64,000 bases of DNA. Origin: Candidatus Rokuibacteriota bacterium. Its GTDB lineage: Bacteria; JAUVQV01; DATDCY01. Under the pieces are notes generated by a model. It saw only the letters and a program-made list of their open reading frames with translations, made no database searches and was not told the DNA's origin. The position numbers and the translations under genes were made by a program. The stretch is taken from assembly GCA_031406795.1 (NCBI GenBank), contig JANOHV010000005.1, positions 1 to 64,000 on the forward strand. The letters are read 5' to 3'. Below, piece by piece: positions 1-64,000 of the stretch; positions within the stretch are counted from its first letter, which is position 1; each line of letters opens with the position of its first letter.

Positions 1-213
1 GATCACGTCGTGCTTGACCTTCTTCTCGATCTCGAGGATCCGCGCGACGTCGATGCGGGCCTTCTTCCGGCAGACGACGGGGACCTTCTTCGGGATCCAG
101 CCGCGGCGGGCCATCGCCTCGGCGGCGGCCAGTTCAACCTCCAGCCAGGCCGCATAGCGGTTTCCGGTCTCCCAGATCGCGGCCATTTGCGGGCGGGAGT
201 AGCGTGCAATCAT
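1..213 (-). CDS. purB: adenylosuccinate lyase, 5' part (runs off window)
   Basis: Manual translation from ATG at 213 (not in ORF track): MIARYSRPQMAAIWETGNRYAAWLEVELAAAEA...ILEIEKKVKHDVI, typical PurB N-terminus; AGGAG SD upstream. Confidence 0.9.
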   Translation of the reverse strand, partial: MIARYSRPQMAAIWETGNRYAAWLEVELAAAEAMARRGWIPKKVPVVCRKKARIDVARILEIEKKVKHDVI

Positions 214-283
214 GTCTGTTTCTCCTTGGCAGGTTATCCCTCGTGAATGTTGGCTCCACTTTACCGATATTTCCAGCGATTGT

Positions 284-377
284 GTAGGGGCGGGGTTGAT
301 CCCCGCCGGCGATGGACATCGCGTGTGGGACGCCTGGATCGCTCGTTGCTTCGGGCGGGGATCAACCCCGCCCCTAC
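284..377. repeat. GTAG-type REP doublet (REPIN-like)
   Basis: gtaggggcggggttgatccccgcc ... ggcggggatcaaccccgcccctac: two inverted GTAG-capped palindromes. Confidence 0.8.
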
Positions 378-1195
378 GGGCGAATGCTGACGGTGACGGG
401 AGCGTCGGGGCCGGCGACGTGCAGTGCGATCCGCCCGTCCAGGCGAAACCGCCGCAGAACGCCGCGGGCCGCGCCGAGCGCCAGGTCCGGCGTGTTGTTC
501 GTCTCGGAGAGATGCGCCAGGACCAGCGCTTCGAGCCCGGTGTCGTGACGGAGAATGTCCTCGAGGAGCTTCGCCCCCTGCTCGTTCGAGAGGTGCCCCC
601 CCTGCCCCTTGATCCACTGTTTCACCGGCCACGGGTAGGGGCCGCTCGCGAGCATCGCGGGATCGTGATTGAACTCCAGGACGAGCAGCCGGCAGCCGGC
701 GAGATGGTGGTCCATCAGCGCGATCGGGTGGCCGAGGTCGGTCGCATACCCGGCCTTCACCCCCTCGTGGAGGAACACATAGGCCACCGGATCGGCCACC
801 CCCTCCCGGTGGTTGCCGTGGCGGCCCCCCTGGCTCGTATGCGGCGTCGAGAATGGCCGGACCTCGACGTCGCCGAGCGTGAAGCTATGTCCCGGCTTGA
901 CGTGCCTGACGCTCGGCATCTCGCCGAGGTGCCGCCGTTCCGCCTCGTGCGTCCCCCGGGTGAGGTAGACGGGTGTCCCGTGGCGCCGCGCGAGGATGCC
1001 CGCGCCCCGGACGTGGTCGGCGTGCTCGTGCGTGATCAGGATCCCGGTGAGCTCGCGGGCATCGGCGCCGACCGCCGCGATGCGCCGCTCCAGTTCTGAA
1101 CCGCTCAGGCCGGCATCGACCAGGATGCGGGTGCCGCCGGCTTCAACAAGAGCGCAATTGCCAGCGCTGCCGCTGGCGAGCACATGGATCTTCAT
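374..1195 (-). CDS. MBL-fold metallo-hydrolase (YycJ/WalJ family)
   Basis: MKIHVLASGSAGN start, THEHADH metal motif, LEFNHD, GHLSN, LAHLSETNN. Confidence 0.88.
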   Translation of the reverse strand: MKIHVLASGSAGNCALVEAGGTRILVDAGLSGSELERRIAAVGADARELTGILITHEHADHVRGAGILARRHGTPVYLTRGTHEAERRHLGEMPSVRHVKPGHSFTLGDVEVRPFSTPHTSQGGRHGNHREGVADPVAYVFLHEGVKAGYATDLGHPIALMDHHLAGCRLLVLEFNHDPAMLASGPYPWPVKQWIKGQGGHLSNEQGAKLLEDILRHDTGLEALVLAHLSETNNTPDLALGAARGVLRRFRLDGRIALHVAGPDAPVTVSIRP

Positions 1196-1328
1196 GACGC
1201 GGGCGCTTCGCCCGCAAGCTTGTGCAGAGTTGTGCCTGAGAGCGGCGAGATAGTTCCTTGAAGACAGACAGCGGGTACCGTCCCGGAGAAATTCTTGAAC
1301 GCGCCCCCCCCGGCCGGGCGGACCCCGC

Positions 1329-2531
1329 TCAAGGAAACTCGACGCCCGGGAGCGGCGCCGGGGCGCGCGCCGCGAACCGCTCGAGCATCTCCTTCACGAC
1401 GCCCTCGATCCCGGCGAGAATGGTCGCGTCGCTCGTCTCGTCGAACTGCTGGTAGATATTCAGCACGGAACCGTCAGGGTCCACGCTGACAATCGTCGGG
1501 AGAAACTCGATCTGCAGCGCCTGGGGAAGCGGGTTCTTCTCGTCATAGAGCACCGGGAAGTTCACCTTGATCTTGTTCTTCTGCTCGAACTCGCCGATGA
1601 AGCGCCGGACGGTGTCGGCCCCGTGCCCGTACTCGCCGTCGGTGTTCACGCTGACAATCTTCACCCCCTGCGGGCCATAGCGCTCCTGCACCGTGACGAG
1701 CGCCCGGAACTTCTCGATGCAGGACTGGCAGTACATCGACCAGAACACGAGGAGGATCTTGCTGCGCTGGGCCAGCATCCCCCGCAGGTCGACGTCCCGC
1801 CCCAGGATCCCGCGGGCCTTGATCGGCGGGATCGGGGCGCCGACCCGCAGGCCGCCGCGGCTCGGGAGCGCGGCGCCGAAGCCGCTGGTGGACACGCGCT
1901 CCGGGGTTTCGGAGGCGGCAGCCGCCTCCGCCGCCGGGAGGTGCAGGGACTGGCGCACGAGATCTTCAAGTCCCGCGAGGATCTCGGCATCCTTGTGTTT
2001 GCCGAAGGACTGGTAGAAGTTGCCGACCCGGCCGACCTCGTCCACCGTGACGATCGTCGGCAGCACTTCGACGTTCATCGCCTGGGCCACCCAGTTGCGC
2101 TCGTCGTAGAGGATCGGGAAGTTGATCCGGACCCCGCGCCGGCGCTCGTAGTCGGCGATGAACTCGCGCACCAGTTTCGGACCGCGGCGGTACTCGCCGT
2201 CGGTGTTGATCGAGATCACCATCAGCCCCTGGGAGGCGTAGCGGCTCTGGAGGGTCGTCATGGCGTCGAATTTGTCGACGCAGGACTTGCAGTACATCGA
2301 CCAGAAAGCCAGCAGGGGCCGCTTGCCCGCCCGCAGGACGGCGTCGAGGTCGATTTCGGCGCCGTAGATATCCACCGCCTGGAACCGCGGAACCACGTCG
2401 CCGCGGCGCAGCTGCCCGGTCGGGAGGATGTACGACCCCGCGCTCGGCGCCGGCGCGTCCCCTCCGCGACAGGGCACCGCGGGGGCGAGGAGCAGCAGCA
2501 GCGCCAGCACTGGAACAGCCTCAACCCGCAT
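1329..2531 (-). CDS. exported protein with two tandem TlpA/redoxin (thioredoxin-fold) domains
   Basis: Signal peptide; FWSMYCKSC and FWSMYCQSC; duplicated INTDGEY and LPTIV motifs. Confidence 0.8.
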   Translation of the reverse strand: MRVEAVPVLALLLLLAPAVPCRGGDAPAPSAGSYILPTGQLRRGDVVPRFQAVDIYGAEIDLDAVLRAGKRPLLAFWSMYCKSCVDKFDAMTTLQSRYASQGLMVISINTDGEYRRGPKLVREFIADYERRRGVRINFPILYDERNWVAQAMNVEVLPTIVTVDEVGRVGNFYQSFGKHKDAEILAGLEDLVRQSLHLPAAEAAAASETPERVSTSGFGAALPSRGGLRVGAPIPPIKARGILGRDVDLRGMLAQRSKILLVFWSMYCQSCIEKFRALVTVQERYGPQGVKIVSVNTDGEYGHGADTVRRFIGEFEQKNKIKVNFPVLYDEKNPLPQALQIEFLPTIVSVDPDGSVLNIYQQFDETSDATILAGIEGVVKEMLERFAARAPAPLPGVEFP

Positions 2532-2620
2532 GCCCGGTCCCCCGTCGGGAGTTTCCCGTCACTGTCATGAGCATACTCCAACCGCCCGCGCGCCACAATC
2601 GCGACGCCGGGAACCGCTCA

Positions 2621-3079
2621 TCAGCCGGTCGACCCGAAGCCGCCCGCGCCGCGGGCGGTCCCCGGAAGTTCGCTCACGAGTTCGAGTGTGGCGCGCTCGA
2701 CGCGGGCGACCACCAGCTGAGCGAGCCGCTCGCCCCGCCGGATCGTCACCGGCTCCGAACCGTGGTTGATGACGACGAGTTTCACGGTGCCGCGGTAGTC
2801 GGCGTCGATCGTCCCCGGGGTGTTCAGCAGCGTGATTCCCGAGCGGACGGCCAGGCCGCTGCGGGGGCGCACCTGCCCTTCGTACCCCGGCGGGATCGCC
2901 AGCGCGACGCCGGTCGAGACGAGCGACCGCTCCCCCGGCGCGAGTTGCAGATCCTCCCCGATCGCCGCGAGCAGATCCATCCCGGCGGCGTGATCACTCT
3001 GGTAGCGCGGCAGCTCGAGCCCGCGGCCCTCCGGGTCGACGCGGACAAGGACACGCACACTCCCGCCGTTGCCGCTCAC
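2621..3079 (-). CDS. dut: dUTP diphosphatase
   Basis: [31 protein letters not shown] motifs; GTG start overlapping upstream stop (GTGA). Confidence 0.95.
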
Positions 3080-4371
3080 GCCAGTTCCTGCGCCACCTTC
3101 TCGATGCTGGCGGCCGGCCCAACCGCGGACCAGGCCGAGCGCGCGGGGTCGAAGAGCCTCCCCGCGAGCCGGCACAGGTGCGCCGGCGCAACCTCGTCGA
3201 TCCGCTCGAGGGTCTCCTCGATGGTGAACTGGCGCCCGAAGTAGATCTCCTGTTTGGCGAGTTTCATCATCCGGTGGCTCCCCGACTCGAGGCCGAGGAC
3301 GAGATTGCCCTTGAGGTGATCGCGCGCGCGCGTCACTTCCTTCGCGCCGGGAGCCCGCGCGGCGATGCGCTCGAGTTCGCGGCGGATGATCCGCGCCACG
3401 CGCGGCGCCTGGTCGGGCCGCGTGCCGACGCTGACCGAGAACAGGCCGGCGTCGCGATAGGCCGAGTGAGAAGAGAAGATCGAATAGGCCAGGCCGCGCT
3501 TCTCCCGCACCTCCTGGAAGAGCCGCGAGCTCATGCTGCCGCCGATGATCGTGTTGAGGACGTACAGGGCGTAACGATCGGCGTGATCCTGCTCGAGTCC
3601 GGCGCAGGCGTAATTGAGGTAGATCTGCTCCAGGTCGCGGGCGCGGCTGTAGAACCCGGGCTTGACCCGCGGCGTCGTCTGGCTCGCCGGACGGTGCACG
3701 CGCTTTGGAAAAGGGAAATAGCGGCGCCAGAGGCGTTCGAGATGCTCGTGGGTGACTCCGCCGGCGGCCGCGAACACCAGGTTGCCCGAGCGGTAGTTGT
3801 CCGCGAAAAACTTCAGCAGCCGGGCACGCGGCACCTTGCCGACGCTGCCGGGGCTGCCGAGGATCGGCCGCCCGAGGGTGCTGCCGCCCCAGAGACCCTG
3901 CACCAGCAGTTCGTAGGCGCAGTCCTCGGGGTTGTCCTCGGCGCAGCGGATCTCCTCGAGGATGACCCGGCGCTCGCGCTCCACCTCGTTGGCGGGGAAC
4001 GTCGAGTGCAGCAGGATGTCGGAGAGGATCTCCATCCCCCGCTCGAGGTGATCGACGAGCAGGTTCAAATAAAAGGCGGTGTACTCGCGGCTGGTGAAAG
4101 CGTCGAGGTGACCGCCGATGGCGTCGATCTCCTTCGCCAGGGCGGCCGCCGTCCGCTTTTTCGTTCCCTTGAAGAGCAGGTGCTCGATGAAGTGCGCCCC
4201 GCCCTCCAGACCGGCCCGCTCGACGCTCGAGCCGCTGCCGACCCAGACGCCGAGCGAGACGGTCGGGCGCCCCGCGAGCTCTTCGGTGACGACGCGGACC
4301 CCGCTCGGCAGCAGGGTCCGGCCGAACACCTGGGGACCCGCGGAAACCTTCCGGGTCACCGGACGCACCAT
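3076..4371 (-). CDS. M16 family zinc peptidase
   Basis: HFIEH inverted zinc motif, [25 protein letters not shown]; usual position after pnp. Confidence 0.92.
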
Positions 4372-6495
4372 CTAGACGCCTGCGGGGGCGTCCCCGCCCC
4401 GGCCGCGCATCGCTTCCTTCTTGCTGAGCTTGACCTTGCCGTCGCGGTCGATGTCGATGACCTTGACCATCATCTCGTCGCCTTCCTTCACCTCGTCGTG
4501 GATGTTGTTGACGCGGTGCTCGGCCAGCTGGGAGACGTGGCAGAGGCCCTCGGTCCCGGCGAAGATCTCGACGAAGGCGCCGAAGTCCATGACGCGCTTG
4601 ACCCGGCCCTTGTAGATCTTGCCGACCTCGGCCGAAGCGGTGAGCTCCTTGATGATCGCCATCGCGCGCTTGGCCGAGTTCTCGTCCACCGATGCGATGT
4701 TGATCGTGCCGTCGTCCTGGACTTCGATCTTGCAGCCGGTCTGCTCGATGATCGAGCGGATCGTCTTGCCGCCCGAGCCGATGACGTCGCGGATCTTGTC
4801 GATCTTGATCTTCATGGTCAGGATGCGCGGCGCGTAGGCCGAGATGTCCCCGCGCGGCGCGGTCAGAGCCTCGCTCATCTTGCCGAGGATGTGCATCCGC
4901 CCCTCGCGGGCCTGGGCCAGCGCGCGGGCCATGACTTCGCGGGTCAGCCCCTTGACCTTGAGATCCATCTGCAGCGCGGTGATCCCGGCCGCGGTGCCGG
5001 CGACTTTGAAGTCCATGTCGCCGCAGTGATCCTCGACCCCCTGGATGTCCGACAGGATGTGGAAACCGCCGCCCTCGGCGACGAGCCCCATCGCGATCCC
5101 AGCCACCGGGGCCTTGATCGGGACGCCGGCGTCCATCAGCGAGAGGGTGGCGCCGCAGACCGTGGCCATCGAGGAGGAGCCGTTAGACTCGAGGATGTCG
5201 GAGACGACCCGGATCGTGTAGGGGAACTTGTCCTTCTCCGGCAGCATGACGCGGATCGCCCGCTCGGCGAGCGCGCCGTGGCCGGTCTCGCGGCGGGTGG
5301 TGCCGCGCAGCATTCTCGCCTCGCCGGTGCAGAACGGCGGGAAGTTGTAGTGCAGCATGAAGCGCTTGCGCGAGACCAGGCCGAGGTCGTCGATGATCTG
5401 CTCGTCCTCGGAGGTGCCGAGCGTCGTGACGGCCAGCGCCTGGGTCTCGCCGCGGGTAAAGAGCGCCGAGCCGTGGGTGCGCTGCAGCACGCCGACCTCG
5501 CCGGTGATTGCGCGGATCTCGTCGAGCTTGCGGCCGTCGACGCGGCGGCCCTCCTCGGCGATCATCCGGCGGGCTTCGCGCTTCTCCATGTCGCCGAAGA
5601 TCGCGATGATCTCATTCTTGCGGTCGATCCCGGGGCTCGCGAACTCGGCGAACTCGCCGAATGCCAGCGTGCGGACCGCCTTGACCGCATCCTCCTTCTC
5701 GAACTTGCCGCTCACGAGCATCGCCTCGCGCATCTGCTCGAGGTACTCGGTCTCGAGAACCCGCTTGAGTTCCGCATCCATCACGCCCGCCACGAAGGGC
5801 ATCTTCTCGGGGGGCGCGCCGGCGGCGTCGCGCAGCTTGAGCTGCAGTTCGACGAGCTTCTTGATCTCCTCCTGCCCGAGCAGCAGCGCCTGGACGATGG
5901 TCTCCTCGCTCACCTCGAGGCTGCCGGCCTCGACCATCAGGATCGCGTCCACGGTCCCGGCGACCACCATGTTCAGCGTGCCGGTGGCAATCTGCTCGCT
6001 GGTCGGGTTGACGACGAACTGCCCGTCGACCTGGCCGATGCGCACGGCGCCGACCGGACCCTCGAACGGGACGCGCGAGATCGTCAGCGACGCGGATGCG
6101 CCGTTGAGCGCCAGGATGTCGGTCTCGTTGATCTGGTCCGCGGAGTAGACATTGCAGATGATCTGCACGTCGTTGCGGAAGCCCTTCGGAAAGAGCGGAC
6201 GCAGCGGGCGGTCGATCAGGCGGCAGCCGAGGATCTCGCGGTCGCCGGGGCGGCCCTCGCGGCGGAAGAAGCCGCCCGGGATCTTCCCGGCGGCGAACTG
6301 CTTCTCCTGGTACTGAACGGTGAGCGGAAAGAAATCGACGCCCTCGCGGGGGGAGTCGGCGGCGACAGCGGTGGCGAGCACCGCGCAGCCTTCGTAGGTC
6401 ACGAAAACGGCCCCGTCGGCCTGCTTGGCCATGCGGCCGGTCTCGAGGGTCAGGGTCCGCCCCCCGAAGTCCATGGAAACACGTGTGACGCTCAT
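4372..6495 (-). CDS. pnp: polyribonucleotide nucleotidyltransferase
   Basis: [49 protein letters not shown] and S1 domains. Confidence 0.98.
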
Positions 6496-6532
6496 AGTTC
6501 TGATCCTTTTCTGTTCTGCGAGCGCGGCGCCG

Positions 6533-6802
6533 CTACTTGCGGATGCCGAGCCGCTCGATGATTTCGCGGTAACGCTTGATCTCGGTGCGCTTCAGGTAGT
6601 TGAGCAGACGGCGGCGCTGGCCGACCATCTTCAGCAGACCGCGGCGCGAGTGGTGGTCCTTCGCGTGGGTCTTGAAGTGCTCCTGGAGGTACTTGATGCG
6701 CTCGCTGAGCAGCGCGACCTGGACCTCGGGGGAGCCGGTGTCGCTCTCGTGGAGCCTGAAATTGCTGATGACGCCGGTCTTTTCTTCCTTTTCCATGACC
6801 AC
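6533..6802 (-). CDS. rpsO: 30S ribosomal protein S15
   Basis: [36 protein letters not shown]. Confidence 0.98.
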
Positions 6803-6896
6803 TGCCGTGTTCCTCCTCGTTCGCTTGATTTCTTCTCTCTTGATTTGGTGCGAAATTCTACACGATCAGCCCCGTGGAGTAAATCGCAATCTCCTA

Positions 6897-7007
6897 CAAA
6901 CGTGGCTTGACCGCTGCCCCCCTGCTCTTCGTGAGCGAAATCAGGCTTTTCCCGGTGAGTTTCGATGCCTGCTGTTCTGCTGGATCCGCGCGTGCGCGCG
7001 AATCTGG
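6897..7007. repeat. dispersed intergenic repeat family C, copy 1
   Basis: Near-identical to 18172-18252 and similar to 38698-38806; ends in palindrome atccgcgcgtgcgcgcgaat. Confidence 0.8.
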
Positions 7008-7039
7008 TGGGCGACCGCGGTGCGGCGGGCGCAGACGAA

Positions 7040-7078
7040 CGCCGGGGCGGGGCCCCTTTCGGGAACCCCGCCCCGGCG
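7040..7078 (-). terminator. GC-rich hairpin downstream of Calx-beta gene, possible terminator
   Basis: cgccggggcgggg ... ccccgccccggcg stem; no strong U tract. Confidence 0.45.
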
Positions 7079-7119
7079 CCGTTACCGACTCGGTGCGAAG
7101 CGCGGGCGAACCAGGCTCT

Positions 7120-10100
7120 CTAGCGCAGCGTGCCTCCCAGGGGAATCGTCCCCTCGAAGCCGAACTGCGTCTGCCAGAAGCCTTCGCTGCTCTTGAAGAT
7201 GTACCAGTTGCCGCCGGGCGGGTAGTAGCAGCCGATGTCGTCCCGCCCGTCGCCGTCGAAGTCGCCGACCACCGGCTCGGTCCCGGCGAAGCCGAACTTG
7301 GTCTGCCAGAAGCCGTTCGTGCTCTCGAAGACGTACCAGTCGCCGCCGGGCGGGTAGTAGCAGCCGATGTCGTCGCGCCCGTCGCCGTCGAAGTCGCCGA
7401 CCACCGGGATCGTGCCGGCGAAACCGAACTGCGTCTGCCAGAAGCCTTCCGAGCTCTTGAAGACGTACCAGTTGCCGCCGGCCGGGTAATAGCAGCCGAT
7501 GTCGTCGCGCCCGTCGCCGTCGAAGTCACCGACCACCGGGATCGTCCCCGGGAAGCCGAACTGCGTCTGCCACAGCCCGAGCAGACTCATGTCGATGCTC
7601 CAGCTGCCGCTGTCGGGGTGGTAGACGCCGATGTCGCTCCGGCCGTCGCCGTCGAAGTCCCCCGTGACCGGAATCGTCCCCGCATAACCGAACTGCGCCT
7701 TCCAGAGACCCTCGGCGCTCTTGATAATGTTCCAGCTGCCGTTGCCGGCGCGGTAATGGCCGATGTCGCTCGCGCCGTCGCCGTCGAAGTCGCCGGTGAC
7801 GGGAATCGCCCCGGTGATGCCGAGTTGCTTCTCCCAGAAGCCTGCCGTGCTGTTGAATCCGTACCAGTTGCCGCCGGCCGGATAGTAGCACCCGATGTCC
7901 GAACGACCGTCACCGTCGAAATCGTTCCTCCTGATCGGGTGGCTGGCCACGCAGTCCCGGTCCTCCTGGATGGTCACGATGGCACTGGCCGGAGCCCCGA
8001 GTGCGTAGGCCGGGCTCTCGCCGAGCGTCACGACCACCGACTCGCTGCTTTCGCACACGCCGTTGTCCAGAGGCGTCACGGTGATCGTCCCGGTCGCCGA
8101 TCCGGCGGGAATCGTCACGCTGACATCGAGCGGCACGTAGTCGCCGCCCGGGTTGGCCGTGCTGATCACGGTGAAGTCAACCAGAAGCGCCGCGCCCGTG
8201 TCTCCGGTGCGTGTCACCGTGAAGACTCCCGGCGTCGTCCCGCCCTCGGTGATCGTCGGAACCGTGGCGGCGATCGTCACTACCGGCACTGCCGGCGGGA
8301 GCGCCACATCATCGCTCTGGATCGTCACGCTCGCGCTTGCCGCCGCATCCACGAGGTAGGCGCCGCTCGCGCTGAGCGTCACCACGACATTCTCGTCCGG
8401 CTCAACCGCCGCGTCGTCAATCGGCGTCACGGTCACCAGCGCCGCCAGCGAGCCGGCCGGGATCACGACGCTGCCGGGCAGAGCCGCAAAGTCGCTGCCG
8501 GCCGTCGCCGTGCCGCCAACGGTGTAGCTCACCGTCAGCGCCCCGGTGGTGACCCCGGTACGCGTCAGCGTGAACTGTCCCGCCGTCGTTCCGGCTTCCG
8601 TCGCCGTCGGGTCCGTCGCCGCAATCGCCACGGTCGGCGGAACCAGATCGTCACTCTGAATCGTCACCGTCGCGCTCGCCGCCGCCCCTACGGTATACGT
8701 GGCGCTCGCGCCGAGCGTCGCGATCACGGTCTCGCTCGTCTCGATCGCCGCATCATCGATCGGGGTGACCGTCACGGCGACCGTCGCGGCACCCGCCGCG
8801 ATCACCACGCTTCCGGGCAGCGCCAGGTAATCGCTCCCCGCCGCCGCCGTGCCGCCGACCGTGTAGCTCACGCTCAACGCCGCAGTCGTGGCCCCGGTGC
8901 GCGTCACCGTGTACTGCCCGGTCGTCATGCCGGCTTCCGTCGCCGTCGCATCCGTCGCGGCGATCGTCACCGCCGGCAGGTCGTCGCTCTGAATCGTCAC
9001 CGTCGCGCTCGCGGCGGCTCCCACGTTGTACGCGGCATTCGCGCTCAAGGTCACGATCACGGTTTCGTCGGCCTCGACCGTCGCATCGTTGATCGGGGTA
9101 ACGGTCAGCATCGCCGTCAATGAACCCGCCGGGATCACAACGCTCCCGGAGAGAGCGGTGTAGTCATTCCCGGCCGCCGCCGTTCCCGCGACGGTGTATC
9201 GCGCCGTCAATGCAGCGGTCGTTGCGCCGGTGCGGGTCAGCGTGAACAGCCCCGTCGTGGTTCCGGCCTCCGTTGCCGTCGAATCCGTCGCCGCGATGGT
9301 CACCACGGGCAGCGCCGACAATTCATCGCTTTGAATCGTTACGGTGGCGCTCGCCGCAGTCCCCACGGCGTACGCCGCACCGGCGCTGAGCGTCGCCACG
9401 ACCGTCTCATCGATTTCCGCCAACGCATCGTCGATCGGCGTTACCGTCACCAGCGCCGTCAACGAGCCTGCGGGAATCACCGCGCTCCCGGAGAGGGCGG
9501 CGTAATCGCTCCCCGCCGTCGCGGTGCCGCCGATGGTGTAGCTCACCGTCAGCGCCGCGGTCGTGAGCCCGGTGCGCGTCAGCGTGTACTGCCCCGTCGT
9601 CGTCCCCAGCTCCGTGGCCGTGGGGTCCGTCGCCGCAATCGTCACCGTCGGCAGAACCACGTCGTCGCTCTGAATCGTCACGGTCGCGCTCGCCGCCGCT
9701 CCCACCGTGTAGGTGGCACCCGCGCCAAGCGTCACGACGACCGTCTCGTCGGGCTCAACCGCCGTATCGTTGATCGGAGTAACCGTAACGGTGGCCGTCA
9801 GGGCGCCCGCCGGAATCACCACACTCCCGAGGAGCGCCGTGTAATCGCTCCCCGCCGTCGCCGTTCCTCCGGCCAGGTAACTCACCGTCAGCGCCGCAGT
9901 GGTCGCACCGGCGCGCGTCAGCGTAAACTGCCCGGTCGTCGTGCCGGCTTCAGTCGCCGTCGGATCGGTCGCTGCGATCGTCACCGTCGGCAGAACCACA
10001 TCCTCGCTCTGGATCGTCACCGATGCGCTCGCCGCGGCGCCCAAGGTATAGGCCGCGTTTGCGCTCAATGTCACTACCACGGTCTCATCGGACTCGACCG

Positions 10101-10674
10101 CCGCGTCATTTATCGGTGTGACGGTAATCAGCGCCGTCAACGAACCCGCCGGAATCACCGCGCTGCCGGAGAGAGCCGTGTAATCGCTTCCTGCCGTCGC
10201 CGTTCCCCCGACCGTGTAGCCAACTGTCAGCGCCGCAGTCGTCGCTCCGGTGCGCGTCAGCGTATACTGCCCCGTCGTCGGCCCGACTTCCGTGGCCGTC
10301 GCATCCGTCGCCGCAAGCGTCACGGTCGGCAAAGCTACCGCTCCGGGATCAGCCGCATTCCCCGGATAAGTCAGTGCGGCGATCTCGGCCTGATTGGTGA
10401 TGCCATCGCCGTCCGAATCGAGCAGATTGATGGCCGTGAAGCTGTGGCCCGCTGAGGCGTATGCGGCCCCGTAGGGGTTGCGTGCCGAGGTGGACACGTT
10501 CGCAGTGGTATGGCAGATCAGGCAACCATCCAGCTTCGACCCCACCGCCGCCGGATAGGCCGTTCTAAATGCCGTCCGATATCCCGATGACGCCGCCGCC
10601 GTGCCGGCCAACGCCAGCACCCCGACCAACGCCGCGGACAACAACGTTTTCCAACCCCTGCTCTTCACGCCCAT
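7120..10674 (-). CDS. large secreted protein: N-terminal CxxCH domain, 7 Calx-beta-like repeats, 6 FG-GAP/VCBS-like repeats
   Basis: ATG 10674 with GGAGG SD; signal peptide; CLICH; 7 ~110-aa repeats (PTVTIAATD..ATE..G.FTLTRTG..GTATAGSDY..TVTPIDD..E.DETVVVTL); 6 DFDGDGxxDIG repeats. Confidence 0.85.
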   Translation of the reverse strand: MGVKSRGWKTLLSAALVGVLALAGTAAASSGYRTAFRTAYPAAVGSKLDGCLICHTTANVSTSARNPYGAAYASAGHSFTAINLLDSDGDGITNQAEIAALTYPGNAADPGAVALPTVTLAATDATATEVGPTTGQYTLTRTGATTAALTVGYTVGGTATAGSDYTALSGSAVIPAGSLTALITVTPINDAAVESDETVVVTLSANAAYTLGAAASASVTIQSEDVVLPTVTIAATDPTATEAGTTTGQFTLTRAGATTAALTVSYLAGGTATAGSDYTALLGSVVIPAGALTATVTVTPINDTAVEPDETVVVTLGAGATYTVGAAASATVTIQSDDVVLPTVTIAATDPTATELGTTTGQYTLTRTGLTTAALTVSYTIGGTATAGSDYAALSGSAVIPAGSLTALVTVTPIDDALAEIDETVVATLSAGAAYAVGTAASATVTIQSDELSALPVVTIAATDSTATEAGTTTGLFTLTRTGATTAALTARYTVAGTAAAGNDYTALSGSVVIPAGSLTAMLTVTPINDATVEADETVIVTLSANAAYNVGAAASATVTIQSDDLPAVTIAATDATATEAGMTTGQYTVTRTGATTAALSVSYTVGGTAAAGSDYLALPGSVVIAAGAATVAVTVTPIDDAAIETSETVIATLGASATYTVGAAASATVTIQSDDLVPPTVAIAATDPTATEAGTTAGQFTLTRTGVTTGALTVSYTVGGTATAGSDFAALPGSVVIPAGSLAALVTVTPIDDAAVEPDENVVVTLSASGAYLVDAAASASVTIQSDDVALPPAVPVVTIAATVPTITEGGTTPGVFTVTRTGDTGAALLVDFTVISTANPGGDYVPLDVSVTIPAGSATGTITVTPLDNGVCESSESVVVTLGESPAYALGAPASAIVTIQEDRDCVASHPIRRNDFDGDGRSDIGCYYPAGGNWYGFNSTAGFWEKQLGITGAIPVTGDFDGDGASDIGHYRAGNGSWNIIKSAEGLWKAQFGYAGTIPVTGDFDGDGRSDIGVYHPDSGSWSIDMSLLGLWQTQFGFPGTIPVVGDFDGDGRDDIGCYYPAGGNWYVFKSSEGFWQTQFGFAGTIPVVGDFDGDGRDDIGCYYPPGGDWYVFESTNGFWQTKFGFAGTEPVVGDFDGDGRDDIGCYYPPGGNWYIFKSSEGFWQTQFGFEGTIPLGGTLR

Positions 10675-10859
10675 TTCCCCCTCCTCCACTTTGTCGAGAC
10701 CAAAACTGAAGGTTCGGCCTTCTCGGTCAGGCCGCTTCATCCCGCCTAGATTCGCCAAAGCCAGCCGCACTCCACCACTGACTCCGCTCCAATTGCATCT
10801 CATGGCCATATCCCTCCTGAAATTCTAATGTAAAGGTAGTCAGACCTGTGCCTCAGGGC

Positions 10860-10875
10860 TGTGACGAATGTCACC
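10860..10875. promoter_or_regulatory. CRP/FNR-family-like operator
   Basis: TGTGA-cgaatg-TCACC (9/10 match to TGTGA-N6-TCACA) in AT-richer region upstream of Calx-beta gene. Confidence 0.45.
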
Positions 10876-11132
10876 TTTCAGGCGCAGGGCAAGGGGAAAC
10901 GCGAGGCGAATCAAGAGCGCTAAGACATTGATACTGCAGTTTAATTCAATATTCGCCAATTGCTCTTCGGCGCGACGGGCTCATGCTCCCGGATGAGGGG
11001 CGCGAATCCTGACCAGAATCGCTTCGAACTGGCGGATGACCGTGGCAGGCGATCGTCTTGCGACGGGGCGGGGAGGGTCCAGACCTCGAATCCGTGCCAA
11101 AGTGCGCTGGCCGGGACGGCAATGGCGGGAGG

Positions 11133-12056
11133 CTACGGCTCCTTGAAAACCCTCAGGAATTTGAGCGGCGCTCCCGGCGCAAGCAGCCTGGCCACCGCCA
11201 ACAGCCGTCCCGCAGCGTCGACGAGCTTGACAGTCGCCCCAGGCGCAAGATCCGAGCCACCGCTGACCGGACGCAGGGTGGGTGCCCGGCCATCCATTAC
11301 ACCGCGAGCCTCGCGCTCGGCGAGCATCACGCCCGGGAGGTTGGCCAGCGCGTCGGCCAACCGGATGAGCGGAGGAGCCGCTCCGGGCGGCAGTGCGGCC
11401 AGGTCCGCGATGGTCAGTGCTTTCTCGAGCCGGAAGGGTCCGATTGCGGTCCGGGAGAGCGCGGCCAGATGCGCGGCGCTGCCGCAGCGCACCCCCAGGT
11501 CGCGGATCAGCGTGCGCACGTACGTCCCGGAACCGACACGTGCGACGAATTCCGCCTCCGGCGGACGCCAGGCCACCAGGCGCATCTCGCTGACCTCGAT
11601 GCGGCGGGAGGCCCGCTCCGTCTGCTCGCCGGCGCGGGCCAGATCGTAGAGCCGCCGGCCGCCGACCTGCACGGCGGAGTACATCGGCGGTTCCTGCAGC
11701 GACTCGCCGAGGAACGCCGCCATCTCCGCCTCGACCTGCCTCGCGCTCAGCTGCCCCCACGGCGCCGTCCGGATCGACGCGCCCGCCGCGTCCTGGGTGT
11801 CGGTCTCGGAACCGAAACGCGCCACACCGACGTACTCCTTCGCGAGATCGGCGAGATAGGGCACGAGCTTCGCCGCCTCGCCAAGCAGCACCAGCAGCAG
11901 CCCGGAGGCAGCAGGGTCGAGGGTGCCCGCATGTCCGGCCTTGACCCACCCGAGCTGGCGCCGCAGCTCCTGAAGCGCCTGGTTCGAGCTCGGTCCGACC
12001 TCCTTGGCGAACAGGAGCACCCCATGCAGATCGTCGCGTTCAGGCCTCTTCGCCAT
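11133..12056 (-). CDS. truB: tRNA pseudouridine(55) synthase
   Basis: KAGHAGTLDPAASG, FGSETDTQD, PPMYSAV, GSGTYVRTL; start reassigned to ATG 12056. Confidence 0.95.
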   Translation of the reverse strand: MAKRPERDDLHGVLLFAKEVGPSSNQALQELRRQLGWVKAGHAGTLDPAASGLLLVLLGEAAKLVPYLADLAKEYVGVARFGSETDTQDAAGASIRTAPWGQLSARQVEAEMAAFLGESLQEPPMYSAVQVGGRRLYDLARAGEQTERASRRIEVSEMRLVAWRPPEAEFVARVGSGTYVRTLIRDLGVRCGSAAHLAALSRTAIGPFRLEKALTIADLAALPPGAAPPLIRLADALANLPGVMLAEREARGVMDGRAPTLRPVSGGSDLAPGATVKLVDAAGRLLAVARLLAPGAPLKFLRVFKEP

Positions 12057-13446
12057 CGGGCGCCTCCGCGCCGCCCAGACCGTGCTCGCGCAACTTGGAA
12101 TAGAGGAGTTTGCGGGAAATGCCCAGGGCGCGCGCCGCCTGGCTCTTGTTGCCCCCGTGCCGGGCCATCGCCGCCGCGACCACCGCTTTCTCGACTTCCG
12201 CGAGCGGCAGGTCCCGCCCGGAGAGATCGGCGAACGGCCCCGCGGACCCGGCTGCCGGACGCACCTGCGGCGGCAGGCTCGCAGCCTCCAGCAGCGGCCC
12301 GCGTCCCACAACGACCCCGCGTTCGATCGCGTTCTCCAACTCGCGCACGTTTCCCGGCCAGTCGTGCGCGCCCAGCAGTTCCAGGGCCGCCCCGGAAATC
12401 CCGTCGAAGGTCTTGCTCTCCCGGCGGGCGAACCGCTCGAGGAAGAACGCCGCCAGCAGCGGGATGTCCTCTCGCCGCTCGCGCAGCGGCGGCATCGTGA
12501 CCTCGACGACGTTGATGCGGTAGTAGAGGTCCTCGCGGAACCTTCCGGACCTGATCTCTTCCCCGAGGTTCCGGTTGGTCGCCGCCACCAGCCGGAAGTC
12601 CGTCGCGACGCGCCGCGTCCCGCCGAGACGCTGCACCTCCTTCTCCTGCAGGACGCGCAGCAGCCGCACCTGCAGTTCCGGGGAGCACTCGCCGATCTCG
12701 TCGAGGAAGACGGTGCCGCCATCGGCCAGTTCGAACTGCCCCGGCTTCGCCCCCGCCGCTCCGGTGAAGGCGCCCTTCTCGTACCCGAACAATTCGCTCT
12801 CGAGCAGCTGCGCGGGCAGCGCGCCGCAGTTGAGGCTCACGAAAGGACCCGCCCGCCGGGGGCTCGCCTGGTGAATGGCACGCGCCGCCAGCTCCTTGCC
12901 CGTGCCACTCTCCCCCTGGACGAGAACCGCGGCCTGGGAATCGCCGACGACCGCGAGAAAAGCCCGCAACTCCTCCATGCGCCGGGAGCGCCCGATGAGC
13001 TCGGAGGCCCCGGCCTCCCCCAGCCGCTCGCGCAGCGTGCGATTCTCCTCCTCGAGCGAGCGTTTCTCCAGCGCGCTGCGCACCAGCGCGCGCCACTGCT
13101 CCAGGTCGGCGGGCTTGGTCAGGAAGTGGTAGGCGCCCTCCCGAAGCGCCTGTACCGCCGTGTCGACGCTCCCGAAAGCGGTGAGCATGACGACCGGAAC
13201 CTCGGGACGCGCCGCCCGGATCGCGCGGAACAGACCGAGCCCTTCGACGTCGGGGAGAACGAGGTCCAGGACCACGAGTCCGAGCCGCGGCTCGCCCTTC
13301 GCGAGCGCCCGCGCCCGCTCGCCGGTGGTCGCGGTGACAACCGGGATACCATCCTCGCGCAGCAGCGCGCTGTACATCTGCAAGGCACTCTGCTCGTCGT
13401 CGACGAGGAGAACCTTCCACGGGCAACCGGGCTTCGTCTCAGTCAT
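12040..13446 (-). CDS. sigma-54-dependent response regulator (NtrC family)
   Basis: REC domain, GESGTGKE, ESELFGYEKGAFTGA, WPGNVRELEN, Fis-type HTH. Confidence 0.95.
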   Translation of the reverse strand: MTETKPGCPWKVLLVDDEQSALQMYSALLREDGIPVVTATTGERARALAKGEPRLGLVVLDLVLPDVEGLGLFRAIRAARPEVPVVMLTAFGSVDTAVQALREGAYHFLTKPADLEQWRALVRSALEKRSLEEENRTLRERLGEAGASELIGRSRRMEELRAFLAVVGDSQAAVLVQGESGTGKELAARAIHQASPRRAGPFVSLNCGALPAQLLESELFGYEKGAFTGAAGAKPGQFELADGGTVFLDEIGECSPELQVRLLRVLQEKEVQRLGGTRRVATDFRLVAATNRNLGEEIRSGRFREDLYYRINVVEVTMPPLRERREDIPLLAAFFLERFARRESKTFDGISGAALELLGAHDWPGNVRELENAIERGVVVGRGPLLEAASLPPQVRPAAGSAGPFADLSGRDLPLAEVEKAVVAAAMARHGGNKSQAARALGISRKLLYSKLREHGLGGAEAPDGEEA

Positions 13447-13507
13447 CGCAGTCCTCCCTCACCGCTGCTCCCCCGCAAGCCGGGCGACTGTACCAGAAAC
13501 GCCGCGG

Positions 13508-15511
13508 TCACCCTGCGGACTCGATCCCCGGCAGCCAGACCCGAAACACCGCTCCCCCACCCGGACGGTTTGCCGCGGTGATGCGCCCGTCGTGTTTCTC
13601 CACCACCCCCCTGGCAATCGAGAGGCCGAGCCCGGTCCCCCCGCGCTTGGTCGTCCGAAATGGCTCGAAGATCACCGGGAGCAGCCGGGGCTCGATCCCC
13701 GGGCCGTCGTCCGCAATCGCGATCGTCACCCCCCGGTCGGCGTGGCGGACGGCGCTCACGGCGATGCGTCCGCCTTCGCCGCCAGCCTCGGCCGCGTTGC
13801 GCACGAGATTCTCGAAGACCTGCCGCAACTGAAAAACGTCCCCCCGCACCCAGAGCCCCTGCGCCGGCGCGCTCAGTTCGAGGCCCGCGCCGGCAGGTTC
13901 GACCCCGTTCCGGCCCTCGCCGAACTCGCGCAGACTCAGCGCGAGATCGATCGGCACCAGGTGCGGCCGCTGCTCGCCGCAGGCGAACAGCACGTCGCGG
14001 ATGAAGCGCTCGCCGCGGGCGACCTCGGTTTCGACCACCCCGAGCACCGTCTCGCCGGGCTGCCCGCCGAACTGGCGGCGCAGGACCGCGGTGGCGCCGC
14101 GGATGACATTGAGCGGGTTGCGCAGTTCATGAGAGACCACCGCCGCCATCCGCCCGAGCGCCGCCAGCCGCTCCTGCAGCCCGACACGTTCGCGCAGGCG
14201 CGCCTGCTCGACCGCCAGGGCCGTCTGGCCGGCGATCGCGGCGCAGAAGGCGAGGTCCTCCGAGGACCAGATCTCGCCGCTCGACTTCGCACCGAGGAGG
14301 CATCCCCCGAGCAGCCCGTCGTGCCCCACGACCGGGATCGCCAGCTCGAACGCGCCCGCGGCGGCCAGGCGCCTCGGTCCCGTCAGACCCGCGAGCAGCT
14401 GCCCGGCGGCCTCGGCGTCGACTCCCGCCGTCCCCGTCCCCGCCGCCGTGAGAAACGCCCCGTCCGCGTGGCGCAGGACCAGCCCGCTCTCCGGGTGCGC
14501 GTGCAGCCACCCCCGCTCCCAGGCGGCCTGCCAGAGATCGCTCTCGCTCTCGAGGCCGCACAAGACTTCGGCGAAGGCCTCGCCCCGCGCGCGCATCTGG
14601 GCGCGCGAGCGGAAGAAGGTCTGGTCGAGACGCTCCTGCAAGGACGACTTGAGGGGCCCGACTGCCAGGGCAACAGCGAGCGCCGGCAGCATCGGCAGCA
14701 GCACGGAGCCGGCGAAGACGGCGTCCTGAAACCAGACCTGGAGCCCGAGCACCAGCGCGAAGTAGACCACCGTCAGCAGGAACGTCAGCGTCGAGTAGAG
14801 CATCCCGGCCCGAAAGAGGACCTGAACGTCGAGGAGACGGTGGCGGGCGATCGTCACGGCGATGACGCCGACGTAAGCGGCCGAGGCGATGTTGCCGAGC
14901 GGCAGGAACGCGATCCCCCACAGCGGCAGGAAATTGGTCAGGCTCGCGATGCCGAGCAGCAGGTTGGCCGCGAGCAGGTACTGGGCCTGCGTGCGCCGGC
15001 CGTGATCGCGCGTCGTCCGCACCTCGCGCGCCAGCAGCGTCGTGGAGATCGCGAGATAGGCGAGAAAGTAGCTGACAAAGAGCGGGTAGAGCGCCCCCGG
15101 GGTGCCGTACCAGCCGAACCAGAGCCGTCTCCAGCCGGCAAGGTAGCCCGGCCCGACGCTGACGACGATCAGCAGGCCCGCCCAGGCCCCGAACCCGATC
15201 AGCAGCGGGTGCGAGCGGCGCCGGCCGAGGAAGATGAAGAAGAAGAGCAGCGCCAGGAAGGGCATGACGATGATCGGCGGCTGCAGCAGCCGGTCCACCC
15301 GGCCGGCGATCTGACCGTCCCGGAGCGTGAAGAGCAGGAAGACATCGAGGTTCCACAGGGCGACCGCGATGTTGAAGGCCGCGAAACTGCGCTGGAGCGC
15401 CGCGTTGCCCCGGCGGCTCCAGACGAAGATGCCGAGGGCGAGCGTGAACACGAAGCCGGCCAGCGGCAGAAGCGCGGGCCACCCGACCGACCAGCCGCTC
15501 GCTCCGGTCAT
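13508..15511 (-). CDS. membrane sensor histidine kinase (7TM-type N-terminus, GAF-like, HisKA, HATPase)
   Basis: Multiple TM helices; SHELRNPL, NLVRNA, DDGPGI, GTGLGL. Confidence 0.92.
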   Translation of the reverse strand: MTGASGWSVGWPALLPLAGFVFTLALGIFVWSRRGNAALQRSFAAFNIAVALWNLDVFLLFTLRDGQIAGRVDRLLQPPIIVMPFLALLFFFIFLGRRRSHPLLIGFGAWAGLLIVVSVGPGYLAGWRRLWFGWYGTPGALYPLFVSYFLAYLAISTTLLAREVRTTRDHGRRTQAQYLLAANLLLGIASLTNFLPLWGIAFLPLGNIASAAYVGVIAVTIARHRLLDVQVLFRAGMLYSTLTFLLTVVYFALVLGLQVWFQDAVFAGSVLLPMLPALAVALAVGPLKSSLQERLDQTFFRSRAQMRARGEAFAEVLCGLESESDLWQAAWERGWLHAHPESGLVLRHADGAFLTAAGTGTAGVDAEAAGQLLAGLTGPRRLAAAGAFELAIPVVGHDGLLGGCLLGAKSSGEIWSSEDLAFCAAIAGQTALAVEQARLRERVGLQERLAALGRMAAVVSHELRNPLNVIRGATAVLRRQFGGQPGETVLGVVETEVARGERFIRDVLFACGEQRPHLVPIDLALSLREFGEGRNGVEPAGAGLELSAPAQGLWVRGDVFQLRQVFENLVRNAAEAGGEGGRIAVSAVRHADRGVTIAIADDGPGIEPRLLPVIFEPFRTTKRGGTGLGLSIARGVVEKHDGRITAANRPGGGAVFRVWLPGIESAG

Positions 15512-15523
15512 CGGGGGCGGATT

Positions 15524-16384
15524 TCAGTCGAGAAAGTCCGCGAGGTGCCGGCTGCGGGCCAGCCGCTGGAGCTTCTTCTTCGCCTTTTTTTCGATCTGGC
15601 GGATCCGCTCGCGCGAGAGCCCGAGTTTCGTGCCGACCTCCTCGAGCGTCATCGTCTCCCCGGTCACGATGCCGAAGCGCAGTTCGAGCACCTCGCGCTC
15701 GCGCGGCGCCAGATCGCCGAGCAGGCCGGCGATTTCGGTGCGCAGCGAGCTCTCGAGCAGGTCGTGGTCCACGGCGGGAGCGTCCTCGTCGGCCATCAGA
15801 TCCATGTAGGCCGTCTCGGAGTCCTCGGTAATCGGGCTGTCGAGGGAGACGGGGCGGCGGGCCACGCGCTGGATCTCCTCGACTTCGCGCAGTTTGACGC
15901 CGAGCGCGTCGGCCAGCTCCTTGGAGGTTGGCTCGCGATCGTGCATCTTCGTGAGCTCCTCGGTCTTGGTGCGGATCTTGTACAGCAGCCCGGCCTGCTT
16001 GAGCGGCAGGCGCGTCGGGCCGCTCTGCTCGGCGAGCATCTGCATGATCCCCTGGCGAATCCACCAGACGGCGTAGGAGATGAACTTGACGTTGCGCGCG
16101 GGGTCGAAGCGTCGCGCCGCCTGCAGCAGACCGATGTTGCCCTCGTTGATCAGATCCAGCAGCGAGGGGCCGGCGCCCGAGAAACGGTTGGCGACCTTCA
16201 CGACGAAGCGCAGATTCGCCTCGACCAGGCCCTGGATGGCTTTCTGGTCCCCTTTGAGGGCGAGCTTGCCGAGGCGGATCTCCTCCTCGCGGGGGATCAT
16301 CGGGATCTTGGAGATCTCGCGCAGGTACGTCCCGAGCGACGAAGGGCTGTCAACCGCCATCGCGTCCTCCCCCGGCGCGCTCAT
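15524..16384 (-). CDS. sigma-70 family sigma factor (RpoD/RpoS-like, lacking region 1.1)
   Basis: YLREI, LVEANLRFVV, DLINEGNIGL, KFISYAVWWIRQ, TLEEVG..LSRERIRQIE. Confidence 0.93.
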   Translation of the reverse strand: MSAPGEDAMAVDSPSSLGTYLREISKIPMIPREEEIRLGKLALKGDQKAIQGLVEANLRFVVKVANRFSGAGPSLLDLINEGNIGLLQAARRFDPARNVKFISYAVWWIRQGIMQMLAEQSGPTRLPLKQAGLLYKIRTKTEELTKMHDREPTSKELADALGVKLREVEEIQRVARRPVSLDSPITEDSETAYMDLMADEDAPAVDHDLLESSLRTEIAGLLGDLAPREREVLELRFGIVTGETMTLEEVGTKLGLSRERIRQIEKKAKKKLQRLARSRHLADFLD

Positions 16385-16832
16385 GGGGGCGCCGCAACGT
16401 GGCGCGCGGGCCGACGCGCACCAGCGCGGTGCGCGAACGCTGCAGCTCGACCTCGCGCTTCATCTCGCGGCGCACGAACTCCAGCGCCTCGGCCAGCTCA
16501 GCCTGCATGCGCTCGAGCTTGCGCCGCATCTCGATCACGACCTCGACGCCGGCCAGGTTGACCCCCAGGTCGCGCGTCAGGTGCAGGATCCGCCGGACGG
16601 TGTCCACATCGGCCTCCGAGTACAGGCGGGTACCGCCGCGGGTGCGCCGGGGCCGCACATACCCCTCGCGCTCGTAGAGGCGCAGGGTCTGGGGGTGAAC
16701 GCCGAGCAGTTCGGCGACCACACTGATCATGTACAGCGGGGTCTCCCGGTCCGCCCCTTGAGCGCGCGCACCGGCCAGGTCGGCGACCTCCGCGGGCGCG
16801 GCGACCTTGGGGCGTCGTCCGCGCGGGCTCAC
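16350..16832 (-). CDS. hspR: MerR-family heat-shock repressor HspR
   Basis: YMISVVAELLGVHPQTLRLYEREG, TRLYS, LGVNLAGV; follows dnaJ-like gene; start (GTG 16832) uncertain. Confidence 0.88.
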   Translation of the reverse strand: MSPRGRRPKVAAPAEVADLAGARAQGADRETPLYMISVVAELLGVHPQTLRLYEREGYVRPRRTRGGTRLYSEADVDTVRRILHLTRDLGVNLAGVEVVIEMRRKLERMQAELAEALEFVRREMKREVELQRSRTALVRVGPRATLRRPHERAGGGRDGG

Positions 16833-17914
16833 GCCGGAGCCCTCCCCGACCCGACGAGCGCTTTCTCGAACTCGAGCATGGCACGATGCACCCGCGGGTC
16901 CTCTCCCGAGGGCAGCGTCACCGTGACGGTGACGTGAAGGTCGCCGCGCGCCCCGCCGGCGGGCGAAGGCACGCCCTTGCCGCGCAGCGTGAAGACCTGA
17001 CCACCCTGCGTCCCCGGGGGCAGCCGCAGCGTCGCGCGCCCTTCGGCCGTGGGGACCGGAACCGGGCCGCCGAGAACCGCCTGGGGGAGTGTCACGGGAA
17101 CCGAGACGTACAGATTCTGGCCCCTGCGCTCGAGCAGCGGGTGGGACTGAACCTTGAGCGTCACCACCAGGTCCCCGGGCTCCCCGCCGCGCCGGCCGGG
17201 CTGTCCGGCGCCGGCGACGACGATCCGGCTGCCGGAGGAACTGCCGGAGGCAACCCGCACCGTGCGCTTTTCGGCGACCGGCAGATGGCCCCGCCCGCGG
17301 CAGTTCCGGCACGGCTGCAGGCCCGACTCGCCCTCTCCGTCACAGGTCGGGCAGAGCTTGCGGACCGTCCACGGCCCGTGGGGAACCTCGACCACCCCGC
17401 GCCCCCCGCAGAAATGACAGGTTTCGATCGGCGACCCCGGCGCCCAACGTCGGCCGTGGCATTCCGGACACGCGCCTTCGCGGCGGTAGCGACACTCGCG
17501 CACCGCGCCGCGAAGCGCCTCCTCGAAGCTCAAGTCGAGCACCTGGTGGATATCTTCACCACGCTGCGGCGCCATGGCCGGTTCGGTTGCCGCGGCCGCG
17601 GACTCGGGAAACAGTTCGCGGATGACCTGCTCCCAGCGCCCGCCGACGCCGGCCGCCCCGCCGCCCGGAGCGCGGGCGCCGCCCGCGGGAAGCGGACGGC
17701 GGCCCCGGCGATCGTAGTCCTCGCGCAGTGCCCGCTGGGAAAGCACCCGCCAGGCCTCCTGCAGGATGGCGTAGCGCGGCGCCGCATCACGGTCGCCCGG
17801 ATTCACGTCCGGGTGCTCCCGGCGGGCCAGCTTGAGCCAGGCACGCTTGATCTCCCGCGCACCGGCCTTCGGGTCGACGCCGAGAATGAGATAATAATCC
17901 TGCTCCCTGTCCAT
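16829..17914 (-). CDS. dnaJ: DnaJ-family molecular chaperone
   Basis: DYYLILGV, HPDVN J-domain, four CxxCxGxG-like zinc motifs, C-terminal domain; ATG 17914. Confidence 0.88.
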   Translation of the reverse strand: MDREQDYYLILGVDPKAGAREIKRAWLKLARREHPDVNPGDRDAAPRYAILQEAWRVLSQRALREDYDRRGRRPLPAGGARAPGGGAAGVGGRWEQVIRELFPESAAAATEPAMAPQRGEDIHQVLDLSFEEALRGAVRECRYRREGACPECHGRRWAPGSPIETCHFCGGRGVVEVPHGPWTVRKLCPTCDGEGESGLQPCRNCRGRGHLPVAEKRTVRVASGSSSGSRIVVAGAGQPGRRGGEPGDLVVTLKVQSHPLLERRGQNLYVSVPVTLPQAVLGGPVPVPTAEGRATLRLPPGTQGGQVFTLRGKGVPSPAGGARGDLHVTVTVTLPSGEDPRVHRAMLEFEKALVGSGRAPA

Positions 17915-18086
17915 CAGCGTCCGCCCGGCCCGGCCGCGGTAAGGCCGGGGCGCGCCGCGCGCGGTTGACCCGCACGTGTACCGAACTCCGCCGACTTCCC
18001 GAGAAACACGCCACGATCGTGCACGAGGCCCTCCCGCATGGCGGAAACCACCCCCCGCCGTCATAACTCGTCGTGCATTATTCCAC

Positions 18087-18107
18087 CTTGAGTCCCCGCG
18101 GATCAAG
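18087..18107 (-). promoter_or_regulatory. HAIR (HspR-associated inverted repeat) overlapping putative promoter
   Basis: CTTGAGT-ccccgcg-GATCAAG versus consensus CTTGAGT-N7-ACTCAAG; overlaps minus-strand TTGATC..AATAAT. Confidence 0.75.
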
Positions 18108-18171
18108 TCTTCTTTGTGCCTGGTCTTGCTTTTCGGGTGTCGTGGCTCATACCGGACCGCGCTGCTCGCTG

Positions 18172-18252
18172 CAAGCGTTGCTTGACCGCTGCCCCCCTGC
18201 TCTTCGTGAGCGAAATCTGGCTTTCCCCGGTGAGTTGAGATGCCTGCTGTTC
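18172..18252. repeat. dispersed intergenic repeat family C, copy 2
   Basis: gcttgaccgctgcccccctgctcttcgtgagcgaaatc... shared with 6905 onward. Confidence 0.8.
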
Positions 18253-18267
18253 CGAGCCGGTTTCTAC

Positions 18268-18296
18268 TTGACAGTCCGACTAGGAATACCTATGGT
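18268..18296 (+). promoter_or_regulatory. sigma-70 promoter of dsrH/dsrE/tusA operon
   Basis: TTGACA-17 nt-TATGGT, 40 nt upstream of ATG 18337. Confidence 0.65.
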
Positions 18297-18336
18297 CTTT
18301 TTCATCCATTCACCAGGGAACGAGGAGGGGGGCTCA

Positions 18337-18633
18337 ATGAAGCTCGGCGTATTCGTCAGTGACTACTCGTCCACCGTGGACACGCTCGGCCGGCTGAAGT
18401 CGGACAAGCTCGGCGTATTCCTCGTGCAGAACGGCGTCTACCACGCCGTGATCCCCGAGAAGGGGAAGGGCTCGTGCCTTCTGGACGCGGCCCCGCGGGT
18501 CTACGTGCTGCGCGAGGACCTGGAAACCCGAGGCTTCGCCGCCGACGCGGTCGACGCGCGGGCCAAGATCGTCGGCTACGGCGACATCGTCGACCTGGTC
18601 TTCAACGACTACCCCAAGATCGCCTGGCTCTAG
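18337..18633 (+). CDS. DsrH/TusB-like sulfur relay protein
   Basis: FLVQNGVYHA, YVLREDLETRG, YGDIVDL; GAGGAGG SD. Confidence 0.8.
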   Translation: MKLGVFVSDYSSTVDTLGRLKSDKLGVFLVQNGVYHAVIPEKGKGSCLLDAAPRVYVLREDLETRGFAADAVDARAKIVGYGDIVDLVFNDYPKIAWL

Positions 18634-18652
18634 GAAAGGAGGGAGCACACCC

Positions 18653-19018
18653 ATGGCTAAACTGACGATCGGCTGTTTCTCCTCCCTCGTGGGCTCGATG
18701 TCGCTGGACTTCGCCGTCAAGTTCGCGGAGGCCGCCATCGAGAAGGGGCACGAGGTCGACTTCTGGATGTCCGGCAACGCCGTGATGCTCTCGAAGAAGG
18801 GGCAGAAGTCCTTCAAGGACTACTCGCACCTCGACAAGAGGATTCGCGCCGCGATGGACAAGGGGATGAACATGTGCGCCTGCGAGGCCTGCGCCGAGGC
18901 GCGCGGCTTCCACAAGGAGGACACCATCGACCACCCCAAGTTCATCCGCAAGAGCATGGACTGGTACCTGGCGAGTTGCCACACGGCGGACCGGGTCCTC
19001 CACATCGGAGGTGAGTGA
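18653..19018 (+). CDS. DsrE/TusD-like sulfur relay protein
   Basis: AAIEKGHEVDFWMSGNAV, ACEACAEARG. Confidence 0.82.
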   Translation: MAKLTIGCFSSLVGSMSLDFAVKFAEAAIEKGHEVDFWMSGNAVMLSKKGQKSFKDYSHLDKRIRAAMDKGMNMCACEACAEARGFHKEDTIDHPKFIRKSMDWYLASCHTADRVLHIGGE

Positions 19019-19020
19019 TC

Positions 19021-19434
19021 ATGGCAAAGACGACGAACCTGGCGTTCCTCGTGCAACGCGCCGGCTACAAGTGTGAGAACCCGAAGCTCGCGCTGACCCA
19101 CGCCATCGCGAGCCAGTCGGTCGAAATCTACCTCGAGGACGGCGACACGGTCGTCCCGGTCGTCGCCTTCGTCGGCGAGGGCGTGCTCAACTGCAAGAAC
19201 AGCCAGAAGGCGATGGAGGTCTACGGGATCACCAGCACCGAAAACCACCTCCAGAACGCGCTGCTGTGCGATCTCAAGGTGCTGGTCTGCAAGGAGGACC
19301 TCGACCGCTACGGCCTGACGGAGGCGGACATGCCGGACGCCGCCGCGATGGGGGCCGACACCTCGATTCACGTGGTGCCCTGGGAGCAGATCCACAACGC
19401 GCTCAAGGGCGCGGACCACCTGCTCTTCTTCTAG
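19021..19434 (+). CDS. DsrE/DsrF-like protein
   Basis: VAFVGEGVLNC, VLVCKEDLDRYGL, ADHLLFF end; operon context. Confidence 0.7.
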   Translation: MAKTTNLAFLVQRAGYKCENPKLALTHAIASQSVEIYLEDGDTVVPVVAFVGEGVLNCKNSQKAMEVYGITSTENHLQNALLCDLKVLVCKEDLDRYGLTEADMPDAAAMGADTSIHVVPWEQIHNALKGADHLLFF

Positions 19435-19477
19435 ACCACGCTCACGAACAACCTACTTTCAAGGAGGAACGGCAACG

Positions 19478-19714
19478 ATGAAAGGCAAGGAGACTGAGAC
19501 GCTCGACGTGCTGGGCCGGGTTTGCCCCTATCCGCTCGTGCTCACGAAGAAGAAGATGGAGAAGCTGGCCAGCGGCCAGATTCTGAAGGTGAAGTGCGAC
19601 GCCCCCGCCTCGGCCGAAGACTCGATCCCGAAGTTCTGCGAGAAGCAGGGCTACACCTGTCAGGTCGAAAAGATCGGCGACGGCGCCTGGGACATCTACA
19701 TCCAGAAGGCGTAG
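19478..19714 (+). CDS. tusA: sulfurtransferase TusA/SirA family
   Basis: LDVLGRVCPYPLV motif, GQILKVKCD, 78 aa. Confidence 0.9.
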   Translation: MKGKETETLDVLGRVCPYPLVLTKKKMEKLASGQILKVKCDAPASAEDSIPKFCEKQGYTCQVEKIGDGAWDIYIQKA

Positions 19715-19857
19715 GGGCGCAGACGCGCTCCCGGCTGTGCACGCCCGCCGGTGCGACTTGAACGAGTCGCGCATTCCGGCGGGCGTTTCCTTATAATCTT
19801 CACCATGAAATCACTCCGAAACAACAGCCTCTTCTGCTTGCGAGCTTCGCCCGCGGT

Positions 19858-20838
19858 GTGATCTCGGTCGTGATCCCCGTCCGCAACGGCGCCCGCGCGC
19901 TGGACGCCTGTCTGCACGCCGCTTGCGCCGCAGCGCTGCCGGACCACGAGGTCGTCGTGGTCGACGATGGTTCGATCGACGAGAGCGCGTCGATCGCCGC
20001 ACGACACCCCTGCCGCCTCGTGCGGCTCGAACCCGGGCGCGGGGCGGGCGCGGCGCGCAACGCCGGCGCCGCCGCGTCGGACGGCGACACCCTGTTCTTC
20101 ACCGACGCCGACTGCGTCATCGGGCCGCCGGCCCTGGCGCGCGCCGCAACCGTTCTCGACGCCGCCGGGCCGCGGGCGGTGGTGGGCGGCACGTACGAAA
20201 CGCAACCCTCCGACGCGGGCTTTTTCCCGTCCTTCCAGGCAGTCTTCGTCAACTACCACGAAACCCGTCGCCCCGACGACCCGGACTACGTCGCGACGCA
20301 CGCGATGGTGATCCGCGCCGCCGACTTCCGCGCGAGCGGCGGCTTCGACGAGCACTTCCTGCCGATACTCGAGGACGTCGAGTTCTGCCACCGGGTGCGC
20401 CGCGCCGGCTACCGGCTGCGCATGGATCCGCTGCTGCTGGTTCGTCACCACTTCGGTTTCGGGCTCTTCGGGAGCCTGCGCAACGCGGCACGCAAGGCGC
20501 GCTACTGGGTGCGCTACTCGCTGCGCAACCACGACCTTTTCGCCGACTCCGGCACCGCCTCTCTCGGGTTGAAAGCCGCCGGCGCTCTGGCCGGACTCTG
20601 CTGGGCCGGCGTCGCAGCCGCCGCCATCTTGCACCACCCCGCCCCGCTGCTGCCGTTGCCGCTGCTCGTGCTTGTCGCCATCGCCGCCAACCGCGGACTC
20701 GTGCGCGCCTTCCACGCCGCCGGCGGCGCCTGGTTCGCTACGGCGGCCGCCGGCTATCTCGTGCTGATCTACCCCGGCGCGATCGCGGTCGGCGCGGCGC
20801 AGGGACTGCTGGACTTCATCCGGAAAGAGCGGGCCTGA
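19858..20838 (+). CDS. glycosyltransferase family 2 with C-terminal TM helices
   Basis: ISVVIPVRN, VVDDGSID, FTDADC, GGFDE, EDVEF. Confidence 0.88.
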   Translation: MISVVIPVRNGARALDACLHAACAAALPDHEVVVVDDGSIDESASIAARHPCRLVRLEPGRGAGAARNAGAAASDGDTLFFTDADCVIGPPALARAATVLDAAGPRAVVGGTYETQPSDAGFFPSFQAVFVNYHETRRPDDPDYVATHAMVIRAADFRASGGFDEHFLPILEDVEFCHRVRRAGYRLRMDPLLLVRHHFGFGLFGSLRNAARKARYWVRYSLRNHDLFADSGTASLGLKAAGALAGLCWAGVAAAAILHHPAPLLPLPLLVLVAIAANRGLVRAFHAAGGAWFATAAAGYLVLIYPGAIAVGAAQGLLDFIRKERA

Positions 20839-21920
20839 TGCGACACTCGCCGCTGCGTCACCTCGGCGCGCTGTTCTGGAAGCGCCGGCCGCTCCACCTG
20901 ACCTTCTTCGTCACCCGGCGCTGCGATGGGCGCTGCGACTTTTGTTTCTCGCGCGGGCGGTCGACGGCGACCGGCCCCGAACTCTCGGTCGCCGAAGTCG
21001 CACGACTGGCCCCCACGGTCGGACCGCTGCTCTGGCTCGCCTACTCCGGCGGGGAGCCGACGCTGCGCGAGGACCTGCCCGAGATTACCGGCATCTTCGC
21101 CAGGCACTGCCGGCCGGTCATCGTGCTGCTCTCCACGAACGGCCTCGACCCGAGGCGCACCGCCGCGGCAGCCGCGGGGCTGCTCGACGCTGCGCCCCGG
21201 AGCACGATCGTCGTGAAGCTCTCGCTGGACGGTCCGCCGGAGCTTCACGATCGTCTGCGCGGCGTGCCCGGCGCGCACGCCCGCGTTCTCGAAAGTCTTC
21301 GACTGCTGCGGCAGCTGGCGGCACGGGAGCGGCGCCTGGAGATCGGGATCAACACCGTCCTCAATGCCTCGAACCAGGAGGCAGCCGGAGAACTCTTCAC
21401 CGAGGTCTCGCGCCTGGCTGGCGTCGACACCCACACGCTCAGCCTGGTGCGCGGCACGATCCCCGACCCCGCGCTCGGCACGGTCGATCCGGCGCGCTAC
21501 CTCCTGGCCGCGGAAACACTTGCCCGCCAGCTGCGCGAAGGGTCCCAGCCCCGGTACCGCTTCCTCGGCGCGCGGCTCAAGGCGGCCCAGGACATCCTTC
21601 AGCGGCGACTTATCGCCGAAACCCTCAAGCGGCGGGGGCGCGTCATCCCGTGCCACGCCGGACGTCTCAACCTGGTACTCGACGAGCAGGGCGGACTTTA
21701 CCCTTGCGAGGATTTCTCCCTGCGACTGGGCAATGTCCGCGACAACGATCTCGACGTCCGGGCCACGGCGCGCTCGTCGCCGGCCCGCGCGGTTCTCGCG
21801 GGAATCGGCCGCGGCGAATGCTGGTGCACGCACGAGTGTTACCTGATGACCAACATCCTCTTCAGCCTGCGGCAGTACCCCGCGCTGCTGGCGGAGTACT
21901 TGCGCCTGCCGTCCCGGTAA
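20838..21920 (+). CDS. radical SAM protein with SPASM/twitch-like C-terminus
   Basis: CDGRCDFC, SGGEP, SLDG, C-terminal PCHAG..YPCE..CWCTHEC; ATG overlaps upstream TGA. Confidence 0.88.
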   Translation: MRHSPLRHLGALFWKRRPLHLTFFVTRRCDGRCDFCFSRGRSTATGPELSVAEVARLAPTVGPLLWLAYSGGEPTLREDLPEITGIFARHCRPVIVLLSTNGLDPRRTAAAAAGLLDAAPRSTIVVKLSLDGPPELHDRLRGVPGAHARVLESLRLLRQLAARERRLEIGINTVLNASNQEAAGELFTEVSRLAGVDTHTLSLVRGTIPDPALGTVDPARYLLAAETLARQLREGSQPRYRFLGARLKAAQDILQRRLIAETLKRRGRVIPCHAGRLNLVLDEQGGLYPCEDFSLRLGNVRDNDLDVRATARSSPARAVLAGIGRGECWCTHECYLMTNILFSLRQYPALLAEYLRLPSR

Positions 21921-22080
21921 GCCCGGGCCTGCAGCGGGACGCGGAAGGCTCCGGCGTCGAACGAAGCCCTGCCCGACCTGCCATCCGGACTCCCGGTACT
22001 CAACTTTCACTATTGAAGATGTCAAGTATCAATCCCGGCTTTCGTCCGATTGCGAAAAGAAAATCAAAAACGCGGAATAT

Positions 22081-22140
22081 TCGTGAATATGTGCACAACA
22101 CTAGTAAACCGATTGACTTTAATTTCCAGTAGCTTAATCT
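22081..22140 (+). promoter_or_regulatory. Rex-like palindrome plus putative sigma-70 promoter
   Basis: TCGTGAA-tatg-TGCACAA (cf. TTGTGAA-N4-TTCACAA) followed by TTGACT-16 nt-TAATCT in an AT-rich island. Confidence 0.45.
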
Positions 22141-22317
22141 TGACTCAATGACTCAGTTGCGGCAATCAATGAAACGAGCAACCGCATACCGTTTGGGAGG
22201 TGATGGGTAGCGATCGACCAGAGGTGGGTCGGAGCGTTGGCCGGAGGCGGTCAGTGATTTCCCGAGAGTTGGCGGAAAACCGCCGGCATAAACCAGCAGC
22301 AGAGGAGGAGTGGAAAG

Positions 22318-23463
22318 ATGAAGAAGCTGATCAAGGTAGCGGGCATGGCAGCGGTTGTCGCCGCTGTCGTGGCCATCGGCACTCAGATGTTCAGCCCGGC
22401 GCCGGTTGTTTCCAAGGGCGCGGTGTACGGCGGGAAGCTGTATGTCGCCGGCCATGGCGGCCACATCGCCGTCGCCGAAGTCCAGATCGACCCGACCGCG
22501 GAGAAGCCCATCTCGATCACCAACCTCGACCGCATCGAGATCGGCACCCCGAAGAGCCACCCGTTCCACGATGTCCGCATCGACCCGTCGAACCGCGACC
22601 TGCTCTTCTACAGCACCTACAAGCTCGACGCCGAGGAAGGCCCCAACAAGGGCAAACTGCACTTCGGCTCGGTTGACCTCAAGGGCGAGAAGACGATCAA
22701 GGACGTCGCCCTGGCCGTCGATGCGCGCGCGACCGCGGATGGCGGCTTCACCGGCGCCAACTACTGCGCCTCGGGTCAGAGCAAGGATTTCTACTTCCCG
22801 GTCACGATGGCCATGGAAGGCTACATCGACGTCATCGACAAAAGGACGATGGAGCAGAAGCACCGCGTCTTCGTCGACTCGCTCGTCGGCAAGACCGGCT
22901 ACCAGTTCATGCACGGCAACACCTCGCCGGACATGAAGACCTTCCTGCTCGTGGTCAACAAGGCCAGCGGCACCCCCAAGGAAGGCTGGGCCACCACCGG
23001 CGAGCTGGCGCTGTTCCTGCTCGACGTGCCCGCCCTCGAAAAGGGTGAGCTGAAGGTTCTGCAGCAGGCGACGCTCGCCGGCGGCAACCCGAAGAGCACG
23101 ATCACCTTCCGCCAGTATTTCACGCCGGACGGCAAGTACGTCCTGCAGTCGGCGAACGACCTGTTTTACGTGATCGACGCGAAGACGCTGGCGATGGTGG
23201 CGAAGGAAAACCGCCAGGACGGCATGAACCACGACGCCTTCCCGACCCCGGACAGCAAGTACGCGATCCTCACGCTGCGCAAGAAGGGCCAGTGGGAGGG
23301 CTGCAACGAGCCGATCCAGGACGGCGTGATCCAGCTCTACGACATCGAGAACAAGAAGCTGCTTGGCGGCGGCGAGTCGGTCTGCTACGCCTGCCACAAG
23401 GGCGAGAAGATCACCAAGGACGCGATCCTCTGCGGCCTGGACGGGAACTGGAACAAGAACTAG
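22318..23463 (+). CDS. exported His-rich putative beta-propeller protein with one C-terminal CxxCH
   Basis: Signal/anchor helix; blade-like motifs (FMHGNTSPD, YFTPDGKYV, NHDAFPTPDSKY); CYACH; strong SD and strongly biased codon use. Confidence 0.7.
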   Translation: MKKLIKVAGMAAVVAAVVAIGTQMFSPAPVVSKGAVYGGKLYVAGHGGHIAVAEVQIDPTAEKPISITNLDRIEIGTPKSHPFHDVRIDPSNRDLLFYSTYKLDAEEGPNKGKLHFGSVDLKGEKTIKDVALAVDARATADGGFTGANYCASGQSKDFYFPVTMAMEGYIDVIDKRTMEQKHRVFVDSLVGKTGYQFMHGNTSPDMKTFLLVVNKASGTPKEGWATTGELALFLLDVPALEKGELKVLQQATLAGGNPKSTITFRQYFTPDGKYVLQSANDLFYVIDAKTLAMVAKENRQDGMNHDAFPTPDSKYAILTLRKKGQWEGCNEPIQDGVIQLYDIENKKLLGGGESVCYACHKGEKITKDAILCGLDGNWNKN

Positions 23464-23498
23464 CCTGAAACGAACCGGCGATTGCGCCGGGAGTGTCG

Positions 23499-23537
23499 AC
23501 GGGGAGCGGGAACCATCCCGCTCCCCGTTTTCTTTTC
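23499..23537 (+). terminator. Rho-independent terminator
   Basis: acggggagcggga-acca-tcccgctccccgt followed by tttcttttc. Confidence 0.8.
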
Positions 23538-23538
23538 C

Positions 23539-24012
23539 CTACTTCCGCTCGGGGCGGGTAATCGCGAGGTACGCGGCGACATCGGCGACCTCGGCCTCGG
23601 TCAGGAGTCCCGGCTTCATTTCCGACATCCGCTGCGCCGTCGCCAGCCAGTCGGCGGCGGACTTGAACTTCCCGAGCGGCAGGTCGGTGGCGTGGCAGGA
23701 GGAGCACTTCGCTTCGAACGTGTTTTTGGTCAGCAGGTACGCGACGATCTGGGCCCGCTCTTCCCTGTTCACCTCGGCCCCGGTGTCGTGCATCCGCTCG
23801 ACGGTCTTCTCCCACCCCGCCCTGTCGAAAGTCTTCGACAACGGCCGCTCCAAGCCGTGACAGACGCCGCAGGCCCGCTCAAAGAGTGCCTTCGCGGAGG
23901 TCATGCTCTCGATGGGGCTCGAATCCGCAGCCCGTGCGTCAACCGGCGAACCCACTCCAACGAGCGCGAACACTGCTGCCGCGGCAACCGCCCGAAATAG
24001 AACGCGCTTCAT
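23539..24012 (-). CDS. periplasmic diheme cytochrome c
   Basis: Signal peptide; CGVCH and CSSCH, each followed by W..T..RM. Confidence 0.85.
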   Translation of the reverse strand: MKRVLFRAVAAAAVFALVGVGSPVDARAADSSPIESMTSAKALFERACGVCHGLERPLSKTFDRAGWEKTVERMHDTGAEVNREERAQIVAYLLTKNTFEAKCSSCHATDLPLGKFKSAADWLATAQRMSEMKPGLLTEAEVADVAAYLAITRPERK

Positions 24013-24147
24013 GACTTACCCTCCTTTTTGCTGTGATTTCGAAGTGACCGAAACGATTCCGCCACGATGGACAACCCGATTTGGCCGCGCCAGCCACCCG
24101 AGCCGCAACGCCGCCAGGGGGATCGTCGCCCCCTGAACGACCCGGGC

Positions 24148-26073
24148 TTACGGGAGGATTCGTCCGCGGTCCATGGTGACGACGCGGTCGGCGTCCTTCG
24201 TGATCTCACGTTCGTGTGTCACCATCGCGATCGTCACGCCGCGACGGTGCAACTCGCGAAAGAGGCCCATCACCTCCTGCTCGGTCTCGACGTCCAGGTC
24301 CCCGGTCGGCTCGTCGGCGAGAATCAGCTGCGGGTCGAGGATGAACGCCCGTGCGATCGCCACCCGGCGTTGCTGCCCGCCGGAGAGCTGGCCCGGGTAG
24401 GCGTCGATCTTGTCGGCGAGCCCGACGAGCCCCAGCAGCCGCCGGCCCTCTTCCTCGACACCCGGCGGCGGCGCCGGCGAGAAGGCCGCCGGCAACAGCA
24501 CGTTTTCCAGCGCCGTCAGCGTCGGCACGAGGCTTGCGAATTGGAAGATGAAGCCGATCGAGCGGTTTCGCACCGCGGCGAGACGGGCCTCGTCGAGACG
24601 GGCGACATCCTCTCCGGCGAGCAGGATTTCGCCGTGAGTCGGCCGCGTCAGCCCGCCGATCAACGAGAGCAGCGTCGTCTTCCCCGAGCCGGAGTGCCCG
24701 AGGATCGCCAGAAACTCGCCGCGGCGGATCTCCAGCGAGAGCCCCTCGATTGCCGCGACGTGCCCGTCGGCCGCCGGATAGCGCTTCTCCAGCTCGCGGA
24801 CGCGCACGAGCAAATCCGCGGGGAGGGGCGGGCAGGGCCCGGGAATCCCCGGGGGGCATACCGAAGGCGACTCGCCGGTGTCCTTGATGGCGTCGAGCGG
24901 GTCGATCCGGCTGACCCGCAGCACGGGCTGCAGGGCCCCGAGCACCGCGACGCCGACCGCCGCGCCGAGCCCGCCGGCGCCGATCGCCAGCAGCACCAGA
25001 GGCGAGAAGTACACCGGGAAACGCGTCACCTCGTCCACGGCGCGCACCGCCGGCACGCTCAAGGCCGCGCCCGCTGCGATGCCGACCAGTCCGCCGATCA
25101 ACCCCGTCGCGACGGCCTCGGCGAGAAAGAGCCGGATCACGTGGCCGCGGGTCGCCCCGAGCGAGCGCAGAATGCCCACCTCTCGCGTGCGCTCGTTCGC
25201 GACCGCGGAGAAGACCGAGGCCACGACCAGCAGCGCGAGGATCGAGCCCACGGCGACGGTGAGCAGGAAGATCTGCAGCGTCACCCGGAAGAAGCGCGTC
25301 AGCCGGCTGCCGATCTCGCCGCGGGTGATCGCCTTGACGTCGAGGTTTTCGCGCTCGATCGTCTTGGCGACGGTGTCCGGGTCGAAGCCGCGGCGCAACG
25401 CGACAAAAGCGACGGAGACCTCGTCGGGGGAGACCACGTAAGGCGTGAGCTTCTTCTCGATGGCCTCGCGCACGTCCACCTCGCGCAGAAAGACCGTGTT
25501 GTCGAGCGGCGTGCCCGTCACGTCGAGAGTGGCGGCGACGTTGAATTTCATCCCCAACAGCCAGGTCTCCCGGCTCATCTCGATGGAGCTGATGCCCTCC
25601 ACCTTGCCGCCGAGCACCACCTCGTCCTTGCCGAGTTTGCGCTTGAGCCGCTGTTCGATCCAGGGGGTGATGACGAAGTCGGTCTCCGGGTCGAAGGCGA
25701 CGATCCGGGCCGAGGAGATGCTGCAGCAGACCCCCGCCAGCGTGGCGAGGTAGGTGTGCGCAGTGACCTTCTCGATGGCCGGCATCTCACGCAGCCGCGC
25801 CAGCATGTCGCGTTTGATGTGGAGGCTGAGCCGGTCGGTCGCGAAGAGGAACTCCTCCGGATTGGTGACCGCGCCGGGGGGCGCGACCATGATGTCGCCG
25901 CCCATCCGCCGCAGGGTGAGCTGAATGCCCTGTCCGAGCCGAAGCAGGGAGGCGAGCGAGAAGATGACGAGCGTCGCGAGCAGCGCGATGGAGAGCAGCA
26001 GCGAAAGCGTCCGGAATGGCCGGCGGCGCAAGTTGCGCACGGCGATGGCGCCGAGCCCGCGCACGTGCGCCAT
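24148..26073 (-). CDS. ABC transporter, FtsX-like permease fused to C-terminal LolD-like ATPase
   Basis: RNLRRRPFRT, ERTREVGILRSLGA, GHSGSGKTT, LSGGQQRR, ILADEPTG; ATG 26073. Confidence 0.88.
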   Translation of the reverse strand: MAHVRGLGAIAVRNLRRRPFRTLSLLLSIALLATLVIFSLASLLRLGQGIQLTLRRMGGDIMVAPPGAVTNPEEFLFATDRLSLHIKRDMLARLREMPAIEKVTAHTYLATLAGVCCSISSARIVAFDPETDFVITPWIEQRLKRKLGKDEVVLGGKVEGISSIEMSRETWLLGMKFNVAATLDVTGTPLDNTVFLREVDVREAIEKKLTPYVVSPDEVSVAFVALRRGFDPDTVAKTIERENLDVKAITRGEIGSRLTRFFRVTLQIFLLTVAVGSILALLVVASVFSAVANERTREVGILRSLGATRGHVIRLFLAEAVATGLIGGLVGIAAGAALSVPAVRAVDEVTRFPVYFSPLVLLAIGAGGLGAAVGVAVLGALQPVLRVSRIDPLDAIKDTGESPSVCPPGIPGPCPPLPADLLVRVRELEKRYPAADGHVAAIEGLSLEIRRGEFLAILGHSGSGKTTLLSLIGGLTRPTHGEILLAGEDVARLDEARLAAVRNRSIGFIFQFASLVPTLTALENVLLPAAFSPAPPPGVEEEGRRLLGLVGLADKIDAYPGQLSGGQQRRVAIARAFILDPQLILADEPTGDLDVETEQEVMGLFRELHRRGVTIAMVTHEREITKDADRVVTMDRGRILP

Positions 26074-26187
26074 CAGCGCGCCCTCTCGCAGATCATCATG
26101 CGGGGAACTTTCACACACGGGCCGCGGACCGTCAAGCGGGGACAGATTTTCGCTCGATCTTGCGCCGTCTTCCGGCATTCCCGAGCA

Positions 26188-26238
26188 GGCTGCGGGGTCC
26201 TGACGCTGCGGACCTCCCCTCCGCGCCACCCCTCCGCC
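26188..26238. repeat. dispersed repeat family B, short copy
   Basis: 30-nt and 21-nt blocks identical to 58756-58785 and 58842-58862. Confidence 0.8.
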
Positions 26239-26345
26239 AGGTGCGTGCCATCTCCCCTGGCCTCTGCGTATCGAAAGGCTGTAGACTCTCCGTTGCGTGC
26301 CAATTGCAAACTGGCCGTTTCGGCCGACAACCGGGGAGGGCGACC

Positions 26346-26843
26346 GTGCGAAAGATCGGAACGACAATCGTGCTGGCAATCGTTCTGGCCTCGTTCATCA
26401 GCGGGGCGAAGGCCGGGGCGGCGGAGAAGGACATCGAGAAAATACCCTCCTGCCAGTACTGCGGCATGGATCGCACGAAGTTCGCCGCGACGCGCATGCT
26501 CGTCGAGTACGCCAACGGCACGACCATCGGCGTCTGCAGCATCCACTGCGCGGCCGTGGAACTGGCGCAGAGCTTCGGCAAGGAGATCAACGCACTGAAG
26601 GTCGCGGACTACCGCAATGGCCGGCTGATCGACGCCGAGAAAGCGCTGTGGGTGGTCGGTGCCGGCCTGCCGGGGGTGATGGCCGCGAAAAGCCGCGTCG
26701 CCTTCGCCGACCGGGCACAGGCCGAGGCCTTCCGCAAGGACAAGGGCGGCGAGATCGCCGACTTCAACGCGGCCATCACCTCGACCTACTGCGACATGTG
26801 GCCTGACACGCAGGCAATCCGCTCGCGGCGAACGAAGCACTGA
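26346..26843 (+). CDS. NosL-family protein
   Basis: Signal peptide; CQYCGM, CSIHC, IDAEKALWVVG, GVMA..VAF; GTG with GGAGG SD. Confidence 0.82.
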   Translation: MRKIGTTIVLAIVLASFISGAKAGAAEKDIEKIPSCQYCGMDRTKFAATRMLVEYANGTTIGVCSIHCAAVELAQSFGKEINALKVADYRNGRLIDAEKALWVVGAGLPGVMAAKSRVAFADRAQAEAFRKDKGGEIADFNAAITSTYCDMWPDTQAIRSRRTKH

Positions 26844-26863
26844 GCGGCGTTGCCGGTGGCCGG

Positions 26864-27256
26864 CTAGCGGATGCCGCCCTGCTCGGACACGACCTTGACG
26901 GCGGAGACGAAATACCCCGTCTCCCCGAAGCAGGTCGTCGGGACGCCGACATGCTGCTCGTAGCTGACGGCGACCTTGGCCCCGATCGAATCGTTGATCT
27001 GCCGGGCGACCGCTTCGCTGGGCACGGTGAAGGGAAACTTCTCCGCGACGGTCCCGGGCATGGAGACAAGCGCCATCTCGCCCTCCCAGGTCTTGCACAG
27101 CCACCCCTTCTTCGACAGCTTCTGGACGTAGCCCGCGCGCTCGCCGGAGGAGAAACTCCAGTGGAGCACGATCCAGGTGTAGGCGGCGGCGGCCAGCGCC
27201 GGCAGGAACAGGACGATCACCAACCACTTCAGCATCTTCACCCCGGCGATTCCCAT
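26864..27256 (-). CDS. conserved hypothetical single-TM protein
   Basis: N-terminal TM, SSGERAGYVQKLSKKGWLCKTWEGE motif, GAGGAGG SD. Confidence 0.65.
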   Translation of the reverse strand: MGIAGVKMLKWLVIVLFLPALAAAAYTWIVLHWSFSSGERAGYVQKLSKKGWLCKTWEGEMALVSMPGTVAEKFPFTVPSEAVARQINDSIGAKVAVSYEQHVGVPTTCFGETGYFVSAVKVVSEQGGIR

Positions 27257-27323
27257 GCGGTCCCTCCTCGTGCGGCATTGAGCCGCCGTCGCCCGACGCG
27301 AGCCGGGCGACGACGCGGCCCAC

Positions 27324-29522
27324 CTATTTCTTCATCATCGGCGAGCGCTCCCAGGATACCCAGGAACCGTCGTGAACCGCAACGTTCGGGTAGCCGAGGT
27401 ACCTGAGCGCGAACCAGGCCCCGGCGGCCTGCTGTCCCGTGTTGCAGGTGACGATGATCCGCTTGTCTTTCGTGATCCCGCGGGATTCCAGCAGCCAGAC
27501 GAGCGCCTGCGGATCCTTGAAGAAGCCCTCGACGGTCCACAACCCCTGCACCGAGAGGTTCACGGTCCTGTCGATGTGCCCGGTCTGCACCGTGAGGGGG
27601 TGCTTCTGCAATCCCTGGTACTGGCCGACCGGGCGCACATCCAGCACGATCGTCCCCGGGTCCTGCAGCGCCGCGGCCGTCTGGCGGTTGTTCACGATGA
27701 CCGCGTTGTCGACGGCGGGGGTGAAAACGCGCGGCAGGGCCGGCGGCGGATCCCCGGCCACGAGGGGCAGCTTCGCCTCCTTCGTCCAGGCGTCAACCCC
27801 GCCATTGAGGACCGCCACATTGCCGTGGCCGAGCCGCTGCAGGGCGAAGGCCAGGAAGGGCGCCTCGAGCCCGCCTGCATCGTAGACCACCACGCGCAGG
27901 CTGGTGTCGATCCCGCGGCTGCCCAGCAGGACGGCAAGTTCCTCGGGCGCCTTCATGGTCATCGCCCGGGGCGTCGCATCGGGCGGGTGGCGCAGTTCGC
28001 CCTGGACATTGAAGGCCACCGCCCCCTCGATATGGCCCTTCTTGTAGGCGGCACCCGTGCGCGCATCGACTACGACCAGGGGCTCTTTCTTCTGCAGCAG
28101 CTCGTGCAGGGCCTCGGCCGAAACAAGCATCGCGGCATTCACCTGCACGACCGGGTTCTTGAAGGTGTCCTCGGCGCGCCTGGTCGGGATCTTGTCGTCG
28201 GCCACGACAACCGCCTTGTTCGCGCCCTTCTCGTAGTCGAGCAGGTCGCTCTCGGCGAGGAAGACCGAGCGTTCGCCGTGACAGTGGTTGCAGGAGACGT
28301 TCCGCCACGTCAACTTCTGGATGTTGTGCGGCGAGGCGCGCTTCCAGGTCGGAACGTTGTCGAAGGTCTTGAAGCCGTCCTTCCCGTAGAAGTCGAAGAC
28401 GTCCTTGTCGGAGGGTTCGTGCCGCACGAGGATCCACTTCTCGGTGAGCCCCGTCCCCGGGTAGTTCAAGCCGATCTTGAAAGATTCGGTCTCCATCTGG
28501 TTCACGAAGTAGACGACACCCTGGTCGTCCTTGCCGGTGTGGCAGCTGTAGCAGTTCACGTAGTCCTGGGAGTGGCAGACCTGGCACTGCACCTTGCCGG
28601 CGTGGTCCTGGTGCTGTTGCGTCTTCCCGAGGTCCTTCTCGTGGCACCCCGTGCACTTGGGCAGCTGCGGCAACTGGTAGCGCGAGGTCAGCCCCTCGCC
28701 GGAGGCGTGCATCTCCCCCGCCGGGTGACAGGCCATGCAGTCCATTGCCAGCTTCGCCAGGTGCGCGTCCCCGATGCCGCGGCTGCCGAAATACTCGTCC
28801 CCCACGCGGCTGCCATGGCAGGCGGTGCACTGGTTCACCATGTCGGGCTTCTTGTTGAAGACGTGACCGTTCACCAGCCCGCTCTTGGAGAACTTGGGCC
28901 GGCTCACGTGGCACTGGCCGCAGCTGGAGTGGCAGGGGGTGCAGTGGTTCTTGCGCCCCTGGTCGACCACCGCATCCCAGTTGTGGGGATCGTCGCCGGC
29001 GCGGGCCCGCATGACCTTCGTGAAGGTGGAGAGGGTCGCGTGCAGGGACGTCGCCCCCGTCTTCACCTCGTTCTCGTGGCATTCCGCACAGACGATCTTC
29101 TCGCTCTTGCCGAAGGGCGGAACCTCGGTGGGGTCCTTGACGACGCCCTTGTGGGACTCCAGGCGCTCGACGGCGACGGGGTTGCCCCCGTGGCACTCCG
29201 CGCAGGCCTTCTCACCGTGCTCCGTGGCGAAGAACTTCTGCGATATGAAGACCTTTTCCCATAGCTCCAACGGAGCTACCGATCCCCCTCAGCCCTTCCC
29301 CGCCTGGAGTGCGGAGACCGGCGGTGTCGGTACCTTGGCGGCCTCCGCCTTGAGCTTCTCGGCGTCGGTGTGGCAGGCGACACAGCTGGAGGCCGGCTTT
29401 GCTGCCGCAGCAGCGGCACACGTATCGGACGACAGCACGGCGGCGGCGGCCACGATGCTGACACCGAGCATTCGCCAAACACGCCATTGGTGCGAACGAG
29501 AACCTCCCTGACAATGCGTCAT
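27324..29522 (-). CDS. putative selenoprotein: multiheme (11 CxxCH) cytochrome c fused to tandem rhodanese domains; UGA at 29289-29291 read as Sec
   Basis: ORFs 29289..29654 and 27324..29270 are in frame, joined by GKG-UGA-GGSVAPL; SECIS-like hairpin follows; C-terminal VTCNTGQQA and HDGSWVSW rhodanese motifs. Confidence 0.82.
29262..29278 (-). promoter_or_regulatory. bacterial SECIS-like stem-loop
   Basis: mRNA UGA-GGGGGAUCGG-UAGCUCC-GUU-GGAGCUA: perfect 7-bp stem with a G-first loop 17 nt after UGA. Confidence 0.72.
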
Positions 29523-29928
29523 GCGTCCCTCCCTCTCGGTCTCCTGGCCAATCGCCCGGCGAGCCCGGCACCGGCTGCCGAATCGAACTCCGTTGAGGTC
29601 TCCAGTGCTTACCCTACCGAACCGCTCCCCGTCAATAGATAAAAGATTGAACAACCCGATATTCTAGGCGATTCAAGGCTGTCCAGCCGTTCGCCACAAA
29701 GATTATTTCTGCTCCCGGCGGAGGCCGAAGGAAACAGACCGTCCGGAATCGGCGCCGACCGCATGCTCCGGGAATTATCCGACACCGCTTCTTAATCCTT
29801 ATTCGTTGACAAACATTCACATTTTAGGTAACTAACCAACCCAATACTGGCAGTCGGCGTCGGGCATCTACGACATCCGGTCTGCCTGGAACAGGCAATT
29901 CACACCGTGCACTGGGGGGCGTTTGGGC

Positions 29929-31623
29929 ATGAGTCGAAACAGTCGTTCTCTCGTTGTGGTTCTTCTCGTGTTGGTGTTCCTGAGCGTGCAAGGTCTGGCC
30001 GGGGTCGCTTCAGCGGCTGACAGCGGCGGCTATGGCTCCCCGTCGCCGGCCGCCACGCCAGCGCCAAGCTCGGGGGGTTACGGCTCGCCCGCGCCGGCGC
30101 CCGCGGCCTCGTCCGGCGGCTACGGCTCCCCGACCCCGGCACCCGTACCGGCAGCCTCATCCGGCGGCTACGGCTCCCCCGCGCCTGCGGCAGTCGCCGC
30201 TCCGGCGGCCAGTTCCGGCGGGTACGGTTCCACCGCCCCCGCAGCATCCGCCCCCGCGGCTTCCACTGGCGGCTACGGGTCTCCGGAACCGGCGGCGAAG
30301 TCCGCCCCCGCAGCGGTCGTCGAAAAGTCCAGGGCCGCAACGACGGTCGCGAAGCCGGGCGCCCCGGCAGCCCCGGCGACCACCAAGCCCGCGGCCGCGC
30401 CCGCGGCGCAGTCCGCCGTTCAAACCGCCACGCCGCCGGCCCCCGCCGCATCGGCCGGCTACGGCAGTCCCGCGGCGCCGGCCACGCCCGCAGCCCCGGC
30501 TCCCGTCGCCGCGCCGGTCGCGGCAGCCGCCCCGCAGCAGGGGAGCGGGCTGCCGCCGGTCAACTTCGGGTTTCTGATCACGGCGCTGCTCTGCGGCGGG
30601 CTGATGGGGTGGGCGCTTCAGCGCGGTCGTTTCTGCATGAACACCGCGTTCCGCGACACGATCTTCATCAAGGAGTTCGTCACCTTCCGGGCCTTCCTGC
30701 TCGCGCTGCTCGTCAGCATCATCGGCGCAAATCTGCTGAGCGACGGCGGCGTCATCGCGCTGAAGGCCCAGCCGTTCTGGCCGATCGCCCACATCCTCGG
30801 CGGGCTGCTCTTCGGCATGGGGATGGTGCTCGCCGGCGGCTGCGGCAGCGGCATCTGGTACCGGGTCGGCGAGGGGCAGATCGCCTCCTACATCGCGGTC
30901 GGCGGCTTCTTCAGCGGCATCGCGATCATGCAGGACGGTCTGTTGAAGCCCTTCTACGAATGGTCGAAGTCAGTCATGCTCATCGGCAGCGAAGGCCCCT
31001 ACAAACTCTCGCAGATCTTCGGGGGCAGCACCGGCGGCAAGTGGGCTTTCATCGCCGTCGTCGCGGTCGCGATCTTCATCGCCATCTGGCCGGAGAAGCC
31101 TTTCGCGATCAAGAAGGGCAAGGGCTACTACTGGTCGGTGACGGGCGTGTTCATCGGCCTGATCTCCGTGCTCTCCCTCTGGGCCTCCGCGAAGTTCGGC
31201 GACCTGCACGACTCCGCGCGCGGCCTCTCGTTCACGACGCCGACCCGCGAACTGTTCTTCACGCTCTTCACCGGTGAGTCGCGCTCGAGCTTCTTCCAGA
31301 ACTACGCGCTCGGCGGCCTCAAGATCACCTGGGGCGTGATCTTCATCATCGCGGTGCCGATCGGGGCCTACCTCTCGGCGCGCGGCCTCAAGGAGTTCTC
31401 CTGGAAGACCCCCCGCGACCCGAAGGAGATCCTCGCCGTGATGCTCGGCAGCGTGATGATGGGCTTCGGCAGCTCGCTCGCGCTCGGCTGCAACGTCGGG
31501 CAGGCAATCACCGGCCTCTCGACGCTGTCGGTGGGCAGCCTCTTCGCGACCCTCGCCATCATCGGCGGCAACTGGATCATGGTCTACTTCAAGTTCATCA
31601 AGCCGATGCAGGACATGGAGTAG
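29929..31623 (+). CDS. YeeE/YedE (TsuA-like) sulfur-compound transporter with N-terminal Ala/Pro/Ser-rich repeat extension
   Basis: LQRGRFCM, GMVLAGGCGSG, LALGCNVG conserved Cys motifs; multiple TMs; 7 GYGS repeats after the signal peptide. Confidence 0.88.
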   Translation: MSRNSRSLVVVLLVLVFLSVQGLAGVASAADSGGYGSPSPAATPAPSSGGYGSPAPAPAASSGGYGSPTPAPVPAASSGGYGSPAPAAVAAPAASSGGYGSTAPAASAPAASTGGYGSPEPAAKSAPAAVVEKSRAATTVAKPGAPAAPATTKPAAAPAAQSAVQTATPPAPAASAGYGSPAAPATPAAPAPVAAPVAAAAPQQGSGLPPVNFGFLITALLCGGLMGWALQRGRFCMNTAFRDTIFIKEFVTFRAFLLALLVSIIGANLLSDGGVIALKAQPFWPIAHILGGLLFGMGMVLAGGCGSGIWYRVGEGQIASYIAVGGFFSGIAIMQDGLLKPFYEWSKSVMLIGSEGPYKLSQIFGGSTGGKWAFIAVVAVAIFIAIWPEKPFAIKKGKGYYWSVTGVFIGLISVLSLWASAKFGDLHDSARGLSFTTPTRELFFTLFTGESRSSFFQNYALGGLKITWGVIFIIAVPIGAYLSARGLKEFSWKTPRDPKEILAVMLGSVMMGFGSSLALGCNVGQAITGLSTLSVGSLFATLAIIGGNWIMVYFKFIKPMQDME

Positions 31624-31717
31624 CGGCGAGAACCGAGACACGCGGCCGGCCCGGGGCGCCCGCAGCGGCGAGCGCTCCGGGCCGCGTTGTTTCACGGACC
31701 TGCTACCATCCCGCCCC

Positions 31718-33139
31718 ATGGCAGCGAAATCGCCCGGCGCGCCCGGCCCGCCGGAAGCCCCCGCCCCGCAGACCGGTGCTTCCCCCGTGCTCGTTCTCGG
31801 GGCCGGCCTCGCCGGGCTCGCCGCGGCGCACACGCTCGCCGCCGCCGGCCGCGAGACGCTTGTCCTCGAGGCCGGACCGGTCGTCGGCGGACTCTCCCGA
31901 ACCGAGACGTTCGGTGAATTCCGCTTCGATCTGGGGGGCCACCGGTTCTTCACCCACGACGCCGAGGTCGCCGACCTCGTCGCGCGGCTGCTGGGCGAGG
32001 AACTTATCGACGTGCCGCGTTCGAGCAAGATCCTGCTGCGGGGCCGCTACGTCGACTACCCGCTGCGGCCGCTCAACGCGCTCGCCGCCCTCGGGCCGGC
32101 CACCGCCCTGAGCGTGCTCGCGGACTGGGCCGCGGAGCAGGTCCGCGGGCTCGCCATCGAGCGGCCGGACGTTTCGCTGGAGGACTGGGTCGTGCGGCGC
32201 TTCGGCCGGACGCTGTTCAACATCTACTTCAAGGAGTACAGCGAGAAGGTCTGGGGTCTGCCCTGCGAGCGCATCAGCGTCGGTTGGGTGGCGCGGCGGA
32301 TCGAGGGACTCTCGCTCGGCAGGGCCGTGCGCGACGCCTTCACGCGCGAACATCGCAGCACCGTCGCGAGCCTCGTCGACCGCTTCGCCTACCCGCGGCT
32401 GGGCATCGGCCGCGTCGGCGAGCGCTTCGCCGAGGGACTCGCACCGCGCGGGCGGGTCCAGTGCGGCGCGCGGGTCACGCGGGTGCGGCACGAGGGAGGC
32501 CGCGTCCGCGAAGTGTTCGCCGCGACCGCCGACGGCGAATACGCCTTCGCCGCCGATGCCGTCATCTCGACGATGCCGCTGCCGGCGCTCGCGCGGCTGC
32601 TCGACCCCGCGCCGGCGCCCGAGGTGCTGCGGGCGGCGGCGGCGCTCGGATTCCGGGATCTGCTGCTGGTCGCCGTCGCCGTCGACCGCCCCTTCGTCAC
32701 CGATCAGACCTGGATCTACCTCCCGGACCGGGCGATCCCGTTCGGCCGCATCCACGAGCCGAAGAACTGGTCGCGCGCAATGGCCCCGCCGGAGCGCTCC
32801 CTCGTCGTGGCCGAGTACTTCTGTTTTCGCGACGACGAGACCTGGGCGTCGCCGGACGAGCGCCTCGCGCAGCTGACGGTCAGCGGTCTCGAGCGGCTCG
32901 GCTACCTCCAGCGCGGAGAGGTCAGCGGCACGCGCATCGTGCGGGTGCCCGCCGCCTACCCGCTGTTCGAGGTCGGCTACGAACGCCAGGCCGCCGCGGT
33001 ACGCGACGGGCTGGCGCGCGCCGACAACCTCTTCGTCGCCGGACGCAGCGGCTGCTTCGCTTACCAGAACATGGATCACGCGATCCGCTCCGGCATCGAC
33101 TCCGCGCGACGGCTGCTGGCCGCGGATTCGACGCTATGA
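31718..33139 (+). CDS. FAD-dependent oxidoreductase (HemY/UDP-galactopyranose mutase-like)
   Basis: GAGLAGL, VGGLSRT, FDLGGHRFFT, YSEKVWG, GRSGCFAYQNMDH. Confidence 0.82.
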   Translation: MAAKSPGAPGPPEAPAPQTGASPVLVLGAGLAGLAAAHTLAAAGRETLVLEAGPVVGGLSRTETFGEFRFDLGGHRFFTHDAEVADLVARLLGEELIDVPRSSKILLRGRYVDYPLRPLNALAALGPATALSVLADWAAEQVRGLAIERPDVSLEDWVVRRFGRTLFNIYFKEYSEKVWGLPCERISVGWVARRIEGLSLGRAVRDAFTREHRSTVASLVDRFAYPRLGIGRVGERFAEGLAPRGRVQCGARVTRVRHEGGRVREVFAATADGEYAFAADAVISTMPLPALARLLDPAPAPEVLRAAAALGFRDLLLVAVAVDRPFVTDQTWIYLPDRAIPFGRIHEPKNWSRAMAPPERSLVVAEYFCFRDDETWASPDERLAQLTVSGLERLGYLQRGEVSGTRIVRVPAAYPLFEVGYERQAAAVRDGLARADNLFVAGRSGCFAYQNMDHAIRSGIDSARRLLAADSTL

Positions 33140-34596
33140 GGTGCGCGCTGGCGATCCCGGCCTGGTCGCCGTCCGAAATCTTTTCGAGCCGCACCGCCGC
33201 CTCCCAGATCAACTACTGGCAGCCGCTCGGGACGCTCTACGTCGCCGCCAGCCTGCGCGAGTCCGGCCACGAGGTGCGCTTCTTCAACGGCGCATTCCGC
33301 AGCCACGGGGAGATCCTCCGCGAGCTCGCGACCTTCTCACCCCGCGTCGTCGGCCTCTACGCGACCGCCTTCGGCTGGCACAAGGCTCGCCAGACGGCGT
33401 CCGCGGTTCGGCGTGTCCTGCCGGACGCCTTCATCGTCGTCGGCGGGCCCTACCCCGCCTTCGCCGGGGCGCAGTGTCTGCGCGAGGCGCCCGACATCGA
33501 CGCCGTGGTCACGGGTGAGGGCGAGGACACGATGGTCGAGCTTGCCGGGCGTCTCGGGTCGGGCGCCGCGCTCGACGGGCTGGCGGGGATCGCGTTTCGC
33601 CGCGGCGACGAGGTCGTCGAAAACCCGCGGCGGCCGCTGATCATCGACCTCGACCGCCTCCCTTTCCCGGCGCGCGACCTGCTCGGCGACCGCGAGGTCT
33701 ACATCCCGCCCCCGGCCACGTACCGCCGTACCCCGGTGGCGGTGATGATCACCTCGCGCGGCTGCAATCGCCGCTGCATCTTCTGCTTTCAGCTCGACCG
33801 CGAGCGCCGGCACGGCATCCGCTGCCGCAGCGTCGACAACGTGCTGGCCGAAATCCGCCACCTGGCGGCCAGCGGCTATCGCGAAATCAAGTTCCTGGAC
33901 GACACGCTCGCCGCCGACCGCGGGCGTGCGCTGGAAATCGCGCGGCGCATCAAGGCCGAGCGGCTCGACATCGTCTGGTTCGCTTCGGCCTGCGTCCACC
34001 AGGTCGACCGCGAGCTGCTCGAGGCCTTCCGCGACGCCGGCTGCTGGGCGATCCTCTTCGGCGCCGAGAGCGGCGTGCAGCGCAACCTGGACGCGCTTCG
34101 CAAGGGGATCACCCTCGAACAGACGCGGCGCGCGGTGCGGGCGGCCAAGGCTGCCGGTCTCGCCGTGCACACGCCGTTTCTCTTCGGCATCCCCGGGCAG
34201 ACGTGGGAGGAGGGGCTGGAGACGATCCGCTTCGCCTGCGAGCTGGACCCGGACATCGCCAGCTTCCACGCGCTGACGCCCTTTCCAGGATCGGAGCTCT
34301 GGGAGCGTCGCCTCGAGTTGGGAACCGTGGCCGAGGATCTCGCGACCTACACCTACCAGGGCGCCGCCTTCGTGCCGCACACGATGACACGCGACGAGAT
34401 CCAGCGCCTGCGCCAGCGGGCCTACCGCACCTTCTATTCGCGCCCGCGCTATCTTCTGCGGCGCACGCTCGGCATCCGTTCGCTCCACGAGGTCTCGGCG
34501 GCCTGGCGCGGGGCACGCAGCCTGATCGGGCTCTGGACGAAGCGCAGGGCGTTCGCGAGGGACGAGCCCGGGCCGTGGGGGAGCGGCGGCGACTAG
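33136..34596 (+). CDS. cobalamin-binding radical SAM protein
   Basis: PLGTLYVAA, VVGGP, TSRGCNRRCIFC, FLDD, FGAESG; ATGA overlap with upstream gene. Confidence 0.9.
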   Translation: MRCALAIPAWSPSEIFSSRTAASQINYWQPLGTLYVAASLRESGHEVRFFNGAFRSHGEILRELATFSPRVVGLYATAFGWHKARQTASAVRRVLPDAFIVVGGPYPAFAGAQCLREAPDIDAVVTGEGEDTMVELAGRLGSGAALDGLAGIAFRRGDEVVENPRRPLIIDLDRLPFPARDLLGDREVYIPPPATYRRTPVAVMITSRGCNRRCIFCFQLDRERRHGIRCRSVDNVLAEIRHLAASGYREIKFLDDTLAADRGRALEIARRIKAERLDIVWFASACVHQVDRELLEAFRDAGCWAILFGAESGVQRNLDALRKGITLEQTRRAVRAAKAAGLAVHTPFLFGIPGQTWEEGLETIRFACELDPDIASFHALTPFPGSELWERRLELGTVAEDLATYTYQGAAFVPHTMTRDEIQRLRQRAYRTFYSRPRYLLRRTLGIRSLHEVSAAWRGARSLIGLWTKRRAFARDEPGPWGSGGD

Positions 34597-34702
34597 CGGG
34601 GCTCCCGATCCGCGGGGAGCGGCGGCGCCGCCGGGTGACCTCCGTCCGGGACTTCGGGAAGATACTTCTCGAGGCACTCGGGACTTGAAGCGCCCGCGCC
34701 GC

Positions 34703-36400
34703 TCACGGTGAAGTCAAAGGCGGCGCCAGCCAGACCAGGACATGCGTCCGGTACCGGAAGACCGCATCCCGGGCGAAGACGGCGTCCGGCAGGCGCAGCG
34801 CGAGCGTCGCGGGGAGGGACGCGCCGGGGTCGCCGGTTATCAGGAGTCGGGCGACCCCCGCCGACGGCGCATCGCCGCGATACCAGGACGGCAGCGGTTG
34901 CTCCCAGGTGAACCGGAAGGAGGAGGTCTCCAGCTCCGCCTGCGGCGGGGTCGGGGGGGGCGGCGAACGCACGATGATCTTCGCCCCGGTGTGGTAGTCC
35001 AGCAGCGGGACCGCGACTTCGGGGTTGATCACCACCCCGGGCGCCGGCAACACCGTCACCTCCGCCTCGACGACCCCGTGCTCGTCGAGGAAGCGTCCGG
35101 CCGCTTGAAGGTTCGCGGTGTTGACCCACATCAGGAACGGCCGATAGACCGCGAAGACCATGACGAGCGAGAAGCCCGCCGCGGCCAGCACGGCGAAGCG
35201 GCGCGCGCGGCCGGGCAGCCCTTCGAGCCCGCGGGCCGCCAGCAGCGCGATCATCGGGAAGACGGGGAGCAGATAGCGGGTGCGCCGGGCGCCGAGTACG
35301 AGAAGCACGAAGGGCAGAGCCGCCGCCACCAGCACCGCACGGTCGCGCCCCCGCCACCCTTGCCAGAGGGCGGCGAACGCGGCGGCGGCGAGCACCGGGT
35401 GGGTCTGGAAGAGAAAGGTCGAGGGATAGCTTTCCACCCAGCGGCGCAGGCCTTCCCACTGGAAACCGGCCAGAAGCGCCACCTGCCGCTGGACCAGGTC
35501 CGGTTTCAGCAGCGCGAAGAACGCCGGGGCGAGCGCGCCCGCCACGAGGGCGGCGCTGCCCCGCGCGACCGCCGCCCACCGGCCCCGCCGTGCCTCGAGC
35601 AGCAGGATCAGCCCGCAGGACCCGAAGAGCAGAACCCAGGTCGAGTACTTGGCGAGGAGCGCGGCGGCGAGCGCGAGCGCGGCGGCGGCAACCCGCCAGG
35701 CGCCGGGGCGTTCGAGCGTCTCGAGCAGCCCCCAGAACGCCACTGTCACCGCGGCCATGGCCGGCACGTCCGCCATGAGCAGGGGCACCTGCACGAGCAG
35801 GCAGGGAATGGCGAGGAGCAGCAGCGCGCCGCGGGCGCCGGTGCGGGCGCCCCAGAGCAGGCTGCCGACGCGCGCCGTGGCGAACGCGGTCAGCGCGAAG
35901 AGGCCGGCGCTGAAGACCTGCTGGGGGAGCCGCTGCTCCCCGAACACCCTGAAGATCAGACCGTAGAGAAAGGCCGGCAGCGGCAGGTCGGTCCAGGCCG
36001 GCAGCGCGCCGCCCCAGTCGCGAAGAAACGCCGACGCGCCGAACAGCTCGAGGTGCTTGGCCTGGGTGAAGTAGCGCGAGGCGTCGATCACCACCTCGGG
36101 TTGGCCCGCCAGCGCAACGCCGACACAGAACGCGGCCGCCACCGCAGCGGGAAGGCCCCAGCGGCGGGGCAGCGCGACGCGTGACAGGAACCAGGCGGCG
36201 CCGACCGCCGCAAGATGCAGCACCCAGAGACCGACGAGGTCCCGGCCCGCGAGAACCCAGGCCCACGAAGTGAGGCTGTTGTCGTCCAGGTGGCGCAACG
36301 CGGCGAGCAGCGGAAAGAGACCCGCCGCCGCCACGACGAGCGGCACCAAGGGCCCGTCATCCTCCGGTGTGCCGCCAGCCTGCGGCGAAGATCGATTCAC
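34703..36400 (-). CDS. GT-C fold membrane glycosyltransferase (ArnT/PMT, GT39-like)
   Basis: Many TMs; IDASRYF luminal motif, LMADVP, LAKYS, RYLLPVFP. Confidence 0.7.
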   Translation of the reverse strand: MNRSSPQAGGTPEDDGPLVPLVVAAAGLFPLLAALRHLDDNSLTSWAWVLAGRDLVGLWVLHLAAVGAAWFLSRVALPRRWGLPAAVAAAFCVGVALAGQPEVVIDASRYFTQAKHLELFGASAFLRDWGGALPAWTDLPLPAFLYGLIFRVFGEQRLPQQVFSAGLFALTAFATARVGSLLWGARTGARGALLLLAIPCLLVQVPLLMADVPAMAAVTVAFWGLLETLERPGAWRVAAAALALAAALLAKYSTWVLLFGSCGLILLLEARRGRWAAVARGSAALVAGALAPAFFALLKPDLVQRQVALLAGFQWEGLRRWVESYPSTFLFQTHPVLAAAAFAALWQGWRGRDRAVLVAAALPFVLLVLGARRTRYLLPVFPMIALLAARGLEGLPGRARRFAVLAAAGFSLVMVFAVYRPFLMWVNTANLQAAGRFLDEHGVVEAEVTVLPAPGVVINPEVAVPLLDYHTGAKIIVRSPPPPTPPQAELETSSFRFTWEQPLPSWYRGDAPSAGVARLLITGDPGASLPATLALRLPDAVFARDAVFRYRTHVLVWLAPPLTSP

Positions 36401-36496
36401 GACCGCGGCAGACTACCACAGGCGCGGAGCAACGCCGCAAGTCGTCCCGCTTCACCCAGATCCGCGCGTGCGCGCGGATTGGGGCCTCAGCGGACG

Positions 36497-36799
36497 CTAC
36501 AGAATGAGGATCTTGTCCGACTCCGAGACCATGATGGCGTTCTCGAACTGACCTGCCTGCGCGACAGCCTCAGGCAGAGCAGCCGGCCGGCCGCCGTAGC
36601 ACGCCGCGCTGTGATCACAGTAGCTCATCCTCACGCCGGCGAGCGCGCTGAGCGAGGAAAACTGGTGATCGGCCAGCAGTTTCGCCCCTTCGTCGGTGGC
36701 GAATATCGCGACGGTGTGCCCGTGGGTGAGAGCCGCCTGCGTGATGCCGCGGATCTGCGCGAGGTGCCGGTCGGTGGTCACCATGATCCCGAGTTTCAT
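36497..36799 (-). CDS. DsrE-family protein
   Basis: GHTVAIFATDEG, YCDHSA, SDKILIL. Confidence 0.75.
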   Translation of the reverse strand: MKLGIMVTTDRHLAQIRGITQAALTHGHTVAIFATDEGAKLLADHQFSSLSALAGVRMSYCDHSAACYGGRPAALPEAVAQAGQFENAIMVSESDKILIL

Positions 36800-36815
36800 C
36801 GCTCGCCTGCGCCTG

Positions 36816-36986
36816 CTACCAGCAGATGACCCGGTCGGCGGCGGCGATCTCGTCGACGATCCGGCCGTAGTCCGTCTCGCACCGCAGGTCGGTCACCGTC
36901 ACCAGGTGCTCCTTCGCGTTCTCGGCCAGCAGCGCGGCGCCGGAGTCGCCCAGCTCGCCCGTCAACAGAAAGAGGACCCTCACCAT
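36816..36986 (-). CDS. small DsrH-like conserved hypothetical protein
   Basis: 56 aa; DYGRIVDEIAAADRVICW; GGGAG SD; operon context. Confidence 0.65.
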   Translation of the reverse strand: MVRVLFLLTGELGDSGAALLAENAKEHLVTVTDLRCETDYGRIVDEIAAADRVICW

Positions 36987-37002
36987 CGACTCCCTGGCAC
37001 CG

Positions 37003-37275
37003 CTAGTACGGCAGGATGACGTCACACGCGACAATCTGCCGGGCAAGTTCCGCGTTCGAAAGCAACTCGAGGTCGGCGTTGTCGACGCAGTTTGTCGCGA
37101 CCCGCACCCCGATCTCCTTGAGAACATCGAGGTACCCCCGGAGCTCAGGCGTGTCAACGATGCTGCGATCAAGAACGAAGACCTCAACCCGCTCGACCCC
37201 GAGTGTCAGGCCGGCCGCGACGCGCAATGCCTCCCCCTGGCGCTCCCGAACCAGCACCGCAACGGATTTCGCCAT
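37003..37275 (-). CDS. DsrF-like conserved hypothetical protein
   Basis: RQGEALRVAAGLTL, VEVFVLD, CDVILPY. Confidence 0.65.
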   Translation of the reverse strand: MAKSVAVLVRERQGEALRVAAGLTLGVERVEVFVLDRSIVDTPELRGYLDVLKEIGVRVATNCVDNADLELLSNAELARQIVACDVILPY

Positions 37276-37337
37276 CGCGCCCCCCCCGGCCGACAGTATC
37301 GCCGATTTCACGGGTTCACGCGAGCGAGACCCCGCAG

Positions 37338-37715
37338 TTAGATGCTGATCGAGAAGGGAACGTATCCGTCGAGCAGCAACTCCCCGAGATAGGAACTGGA
37401 CTGGATCTGTACGCCTTCGACGAGGTCCTCGAGCTTCACGCCGGGCATGAACGCGTGGCAGACGTAGAACTTGATGCCGATTTCGAGGGCCATGTCGATC
37501 AGGTCGCCGACGTTGGTGGTGGCACCCTCGAGCTCCATCGAGATCGTCGAGGCCACGCCTTTCTTCGCCAGCTGGACTCCCTCTCCCAGCAGAAAGACGA
37601 CGATATCCGTCTCATCGTCGAAGGCCTTCATGTTCGAGGAGATCTTCAGGATGCCAATGGCTTCCAGGGGACTCGAAATGGCGTGGGAGACGGTGAACAG
37701 AAATTTCTTTGCCAT
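37338..37715 (-). CDS. DsrE-family protein
   Basis: VVFLLGEGVQLAKKG, IKFYVC; GAGGAG SD; ATG 37715. Confidence 0.8.
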   Translation of the reverse strand: MAKKFLFTVSHAISSPLEAIGILKISSNMKAFDDETDIVVFLLGEGVQLAKKGVASTISMELEGATTNVGDLIDMALEIGIKFYVCHAFMPGVKLEDLVEGVQIQSSSYLGELLLDGYVPFSISI

Positions 37716-37846
37716 GGCTTCTCTCCTCAATTTGTTTGGCTTGACAAAACCCGATCGTATTTTGATTCCCGGCCCGCCGTTCCGTTTCAGGAATTCGCGA
37801 AGCCAGAGTTGACTTCTCCGCTCGCATGCGCTACCAAGGCACCACA

Positions 37847-38548
37847 ATGAGAAGCAATTCGACGGCGCTGCGTCTGACCAGGAATGCGATCCCGCTCGCG
37901 GGTCTGCTGGTAATGCTGAGCGCCCTGGCCGCCCAGGCGGCGGTCGTCGCCGAGGGCATCTACACCATCAAGACCCCCGAGCGCCGCGTGATCAACTTCC
38001 GCATGGTCCTCACCCCCACCGGGGCGCGGATCACCCCGAACCGGGGCGAGACGATGATCTTTTCCTACGAAAAGAAATCGGCGCTGATCGTCGATGACGC
38101 CAGCCGCAGCTACTTCCTGCTCCCCCTCGAACTGGTCCCGCCGCTGCTCGCCTCGGGCCTCGGTTACGACCCCCGCGGGCTCGGCGCCACGGCCTCAGGG
38201 GCGACGAAGATGCTCCTCGGCACCTCCTGCGCGGAGGTGATCGTCAGCGGCAAGGCGCCGCGTCTCACGCTGCGCTCCTGGCGCGTCACCGATCCCGCCT
38301 GGAGCCGCGACTACGCGCGGCTCGAGAGCGCGCTCGGCCTGCCCTGGGCGGTGGCCGCGCCCCCGCTGGTGCTCGTCGGCCTGCCGCTCGCCGGCTCGTT
38401 GGAGATCGAAGGGCCGCAACCCTACCGCGCCTCGTGGGAGATCACGAAGATTTCGCAGGAAAAGAGCCTGAGCGAGGGCTTTGCCATCCCGCCCGGCTAT
38501 CGCATGGATGTGGAGCGACTTCTTTCCGTCCAGACCAGGCAGCCCTGA
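37847..38548 (+). CDS. exported hypothetical protein (DUF4412-like)
   Basis: Signal peptide; GATKMLLGTSC, C-terminal FAIPPGY. Confidence 0.55.
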   Translation: MRSNSTALRLTRNAIPLAGLLVMLSALAAQAAVVAEGIYTIKTPERRVINFRMVLTPTGARITPNRGETMIFSYEKKSALIVDDASRSYFLLPLELVPPLLASGLGYDPRGLGATASGATKMLLGTSCAEVIVSGKAPRLTLRSWRVTDPAWSRDYARLESALGLPWAVAAPPLVLVGLPLAGSLEIEGPQPYRASWEITKISQEKSLSEGFAIPPGYRMDVERLLSVQTRQP

Positions 38549-38697
38549 GGCTTCGGCGCCCGATGCCGGCCGTTTCCCCCGCAGTCCTCCCCGGCCCGCC
38601 CAAATCCGCGCGTAACGCGCGGATCAGGAGCGTCAGGCTTGTCACCTGGTCCGGATTTATCCGAGTCGTTGCTCATTTCTGATCGCAATGCCTGCTT

Positions 38698-38806
38698 CAA
38701 GCGATGCTTGACCTCTGCCACGCCGTGCTTCATGCACGAAATCCGGCTTTTTCAGTGGTTGAAATGCCTCCTCTGCTGCTGGATCCGCGCGTACGCGCGG
38801 ATCTGG
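38698..38806. repeat. dispersed intergenic repeat family C, diverged copy 3
   Basis: gcttgacc..cgaaatccggcttt..atgcct..ctgctggatccgcgcgtacgcgcggatctgg. Confidence 0.7.
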
Positions 38807-38821
38807 GGCCCGGACAACGCC

Positions 38822-38850
38822 TTGAAAAACCGCACCCGGGCTGGTACTGT
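38822..38850 (+). promoter_or_regulatory. sigma-70 promoter of efp
   Basis: TTGAAA-17 nt-TACTGT with TG extended -10. Confidence 0.5.
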
Positions 38851-38968
38851 GTCCGGACTCGTGCCTCTTCGGCAGCCCCCCTCCTGCTGAGCCGGCCGGA
38901 GGCCGGACCTGCCGGGCGCACCCCCGCCGCGTGCGACCAGTGAACGACAACCCGAACGGAGGAGCACC

Positions 38969-39532
38969 ATGTACGAAACAGCCGACATCCGCAAGAACCT
39001 GAAGGTCGTCATCGACGGTGCGCCCTGGGTCGTCATCGACTTCCAGCACGTCAAGCCCGGCAAAGGCAACGCGTTCACCCGGACCCGGTTGAAGAACATG
39101 ATCACCGGCAACGTGCTGGACCGGACGTACAAGACGGGCGAGCGGCTCGAGCCGGCCGCGCTCGAGGAGCACGACATGCAGTTCCTCTACAAGGAGGGGG
39201 ACCGCTTCCACTTCATGAACAACGCGAGCTACGAACAGGTCGAGCTCGACGAGGGTCACGTCGGGGACGCAGCCAATTGGATCACCGAGAACCTTTCGGT
39301 CAAGATCCTCTATTTCCGCGACCAGCCGATCGGCGTCACTCCGCCGAACTTCGTCGAACTCGAGGTGATCGAGTCCGACCCCGGCCTCAAGGGCGACACG
39401 GCAACCGGCGCGACGAAACCGGCAAAGCTCTCCACCGGCGCCACGATCTTCGTGCCGCTGTTCGTCAAACAGGGCGACTGGCTGCAGATCGACACCCGCA
39501 CGGCGGAGTACCTCCGGCGCGTCACGCGTTAG
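38969..39532 (+). CDS. efp: elongation factor P
   Basis: HVKPGKGNAF, PGLKGDTATG, VPLFV, IDTRT. Confidence 0.98.
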   Translation: MYETADIRKNLKVVIDGAPWVVIDFQHVKPGKGNAFTRTRLKNMITGNVLDRTYKTGERLEPAALEEHDMQFLYKEGDRFHFMNNASYEQVELDEGHVGDAANWITENLSVKILYFRDQPIGVTPPNFVELEVIESDPGLKGDTATGATKPAKLSTGATIFVPLFVKQGDWLQIDTRTAEYLRRVTR

Positions 39533-39538
39533 GGCACC

Positions 39539-39672
39539 GGTTGGCTACGAGGCCATTTTTCGCCCCAGCGGCGTTGCCCGGCCGCTTCGCTTGTGCGGCG
39601 TGCACCAGCACGCCTCCGCGCGAGCGTTCCGGGCTGCCTTGCTGGAACGAAAAATGACGCTCGTATCCAACC
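39539..39672 (+). repeat. structured palindromic repeat family A, copy 1
   Basis: Terminal IR ggttggctacgag/ctcgtatccaacc; internal GCGGCGTT, TGCGGCG-hairpin-CGCCTC, GCCTTGC. Confidence 0.8.
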
Positions 39673-39694
39673 TGCGCCGTCATCCGTTTCTTTC

Positions 39695-40612
39695 ATGAAA
39701 ATCGATCGATATGGAGCTTTGCCGCTTGCGGAGCGGCTGCGGTTGCGCGACCTGGTGGTGCGGCGGCTGCGCTCCTGGTTTCATGAACGCGGCTACGTCG
39801 AGGTCGAGACCGCCCAGCGGGTGGTCTGCCCGGGCATCGACGCCCACATCGACGCCCTCCCCGCGGGCGACGGCCGGTATCTGGCAACCTCGCCCGAACT
39901 CGAGATGAAAAAGCTCCTGGCCGCCGGCTGCCGTCGGATCGTACAGGTGGCCCGGGCGTTCCGCGCCGGCGAACGCGGCGAACGGCACAACGCCGAGTTC
40001 ACGCTCCTGGAGTGGTACGCCGCGGGCGAAGACTACCGCGACCTGATGACGAACACCGAGGCGCTTGTCGCGCAGGCCGCCGATGTGCTCGAGAGCGAGG
40101 GCGTCACGACGCGACTGGCCTCGTGGTCGCGTCCGTTCGCCCGGCTCGGCGTCGACGAGATCTTCGAACGCTGGGCCGGCTGGCGCCCCTCGACGGCTTT
40201 CGACGAGGAGCGGTTTTTCGAGGACTTCGTCATGAAGATCGAGCCGCGCCTCGAGACACTCGGCGCGGTCTTTCTCGCCGACTGGCCGGCACCCGCCGGC
40301 GCGCTGGCGCGGCGCTCCGCCGCCGACCCCGCGGTCTGCGAGCGCGTCGAACTGCTCCTCGACGGCGTGGAGATCAGCAACGGCTTCTCCGAGCTCACCG
40401 ATGCCGAGGAGCAGCTGGCGCGCTTCGAGCGCGACAACGCCGAACGGGTGCGGCGCGGGAAGGTCCCCTACCCGCTCGACCAGCGCTTCCTGGACGCCCT
40501 GACCAGCGGCGTCCCCACCTGCGCGGGCAACGCGCTCGGGGTCGATCGGCTGCTGATGGCGCTCACCGGCTGCAGGCGCCTCGCCGACGTCACCCTGCTG
40601 GCGGGCGCTTAA
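39695..40612 (+). CDS. epmA: EF-P lysine aminoacylase (GenX/PoxA)
   Basis: [43 protein letters not shown]; adjacent to efp. Confidence 0.93.
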
Positions 40613-40760
40613 CGCTCGAGTCTTCGCGAACAGCGACGGGGACGGGCAGCCGCGGATTAGCCAGCACCGAGCTAAACCGCGGTCCTCGCGCGGCTACTGG
40701 CGGGACGGCGCGGGGAAGGCTATGATTGCGCCATCCGACCAATCACGGGGGGGGACGACG

Positions 40761-41393
40761 ATGGGAACCGACGAGAAGAGCACGAAGGTCCTGGTGGTGT
40801 ACTACTCGATGTACGGTCACGTCCGCCGCATGGCGGACGCCGTCGCCGAAGGCGCGCGCGAGGTTCCCGGGGTCCAGGTCGAACTGCGGCGCGTCCCGGA
40901 GACGCTGACGGAGCAGGTCCTCCAGGCAATGGGCGCCCTCGAGGCCCAGAAGGCCATGGCCGGCGTCCCGATCTGCACCACCGATGAGCTTGCCGCCGCC
41001 GACGCGATCGTCTTCGGCACCCCGACACGCTTCGGCAACATGTGCGGCCAGATGCGCCAGTTCCTGGACTCCACGGGGGGGCTCTGGGCCAAGGGCGCGC
41101 TGATCGGCAAGGTCGGGAGCGTCTTCACGAGCAGCGCGACGCAGCACGGGGGCCAGGAGTCGACCATCCTCTCGTTTCACACCACCCTGCTGCACCAGGG
41201 CATGGTGATCGTCGGCCTGCCCTACTCCTACCAGGGGCAGATGCGCATCGACGAGGTGACGGGGTGCTCGCCCTACGGCGCCTCCACCATCGCCGGCGGC
41301 AAGGGCGAGCGCATGCCGAGCGAGAACGAACTGGCGGGCGCCCGGTTCCAGGGGCGGCACGTGGCGGCATTGGCGAAGAAGATCGCCGGTTAG
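40761..41393 (+). CDS. wrbA: NAD(P)H:quinone oxidoreductase WrbA
   Basis: [36 protein letters not shown]. Confidence 0.96.
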
Positions 41394-41409
41394 GCGGGAG
41401 GGCGCACCG

Positions 41410-41643
41410 ATGGGTTTCCTGGACAAGGTGACGGAGTTCTTCAAGGAAGACGACACCTGGATGCGCAAGGAGCCCCGGCAGTTTCAGGGCAAGACTTTCA
41501 CGGCCTGGGACGAGAAGGCCGACGAGCGCTCCGCCTGGCCGAACGCCCCGTGCGCCAAGTGTGGGGGGATCGGCCTGAAGAAGGAACTCTACTGGAACCG
41601 CGAGACCGACACCTGGTACCACCCCGACTGCATGACGGAGTAA
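41410..41643 (+). CDS. small hypothetical protein with CxxC...HxxC putative zinc site
   Basis: GGGAGG SD, host-like codon use, CAKC and HPDC. Confidence 0.65.
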   Translation: MGFLDKVTEFFKEDDTWMRKEPRQFQGKTFTAWDEKADERSAWPNAPCAKCGGIGLKKELYWNRETDTWYHPDCMTE

Positions 41644-44600
41644 CCGCGTCCCTGCGCGAGATCGCCGCGACCCTGAGGCGGGGTCCGGCGCGGCTCACCC
41701 TGCGCGGCGCCGTCACGTCGGCGCGTCCTTTTCTCGCTGCCGCGCTGCACCGCGCGCTGCGGACACCGGTCCTGGTGGTCACGGCGGGCAACCGGGAGGC
41801 GGAGCGCTTCTGCGACGAGGCCGCTTTCTGGCTGCCGCGCACCGAGCGGGCGCTGCTCTTCCCGTCGCGCGAGATCCTGCCCTTCGAGCCGCTCTCTCCC
41901 GAGCCGGGGATCGCAGCCGGGCGCATGGCGACGCTCGCGGCGCTGGCGGCCGGCGCCGCGCGCCCGCTGGTCGTGGCGCCGCTCGAGGCCGTTCTTCAGT
42001 ATCTGATCCCGCGGGGCAAGCTGCACCTCGCGCGCCTCGACGTGCAGCGCGGCGCCACCCTCGAGTGGGAGCGCTTCCGCCGGCACCTCGTGCAGTGGGG
42101 CTACCGGCCGGCCGGCCGGGTCGCCGAGCCGGGCGAGTTCTCCCAGCGCGGCGGCATCGTCGACCTGTTCCCGCCGGCCCAGCCCGCGCCGGTGCGGATC
42201 GAACTGCTCGGCGACGAGGTCGACTCGCTCCACGCCTTCGACGTGGAGACCCAGCGCAACACCGCCCCCCTCGAGCGGGTGGCCGTCCTGCCGGCGCGCG
42301 AGGTGTTCCTCGACGGCGGCGTCCTCGGGGCGCTGAAGAAGCATCTCGTCGTGCCCGAAGGCGGACCGGCGGGCGGGGATTCCTGGCTGTCGCAGCACGC
42401 CGCCGCGCTCCCGGGGCTCGAGCACTACGGCGCCGCGCTGCTGCACTCGCGCCAGACGCTGCTGGATTACTTCGCGACTCCCCCGGCGCTGCTCCTGGAC
42501 GAGTGGCCGGATCTCGAGTCCCGCGCCGGCAAACTCGCCGAGGAGATCGCCCAGGGACTCGGGCGGGCCGCTTTGCCGGGCCTCGCAGATCCGGACCGGG
42601 TCTTCGTCGGCTTCGACGCCTGGCGCGCAGCGATCAAGGATTTCGGGGTCGTGCAGTTCGATCTGTTCGGCCTCGCGCCGGACGCCGACCGCGAGTTCCA
42701 CGTCGAGACCGTGACCGGACGCGCCTTCCTCGCGGCCGGCGGGGCGTCCGGAACGCGCGAGGGGCATCTGCCGGCCGCGGTGAAAACCATTGCGGCCGCC
42801 CAGGGGCGCACGGCGGTGCTCGTCGTCGCCCGCACGCCCGCGGACACCGCGCGCATCGGCGAATTGTGCCGCGAACTGGGCCTCGGCACCGCGCCGCTCG
42901 AACCGGACGCGGTCCCGGGCGTCGTGGCCGACCCCCGGCCCGGCGCGCCCCTGCTGACCTTCGGCCCGCCGGCCGAGGGCTTCTGCTGGCCGGAAGCCGG
43001 GATCGCGGTGCTGACCGAGGACGACCTCTTTGGCACCCGGGTGCGCGCGCACACGGCAGCGGGACCGCCGCGCGGAACCCTGGTGCCGGACTTCGCGCTG
43101 CTGCGCCCCGGTGACCTGCTGGTACACACCGACTACGGGATTGGCCGCTTCGGCGGTCTCGTGCGCCTTGCAGCCGGCGACGGCGAGGAGGAGTTCCTGC
43201 TGCTGCTTTACCAGGACGAGGCGAAGCTGTACGTGCCGGTCGGCGCCATCGACCGGGTCCAGCGCTACATCGCCGCCGAAGGCGTGCGCCCGCTCCTCGA
43301 CCGACTCGGCGGCCGGGGCTGGGTCACGACCAAGAAGCGCGCGAAGAAGGCGATGCTCGGCATGGCCCGCGAGCTGCTCGAACTGGCGGCGCTGCGGCAG
43401 CACGCCCCCGGGCACGCGTTCGCCGCCGATTCGCCCTGGCAGGCGGAGTTCGAAATGGCCTTCGACTACGAGCCGACGAAGGACCAGCTGCGCGCCGCCG
43501 AGGAGACCAAGGCCGACATGGAGCGGCCGCACCCGATGGACCGGCTGGTCTGCGGGGACGTCGGCTACGGCAAGACCGAGATCGCGATGCGGGCGGCTTT
43601 CAAAGCCGTGATGGACGGCAAGCAGGTGGCGCTGCTCGCCCCGACCACCGTGCTCGCCCAGCAGCACTTCGTCACCTTCACCGAGCGCTTCGCACCATGG
43701 CCGACCCGCATCGAGGTCCTCAGCCGATTCGTGGCGCCGAAGGAGCAGCGCCGGATCGTCGAGGCGCTCGCGCGGGGCGACGTCGACATCCTGATCGGCA
43801 CGCACCGCATCGTCGGGAAGGACATCGTCTTTTCCGATCTGGGCCTGCTGATCATCGACGAGGAACAGCGCTTCGGCGTGCGCCACAAAGAGGCGCTCAA
43901 GCGGATGCGCGCACACGTCGACGTGCTGACCCTGACGGCTACGCCGATCCCGCGCACCCTGCACCTGGCGCTCTCGGGGCTGCGCGAGCTCTCGCTGGTC
44001 GCCACGCCGCCGGAGAACCGGCTGGCCATCCAGACAACGATCGCGCGCTTCGAGCCGGCGCTCGTCGCCGAGGCGGTGCGGCGCGAACTGGCCCGCGGCG
44101 GGCAGGTCTTTTTCGTGCACAACCGCGTGAAGAGCATCTTCAGGATCGCCGCGTGGCTCGCGCGCCTGGTGCCCGAGGCCCGCGTGGGCGTCGGCCACGG
44201 CCAGATGGCCGAACGCGAACTCGCGCGCGCCATGGCGGCGTTCCGCGGCGGCACGCTGGACGTGCTGGTCTCGACCTCGATCGTGGAGTCCGGGCTCGAC
44301 ATCCCGAACGCCAATACGATGATCGTCAACCGCGCCGACGCCTTCGGGCTCGCCGAACTCTACCAGTTGCGGGGGCGCATCGGGCGCTCGCGCCACCGCG
44401 CCTTCGCGTACCTGCTGATCCCGGGCGAGGACGCGCTCTCCGACACCGCGCGCCGCAGGATCGAGGTGCTTCGCGAATACTCCCACCTGGGGGCCGGCTT
44501 CCAGGTGGCGCTCTTCGATCTGGAGATCCGCGGGGCCGGGAACATCGTCGGCTACGAGCAGTCGGGGCAGATCGCCGCTCTCGGCTTCGAGATGTACGCG

Positions 44601-45098
44601 CAGCTGCTGCGCGACACGATCAGCGAACTGCAGGGGGAGCCCGTCCCCGAGGTGCTGCCGACGCAGGTCACGATCTGTCTGCCGACAGTCCTGCCCGAGT
44701 CCTACGTGGCCGAAGCGCCGCAACGGCTGGATTTTTACAAGCGGATCGCCGCGGCGCGCGACCCTGCCGCGCTGGAGGAGGCCGGCGGCGAACTGCGCGA
44801 GCGGTTCGGCCCCCTGCCCGAACCGGCGCAGAACCTGCTGCGCGTCGCGAAACTGCGACTGGCCGGCGAGGCACTCGGGCTCGAGCGCATTGGCTGGCAG
44901 GCCGACACGCTCGAGATCGTCGCGCGACGCGGGGCGGCGGTGGCGCCCGAGCGCGTGGTGGCCCTGCTCGCGCGCTCGGGCGGGCGGGCTCGGCTCGCCG
45001 GCGAGAGCCGCCTCACGTGGCTCTGGCGCCGTCGCGACGCGGACGGACGGCTCGCCGAAGCACTCGAGCTCTTGAGCGGGCTCGCGACCTCGTGCTAG
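41550..45098 (+). CDS. mfd: transcription-repair coupling factor (start uncertain)
   Basis: GEFSQRGGIVD, CarD-like domain, GDVGYGKTE, IIDEEQRFGV, LYQLRGRIGR, TRCF domain. Confidence 0.96.
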   Translation: MRQVWGDRPEEGTLLEPRDRHLVPPRLHDGVTASLREIAATLRRGPARLTLRGAVTSARPFLAAALHRALRTPVLVVTAGNREAERFCDEAAFWLPRTERALLFPSREILPFEPLSPEPGIAAGRMATLAALAAGAARPLVVAPLEAVLQYLIPRGKLHLARLDVQRGATLEWERFRRHLVQWGYRPAGRVAEPGEFSQRGGIVDLFPPAQPAPVRIELLGDEVDSLHAFDVETQRNTAPLERVAVLPAREVFLDGGVLGALKKHLVVPEGGPAGGDSWLSQHAAALPGLEHYGAALLHSRQTLLDYFATPPALLLDEWPDLESRAGKLAEEIAQGLGRAALPGLADPDRVFVGFDAWRAAIKDFGVVQFDLFGLAPDADREFHVETVTGRAFLAAGGASGTREGHLPAAVKTIAAAQGRTAVLVVARTPADTARIGELCRELGLGTAPLEPDAVPGVVADPRPGAPLLTFGPPAEGFCWPEAGIAVLTEDDLFGTRVRAHTAAGPPRGTLVPDFALLRPGDLLVHTDYGIGRFGGLVRLAAGDGEEEFLLLLYQDEAKLYVPVGAIDRVQRYIAAEGVRPLLDRLGGRGWVTTKKRAKKAMLGMARELLELAALRQHAPGHAFAADSPWQAEFEMAFDYEPTKDQLRAAEETKADMERPHPMDRLVCGDVGYGKTEIAMRAAFKAVMDGKQVALLAPTTVLAQQHFVTFTERFAPWPTRIEVLSRFVAPKEQRRIVEALARGDVDILIGTHRIVGKDIVFSDLGLLIIDEEQRFGVRHKEALKRMRAHVDVLTLTATPIPRTLHLALSGLRELSLVATPPENRLAIQTTIARFEPALVAEAVRRELARGGQVFFVHNRVKSIFRIAAWLARLVPEARVGVGHGQMAERELARAMAAFRGGTLDVLVSTSIVESGLDIPNANTMIVNRADAFGLAELYQLRGRIGRSRHRAFAYLLIPGEDALSDTARRRIEVLREYSHLGAGFQVALFDLEIRGAGNIVGYEQSGQIAALGFEMYAQLLRDTISELQGEPVPEVLPTQVTICLPTVLPESYVAEAPQRLDFYKRIAAARDPAALEEAGGELRERFGPLPEPAQNLLRVAKLRLAGEALGLERIGWQADTLEIVARRGAAVAPERVVALLARSGGRARLAGESRLTWLWRRRDADGRLAEALELLSGLATSC

Positions 45099-45106
45099 GG
45101 TTCGGC

Positions 45107-46027
45107 ATGCCCGCGCTGCGTGTGCTCGTCCCGCTGATCGCGCTCCTGATCGCCCTCGGCTGCCGGCTGCCGCGGGACACGGCGGCCGAGGTCGATGGCC
45201 GGCGCATCGGGGCCGCGGAACTGGAAGCCGCTGTCCGCGCCTTCAGTGCGACCTTCGGACAACTGCCGCCGGCCCTCGAGCGGGAACTGCCTCGCGTCCG
45301 CCGCGCCGTCCTCGAGCGGCTGATCGACCGCGAGATGATGCTCGCCGAGGCCGGGCGGCGCGGCATCCGCCCCTCCCCCGGGGAGCTCGAAGGGACGCTG
45401 TCCACGACGCGCGTGGGGATGCCGGCGAAGGAACTCGAGGCGACCCTCGCCGAAGCCGGCACCGACCGCGAGAAGTGGCGCCTCGCCGCCGAGCGCGACC
45501 TGACGATCGAAAAGCTGCAGGCCGCGATCACCGCCCCGGTGACCGTCGGCGAGCCGGAAATTGACGCCTGGATCGCCACCCACCGCGAGCGGCGCGAACT
45601 GCCGGAGGAGGCGCGCGCCGCGCAGCTGCTGGTGCGCGCCGAGGCCGACGCCATCGAGGCGCGGCGGCGGATTGCCGGCGGCGCCGCGTTCGCCGACGTT
45701 GCGCGCGAGGTCTCACTCAGCCCGGACGCCGAACGCGGCGGCGACCTCGGCTACTTTGCCCGGGGCCAGATGCCGCCCGAGTTCGACGAGACCGTCTTCT
45801 CCCTCCCGCGCGGCCAGCTCAGCGAGGTCGTGGCCAGTCCCTACGGCTTTCACCTTTTCCTCGTCCTCGACCGGCGGCCCGGCCGCTTCCGCAGCGACGT
45901 CGAAGTGCGCGCGGACGTGCGGACCGCCCTGCTGGCCAGCAAACGCGAAGAGGCGTTTCGCGCCTGGCTCGCCGACGCCCGCGCCAGGGCGCGCATCACG
46001 TACAACCGCTCCCCCCTCCCCCGCTAG
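45107..46027 (+). CDS. PpiC-type peptidylprolyl isomerase (PrsA/SurA-like, probable lipoprotein)
   Basis: LGC lipobox-like, FADVAREVS, GGDLGYF, SPYGFHL. Confidence 0.88.
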   Translation: MPALRVLVPLIALLIALGCRLPRDTAAEVDGRRIGAAELEAAVRAFSATFGQLPPALERELPRVRRAVLERLIDREMMLAEAGRRGIRPSPGELEGTLSTTRVGMPAKELEATLAEAGTDREKWRLAAERDLTIEKLQAAITAPVTVGEPEIDAWIATHRERRELPEEARAAQLLVRAEADAIEARRRIAGGAAFADVAREVSLSPDAERGGDLGYFARGQMPPEFDETVFSLPRGQLSEVVASPYGFHLFLVLDRRPGRFRSDVEVRADVRTALLASKREEAFRAWLADARARARITYNRSPLPR

Positions 46028-46028
46028 C

Positions 46029-46154
46029 GCAGGCAGTTGAAAAAGGCCCTTCTGCGGCGTCGGGCTTCGCCCCTCGTCACTGCGGCGTACTGCTCGTACG
46101 CCTCATTCCTCAGGGCTCGCCCGCCTTGCACCTGGACCTTTTTGAACTGCCTGC
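46029..46154 (+). repeat. structured palindromic repeat family A, copy 2 (MITE-like ends)
   Basis: gcaggcagttgaaaaagg / cctttttgaactgcctgc terminal IR; same internal motifs. Confidence 0.8.
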
Positions 46155-46207
46155 TTGTGTAAGAACTCATTAATCCCGTTTCCGCGGACTTGCCAGAGAA
46201 GGACCGA

Positions 46208-47218
46208 ATGGCGTATACAGATGCTCCGATGCTAACGATCTTCCGTACCCTCGCGACCGCCGGACCTGTTCTCGCGCTCGTCCTGACGCTGGCGCTGACG
46301 TGCGTCCCGGCGGCGGCGGTCGTGGTCGACGGGATTGCCGCCGTCGTCAACGGGGAGGTCATCACGCTGCTCGAACTCGAGAAGGCCGGCGGCCTCGCTC
46401 TCGAGGAACGCCAGCGCACCGCCCCCGCCGCCGACCAGGAACGACTGCGCCACGAGGTTCTGGCGGCAGTCCTCGACCAGCTGGTCCTCGTCCGGATCCA
46501 GACGCAGCGCGCCCGCCAGTCCGGAGTCCAGGTCGCCCCGGCCGAGATCGACACCGCAATCGCCAACATCCGCGAGGACAACCGGATGAGCGAGGAGGTG
46601 CTCACCCGCCTGCTGCAGGAGCGGGGGATGTCGCCGGAGGAGTATCGGCGCGACATCGAGGATCAGATCCGGCTCTCCAAGCTCGTTCAGCGCGAAATCC
46701 GCGCCAAGGTCGCGGCGACAGACGAGGAGACCGCGGCGTGGTTCGCCGAGCACCGCCCGGACTGGTACCGTCCCGAGAAGATCCGCGTCCGCCACCTGCT
46801 GATCCCGCTGCCGAAGGAGGCTTCGGCCGACGAGGTCGAGGGCGCGCGGGCGCGGGCGCAAGCGCTGCTCGAGCGGGTCAGGGGGGGGATGGACTTCGCG
46901 GCTCTCGTGCGCGCCGAGACGCCGGGCGCCGCCGCCGACACCGACCCCGTTTCCGGCGAGTTGGCGCGCGGCGAGCTCTTCCCGGCGCTCGAGGCGGCCG
47001 CATTCGTTCTGCCCGTCGGCGGCGTCAGCGAGCCCGTGCGCAGCCCCGCGGGCTTCCACGTGGTGCAGGTGGCGGAGAAGACACCGGCCTACGAGCCGAA
47101 ACTCGACGAGGTCCGCGCGAGCATCGAGCAGAAGATCGTCGAGCGCAAGACGCGGGAACGCTACGACGTCTGGGTCAAGCAACTTCGATCCGAAGCCATC
47201 ATCGAAATCCGTTACTAG
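46208..47218 (+). CDS. SurA-like chaperone/PPIase
   Basis: VDGIAAVVNGEVIT, IRVRHLLI, SPAGFHVV, LRSEAIIEIR; start uncertain (46208 or 46229). Confidence 0.88.
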   Translation: MAYTDAPMLTIFRTLATAGPVLALVLTLALTCVPAAAVVVDGIAAVVNGEVITLLELEKAGGLALEERQRTAPAADQERLRHEVLAAVLDQLVLVRIQTQRARQSGVQVAPAEIDTAIANIREDNRMSEEVLTRLLQERGMSPEEYRRDIEDQIRLSKLVQREIRAKVAATDEETAAWFAEHRPDWYRPEKIRVRHLLIPLPKEASADEVEGARARAQALLERVRGGMDFAALVRAETPGAAADTDPVSGELARGELFPALEAAAFVLPVGGVSEPVRSPAGFHVVQVAEKTPAYEPKLDEVRASIEQKIVERKTRERYDVWVKQLRSEAIIEIRY

Positions 47219-47249
47219 GCGCCCGGGTCCGCCCGCGGCGGGAGTGCGG

Positions 47250-47879
47250 TCAGGTTGTCTTCTTCGCCTTCCGGGGCTTGAGCGGCGGGACGAGGGCGAT
47301 CCCCTCGCGGCGGGCGGCGATCACGATGCGGGCGCAGGCCTCGGCATCCGATGCCGGGTCGTGGTGGTTCAGCGCTATCCCGAGGTGCTCGCAGACCGCA
47401 GGCAGGTTTGCGCGGGTCAGGCCGCTGGGCCTCCAGGCCCGCCGGGCAAGCTGCACCGTACAGTGAAAACTCAGCGCGGGCGGCGGCACCCCGGCAACGC
47501 CGCAACAGGCCGCGAGCACGCCGCGGTCGAACGAGGCGTTGTGCGCCGCCAAGAACGTCGCCCGGGCCAGCTTCGCGGCGATCTCGGGCCAGAGTTCGGC
47601 GAAGGACGGCTCGCCGCGCACGTGCGCCCAGGTGATCCCGTGGATGTGCGTGAAGGCGAACCGCGCGCGCGGCGGGCGTATCATGAACAGGTCGCGACCG
47701 ACGATTTCGAGGCCTTCCACGTGCACGAGCGCCAGAGCGCAGGCGCTGTCGGCGCCGTAGTCCGCGGTCTCGAAATCGATTGCGGTGAACGGGCTGTCGA
47801 CCGCCGGCGGGGCGGCGCCCGGGGGACAGCCCGCCGGCTTAGTACCGCCGGGCAAGATAGTCGGCGAGGATCTGCGCAT
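47250..47879 (-). CDS. DEDDh 3'-5' exonuclease (DnaQ-like); start uncertain
   Basis: [31 protein letters not shown]. Confidence 0.85.
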
Positions 47880-48237
47880 GGTCGAAAACGAGCGGCGGCA
47901 ATTCACCCGCGGGGAAGACGCGCGCCTCCGCCGCGTCGTCGCCACCGCGCGGGACGCCGTCGGCGTCGGCAAGAAAGACCGTGCTGATCGTGTGCCGTCG
48001 GGGGTCGCGCGCCGGGTCGGAGTAGGTGTGGAACTGCCGCACAAGGCGCACCGCGAGCGCCGTCTCCTCGAGCGCCTCGCGCACGGCCGCGGCTTCGAGC
48101 GTCTCTCCCGCGTCGACGAAGCCGCCGGGCAGCGCCCAGCCGAGCGGCGGGTTCCTTCTCTGCACGAGCACGACGCCGCCGCCGAGACGGATGATCAGAT
48201 CGACCGTCGGCACCGGGCTCCTGTGGTCTGCCTTCAT
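47839..48237 (-). CDS. NUDIX hydrolase
   Basis: [24 protein letters not shown] Nudix box, RDPR, GDDA, FDH. Confidence 0.92.
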
Positions 48238-48365
48238 CCGTTCACCAGGATTGATGGATACCCAAGGACGGCTTTGGAGCGTCTACCAATCAGCGTTCTC
48301 CATCGTGACTTGTGGAAAGTTCTACGTAACTGAACACCGTCTTTCGACACGTTTTCCGAACGGGG

Positions 48366-48507
48366 GAACGGGTGCTGCGGGAGCGTCATTTCGCGCCCTG
48401 GCAAGGCAGTCCGGAAGCGTGCGCGGAGGCGGGCTGGTGCCCGCCGCACAAGCGACGCGCCGGACAACGCCGCCAGGGCGCGAAAGGGCCTCCCGCAGGG
48501 CCCGTTC
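48366..48507 (-). repeat. structured palindromic repeat family A, copy 3
   Basis: Colinear with reverse complement of 39539-39672, with compensatory changes. Confidence 0.8.
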
Positions 48508-49153
48508 ATAAATTCAAGATCATGTCTTGAAAATTCTTCCACCAGTAGTAGAGGAGCATCGTGATCGCGATGCTCAGCGCGAAGAACCCGAGAAAGAGGT
48601 AGACCGCGACCGAGGAGAGCCGCAGCGAGGCCTGCGCCTGCGCCCCGATCTTGGCGACCGCGTCCGCCTTGAGCTTTCCGGCGGTCCGTTCCATCGCCAG
48701 CCCGAGATCCATGGCCTGACTGCGCAATTCGTTCACTTCCGACCAGTTGGTGACGCCGCCGATGCGCGGCAGATTGTTGACCACGACCCGATACTTGTCG
48801 AGGCTGGCCTTGATCGCCTCCAGGTCGGCGCGCCACTCCGCCCCGGCATCCTGGGTCAGCGCCACCGCGATGGTCTTCTCCAGAGTCGCCGTGTGCGCGG
48901 CCACCTCGCCGGTGTCGGGCAGGTACTCGCCGAGGTACTTGTAGAAACTCGATTGCGCCTGGTGCACCAGCGTGCTGATCTCCCCGGCGGAGACCAGCCC
49001 GGGCTGGTAGCGCTCGTGGATGCGCGTGATCGCGCTCTGGAGCGTCAGCAGACTCGCGGCCGCGATCACGTCCAGCATGACCATGGCGACCACGAGCACG
49101 ACCAGCCAGCGCTTGATCTGGACGCCGGCAGGCTTTCCGGCAATGATTCCCAT
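48506..49153 (-). CDS. two-TM protein with MCP-like four-helix periplasmic domain
   Basis: TM - ~150-aa helical domain - TM, about 10-aa cytoplasmic tail. Confidence 0.65.
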   Translation of the reverse strand: MGIIAGKPAGVQIKRWLVVLVVAMVMLDVIAAASLLTLQSAITRIHERYQPGLVSAGEISTLVHQAQSSFYKYLGEYLPDTGEVAAHTATLEKTIAVALTQDAGAEWRADLEAIKASLDKYRVVVNNLPRIGGVTNWSEVNELRSQAMDLGLAMERTAGKLKADAVAKIGAQAQASLRLSSVAVYLFLGFFALSIAITMLLYYWWKNFQDMILNL

Positions 49154-49180
49154 CGGTCGTCCCCCCCGCCGCGTGAACGG

Positions 49181-50692
49181 CTACTCGAGCTTGAGCGTGA
49201 GCTCCTTCGAGGTGCTGTGGTCGATCCCCTCGCGGCTGTTGAAGACCGCGAGGGAGAAGTAGATTTCCCGTCCCGACGCGAAGTGCACGTCGGCCGGATC
49301 GCCGCTCGTGAGCCGCCGCGAGAACTCGACGGTCCAGAACCCGTCCTTCCACGAGCCCTTGGCCGTGACGTCCGCCATGCTCCCGGAGGGGGTGCGCGCG
49401 ATGTAGCGGGGGATCCGCTCGCCGGCATAGGCCCCGACGATCTGCGCCTGGTAGGGCTGGGAGCCGGCATCCGGATCCTCCTTGACCCAGACGGAACGCC
49501 CGCTGCGCGTCTGGTAGGAGTTCGCGCGCGCGATCCGCTGAAAGCTCAGCGTCATGGTCGCATCTTCGGCGAACCCGGACGGGTCCGTGCGCCCGGCGCG
49601 CCAAGTCCACAGGTCCGAGGCGGCCTCGTTGCCGGCGAGCATGCATTCGCCCATCCGCCCTTCCCGCGCGAACGAGAGCGCCAGCGCGTCCTCGACGTCG
49701 CGTCCGGCGACATACGCCTTCTCGGCCTTCGACCAGACCCAGGGGCGGTGCACGTCGTCCCGCATCTTGTCCGGCCAGCGCACCAGTATCCAGAGGCGAT
49801 CGGGCGACCAGAGCGCCGCCGCGCTGACGGTCATCTTCCCGGAAGCGCCCGCAACCTCGACGGAGAGCGGCGTCGCCGCCTGCCAGGCGGCGTCCGAGGG
49901 CTGGCCGTCGACGACGGGGGCGGCCCCGCGACCGAGTTCGTGCGCGGAGAGATACAGAGCATCCCTGGCCGGCGGGGGCGCGGCAGGCTCTTTCGGCGCC
50001 GGAGGCGGCGTCGCCGGCTTGACCGCGGCCGCCTTTGCGGCGGCTTCGGCTGACGCCCGGGCCTCCTCGGCGGCGTTTGCCTTCGCCGCGGCGGCGGTCT
50101 TCGCGGCGGCGGCCACGCGGGCTTCCTCGGCGGCCCGGGCGTCGGCGTTTGCCTTGGCTTCGGCGGCGGCGCGCTCCTCGACCTCGCGGCGCGCCTGAAC
50201 CTCGCGAACCGCCTTGAGCGCCTCGCGCAGATCGAGCGTCAGGTCGATCATCGAGTAGCGTCCGTCGTAGCGGTAGCCGACCTCCCGCAGCAGCGGCTCG
50301 GCGGCCTTCGCCTCCTGCAGGGCCTCGGTCATCCCGGTGATGTCGGCGCGCGCCGTCCGCATGCGATAGTAGATCATCTTGTCGAGGGTGAACTGGAAGC
50401 TCACGGGGATGTCGTCGACGCCGCTGGCGGTGAGAACGAGGCTGACCCGGCCGCTGGCGCGCTGCAGACGCACGCTGAGCACCGCGGGCGAGAGCCCGAT
50501 GATGCGGTCGACGATCTCGGCGCTCTGTTCGCCCTGGTTGTCGGTCGCGATCAGGGAGAGCAGTTCACCGGTAAAGATCAGGGAGATCTTCTTCTCCTGG
50601 GCGTGCGCCGCCGTGCTCAGGAGCAGCGCCAGGACCGGGACCAGCAGCAGGCAGACCCGCGCGCGCAGTGGCGGCCGCAGTCGGCGGGCCAA
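49181..50692 (-). CDS. exported protein with C-terminal ethylbenzene-dehydrogenase-gamma-like (DOMON-like heme b) domain
   Basis: PVVDG..D.AW, VRWPD, EDALAL, DLWTWRAGRT, WTVEFSRRL, HSTS; Ala/Lys-rich linker; TTG start uncertain. Confidence 0.7.
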   Translation of the reverse strand: MARRLRPPLRARVCLLLVPVLALLLSTAAHAQEKKISLIFTGELLSLIATDNQGEQSAEIVDRIIGLSPAVLSVRLQRASGRVSLVLTASGVDDIPVSFQFTLDKMIYYRMRTARADITGMTEALQEAKAAEPLLREVGYRYDGRYSMIDLTLDLREALKAVREVQARREVEERAAAEAKANADARAAEEARVAAAAKTAAAAKANAAEEARASAEAAAKAAAVKPATPPPAPKEPAAPPPARDALYLSAHELGRGAAPVVDGQPSDAAWQAATPLSVEVAGASGKMTVSAAALWSPDRLWILVRWPDKMRDDVHRPWVWSKAEKAYVAGRDVEDALALSFAREGRMGECMLAGNEAASDLWTWRAGRTDPSGFAEDATMTLSFQRIARANSYQTRSGRSVWVKEDPDAGSQPYQAQIVGAYAGERIPRYIARTPSGSMADVTAKGSWKDGFWTVEFSRRLTSGDPADVHFASGREIYFSLAVFNSREGIDHSTSKELTLKLE

Positions 50693-50712
50693 CGGGTGCG
50701 TGCGCTCCCCCG

Positions 50713-51336
50713 TCAGGGAAGCGGCTCCTCGACGATCGTGCGCAGCCGCTCGGCCACCGGGCGGGCCCGGGCGGTGTCGATGAAGACGTAGATGAACTTC
50801 TCGGCCTTCGTGCAAAAGTCCAGCAGGCCGAGTTTCGTCCCCGGGCACTTCTCGAGTTCCTGCTCGATCTTGCCGGCCTTGCGGCCGAAGCTCTCCCGCA
50901 GCGCCGCGCGCATCAGAGCCTTCACCGGTGCGGCGTCCCACACCGGCCGCACCGGGGCCTGCGCTTTGACCGTCCCGCCGCCTCCCTCGAGGTCGTCGAG
51001 ACCGTCGAACCCGTCGTCATCGCCCTTGCCGGACTCGTCCGTGACCCGGGCGGCCTCCATGATGGCGCCCATCCACTCGCAGACGAAGTTGCGCTCGTCG
51101 GTCGTTGCATCGGCGAGGAACTGGAAGCTCCCCTCCTGCTCGAGGAACAGGTGGTTGATGACCGCCTGACCGTTGAGGTCGCGATAGTCGGCGTGGACGA
51201 TCGTCCCCTCTTCGAAAAAGATCGAGGCCCGCGCGCCCGCGAGCGTGACCAGCAGCAGCCCGGTGCGACGCGCCGACCCGATGAACTGGACGACGTCCGG
51301 CAGCGGAAAATTCCGGATGCTGCCTTTCAGTTCCAC
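50713..51336 (-). CDS. DUF4388 (PatA-N-like) domain protein
   Basis: LKGSIRNFPLPDVVQFIG..RRTGLL, IFFEEGTIVHA, EGSFQF. Confidence 0.82.
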   Translation of the reverse strand: MELKGSIRNFPLPDVVQFIGSARRTGLLLVTLAGARASIFFEEGTIVHADYRDLNGQAVINHLFLEQEGSFQFLADATTDERNFVCEWMGAIMEAARVTDESGKGDDDGFDGLDDLEGGGGTVKAQAPVRPVWDAAPVKALMRAALRESFGRKAGKIEQELEKCPGTKLGLLDFCTKAEKFIYVFIDTARARPVAERLRTIVEEPLP

Positions 51337-51389
51337 GCCTTCTCCTCCGGCACCCGCTGCGGCCCGTCATGGCAAGTTGGTAATTTTTT

Positions 51390-51418
51390 ATGCTAATCGC
51401 CGGCCAAACACTTGTCAA
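51390..51418 (-). promoter_or_regulatory. sigma-70 promoter of DUF4388 operon
   Basis: Minus strand TTGACA-17 nt-TAGCAT. Confidence 0.65.
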
Positions 51419-51491
51419 CAACGCGTATCGCGCGGAAACACCCGGCGCCGTCCGGCGCCGGCGGGGCGAAGCCGGGCGGATCCGGACGCCG

Positions 51492-52691
51492 CTACGTCGT
51501 GAGCAGGCGTTCGCCGGACAACTCGGCGACCGCCCGCACGATGCGCTCGCAAACCGCGTCCCACGAGCACTCCGCCAGGACGTAGCGCCGCCCCGCCTCG
51601 CCGAGGGCGCGGCGCAGCTCCGGGTCGCCGGCCAGCAGGTCGACGGACGCGGAGTACTCGAGGAAGTCACGGAACCAGAGCCCCCCCCCGCTGCGGCGGC
51701 AGTGCCCGACCGTCACGGCGCAGCCGGCGTGCACCAGCACCGGCACCTCGTTGAGCCAGGACTCCATGATGACCCGCGAGAAGCTCTCGTTCACCGAGGG
51801 CTGGCAGAGCGCGAGCGCCCCGGCGCAGGCGTCCATCTTCCCCTGCTCGTCCGGGACCCCCGTGGGCAGGAACACCGGTTCGTCGGGCGGGATCGCCAGC
51901 GGGCCGCTGCCGAGCAGCACCAGCCGCTCGGCTCCCGCGCGCAGCCGCGCCCGCTCGCGCGCGTACGCCATCAGCAGGTGGGTGTTCTTCCCGCGGTCGA
52001 GCCGCCCGACGTACAGCACGTACGGCTCGCGCACCCCGCTCTTTTCCCGAAAACGCCCCGCGTCGCCGCGCAGGTGCGTGTCGATCCCGCCGCCGGTCAC
52101 TCGCCCCGGCGGGGTCTTGCCGCAGGCCTGCCGCGCCACGGCGGCCTCCTCAGGAGTGAAGAAGAGCGAGCCGCGGACGCCGAGAAGCACCCGGCGCGTG
52201 ACCCCCAGATAGGCGTAGCCTTCGTCGTGCAGGCAGGGGATCAGCAGGCTGCGATCGGGTCGCACCGCCGCACCGGCGAGCGTCGTGCCGTACAGGTAGG
52301 GGGTGAACACGAAGAAGTAGCGCTCCGCGTATTCCGCGATGAAGCGGTACAACGCGCCGCTGTTGATGCTCTCGCGGACGAACGCGTCCTCGAGCTGCGC
52401 GTTCGTGGGCGCTCCCGAGAGCAGAACCTGTATGGCGGCGGCGAAGCGCCCCTCGTCGCGCGCATCGACCGCGAAACGGCGCACGGTGATCCCCTCGCGC
52501 TCGGTGACGCCGGGGGCGTGATGGTTCTCGTCCCAGCGGTGCAGGAAGGAGCGCGAGCAGGTGGTGAGGATCTCGACGCGGCAACCGCGACGCGAGAGCT
52601 CGCGCGCGGTCTCCCACCCCTGCAGTTCGGCCCCGCCGCGGACCTCGTCGCCGAACCAGGGCACGACGAAAGCGAGCGTCACCCCCGTCAT
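51492..52691 (-). CDS. glycosyltransferase family 4
   Basis: FVVPWFG..GGAE, LYVGR, PSVNESFSRVIMESW. Confidence 0.9.
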   Translation of the reverse strand: MTGVTLAFVVPWFGDEVRGGAELQGWETARELSRRGCRVEILTTCSRSFLHRWDENHHAPGVTEREGITVRRFAVDARDEGRFAAAIQVLLSGAPTNAQLEDAFVRESINSGALYRFIAEYAERYFFVFTPYLYGTTLAGAAVRPDRSLLIPCLHDEGYAYLGVTRRVLLGVRGSLFFTPEEAAVARQACGKTPPGRVTGGGIDTHLRGDAGRFREKSGVREPYVLYVGRLDRGKNTHLLMAYARERARLRAGAERLVLLGSGPLAIPPDEPVFLPTGVPDEQGKMDACAGALALCQPSVNESFSRVIMESWLNEVPVLVHAGCAVTVGHCRRSGGGLWFRDFLEYSASVDLLAGDPELRRALGEAGRRYVLAECSWDAVCERIVRAVAELSGERLLTT

Positions 52692-53254
52692 TCCGGCACC
52701 GCCGCGCGTCCGTCGGGCTCGATTCGGGAACGCAGGCCGTCGATTTCGGCCTGCAGCTCCCGGTTGCGGCACTCCAGATCGTGGAGGCGGCGCGCCATCG
52801 TCTCGTTGTCGGCCTCGAGCGACTGCACGCCGCGGCAGGCGCCGGTGAGCAGCCGCACAACGGCGCCGTTGAACTCCGCCTGCCGCGCCAGGGTCACCGC
52901 CGCCACGGGGCGGGCGAGGCGGTGCAGCACGCGCTTGGCCGCGACAATGAGGGCACCGATCCCGCCGCGGTGCGAGCTGAATGGGTACGGCCCGAGCGGG
53001 TCCCACGAGGAATGCACTCGGGCGAGATCGTCGGACGGTGCCGGCCCGAAGTCGGTCCGCTCGCGCGGCTCATGCTCGACGCGGCGCAGCGCCGCGAGAT
53101 CGGCTCGCCCGTACTCCCCCCGGCGCAGCTTGCCGGCGATGCCGGCGCGCACGCGCTGCATGATGGCGTCCACGTCGGGAACCGGCGCGCTCCCGGCGCC
53201 ATCCTTGAACGGCACGCTCATGATCGCCTGCACCTCCCCCCGCCCCGTCGCCAC
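52688..53254 (-). CDS. hypothetical protein with coiled coil, paralogous to the N-terminus of the neighbouring methyltransferase
   Basis: SHRGGIGALIVAAKRVLHRLARP..RQAEFN versus THRAGLAGRLVVGAKRLMHRLTRP..RQTAFN; start uncertain. Confidence 0.7.
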   Translation of the reverse strand: MATGRGEVQAIMSVPFKDGAGSAPVPDVDAIMQRVRAGIAGKLRRGEYGRADLAALRRVEHEPRERTDFGPAPSDDLARVHSSWDPLGPYPFSSHRGGIGALIVAAKRVLHRLARPVAAVTLARQAEFNGAVVRLLTGACRGVQSLEADNETMARRLHDLECRNRELQAEIDGLRSRIEPDGRAAVPE

Positions 53255-53299
53255 GGCGAGTGTACCTCAGGAGCCGGCCGGAGAGGACGTGCCTTCACC

Positions 53300-55672
53300 T
53301 CAGCCCAGCTCCAGGCCGAGCCGCGTGCGGAGCACCTGGCGCAGACGCTCTTGCACGATGTCGGGCCGGAAGGCCTCCAGCCGCTCCCGGGACCGCTGCC
53401 CGAGCGCCGTGCGCAGGGAGACGTCGCCGAGCACGCGCGCCAGCAGCTCCGCGGTGGCGAACGGGTCGGGGTCCGCCAACAGGATTCCGCCGGAACCGAG
53501 GGTGCCGGGCACGCCGGCGGCGGCGCGGGCCACGATGGGCAGTCCGAAGTGCATGGCCTCCACCAGCGGCACGCAAAAGCCCTCGTGGGCGCTCAGGCAC
53601 AGGTAGAGGTCGGCCGAACGGTAATATGCGCTGAGCGCGGCGTTGGACACGTGGCCGGTGAAGTACACCCCGGGGACGCCCAGTTCGCGCGTGAGCCTCC
53701 TGACCCCCTGGGCATAGGGGTTGGTCTCCCCGCCCCCCACGACGAGCAGGCGCGCGAGTGGCAATGCGCGGGTCAGCCAGTGGTGCGTCTTGATCACGTC
53801 CTCGATCCGCTTGTTCGGCACGAGACGGCCGACGTGCAACACCGTCGGGCGCTCGTCGCCGAAGCGTGCGAGCAGCCGGGGGTCCGGAGCGGTTTTGAGT
53901 ACCGTCAGGTCCAGCAGGATCGGGACCTCCTCGACGGCGGCGCACCCGGCCTCGGTCAGTTCGGCGCAGTTGAAGGCGCTCACGCCCACGCCGAGTTCCA
54001 CCGCTGCGGCCAACCCGGGGAGCTGCCGCCGCCCCAGGCGCGCCCGCTCGGCTCCGTCGGGGTAGACGCCATCGAGAAAGTGGGCCGGGGTGATGTTGTG
54101 ATAGCGCAGCACCTTGCGCCCCGGCAACCCGGGGAGCGCATCGGCCAGCGGGTGACCGATCGAGAAATGAAAGATGAGCACGTCGTCCGCTCCGGCCTGC
54201 GGGCCGTATTCCTCGACGGGGCGGACCAGTTCGCGCAGGCGCGGCTGGTAGTGACAGGCGAAGATCTCCGAACGCACGCCCCAAGACCTGAGCGCTTTCT
54301 GGATCGCCAGGACCTCGTTCCCGATGGCGTCGCCGGCGGCGAAATCCGGCAGCATCTGGTGCACCGCGGGCCCGTCGGGCGCGCCGGCCCCGGCGGCGGG
54401 GCTCCGGCTGGTCGACGGGGCCGATCCGCATCCGGGATCGGCGCCGGCGGCGGGGGCAGGTTCGGCGTCGATGCGCTCGATCAGCCGCAGGTAGCGCTCG
54501 GTCACCACCGGCCAGGAGTAGTTGGACAGCACGTACTGCCGGCCCGCGGCGGCCAGTGCGGCGCGCAGGTCCGGGCGGGCGAGCAGGAGGTCCAGGCACT
54601 CGGCGAAATGCGGGTAGTCGGCGAAGTGCAGGCCGCCGCCGGAGGCCTCGACGTGCCCGCGGGTGACCGCGCAGCCCGTGCGGACCAGAGCGGGGGTGCC
54701 GGCGAGCCAGGCTTCCATGAGGACGATGGAGAAGCTCTCCATCAGCGAAGGCTGCACGAAGATGTCGGCCGCGGCGTAGGCGTCGTGTTTGTCCTGCGGA
54801 GCGAGGAAACCCAAGTCGATCACGCTCCGCTCCCCGCCCGCGGGGATGGCGACGGTGCCGGGACCGATCAGCGCCAGTTTGAGCCCGTCCGCGCCGCCGC
54901 GATCGGCCAGGTAGCGCAGGAAGTACCGCACCAGCAGCGGCGTGCCCTTGCCTTCTTCCTTGCGCCCGGCGTACAGCAGCAGCGGGCCGTCCAGGCCGTA
55001 CGAGCGGCGGAAACGCCCGGCGTCGGCGCTCCAGTCGGTCGCGATCCCAACGCCGAGAACCAACGCTTCGCCCCGGGCGTGCCCGTACAGCATTGTGGCC
55101 AGGTCGCGCTCGGCGGGATCATTGAAGGCGAGCGCCCGCGCGCTCTCGAAAGCCCGACGGACCGCCTTTGTCCGGGCATAGCCCTCGTCGTGCAGGCACG
55201 GAATCAGCACGCTCCTGGCCGGATGGACAAGAGCGCCGTACACGGAAGTGGCGAACAGGTAGGGAATGAAGAAGAACGGACCCAGTTCCGGGTGGCCGGC
55301 CAGGTGCCGGAGCAACGCCGGACTGTGCGCCATGTTGTCGAAGAAGTCGTGCTCCTCCTCATCGCTCAGGGGTTCGCCGGCCATCACCCGGGGCTGGAGC
55401 AGGCAGAACCGGCCGCGATTGCGCCTCGCGGTCGGGAATCGCACGATGCGCACCCCCGATTCAAGCGACTCGCCGACAGGGTAGCGATCGAGATCCCAGT
55501 CGGTGGCGGGCCCGCCGAGACAGGTGGTGAGGACCGTCACTTCGACGCCCGCGGCGGCCAGGTGCTGCGCGGTGGCTCGGGCCTCGGCCTCGGCTCCACC
55601 GGGGATGTCCTCGCCGTACCAGGGCGTCACGAAGCAAGCGCGCAGGCGCCGGCCGGGCACTGCCGACGACAC
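53300..55672 (-). CDS. tandem glycosyltransferase family 4 (two GT-B modules)
   Basis: PSLMESFSIVLMEAW and SAHEGFCVPLVEAM. Confidence 0.9.
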   Translation of the reverse strand: MSSAVPGRRLRACFVTPWYGEDIPGGAEAEARATAQHLAAAGVEVTVLTTCLGGPATDWDLDRYPVGESLESGVRIVRFPTARRNRGRFCLLQPRVMAGEPLSDEEEHDFFDNMAHSPALLRHLAGHPELGPFFFIPYLFATSVYGALVHPARSVLIPCLHDEGYARTKAVRRAFESARALAFNDPAERDLATMLYGHARGEALVLGVGIATDWSADAGRFRRSYGLDGPLLLYAGRKEEGKGTPLLVRYFLRYLADRGGADGLKLALIGPGTVAIPAGGERSVIDLGFLAPQDKHDAYAAADIFVQPSLMESFSIVLMEAWLAGTPALVRTGCAVTRGHVEASGGGLHFADYPHFAECLDLLLARPDLRAALAAAGRQYVLSNYSWPVVTERYLRLIERIDAEPAPAAGADPGCGSAPSTSRSPAAGAGAPDGPAVHQMLPDFAAGDAIGNEVLAIQKALRSWGVRSEIFACHYQPRLRELVRPVEEYGPQAGADDVLIFHFSIGHPLADALPGLPGRKVLRYHNITPAHFLDGVYPDGAERARLGRRQLPGLAAAVELGVGVSAFNCAELTEAGCAAVEEVPILLDLTVLKTAPDPRLLARFGDERPTVLHVGRLVPNKRIEDVIKTHHWLTRALPLARLLVVGGGETNPYAQGVRRLTRELGVPGVYFTGHVSNAALSAYYRSADLYLCLSAHEGFCVPLVEAMHFGLPIVARAAAGVPGTLGSGGILLADPDPFATAELLARVLGDVSLRTALGQRSRERLEAFRPDIVQERLRQVLRTRLGLELG

Positions 55673-56964
55673 TATTTGCGCCCCACCACCGCGTAATCCA
55701 GAGGACCGTAGATCAACTCATTGAGGCGCGAGACGTTGCGATTGAACGCGCCGGCGACCTCGGGTGCGTCCGTACCGCCCGGCAGCATCTCGAGCTTGTG
55801 CTCGGGCGCCATGGCCGAGAGGTACAGGATCTGCACATCGCCCAGCCCGGCCCAGCGCCACAGGAAGCGGGCGGCCTCGGGGTGCACGGGCTTGTTGTGC
55901 GTCAGATCGACGTAGAACGCCCCGGCGAACGTGCTCAGGCTCTGGGGGTTGACCGTCTCGGCGACGAGGGTGCCGCCGGGGGCAAGTTTCTCGGCGCACA
56001 ACGACACGAGCTCGCTCAGCTGGTCGAGATCCAGATGCTCGATGACCTGACTCAGCAGGATCCCCCCGAGCCCGCCGGGCGGCAGGGCGCGCAGGTAGGT
56101 CAGGCCGTCGGCCTCCGCCACGTCCAGCCCCCGTTCCCGGCAGAAGGCGACCATTGCGGGGTTGACGTCGACCCCGCGGGCGGGCAGACCGTTCTCGCGG
56201 CAAAGTTCGAGGAATTCGCCCCGGCCGCAGCCGAGGTCCAGCAGCGGCGCCTGCGGGCCGATCGAGCGCTGAAAGTGCGGGAGATAGACCGACTGCCGGC
56301 GCTTGATCTCCTCGCGCGTCCCGCGGTGCAGATCCTCGAAGGCCAGGTAGGCGGCGCCCCGGTTGGCGGCGCGGACCTCGGCCACTTCCCTGGCCGCTCC
56401 GGGAGCCAGCCGGCCGGCCGGGGACTGATCCTCGACGAGGCGCTGCAGGCGCGCCAGAAGCGCCTCGGCCTGCGCGTTGCCGGAGTACAGCCGCCGCTCC
56501 AGCGCGGTCAACCGGGCCTCGACGTCGCTGAAGCGATCCTCGGACTGGTCCAGGCGCAGGCGCAGCGCGGTGACCTGGGAGAGCAGAAGGTTCTGCAGCC
56601 GGGCGCTGTGATTGTTGAAGGCCGTCTGCCGCGCCAGCGCGACGTTCAGATAGGGTCGGGTCAGCCGGTGCATCAACCGCTTCGCGCCAACGACCAGCCG
56701 GCCCGCGAGTCCCGCCCGGTGGGTGCTGATGTCGCAGACCTTGGCGTCCCAGGTTTCCCGCAGATACGCGGCCAGTCCCGCCATCGCCGCCGCGTCCGGA
56801 TCGAGCTGCAGGGTCACCGCGGCGTCCTCGACCCGGCGGATTTCAGCGGGGTTGTACAACCCCCGGGATTTCTTGGCGATGACCGCGGCGTCCACCTCGG
56901 CCAACAGCGCCGCCACGTCGGGCCGGGAAGGCGCTTTCGGATCGTCCGCGCTCATCGTGTCCAC
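55672..56964 (-). CDS. class I SAM-dependent methyltransferase with coiled coil (glycan chain-terminator-like)
   Basis: YLAFEDLHRG, LDLGCGRGEFL, QVIEHL, ETVNP. Confidence 0.85.
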   Translation of the reverse strand: MDTMSADDPKAPSRPDVAALLAEVDAAVIAKKSRGLYNPAEIRRVEDAAVTLQLDPDAAAMAGLAAYLRETWDAKVCDISTHRAGLAGRLVVGAKRLMHRLTRPYLNVALARQTAFNNHSARLQNLLLSQVTALRLRLDQSEDRFSDVEARLTALERRLYSGNAQAEALLARLQRLVEDQSPAGRLAPGAAREVAEVRAANRGAAYLAFEDLHRGTREEIKRRQSVYLPHFQRSIGPQAPLLDLGCGRGEFLELCRENGLPARGVDVNPAMVAFCRERGLDVAEADGLTYLRALPPGGLGGILLSQVIEHLDLDQLSELVSLCAEKLAPGGTLVAETVNPQSLSTFAGAFYVDLTHNKPVHPEAARFLWRWAGLGDVQILYLSAMAPEHKLEMLPGGTDAPEVAGAFNRNVSRLNELIYGPLDYAVVGRK

Positions 56965-56987
56965 GCTCCCGGGATGCCGGACTCCGC

Positions 56988-58142
56988 CTAGAGCGGCGAC
57001 ATCTCCCGCAGTCTGCCGATGATCCCGGGCAGGTGCGTCATCAGCTGTTCGATCTCGCTCAGGGTGTTGTCGCGGCCGAGCGAGAAGCGGATCGCACCGC
57101 GCGCCTCCAGCGCCGTGCGGCCCATAGCGGTGAGCACGTGCGAGGCCTCCTGGTCTTCGGAGCTGCAGGCCGAACCGGTGGAGACCGCGAAGCCCTGCTG
57201 GTCCAGCAGCAGCAGCGCGGACTCAGCCTCGATGCGCGGGAAAGAGACGTTCAACGTGTTCGGCAGCCGCTCGGTCGGGTGGCCGTTGAGCCGCACGTCG
57301 GGGATCTGCGCCCGGATGCGCGCCCAGAGGTCGTCCCGCAGCGCGGTCAGGTGCGCCGCCTCGGCGTCCAGTTCCAGCCGCGCCAGTTCGGCGGCCTTGC
57401 CGAGGCCGACGATCCCCGAGGTGTGTTCGGTGCCGGCGCGGCGCCCGATCTCGTGGCCGCCGCCGTGCATCAGCGGGTCGATCGCGACGCCTTCGTGGAT
57501 GTAGAGCACCCCGACGCCCTTCGGACCGTAGATCTTGTGCGCCGAGATCGAGAGCAGATCGACGCCCCAGTCGGCCACCGGCGTCGGGATCTTGCCGACC
57601 GCCTGCACCGCGTCGGTGTGGAAAAGCACGCCGCGCTCGCGGCAGATGCGGCCGATGGCCGCGACGGGGTTGATGCTGCCGCTCTCGTTGTTGGCGGCCA
57701 TGATCGACACCAGCACCGTCGCAGGGGTGATCGCCGCGCGCACCGCCTCGGGATCGACCAGCCCGTCGGCGTCGACGCCGAGATACGTCACCGAGAAGCC
57801 GAGGCGCTGCTCGAGCCAACGGCAGGTGTGCAGGACCGCATGGTGCTCGACGCGGGAGGTGACGATGTGCGTCCCCTTGCCGCGCAGCGCGAACGCGGTC
57901 CCCTTGAGCGCGTGGTTGTCGCTCTCGGTGCCCCCGGAGGTGAACACCACCTCGACCGGGCAGCAGCCGAGCAGCGCGGCGACCCGGGCGCGGGCCTCCT
58001 CGCGCAGCGTCCGCGGGCCGCCGCCGCAGGCGTGGACGCTCGAGGGGTTGCCGAACTGCTCGCGGAACATCGGCAGCATGGCCTCGATTACCTCCGGCCG
58101 GACCGGCGTCGTCGCATTGTGGTCCAGGTACACGGGTTTCAT
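56988..58142 (-). CDS. cysteine desulfurase (IscS/NifS family)
   Basis: YLDHNATTP, FTSGGTESDN, HTDAVQ, SAHKIYGPKG, STGSACSS; ATG 58142. Confidence 0.95.
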   Translation of the reverse strand: MKPVYLDHNATTPVRPEVIEAMLPMFREQFGNPSSVHACGGGPRTLREEARARVAALLGCCPVEVVFTSGGTESDNHALKGTAFALRGKGTHIVTSRVEHHAVLHTCRWLEQRLGFSVTYLGVDADGLVDPEAVRAAITPATVLVSIMAANNESGSINPVAAIGRICRERGVLFHTDAVQAVGKIPTPVADWGVDLLSISAHKIYGPKGVGVLYIHEGVAIDPLMHGGGHEIGRRAGTEHTSGIVGLGKAAELARLELDAEAAHLTALRDDLWARIRAQIPDVRLNGHPTERLPNTLNVSFPRIEAESALLLLDQQGFAVSTGSACSSEDQEASHVLTAMGRTALEARGAIRFSLGRDNTLSEIEQLMTHLPGIIGRLREMSPL

Positions 58143-58166
58143 CAATGCACTCCTCTCAACCGTCTT

Positions 58167-58295
58167 GCGCAGGGTGTCGAGAATGGTCTGGATGCAAGGC
58201 GCGCGACGATCCGGCGACTGAGGCGGGCTGGTGCCCGCCGCAGGGAGCCGGTAGGAGCGGAACGCAGCAGACGGGCCATTATCGGCGGCCTGCGC
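58167..58295 (-). repeat. structured palindromic repeat family A, copy 4
   Basis: gcgcagg/cctgcgc ends; 22 nt identical to 48427-48448; colinear with the 46029 copy. Confidence 0.78.
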
Positions 58296-58711
58296 TACAA
58301 CGCCGTTTGCATGGCGTGGGGGGGGCAGGCCGGGATGCACATCTCGCAGGCGATGCACTTTCCCGCGTCGAAACTCACGACCCAGCTCTCGCGATCGACG
58401 TCGAGCGCCTCGGTCGGGCAGACGGCAAGGCAGGCCCCGCAGTGGGTGCACTTGGCCTCGTTGCGGGTGACGTCGCGCTCCAGCGGCTCCACCCGCACCC
58501 CCTGCTCCTTGAGGAACCTGATCCCCTTGCGGTACTCGCCCTCCGGGCCGGAGAGGTCGAGGACGACGAGCCCCTCTTCCTGCGGCGTGACCTCGGCCTT
58601 GGTGATCGAGAAGCAGAGGTCGAACTCCTTGGCGAGCCGGCAGACGATCGGCCGGTCCCAGATCTGTTGCGGAAAGTGCAGGACAATCTTGTGCGCAACC
58701 TGCGTGGTCAT
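58295..58711 (-). CDS. NIL domain-2x[4Fe-4S] ferredoxin (homocysteine-synthesis partner, MA1822-like)
   Basis: NIL-like N-terminus, CTHCGACLAVCP, CIACEMCIPACP. Confidence 0.88.
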   Translation of the reverse strand: MTTQVAHKIVLHFPQQIWDRPIVCRLAKEFDLCFSITKAEVTPQEEGLVVLDLSGPEGEYRKGIRFLKEQGVRVEPLERDVTRNEAKCTHCGACLAVCPTEALDVDRESWVVSFDAGKCIACEMCIPACPPHAMQTAL

Positions 58712-58755
58712 CGTCGGTTCCTCCTGAACAGGCCAGGGTCATGAGTTGCCGTGCG

Positions 58756-58862
58756 GGCTGCGGGGTCCTGACGCTGCGGACCTCCGCCGTGTTTATGCCC
58801 CCCGAGCGGGCACTCCCTCCGGTCCGCCGACGGAGACCCCCCCTCCGCGCCACCCCTCCGCC
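58756..58862. repeat. dispersed repeat family B, long copy
   Basis: Matches 26188-26238 with 56 extra internal nt. Confidence 0.8.
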
Positions 58863-58917
58863 CAGTACGTGCGACAGAAGTGACAATTCCCTCGCAGCGA
58901 ACTCTCCGGGCCATGTT

Positions 58918-60123
58918 TCAGTGTTTCCTCGAAGGGCGATCGTGCAGGCCCTTGAGGGCGATGCCCGACCCTGGCCCCGGCAGCGGCTGCGCGGGCTCTG
59001 AAAGCGTGAACTCCCCCGCGGCAATCCACTGCTTCAGCGTCGCGGCGATCGTGCGCGCCTTGGCGAAGCTCGAGAGCGAGACCGTCGGCACCTCGCGGCC
59101 CTGGATCGTGATGCTGCCGCTGCGCAGCTGGGCGTAGCTGACCTCCCCGAGGCTGCGCGCGACCATCTCCGGATAGTCGTGGGAGTAATCCACGATCTGG
59201 GTCACCAGGTCTTCGTCCCCGAGCGCGGCGTGGCGCATGACATCCTCGTCGAGGATCGGGATCGGCACCCCGACGCCCACCGCGAGGCTGACCCCGTAGC
59301 CCATGAAGCTCACGCCGACGACGAACTCGGGCGACATCTGCTTGAGATCGCCGGTGACCGCGAGCGTCCCCGCCCCCCCCGTGGGCACCCCGAGCGCCGT
59401 GCGCCGCACCTCGGGGTTGTGCTGGGTCCCCGGGCCGACGACGTACCCGACGCCGCCGCCGAGGAAGATGCGCGTCCCGACCCCGATCGTGCGATAGAGC
59501 GGATCCTTGAGCAGCGGAGAGAGCACGCCGGCGCTGCAGTAATTGGCGTTGCCGATGTTGGGCTTGAGGACTCCCATGTAGGTGTAGATCATCCGGTCGG
59601 AAACGTTCACTGCACAGTTGTAGTTCTGGTAGCAGTTGCGCGGGTTGAAGAGATACGCCTCGTTGACCGTCTTGAGCGAGATCGTCGTTTCGATCTCCTT
59701 ACGCGGGTAGCAGTCGGTGCCGTACCCGATTGCGCGCAGGCGCACTTCCTTGCCGGCCACGAGCTCCTGGATCACGTGCGCGCCGCCGTACGGGAACGAC
59801 CCGGGGTAGACGCGGTTCTCGGGGTCGGACTCGGGCAGTTCCGTGGCGCCCAGGTAGCAATCGACCGCCGCAAGGCCGCAGTAGGCCTCGACGTCGTTGA
59901 ACCAGGCCTTCTTCATCTTGATGCGGGGCTTGGTGTGCCCGGTGTTGACGATCGCCCCCGAGGAGCACATCGGCCCGAAGGTGCCGGTGGTGACCACGTC
60001 CACCTCGGCGGTGGCCTTGCGCAATCCCTTCTCCTTGACGAGCCGTGCGACCTCCTCGGCCGTCAGAACGACCGCCTGGCCCTTCCTGATCCTCTCGTTG
60101 ATCTCGGCAACGGTGCGTTTCAT
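58918..60123 (-). CDS. L-aspartate semialdehyde sulfurtransferase / homocysteine biosynthesis protein (COG1900, MA1821-like)
   Basis: KRTVAEINERI, VDVVTTGTFGPMCSSG, NPRNCYQNY, GTRIFLGG; adjacent NIL-ferredoxin. Confidence 0.9.
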   Translation of the reverse strand: MKRTVAEINERIRKGQAVVLTAEEVARLVKEKGLRKATAEVDVVTTGTFGPMCSSGAIVNTGHTKPRIKMKKAWFNDVEAYCGLAAVDCYLGATELPESDPENRVYPGSFPYGGAHVIQELVAGKEVRLRAIGYGTDCYPRKEIETTISLKTVNEAYLFNPRNCYQNYNCAVNVSDRMIYTYMGVLKPNIGNANYCSAGVLSPLLKDPLYRTIGVGTRIFLGGGVGYVVGPGTQHNPEVRRTALGVPTGGAGTLAVTGDLKQMSPEFVVGVSFMGYGVSLAVGVGVPIPILDEDVMRHAALGDEDLVTQIVDYSHDYPEMVARSLGEVSYAQLRSGSITIQGREVPTVSLSSFAKARTIAATLKQWIAAGEFTLSEPAQPLPGPGSGIALKGLHDRPSRKH

Positions 60124-60192
60124 GGTCCGCCTTTCTCCCGCCGGACGGGCCCGCGTCCTCTTGCGGGTCTTCGTCCAGGTTGATAGACTTAA

Positions 60193-60221
60193 ACTTTACG
60201 AAATAATACCGGAACTTGCAA
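60193..60221 (-). promoter_or_regulatory. sigma-70 promoter of homocysteine/iscS operon
   Basis: Minus strand TTGCAA-17 nt-TAAAGT. Confidence 0.5.
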
Positions 60222-60288
60222 GGTTGCTGACGCATCCAATACCAGAATACCGGCGATCAGCACAGGTGCAGAGATGCGAGGGAGGGTG

Positions 60289-60921
60289 ATGGGAAAAGTT
60301 GAGGTGCGCGCCCCCCGGTTCCCGGGGTGCTCCGCGGCGATCCTTGCCGGCGGGAAGAGTACGCGCATGGGGGCCAACAAGGCCCTTCTGGAGGTCGGCG
60401 GCAGCGGCATGCTTGGCCGCACGGCGCGGTTGCTGCGCCCCCTGGTCGACGAACTCTTCCTCGTGGCCGACGACGCCGCCCCCTATGCCGGGCTGGGGCT
60501 GCCGGTCATACCCGACGTGCACCCCGGACGCGGTGCCGCCGGCGGGATCCACGCCGCGCTGCAGCACGCGGCGCACCCGCTGGTCCTGTGCGTCGCGTGC
60601 GACATGCCGCACATCGCGCGCAGGGTGATCGAGCTGCTGCTGAACTCCGTTCGCCCCGATGACGACGCGCTGCTCCCCCGCATCGGCGGCCTGCCGGAGC
60701 CGCTGCTGGCCGTCTACGGCCGCAGCGCGCACGCGGGTTTCGAACGGGCGATCCGCGCCGGCCGCTACCGGGTGGTGGAAGCTCTCGAGGGCCTGCGCGT
60801 GCGTTACCTCGAAGAGCCGGAGTTGCGGGTCGCAGACGCCGCGCTGCGCAGCTTCGTCAACGTGAACACCCCGGGCGAACTCACCACCGCCCGCGTCGTT
60901 TCCACGCAGGGGGAGCCGTGA
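60289..60921 (+). CDS. mobA: molybdenum cofactor guanylyltransferase
   Basis: ILAGGKSTRMGANKA, VACDMP, EPLLAVY, FVNVNTP. Confidence 0.92.
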   Translation: MGKVEVRAPRFPGCSAAILAGGKSTRMGANKALLEVGGSGMLGRTARLLRPLVDELFLVADDAAPYAGLGLPVIPDVHPGRGAAGGIHAALQHAAHPLVLCVACDMPHIARRVIELLLNSVRPDDDALLPRIGGLPEPLLAVYGRSAHAGFERAIRAGRYRVVEALEGLRVRYLEEPELRVADAALRSFVNVNTPGELTTARVVSTQGEP

Positions 60922-61712
60922 CGGCGACGCACCCGCGGGCGCGCACACGCGCCGCCCGCCTCTGGCGGGACGGGGCTTTCAGCGCGGTCGAAGTCCCCGT
61001 CGCGCGGGAGATCCCCGTCAACCTCAGGCTCAACGGCCGGGAAATCATCACCCTGCTCGCGTCGGACGACGCCCTCGATTTTCTGGCCGCCGGGTTTCTC
61101 AAGGCGGAGGGTTTCGTCTCGCGCCGCGAGCAGATCGTCTCCATCAGGGTCGAACCCCGGGATGAGTCGGTGGATGTGGAGGCGACCGGGGTGGATACGC
61201 TCGCGGAGAAGCTGCTCGAGCGGCGGGCCGTAACCTCCGGTTGCGGCAAGGGAACGACGTTCACACACGCGATCGACGCGCTCCAGGCGCAGCCGGCGCC
61301 GGCGGGTCCGCAGGTGGACGCCGGCCAGCTCCGCCGGCTGATGCACGCCCTGTTGCGTGGTTCGGATCTCTACCGGGAATCCGGCGGCGTGCACAGCGCC
61401 GCACTTGCCACCACCGACGCCATCGTGATCTTCCGCGATGACATCGGGAGACACAATGCCGTCGACAAGATCCACGGCGAGTGCTTCTTGCGGGATATCC
61501 CCGTCGGGGACAAGATCCTGCTCACCACCGGCCGCATCTCCTCCGAAATCCTCGTCAAGGCCGCCAAGCTCGGCGTGGCCGTCCTCGTGTCGCGCTCGAG
61601 CCCGACCGACCTGGCACTGGAACTGGCCGGGCGCACCGGCATCACGGTGGTCGGCCAGGTCCGGGGCGGCGGCCTCACGATCTACACGGGGGAAGAGCGG
61701 GTGGGCGCATGA
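60918..61712 (+). CDS. fdhD: formate dehydrogenase accessory sulfurtransferase
   Basis: TSGCG, GGVHSAAL, DIGRHNAVDK, TGRISSEI. Confidence 0.93.
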   Translation: MTATHPRARTRAARLWRDGAFSAVEVPVAREIPVNLRLNGREIITLLASDDALDFLAAGFLKAEGFVSRREQIVSIRVEPRDESVDVEATGVDTLAEKLLERRAVTSGCGKGTTFTHAIDALQAQPAPAGPQVDAGQLRRLMHALLRGSDLYRESGGVHSAALATTDAIVIFRDDIGRHNAVDKIHGECFLRDIPVGDKILLTTGRISSEILVKAAKLGVAVLVSRSSPTDLALELAGRTGITVVGQVRGGGLTIYTGEERVGA

Positions 61713-61839
61713 ACATAGCGCGGGCGCTTCGCCCGCAAGGCTATGGAGGCTTCGGCCTGAGGACGCCGAAGTCTTACCATGCAGACAGGCACTGGGTCTG
61801 TTTCGCTGAAGAAGACAACTATTCTCGCGGATAATGCAA

Positions 61840-62301
61840 ATGTTGCCAAGAAATACTCTGCTGGCGCCGCCGGGGGGCCGCATCCTCGGGATCGACCCGG
61901 GCACGAAGACCATCGGGCTGGCGGTGAGCGACGAGCTGTTCTTCGCGGCGCACGGCCTCCCGAGCATCCCGGCACGGCCGGCCGCGAAAGCGCTGGAGGC
62001 TATCAAAGCGCTGATTTCGGACTATACTGTGTACCAGATAGTGGTGGGGTTGCCGATGAACATGGACGGGAGCATCGGCCCCAGCGCGGAGGCAGCCCAG
62101 GGGTTTGCCCGCAGCCTCGAAGTTTTGCTCCCGGGAGGTGTGTGCATGATCGACGAACGTCTGACGACCGTGCAGGCCGAGCGCACGCTGATCGAGGCGG
62201 ATGTCTCCCGGGCCAAGCGGCGCGGGCTGCGCGATCAGGTCGCGGCCGTGCTCATCCTGCAAAGTCACCTGGACAGCCGGGGCCATGCGTCTGGCGACTG
62301 A
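61840..62301 (+). CDS. ruvX: Holliday junction resolvase-like RuvX/YqgF
   Basis: ILGIDPGTKTIGLAVSD, VVGLP, IDERLTT, DQVAAVLILQ. Confidence 0.92.
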   Translation: MLPRNTLLAPPGGRILGIDPGTKTIGLAVSDELFFAAHGLPSIPARPAAKALEAIKALISDYTVYQIVVGLPMNMDGSIGPSAEAAQGFARSLEVLLPGGVCMIDERLTTVQAERTLIEADVSRAKRRGLRDQVAAVLILQSHLDSRGHASGD

Positions 62302-63334
62302 GTCCGGGCACGATGGCGCAGCCCGGCCGCACACCGGCGCGCCGCTGCTTTTCGCAACGCTGGGGAGCGGCCTGGCGCTGGCGCTGGCGCTGGCGCACCT
62401 GTTGCTGGTTGCGCCCGCCGGGACCGGTGACGGCCCGGCAGCGGTGCGCATCCCCGCCGGGGCGGACGTCCGGCAGATCGCACGCGCGCTGGCCGACGCC
62501 GGCGTCATCACCAGCCAGAAGACCTTCGTGCTGGCGGCCCGGCTGGCCGGGCTCGACCGGCGTCTGCATCCGGGCGATTACCAGCTCGACCCCGACATGA
62601 GTTTTCCGGCGCTGCTGCGCGCGCTCCGCGACGGGCGGGGCCGGACCGCCGCCGTGACCATTCCCGAGGGTTGGCGCCTCGAATCGATCGCCGAACGCCT
62701 CGCGAGTTCCGGCGTCTGCGAACGCGAGGCCTTCCTCGCGGCGGCCCGCGACCCGGCGCTGCTCGCCGAATTGTCGATCCCCGGCCCCAGCGCAGAGGGG
62801 TTCCTGTTCCCCGAGACGTACGCGCTGCGGCTCCCGAGTGCCCCGGCCGACGTGATCCGCGCCATGCACCGGCAGTTCGAGAAGATCTGGAACGAACTCG
62901 CCGCCAGCGCCCCGCCGGCGACGCTCTCGCCGCTGGCCGCGGTGACGCTCGCGAGCATCGTCGAGCGCGAGACCGCGGCGCCCGCCGAACGGCCCCTCGT
63001 GGCGGCCGTCTTCCTGAACCGGCTGCGGCTCGGGATGCCCTTGCAGGCCGACCCGACGGTCATCTACGGCCTGGAGGCGTTCGACGGCAACATCCGCAGC
63101 CGCGACCTGGCATCGGCGAACCCCTACAACACGTACGTCATCCGCGGGCTCCCGCCGGGGCCGATCGCGAGCCCCGGACGCGCTTCGCTCGCCGCGGTGC
63201 TCACCCCCGCCGCAGTGGACTATCTTTACTTCGTGGCCCGCAACGACGGCACGCACCAGTTCTCCCGCTCGCTGGCGGAGCACAACCGCGCCGTCCAGCG
63301 CTACCAGCTCGCGGGGGGGAGGCGCCGCGGATGA
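62285..63334 (+). CDS. mltG: endolytic transglycosylase MltG
   Basis: VTIPEG, EGFLFPETY, LASIVERE, LQADPT, YNTY..GLPPGPI. Confidence 0.93.
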   Translation: MRLATESGHDGAARPHTGAPLLFATLGSGLALALALAHLLLVAPAGTGDGPAAVRIPAGADVRQIARALADAGVITSQKTFVLAARLAGLDRRLHPGDYQLDPDMSFPALLRALRDGRGRTAAVTIPEGWRLESIAERLASSGVCEREAFLAAARDPALLAELSIPGPSAEGFLFPETYALRLPSAPADVIRAMHRQFEKIWNELAASAPPATLSPLAAVTLASIVERETAAPAERPLVAAVFLNRLRLGMPLQADPTVIYGLEAFDGNIRSRDLASANPYNTYVIRGLPPGPIASPGRASLAAVLTPAAVDYLYFVARNDGTHQFSRSLAEHNRAVQRYQLAGGRRRG

Positions 63335-64000
63335 CCAGGCGCCTGCGCTTCGCCGCCGCACTGCTGGTCTGCGGCCTCATCGCCGCGGCCGCCCCGGCCC
63401 GGGCCACTCTGTACTCGTTCGTCGATGAGAACGGCGTCACGCACTACACGAACGTGCCGAGCGACCCGCGGTTCCGCAAGGTTCCCGGAAGCGCCCCGCC
63501 GCCCGCAGGCCGCTCCGGCTCCGCCAGCCTGACCGCGGAGAAGTACGAAACCGAGATCGCCCGGTGCGCCGACGACCACGGGGTGGACAGCGCGTTGGTG
63601 AAAGCGGTCATCAAGGCCGAGTCCAACTACGACAACCGCGCCATCTCGCGCGCCGGGGCCCAGGGCCTGATGCAGCTGATGCCCGCGACCGCGAGGCTGC
63701 GCAACGTCGACAATCCCTTCAACCCGGAGCAGAATATCGACGGCGGGGTGCGCCACCTCAAGCACCTGCTGAAGACCTTCAACGGCGACACCAAGCTCGC
63801 GCTGGCGGCCTACAATGCCGGCGAGAACGCGGTGCGCAAGTACAACAACAGCGTGCCCCCGTACCCGGAGACGAAGAACTACGTCTCCACGGTGCTCTCG
63901 CACTACGGGCGCTACAGCGGGCTGGTTCCGGGTGCCGGGGCGGGCCCGATCGCCGCGGCGCCCCAGACCGCCCGGATCCAGGAGTTCGTGAACGCCGAGG
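63331..64000 (+). CDS. lytic transglycosylase (SLT domain) with DUF4124-like N-terminus; 3' end outside window
   Basis: Manual translation: YSFVDENGVTHYTNVP, AVIKAESNY, SRAGAQGLMQLMP, ALAAYNAGE, ETKNYV. Confidence 0.9.
   Translation, partial: MTRRLRFAAALLVCGLIAAAAPARATLYSFVDENGVTHYTNVPSDPRFRKVPGSAPPPAGRSGSASLTAEKYETEIARCADDHGVDSALVKAVIKAESNYDNRAISRAGAQGLMQLMPATARLRNVDNPFNPEQNIDGGVRHLKHLLKTFNGDTKLALAAYNAGENAVRKYNNSVPPYPETKNYVSTVLSHYGRYSGLVPGAGAGPIAAAPQTARIQEFVNAE

Follow-up and report, generated by a model that had tools for sequence, protein, structure and literature searches.

The region 27324-29522 on the minus strand of the window, by which we mean the whole stretch of 64,000 nucleotides of Candidatus Rokuibacteriota DNA analysed here, is confirmed at the sequence level as one gene that was cut in two by gene callers at a UGA codon. 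Its product is almost certainly a genuine selenoprotein, as judged from homologues, a covarying hairpin and the gene content of the genome. The best explanation overall, which sequence and analogy to known enzymes make probable, is that selenocysteine (Sec) is inserted into the product of this single gene and that the protein serves in the periplasm to reduce sulfane sulfur by means of Sec and heme.

A gene cut in two at a UGA codon

The frame opens with ATG at 29522-29520, is closed by TAG at 27326-27324 and contains exactly one in-frame TGA on the minus strand between 27324 and 29522, at 29289-29291, where the residues read ...QAGKG-U-GGSVAPLELWEKVF. The following features were delineated:

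27324..29522, minus strand: whole gene, 732 codons plus the TAG stop, translated without interruption when TGA is read as U
29528..29532, minus strand: Shine-Dalgarno-like GGAGG, 5 nt upstream of the ATG, read from the sequence
29400..29522, minus strand: N-terminal leader, residues 1-41, with a basic n-region, the hydrophobic stretch LGVSIVAAAAVL and an Ala-rich end
29370..29384, minus strand: heme-binding motif 1, CVACH, residues 47-51, upstream of the UGA (motif scan)
29289..29291, minus strand: UGA read as selenocysteine U78 in the motif G-x-G-U-G-G (conservation, Cys relatives, sel machinery)
29268..29270, minus strand: TTG (Leu86), called start of the shortened 648-aa ORF (ORF list)
29261..29279, minus strand: SECIS-like hairpin, 8-bp stem, GUU loop (fold; covariation)
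28158..29399, minus strand: multiheme cytochrome c domain, residues 42-455, 11 CxxCH (motif positions; fold match)
27780..28121, minus strand: rhodanese domain 1, residues 468-581, with Asp in place of the catalytic Cys (VVVYDAGG) (PF00581; fold matches)
27342..27725, minus strand: rhodanese domain 2, about residues 600-727, with the catalytic Cys693 in CNTGQQA (Pfam and PDB alignments)

The ORF list yields two pieces for this region, 29289..29654 (121 aa) and 27324..29270 (648 aa), the second of which starts at TTG, lacks a leader and contains 10 CxxCH motifs. The original prediction had pointed out these properties of the 648-aa ORF, had joined it in frame to the upstream part through the single UGA, and had described the product as a leader, 11 hemes, Sec and a tandem rhodanese. 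All of this was borne out: the shortened ORF appears in the list as described, translation with TGA as U runs through, and the architecture matches the translation, the Pfam result and the structural model. A promoter scan gave no match, and the only terminator-like site found sits within the next ORF.

In the predicted structure, residues 1-40 of the leader are modelled as disordered (pLDDT <50), and signal or lipoprotein-like leaders were present in all homologues examined. The first heme motif, CVACH, is invariant in the homologue alignment, and the motif scan of the joined protein counts 11 CxxCH in total. The leader and these motifs together predict an exported protein with c-type hemes. 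If the UGA were instead a real stop, the locus would encode a monoheme peptide of 77 aa and a 10-heme cytochrome-rhodanese that lacks a leader and starts from the TTG at 29270. This is what the ORF callers put out and how all of the best 120 of 364 database homologues are annotated, yet we consider it very improbable. Without a leader, a c-type cytochrome could not acquire its heme, and the called TTG start is a Leu codon within the loop of the covarying hairpin. Conservation is strong across the UGA codon, relatives of the Cys type are continuous through the position, and the codon itself is always TGA and never TAA or TAG in the copies described below. Since the best 120 of 364 database homologues all start past the UGA, covering at most 89% of the query, the family is systematically cut short in annotation. 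The labels among the matches listed were 'thiosulfate sulfurtransferase', 'rhodanese-like' and 'hypothetical'.

Evidence for selenocysteine at the UGA codon

Homologous loci were collected via mid-protein motifs (best 80 of 564 relatives) and by a read-through genome search, and the search pattern permitted any residue at the UGA column. At the 85 loci obtained, which are the window's own and 84 others, TGA occupies the column in 86 of 86 copies, and conservation flanks the codon on both sides in the homologue alignments. Cys is found at the column in 29 of the 65 representative stretches that reach heme 1; 87 representative stretches begin directly past the column. In a pairwise alignment (35% identity, 426 residues), AGGGCGG of the homologue P0187 aligns with AGKG-U-GG of the window protein. 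Contigs of other samples, including one RNA library, retain the TGA unchanged, and their differences close to it, at 29280, 29283 and 29298, are synonymous; the RNA-library contig (X5) comes from a relative of about 95% and is no proof of transcription.

Two checks proposed with the original prediction, for UGA or Cys at this column between conserved flanks and for the TGA in other data, thereby came out in its favour. A third was divided. Residues other than Cys or Sec had been named as speaking against the claim, and such residues do occur in more distant relatives and in P0127, a fused homologue with Tyr at the Sec column, whereas the UGA-type clade has TGA throughout. These other residues leave the evidence for Sec in the UGA-type clade intact.

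A few representatives have W, G, R, S or L at the column, as might be expected if the UGA were decoded otherwise, by reassignment to Trp or Gly throughout the genome or by near-cognate read-through. We give this explanation almost no weight. Each of the unusual residues is one base away from TGA or stems from a gene call made under another code, and the family spans several phyla, which use the standard code. In the genome studied here TGA is the commonest terminator, ending 2043 of 3190 long frames, and the sel genes sought on the strength of the original prediction are all there: selA, selB, tRNA-Sec and selD, which carries a TGA of its own. The Sec machinery is thus complete, which argues against any other decoding and for Sec.

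The perfect stem-loop that had been noticed 10 nt past the UGA is present at 29279-29261, and it is conserved and covarying. It reads (G)UAGCUCC-GUU-GGAGCUA(U). According to a review (PMC13188914), the apical loop of a bacterial SECIS element lies 16-37 nt from the UGA and has G among its first two nucleotides; the loop of the window hairpin begins 17 nt past the UGA and reads GUU, in agreement with both. Folded as a single sequence, the hairpin is no better than shuffles (z -1.22, equalled by 28 of 200), so that its significance rests on homologue conservation and covariation. Across 82 distinct sequences, pairing was found in 91.2% of cells, compared with 37-49% for slid controls, and seven of the eight pairs showed compensatory change, with 48 cells changed on both sides. 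The covariation score was reached by none of 500 shuffles. Among homologues the two arms can be swapped (GGCUCC/GGAGCC versus GGAGCC/GGCUCC), the encoded peptide changing from VAPLEP to VEPLAP, which suggests that the SECIS constrains the peptide sequence too. A search of positions 29150-29400 in Rfam at E <= 1 gave no match; Rfam may hold no bacterial SECIS family.

Cytochrome and rhodanese parts compared with known systems

Pfam PF00581 matches the C-terminal part in two stretches (E 1.1e-34), and the PDB alignments of the second rhodanese domain extend to residues 725-728. For the C-terminal 270 residues, superposition gave target TM-scores of 0.81-0.86 with bovine TST, human MST and SseA, and rhodaneses were the only Foldseek matches of the whole model; the 3-MST equivalog model reached 94.8 bits, against a cut-off of 250. 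With the tandem rhodaneses of PF00581 the protein shares an inactive N-terminal domain carrying Asp and a catalytic Cys in a six-residue C-terminal loop, here encoded by the codon at 27444-27446; it differs from them in that it is, by prediction, exported and fused to a multiheme selenocytochrome. Rhodanese selenoproteins are already known, and the review gives their motifs as UxxS, UxxG and CxU (PMC13188914). Judging by these listed motifs, their Sec lies inside the rhodanese domain, whereas the rhodanese of the window protein keeps its Cys. Selenoproteins termed 'Sulfurtransferase COG2897' have been described from Olavius symbionts (PMC1976440) and could include members of the family under another name. 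Of the 86 copies of the UGA-type gene, 29 have the rhodanese fused, 35 have one encoded directly downstream and 10 have one elsewhere in the locus, which means that it is fused or nearby in 74 of the 78 copies open to judgement.

The AF2 model of the cytochrome domain has a pLDDT of 89.3. NCBIfam holds no model covering this part, and the cytochrome-only model gave no Foldseek match at E <= 0.001. In VIA-align its best match, and the only clear one, is octaheme tetrathionate reductase (OTR) of Shewanella oneidensis (1sp3_A; Z 9.0, rmsd 4.8 over 265 residues, model 59-412), the next match reaching 4.4. OTR is also the best PDB profile match (E 2.5e-6), with OTR hemes 1 and 2 corresponding to hemes 3 and 4 of the window protein. 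The two proteins share the fold of the heme core, and the likeness is one of fold only; neither the OTR family model nor the ExtKL/MccSep one matches. TIGR04315 did not match the window protein even at E up to 10, nor anything in its own genome; in Desulfosarcina widdelii it matched two other genes and not the homologue of the window protein. OTR has 8 hemes as compared with 11 here, and the window family is obligately linked to rhodanese, unlike OTR. Cys and Sec alternate beside the catalytic heme in OTR-family genes as well (NNF-C in L114, NNF-U in L116), and OTR is listed as a selenoprotein family in the same 2026 review (PMC13188914). That site, however, lies about 10 residues before the CxxCH of the catalytic heme, whereas the Sec of the window protein is placed in an N-terminal extension before heme 2, and the window segment aligned to the NNF-C/U region (RAGDDPHNWDAVVDQGRKNH-C194) contains neither Cys nor Sec.

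MccSep (ExtKL, GSU2937-2936 of Geobacter sulfurreducens), the first multiheme selenoenzyme, was shown only in 2026 to be the polysulfide reductase that had long been sought in Geobacter; it is Sec- and heme-dependent, also reduces selenite, and has the rhodanese lipoprotein ExtH in its gene cluster (PMC13510729). Both MccSep and the window protein are periplasmic (the latter by prediction) multiheme cytochrome c selenoproteins split at the UGA by gene callers. They also have in common a Sec in a small Gly-containing loop (DGUP in MccSep, G-x-G-U-G-G here), a rhodanese as partner and hosts that cycle sulfur. MccSep has 5 hemes, a C-terminal Ig-like domain bearing the Sec and a conserved heme-ligating Cys (PMC13510729); the window protein differs from it in its 11 hemes, its N-terminal Sec78, the lack of an invariant extra Cys and the fused rhodanese. 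As the homologue alignments (24 to 46 read-through references) contain no invariant non-motif Cys, the arrangement of a His/Cys heme with Sec seen in MccSep is not reproduced. The alignments do contain 11 conserved non-motif His, which could leave all 11 hemes bis-His, with no obvious open heme. NF040886 matches two MccSep homologues encoded elsewhere in the genome (C271, C153) and did not match the window gene (C191:27324-29522), either in the search of its own genome or in the NCBIfam scans of the protein. Weak NCBIfam echoes to the selenite/tellurite operon proteins ExtH (34/200 bits) and ExtM (20/800 bits) were far under the cut-offs. By sequence, the window family is distinct from MccSep. 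The early claim that the architecture had not been characterised before agrees with the searches of literature and model libraries, and the family was not found in the selenoprotein catalogues consulted; the MccSep homologue lists (PMC13510729, data S1 and S2) could in principle include it.

Proposed sulfur chemistry and distribution of the family

The hairpin that follows the UGA at codon 78 most likely attracts SelB carrying Sec-tRNA, which would lead to insertion of Sec. The product is a predicted exported protein with 11 sites for c-type heme; its leader and heme 1 are followed by Sec78, which sits in a Gly-rich loop ahead of heme 2, then by an OTR-like core from heme 3 onward and by the C-terminal tandem rhodanese with its catalytic Cys693. 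In a first step, the rhodanese Cys would take sulfur from polysulfide, thiosulfate or elemental sulfur (S0) to form a persulfide. Sec78 would attack this persulfide, or the substrate directly, giving a Se-S intermediate beside a putative catalytic heme, and the heme chain would finally bring electrons from the quinol or cytochrome pool, with release of sulfide. We infer the chemistry on these three substrates, and the placement of Sec at the catalytic heme is putative. A function as a redox enzyme of sulfur compounds seems fairly probable; this assignment rests on analogy, as neither TIGR04315 nor NF040886 matches. The specific relay from rhodanese to Sec to heme is put forward tentatively, and it is a rather speculative suggestion that we are dealing with an uncatalogued family of multiheme selenoenzymes in which the rhodanese hands a persulfide to Sec at an OTR-like catalytic heme. 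The proposed system would parallel MccSep (ExtKL) beside ExtH in Geobacter.

At least 564 loci of the family were found among species-representative genomes, in Desulfobacterota, Dehalococcoidia and others. By their record titles, the hosts belong to several phyla and are sulfur-cycling anaerobes, many of them Desulfobulbia and relatives; the genome studied here also has dsrA. The Dehalococcoidia loci additionally encode a Tat-signal 4Fe-4S protein and a cytochrome b561. The YeeE/YedE gene that neighbours the selenoprotein gene is absent from the conserved neighbour clusters. The small downstream ORF at 26864-27256 was dropped as a part of the system because it is not next to any homologue.

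The protein might be a selenoprotein that acts on another substrate, namely selenite or tellurite, tetrathionate, nitrite or hydroxylamine, or arsenic species, with the rhodanese engaged in Se/S trafficking or cofactor handling. OTR is catalytically promiscuous and enzymes of its fold turn over several N and S oxyanions, so that the substrate could be a non-sulfur compound. The reduction of selenite by MccSep (PMC13510729) and the echoes to ExtH and ExtM point in the same direction. We nevertheless regard such a substrate as unlikely: the rhodanese link in nearly all assessable copies points to sulfane sulfur, the hosts are sulfur cyclers, the genome carries dsrA, and the scores for ExtH and ExtM do not come close to their cut-offs.

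Alternatively, the enzyme as described could be run oxidatively, passing electrons from thiosulfate, sulfide or persulfide to the heme chain, for example in the oxidative arm of sulfur disproportionation or in sulfide oxidation. The many hosts among Desulfobulbia and relatives fit with this, as the group includes disproportionators and sulfide oxidisers. Oxidative octaheme enzymes are marked by a Tyr, and P0127, with its Tyr in place of Sec, is reminiscent of them. Heme enzymes of the TsdA type can work in both directions (PMC5146829). However, the sequence does not fix a direction, MccSep, as the characterised multiheme selenoenzyme, works as a reductase (PMC13510729), and the downstream FeS and cytochrome b module of Dehalococcoidia would fit both directions. 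We therefore hold an oxidative role to be quite improbable and keep to the reductase. More speculatively, direction or substrate may be tuned by which of Sec, Cys and Tyr occupies the column.

If the selenoprotein assignment is correct, hundreds of genomes of sulfur-cycling anaerobes encode a Sec-dependent multiheme enzyme that is annotated without its leader, first heme and Sec. Owing to the shortened annotation, metabolic reconstructions would overlook a redox enzyme of the periplasm and also a need for selenium. If the proposed function also holds, the enzyme would provide a Mo-free periplasmic reduction of thiosulfate, polysulfide or S0 or, in reverse, a missing step of sulfur disproportionation. 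Being a second, unrelated family with a built-in rhodanese, it would further show that Sec, heme and rhodanese came to be combined on more than one occasion. A homologue is encoded by a cultured host, D. widdelii PP31 (L098), which would make the enzymology of S0 and thiosulfate respiration and disproportionation directly testable.

Gene structure and the in-frame UGA

A mechanical ORF list splits the gene at window 27324-29522 (minus strand) into a piece of 121 aa ending at the TGA and one of 648 aa starting from TTG 29270. The original prediction that both belong to one frame across a single UGA was borne out by reading the sequence:

29522, minus strand: ATG start, with GGAGG ahead
29291-29289, minus strand: sole in-frame TGA (codon 78)
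29279-29261, minus strand: hairpin (G)UAGCUCC-GUU-GGAGCUA(U), starting 10 nt past the UGA
27326-27324, minus strand: TAG stop

The joined product of 732 residues has the predicted architecture, namely a leader that is basic at first and hydrophobic further on, 11 CxxCH motifs, of which only the first precedes the TGA, the Sec-site motif in the context QAGKG-U-GGSVAPLE, and two rhodanese domains (Pfam, 1.1e-34), the first with Asp at the catalytic position and the second with Cys693 within the loop CNTGQQA. We consider the finding real and its first interpretation supported.

A sequencing error as the source of the TGA was checked against contigs from other samples. Two additional samples of one study and a soil sample of another yielded contigs that cross 29289-29291 with no change among the listed differences, beyond which the comparison holds 68 more. 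The same applies to an RNA-library contig from a relative of about 95% identity, whose substitutions at 29280, 29283 and 29298 leave the amino acids unchanged (codons read by eye); such a contig cannot prove expression.

The source genome (4.1 Mb, 278 contigs, 67% G+C) carries the machinery to be expected, with selA, selB, selD and tRNA-Sec all found. Given that TGA is the most frequent terminator of its long open frames (2043 of 3190), the genetic code is standard. The selD gene (L003, G000:C234:8400-9320) itself has one in-frame TGA, which makes SelD another selenoprotein of this organism.

Conservation of the UGA and its hairpin

A protein search returned 364 homologues, annotated at source as sulfurtransferase, rhodanese-like or hypothetical among the 120 listed. 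None of these 120, about 635-650 aa in length, covers more than 89% of the query, so that all of them were called from just past the UGA. Read-through search of genomes revealed one-TGA copies in a congener as well as in three unrelated genomes, and a scan of species-representative genomes with mid-protein motifs yielded 564 relatives, the best 80 of which were retained. Although the search pattern left the residue at the column of codon 78 free, all 86 copies from the 85 loci examined, the window's own included, have TGA there, and the motif G-x-G-U-[G/A]-G is kept together with its two flanks down to 33-38% identity, as the prediction had required of homologues with UGA or Cys at this site. 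The UGA almost certainly encodes selenocysteine, an assignment about as strong as sequence evidence permits.

To follow the column further, an N-terminal profile of 88 positions was compared with 1.84 billion representative proteins, resulting in 211 matches at E <= 0.001, of which the best 150 were listed and 149 of these aligned. Eighty-seven aligned stretches start past the column and are truncated gene calls. Cys occupies the column in 29 of the 65 stretches reaching heme 1; the others have W (5), Y, S, L and A (4 each), R and P (3 each), gaps (3), H (2), or I, V, G and M (once each), mostly where the motif itself is unconserved. An uninterrupted Cys-type homologue, P0187 (35% identity over 426 residues), aligns AGGGCGG with AGKG-U-GG. 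A Tyr subfamily (P0127, P0122, P0123) follows the pattern G-x-G-Y-A/G-V...APFDLYE, and its member P0127, 37% identical over 706 residues, retains the whole 11-heme and tandem-rhodanese architecture. Five further proteins (P0126, P0135, P0140, P0164, P0171) have S, R, W, L or G within an otherwise perfect motif. All of these residues are single-base neighbours of TGA; they may be genuine substitutions, or may stem from sequencing errors or from gene calling under other codes.

Folded singly, the hairpin was no better than shuffled sequence (z -1.22), so that the case for it must rest on the comparison of homologues. In 82 distinct sequences its position and shape are kept, with 91.2% of cells paired, whereas slid controls paired only 37-49%. 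Seven of the eight pairs show compensatory change, 48 cells are altered on both sides, and none of 500 shuffles matched the covariation score, so the stem-loop claimed for this place is present, conserved and covarying. A complete arm swap in homologues, from GGCUCC/GGAGCC to GGAGCC/GGCUCC, alters the peptide VAPLEP to VEPLAP yet keeps the stem, which demonstrates selection acting on the RNA. The loop begins 17 nt past the UGA with G as its first base, and both features agree with published bacterial SECIS criteria (PMC13188914).

Fold and possible function

AlphaFold2 modelled the entire chain with a pLDDT of 89.7 and a pTM of 0.88, and the cytochrome domain by itself with 89.3 and 0.85. The C-terminal part is a classical tandem rhodanese (target TM-scores 0.81-0.86 against bovine TST, human MST and SseA). 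While Foldseek gave zero matches for the cytochrome domain, exhaustive structural alignment placed octaheme tetrathionate reductase (OTR) of Shewanella first (1sp3_A, Z 9.0, rmsd 4.8, 265 residues aligned), far above hydroxylamine oxidoreductase (Z 4.4). A cytochrome-only profile against the PDB also ranked 1sp3 first (E 2.5e-6), pairing OTR hemes 1 and 2 with hemes 3 and 4 of our protein. The OTR family model TIGR04315 did not match the gene, nor did it match the Desulfosarcina widdelii homologue (L098), where it found two other genes; NF040886, the model of ExtKL/MccSep of Geobacter, likewise left the gene unmatched in the source genome and matched two other TGA-containing genes. This indicates a distant structural relative of OTR. 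The two NF040886 matches (L107, G000:C271:2837-4048, and L108, G000:C153:2664-3773) score 458 and 364 bits against a cut-off of 250, with one in-frame TGA each.

Compared to OTR, the protein has two added N-terminal hemes, one more heme, and its Sec loop on an N-terminal extension. OTR-family genes have Cys or Sec in NNF-C/U directly ahead of the catalytic heme, while the segment aligned to this motif here contains neither. The OTR residue numbers Lys56 and Cys64 agree with the alignment. Were Sec78 to act at the catalytic heme too, it would arrive from another part of the chain. In D. widdelii, the OTR-family gene L116 (chromosome 4546872-4548140) has Sec in NNF-U-VSI where its paralogue L114 (6101955-6103289) and Shewanella OTR have Cys, as well as an N-terminal multiheme extension with 13 CxxCH in frame; L114 is separated from L098 by about 12 kb.

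A sulfur-redox function, as first proposed, is plausible and somewhat favoured. The model system for a mechanism is the selenoprotein MccSep, which combines five hemes, one of them with His/Cys ligation, with a catalytic Sec. It is the proven polysulfide reductase in Geobacter S0 respiration, and its ext gene cluster also encodes the rhodanese lipoprotein ExtH (PMC13510729). By analogy, the rhodanese Cys would accept sulfane sulfur, with polysulfide, thiosulfate or S0 as its donor, Sec78 would form a Se-S intermediate at one of the hemes in the OTR-like core, and electrons would pass via the heme chain with release of sulfide. We propose this relay from rhodanese to Sec to heme only tentatively. 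Against it speaks that the family has no invariant extra Cys, that conserved His suffice for 11 bis-His hemes, and that the fused homologue P0127 has Tyr at the column.

Relation to known selenoproteins and gene neighbourhood

Full-text searches of the literature on selenoproteins, multiheme cytochromes and rhodaneses found no description of this cytochrome-rhodanese Sec family. Table passages of a 2026 catalogue of prokaryotic selenoproteins name as heme proteins only ExtKL, the GSU2204 family and the OTR family, and the motifs of its five rhodanese forms suggest Sec within the rhodanese domain (PMC13188914). As the family may overlap with rhodanese form 1 (WP_010941598.1) or with the COG2897 entries of PMC1976440, we do not call it categorically new, and it belongs to a known kind, the multiheme selenoenzymes.

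The partnership of cytochrome and rhodanese is conserved across the family. Among the 86 copies, a tandem rhodanese is fused in 29, a separate rhodanese gene follows in the same orientation, at most 1.5 kb downstream, in 35 (pseudogene L056 counted in), and a rhodanese lies elsewhere in the locus, mostly directly upstream, in 10; six copies reach a contig end, two are without a full ORF, and in the loci of four no rhodanese was found. The separate rhodaneses are single-domain with lipoprotein-type leaders. Ten loci, Dehalococcoidia included (cluster representatives L084, L100), add a Tat-signal 4Fe-4S protein and six a cytochrome b561-type membrane protein, which together look like a quinol-linked module. 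Divergent from the gene in the window is a YeeE/YedE sulfur-transport gene (29923-31623, plus strand; PF04143, 1.5e-65), which is no conserved neighbour across homologous loci; its product has an N-terminal Ala/Pro/Gly-rich extension of about 230 residues with repeated SSGGYGSP-like units. The source genome also has dsrA. At window 24148-26843, a minus-strand gene that fuses an FtsX permease to an ABC ATPase overlaps the region of a NosL-family gene (26016-26843, plus strand). The two may make up a module for copper or an accessory factor, without relation to our gene.

Several loci depart from the common form. A Syntrophobacterales contig (L087) has paralogous copies at 4103-5458 (plus strand) and 8152-9498 (minus strand), the Sec site reading U-A-G in one and U-G-G in the other, and each copy has its own downstream rhodanese of differing type. 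Three Syntrophales members (L068, L070, L075) have 13 CxxCH and about 100 additional C-terminal residues, and a final hydrophobic stretch in the translation of L068 suggests that it may be membrane-anchored. Decayed copies adjoin intact ones: L056, in the same MAG as L029, is a pseudogene, broken by frameshifts and by an additional TAA six codons past the hairpin, and L022 (G001:C4:110369-111883) is without the N-terminal part and drifts out of frame.
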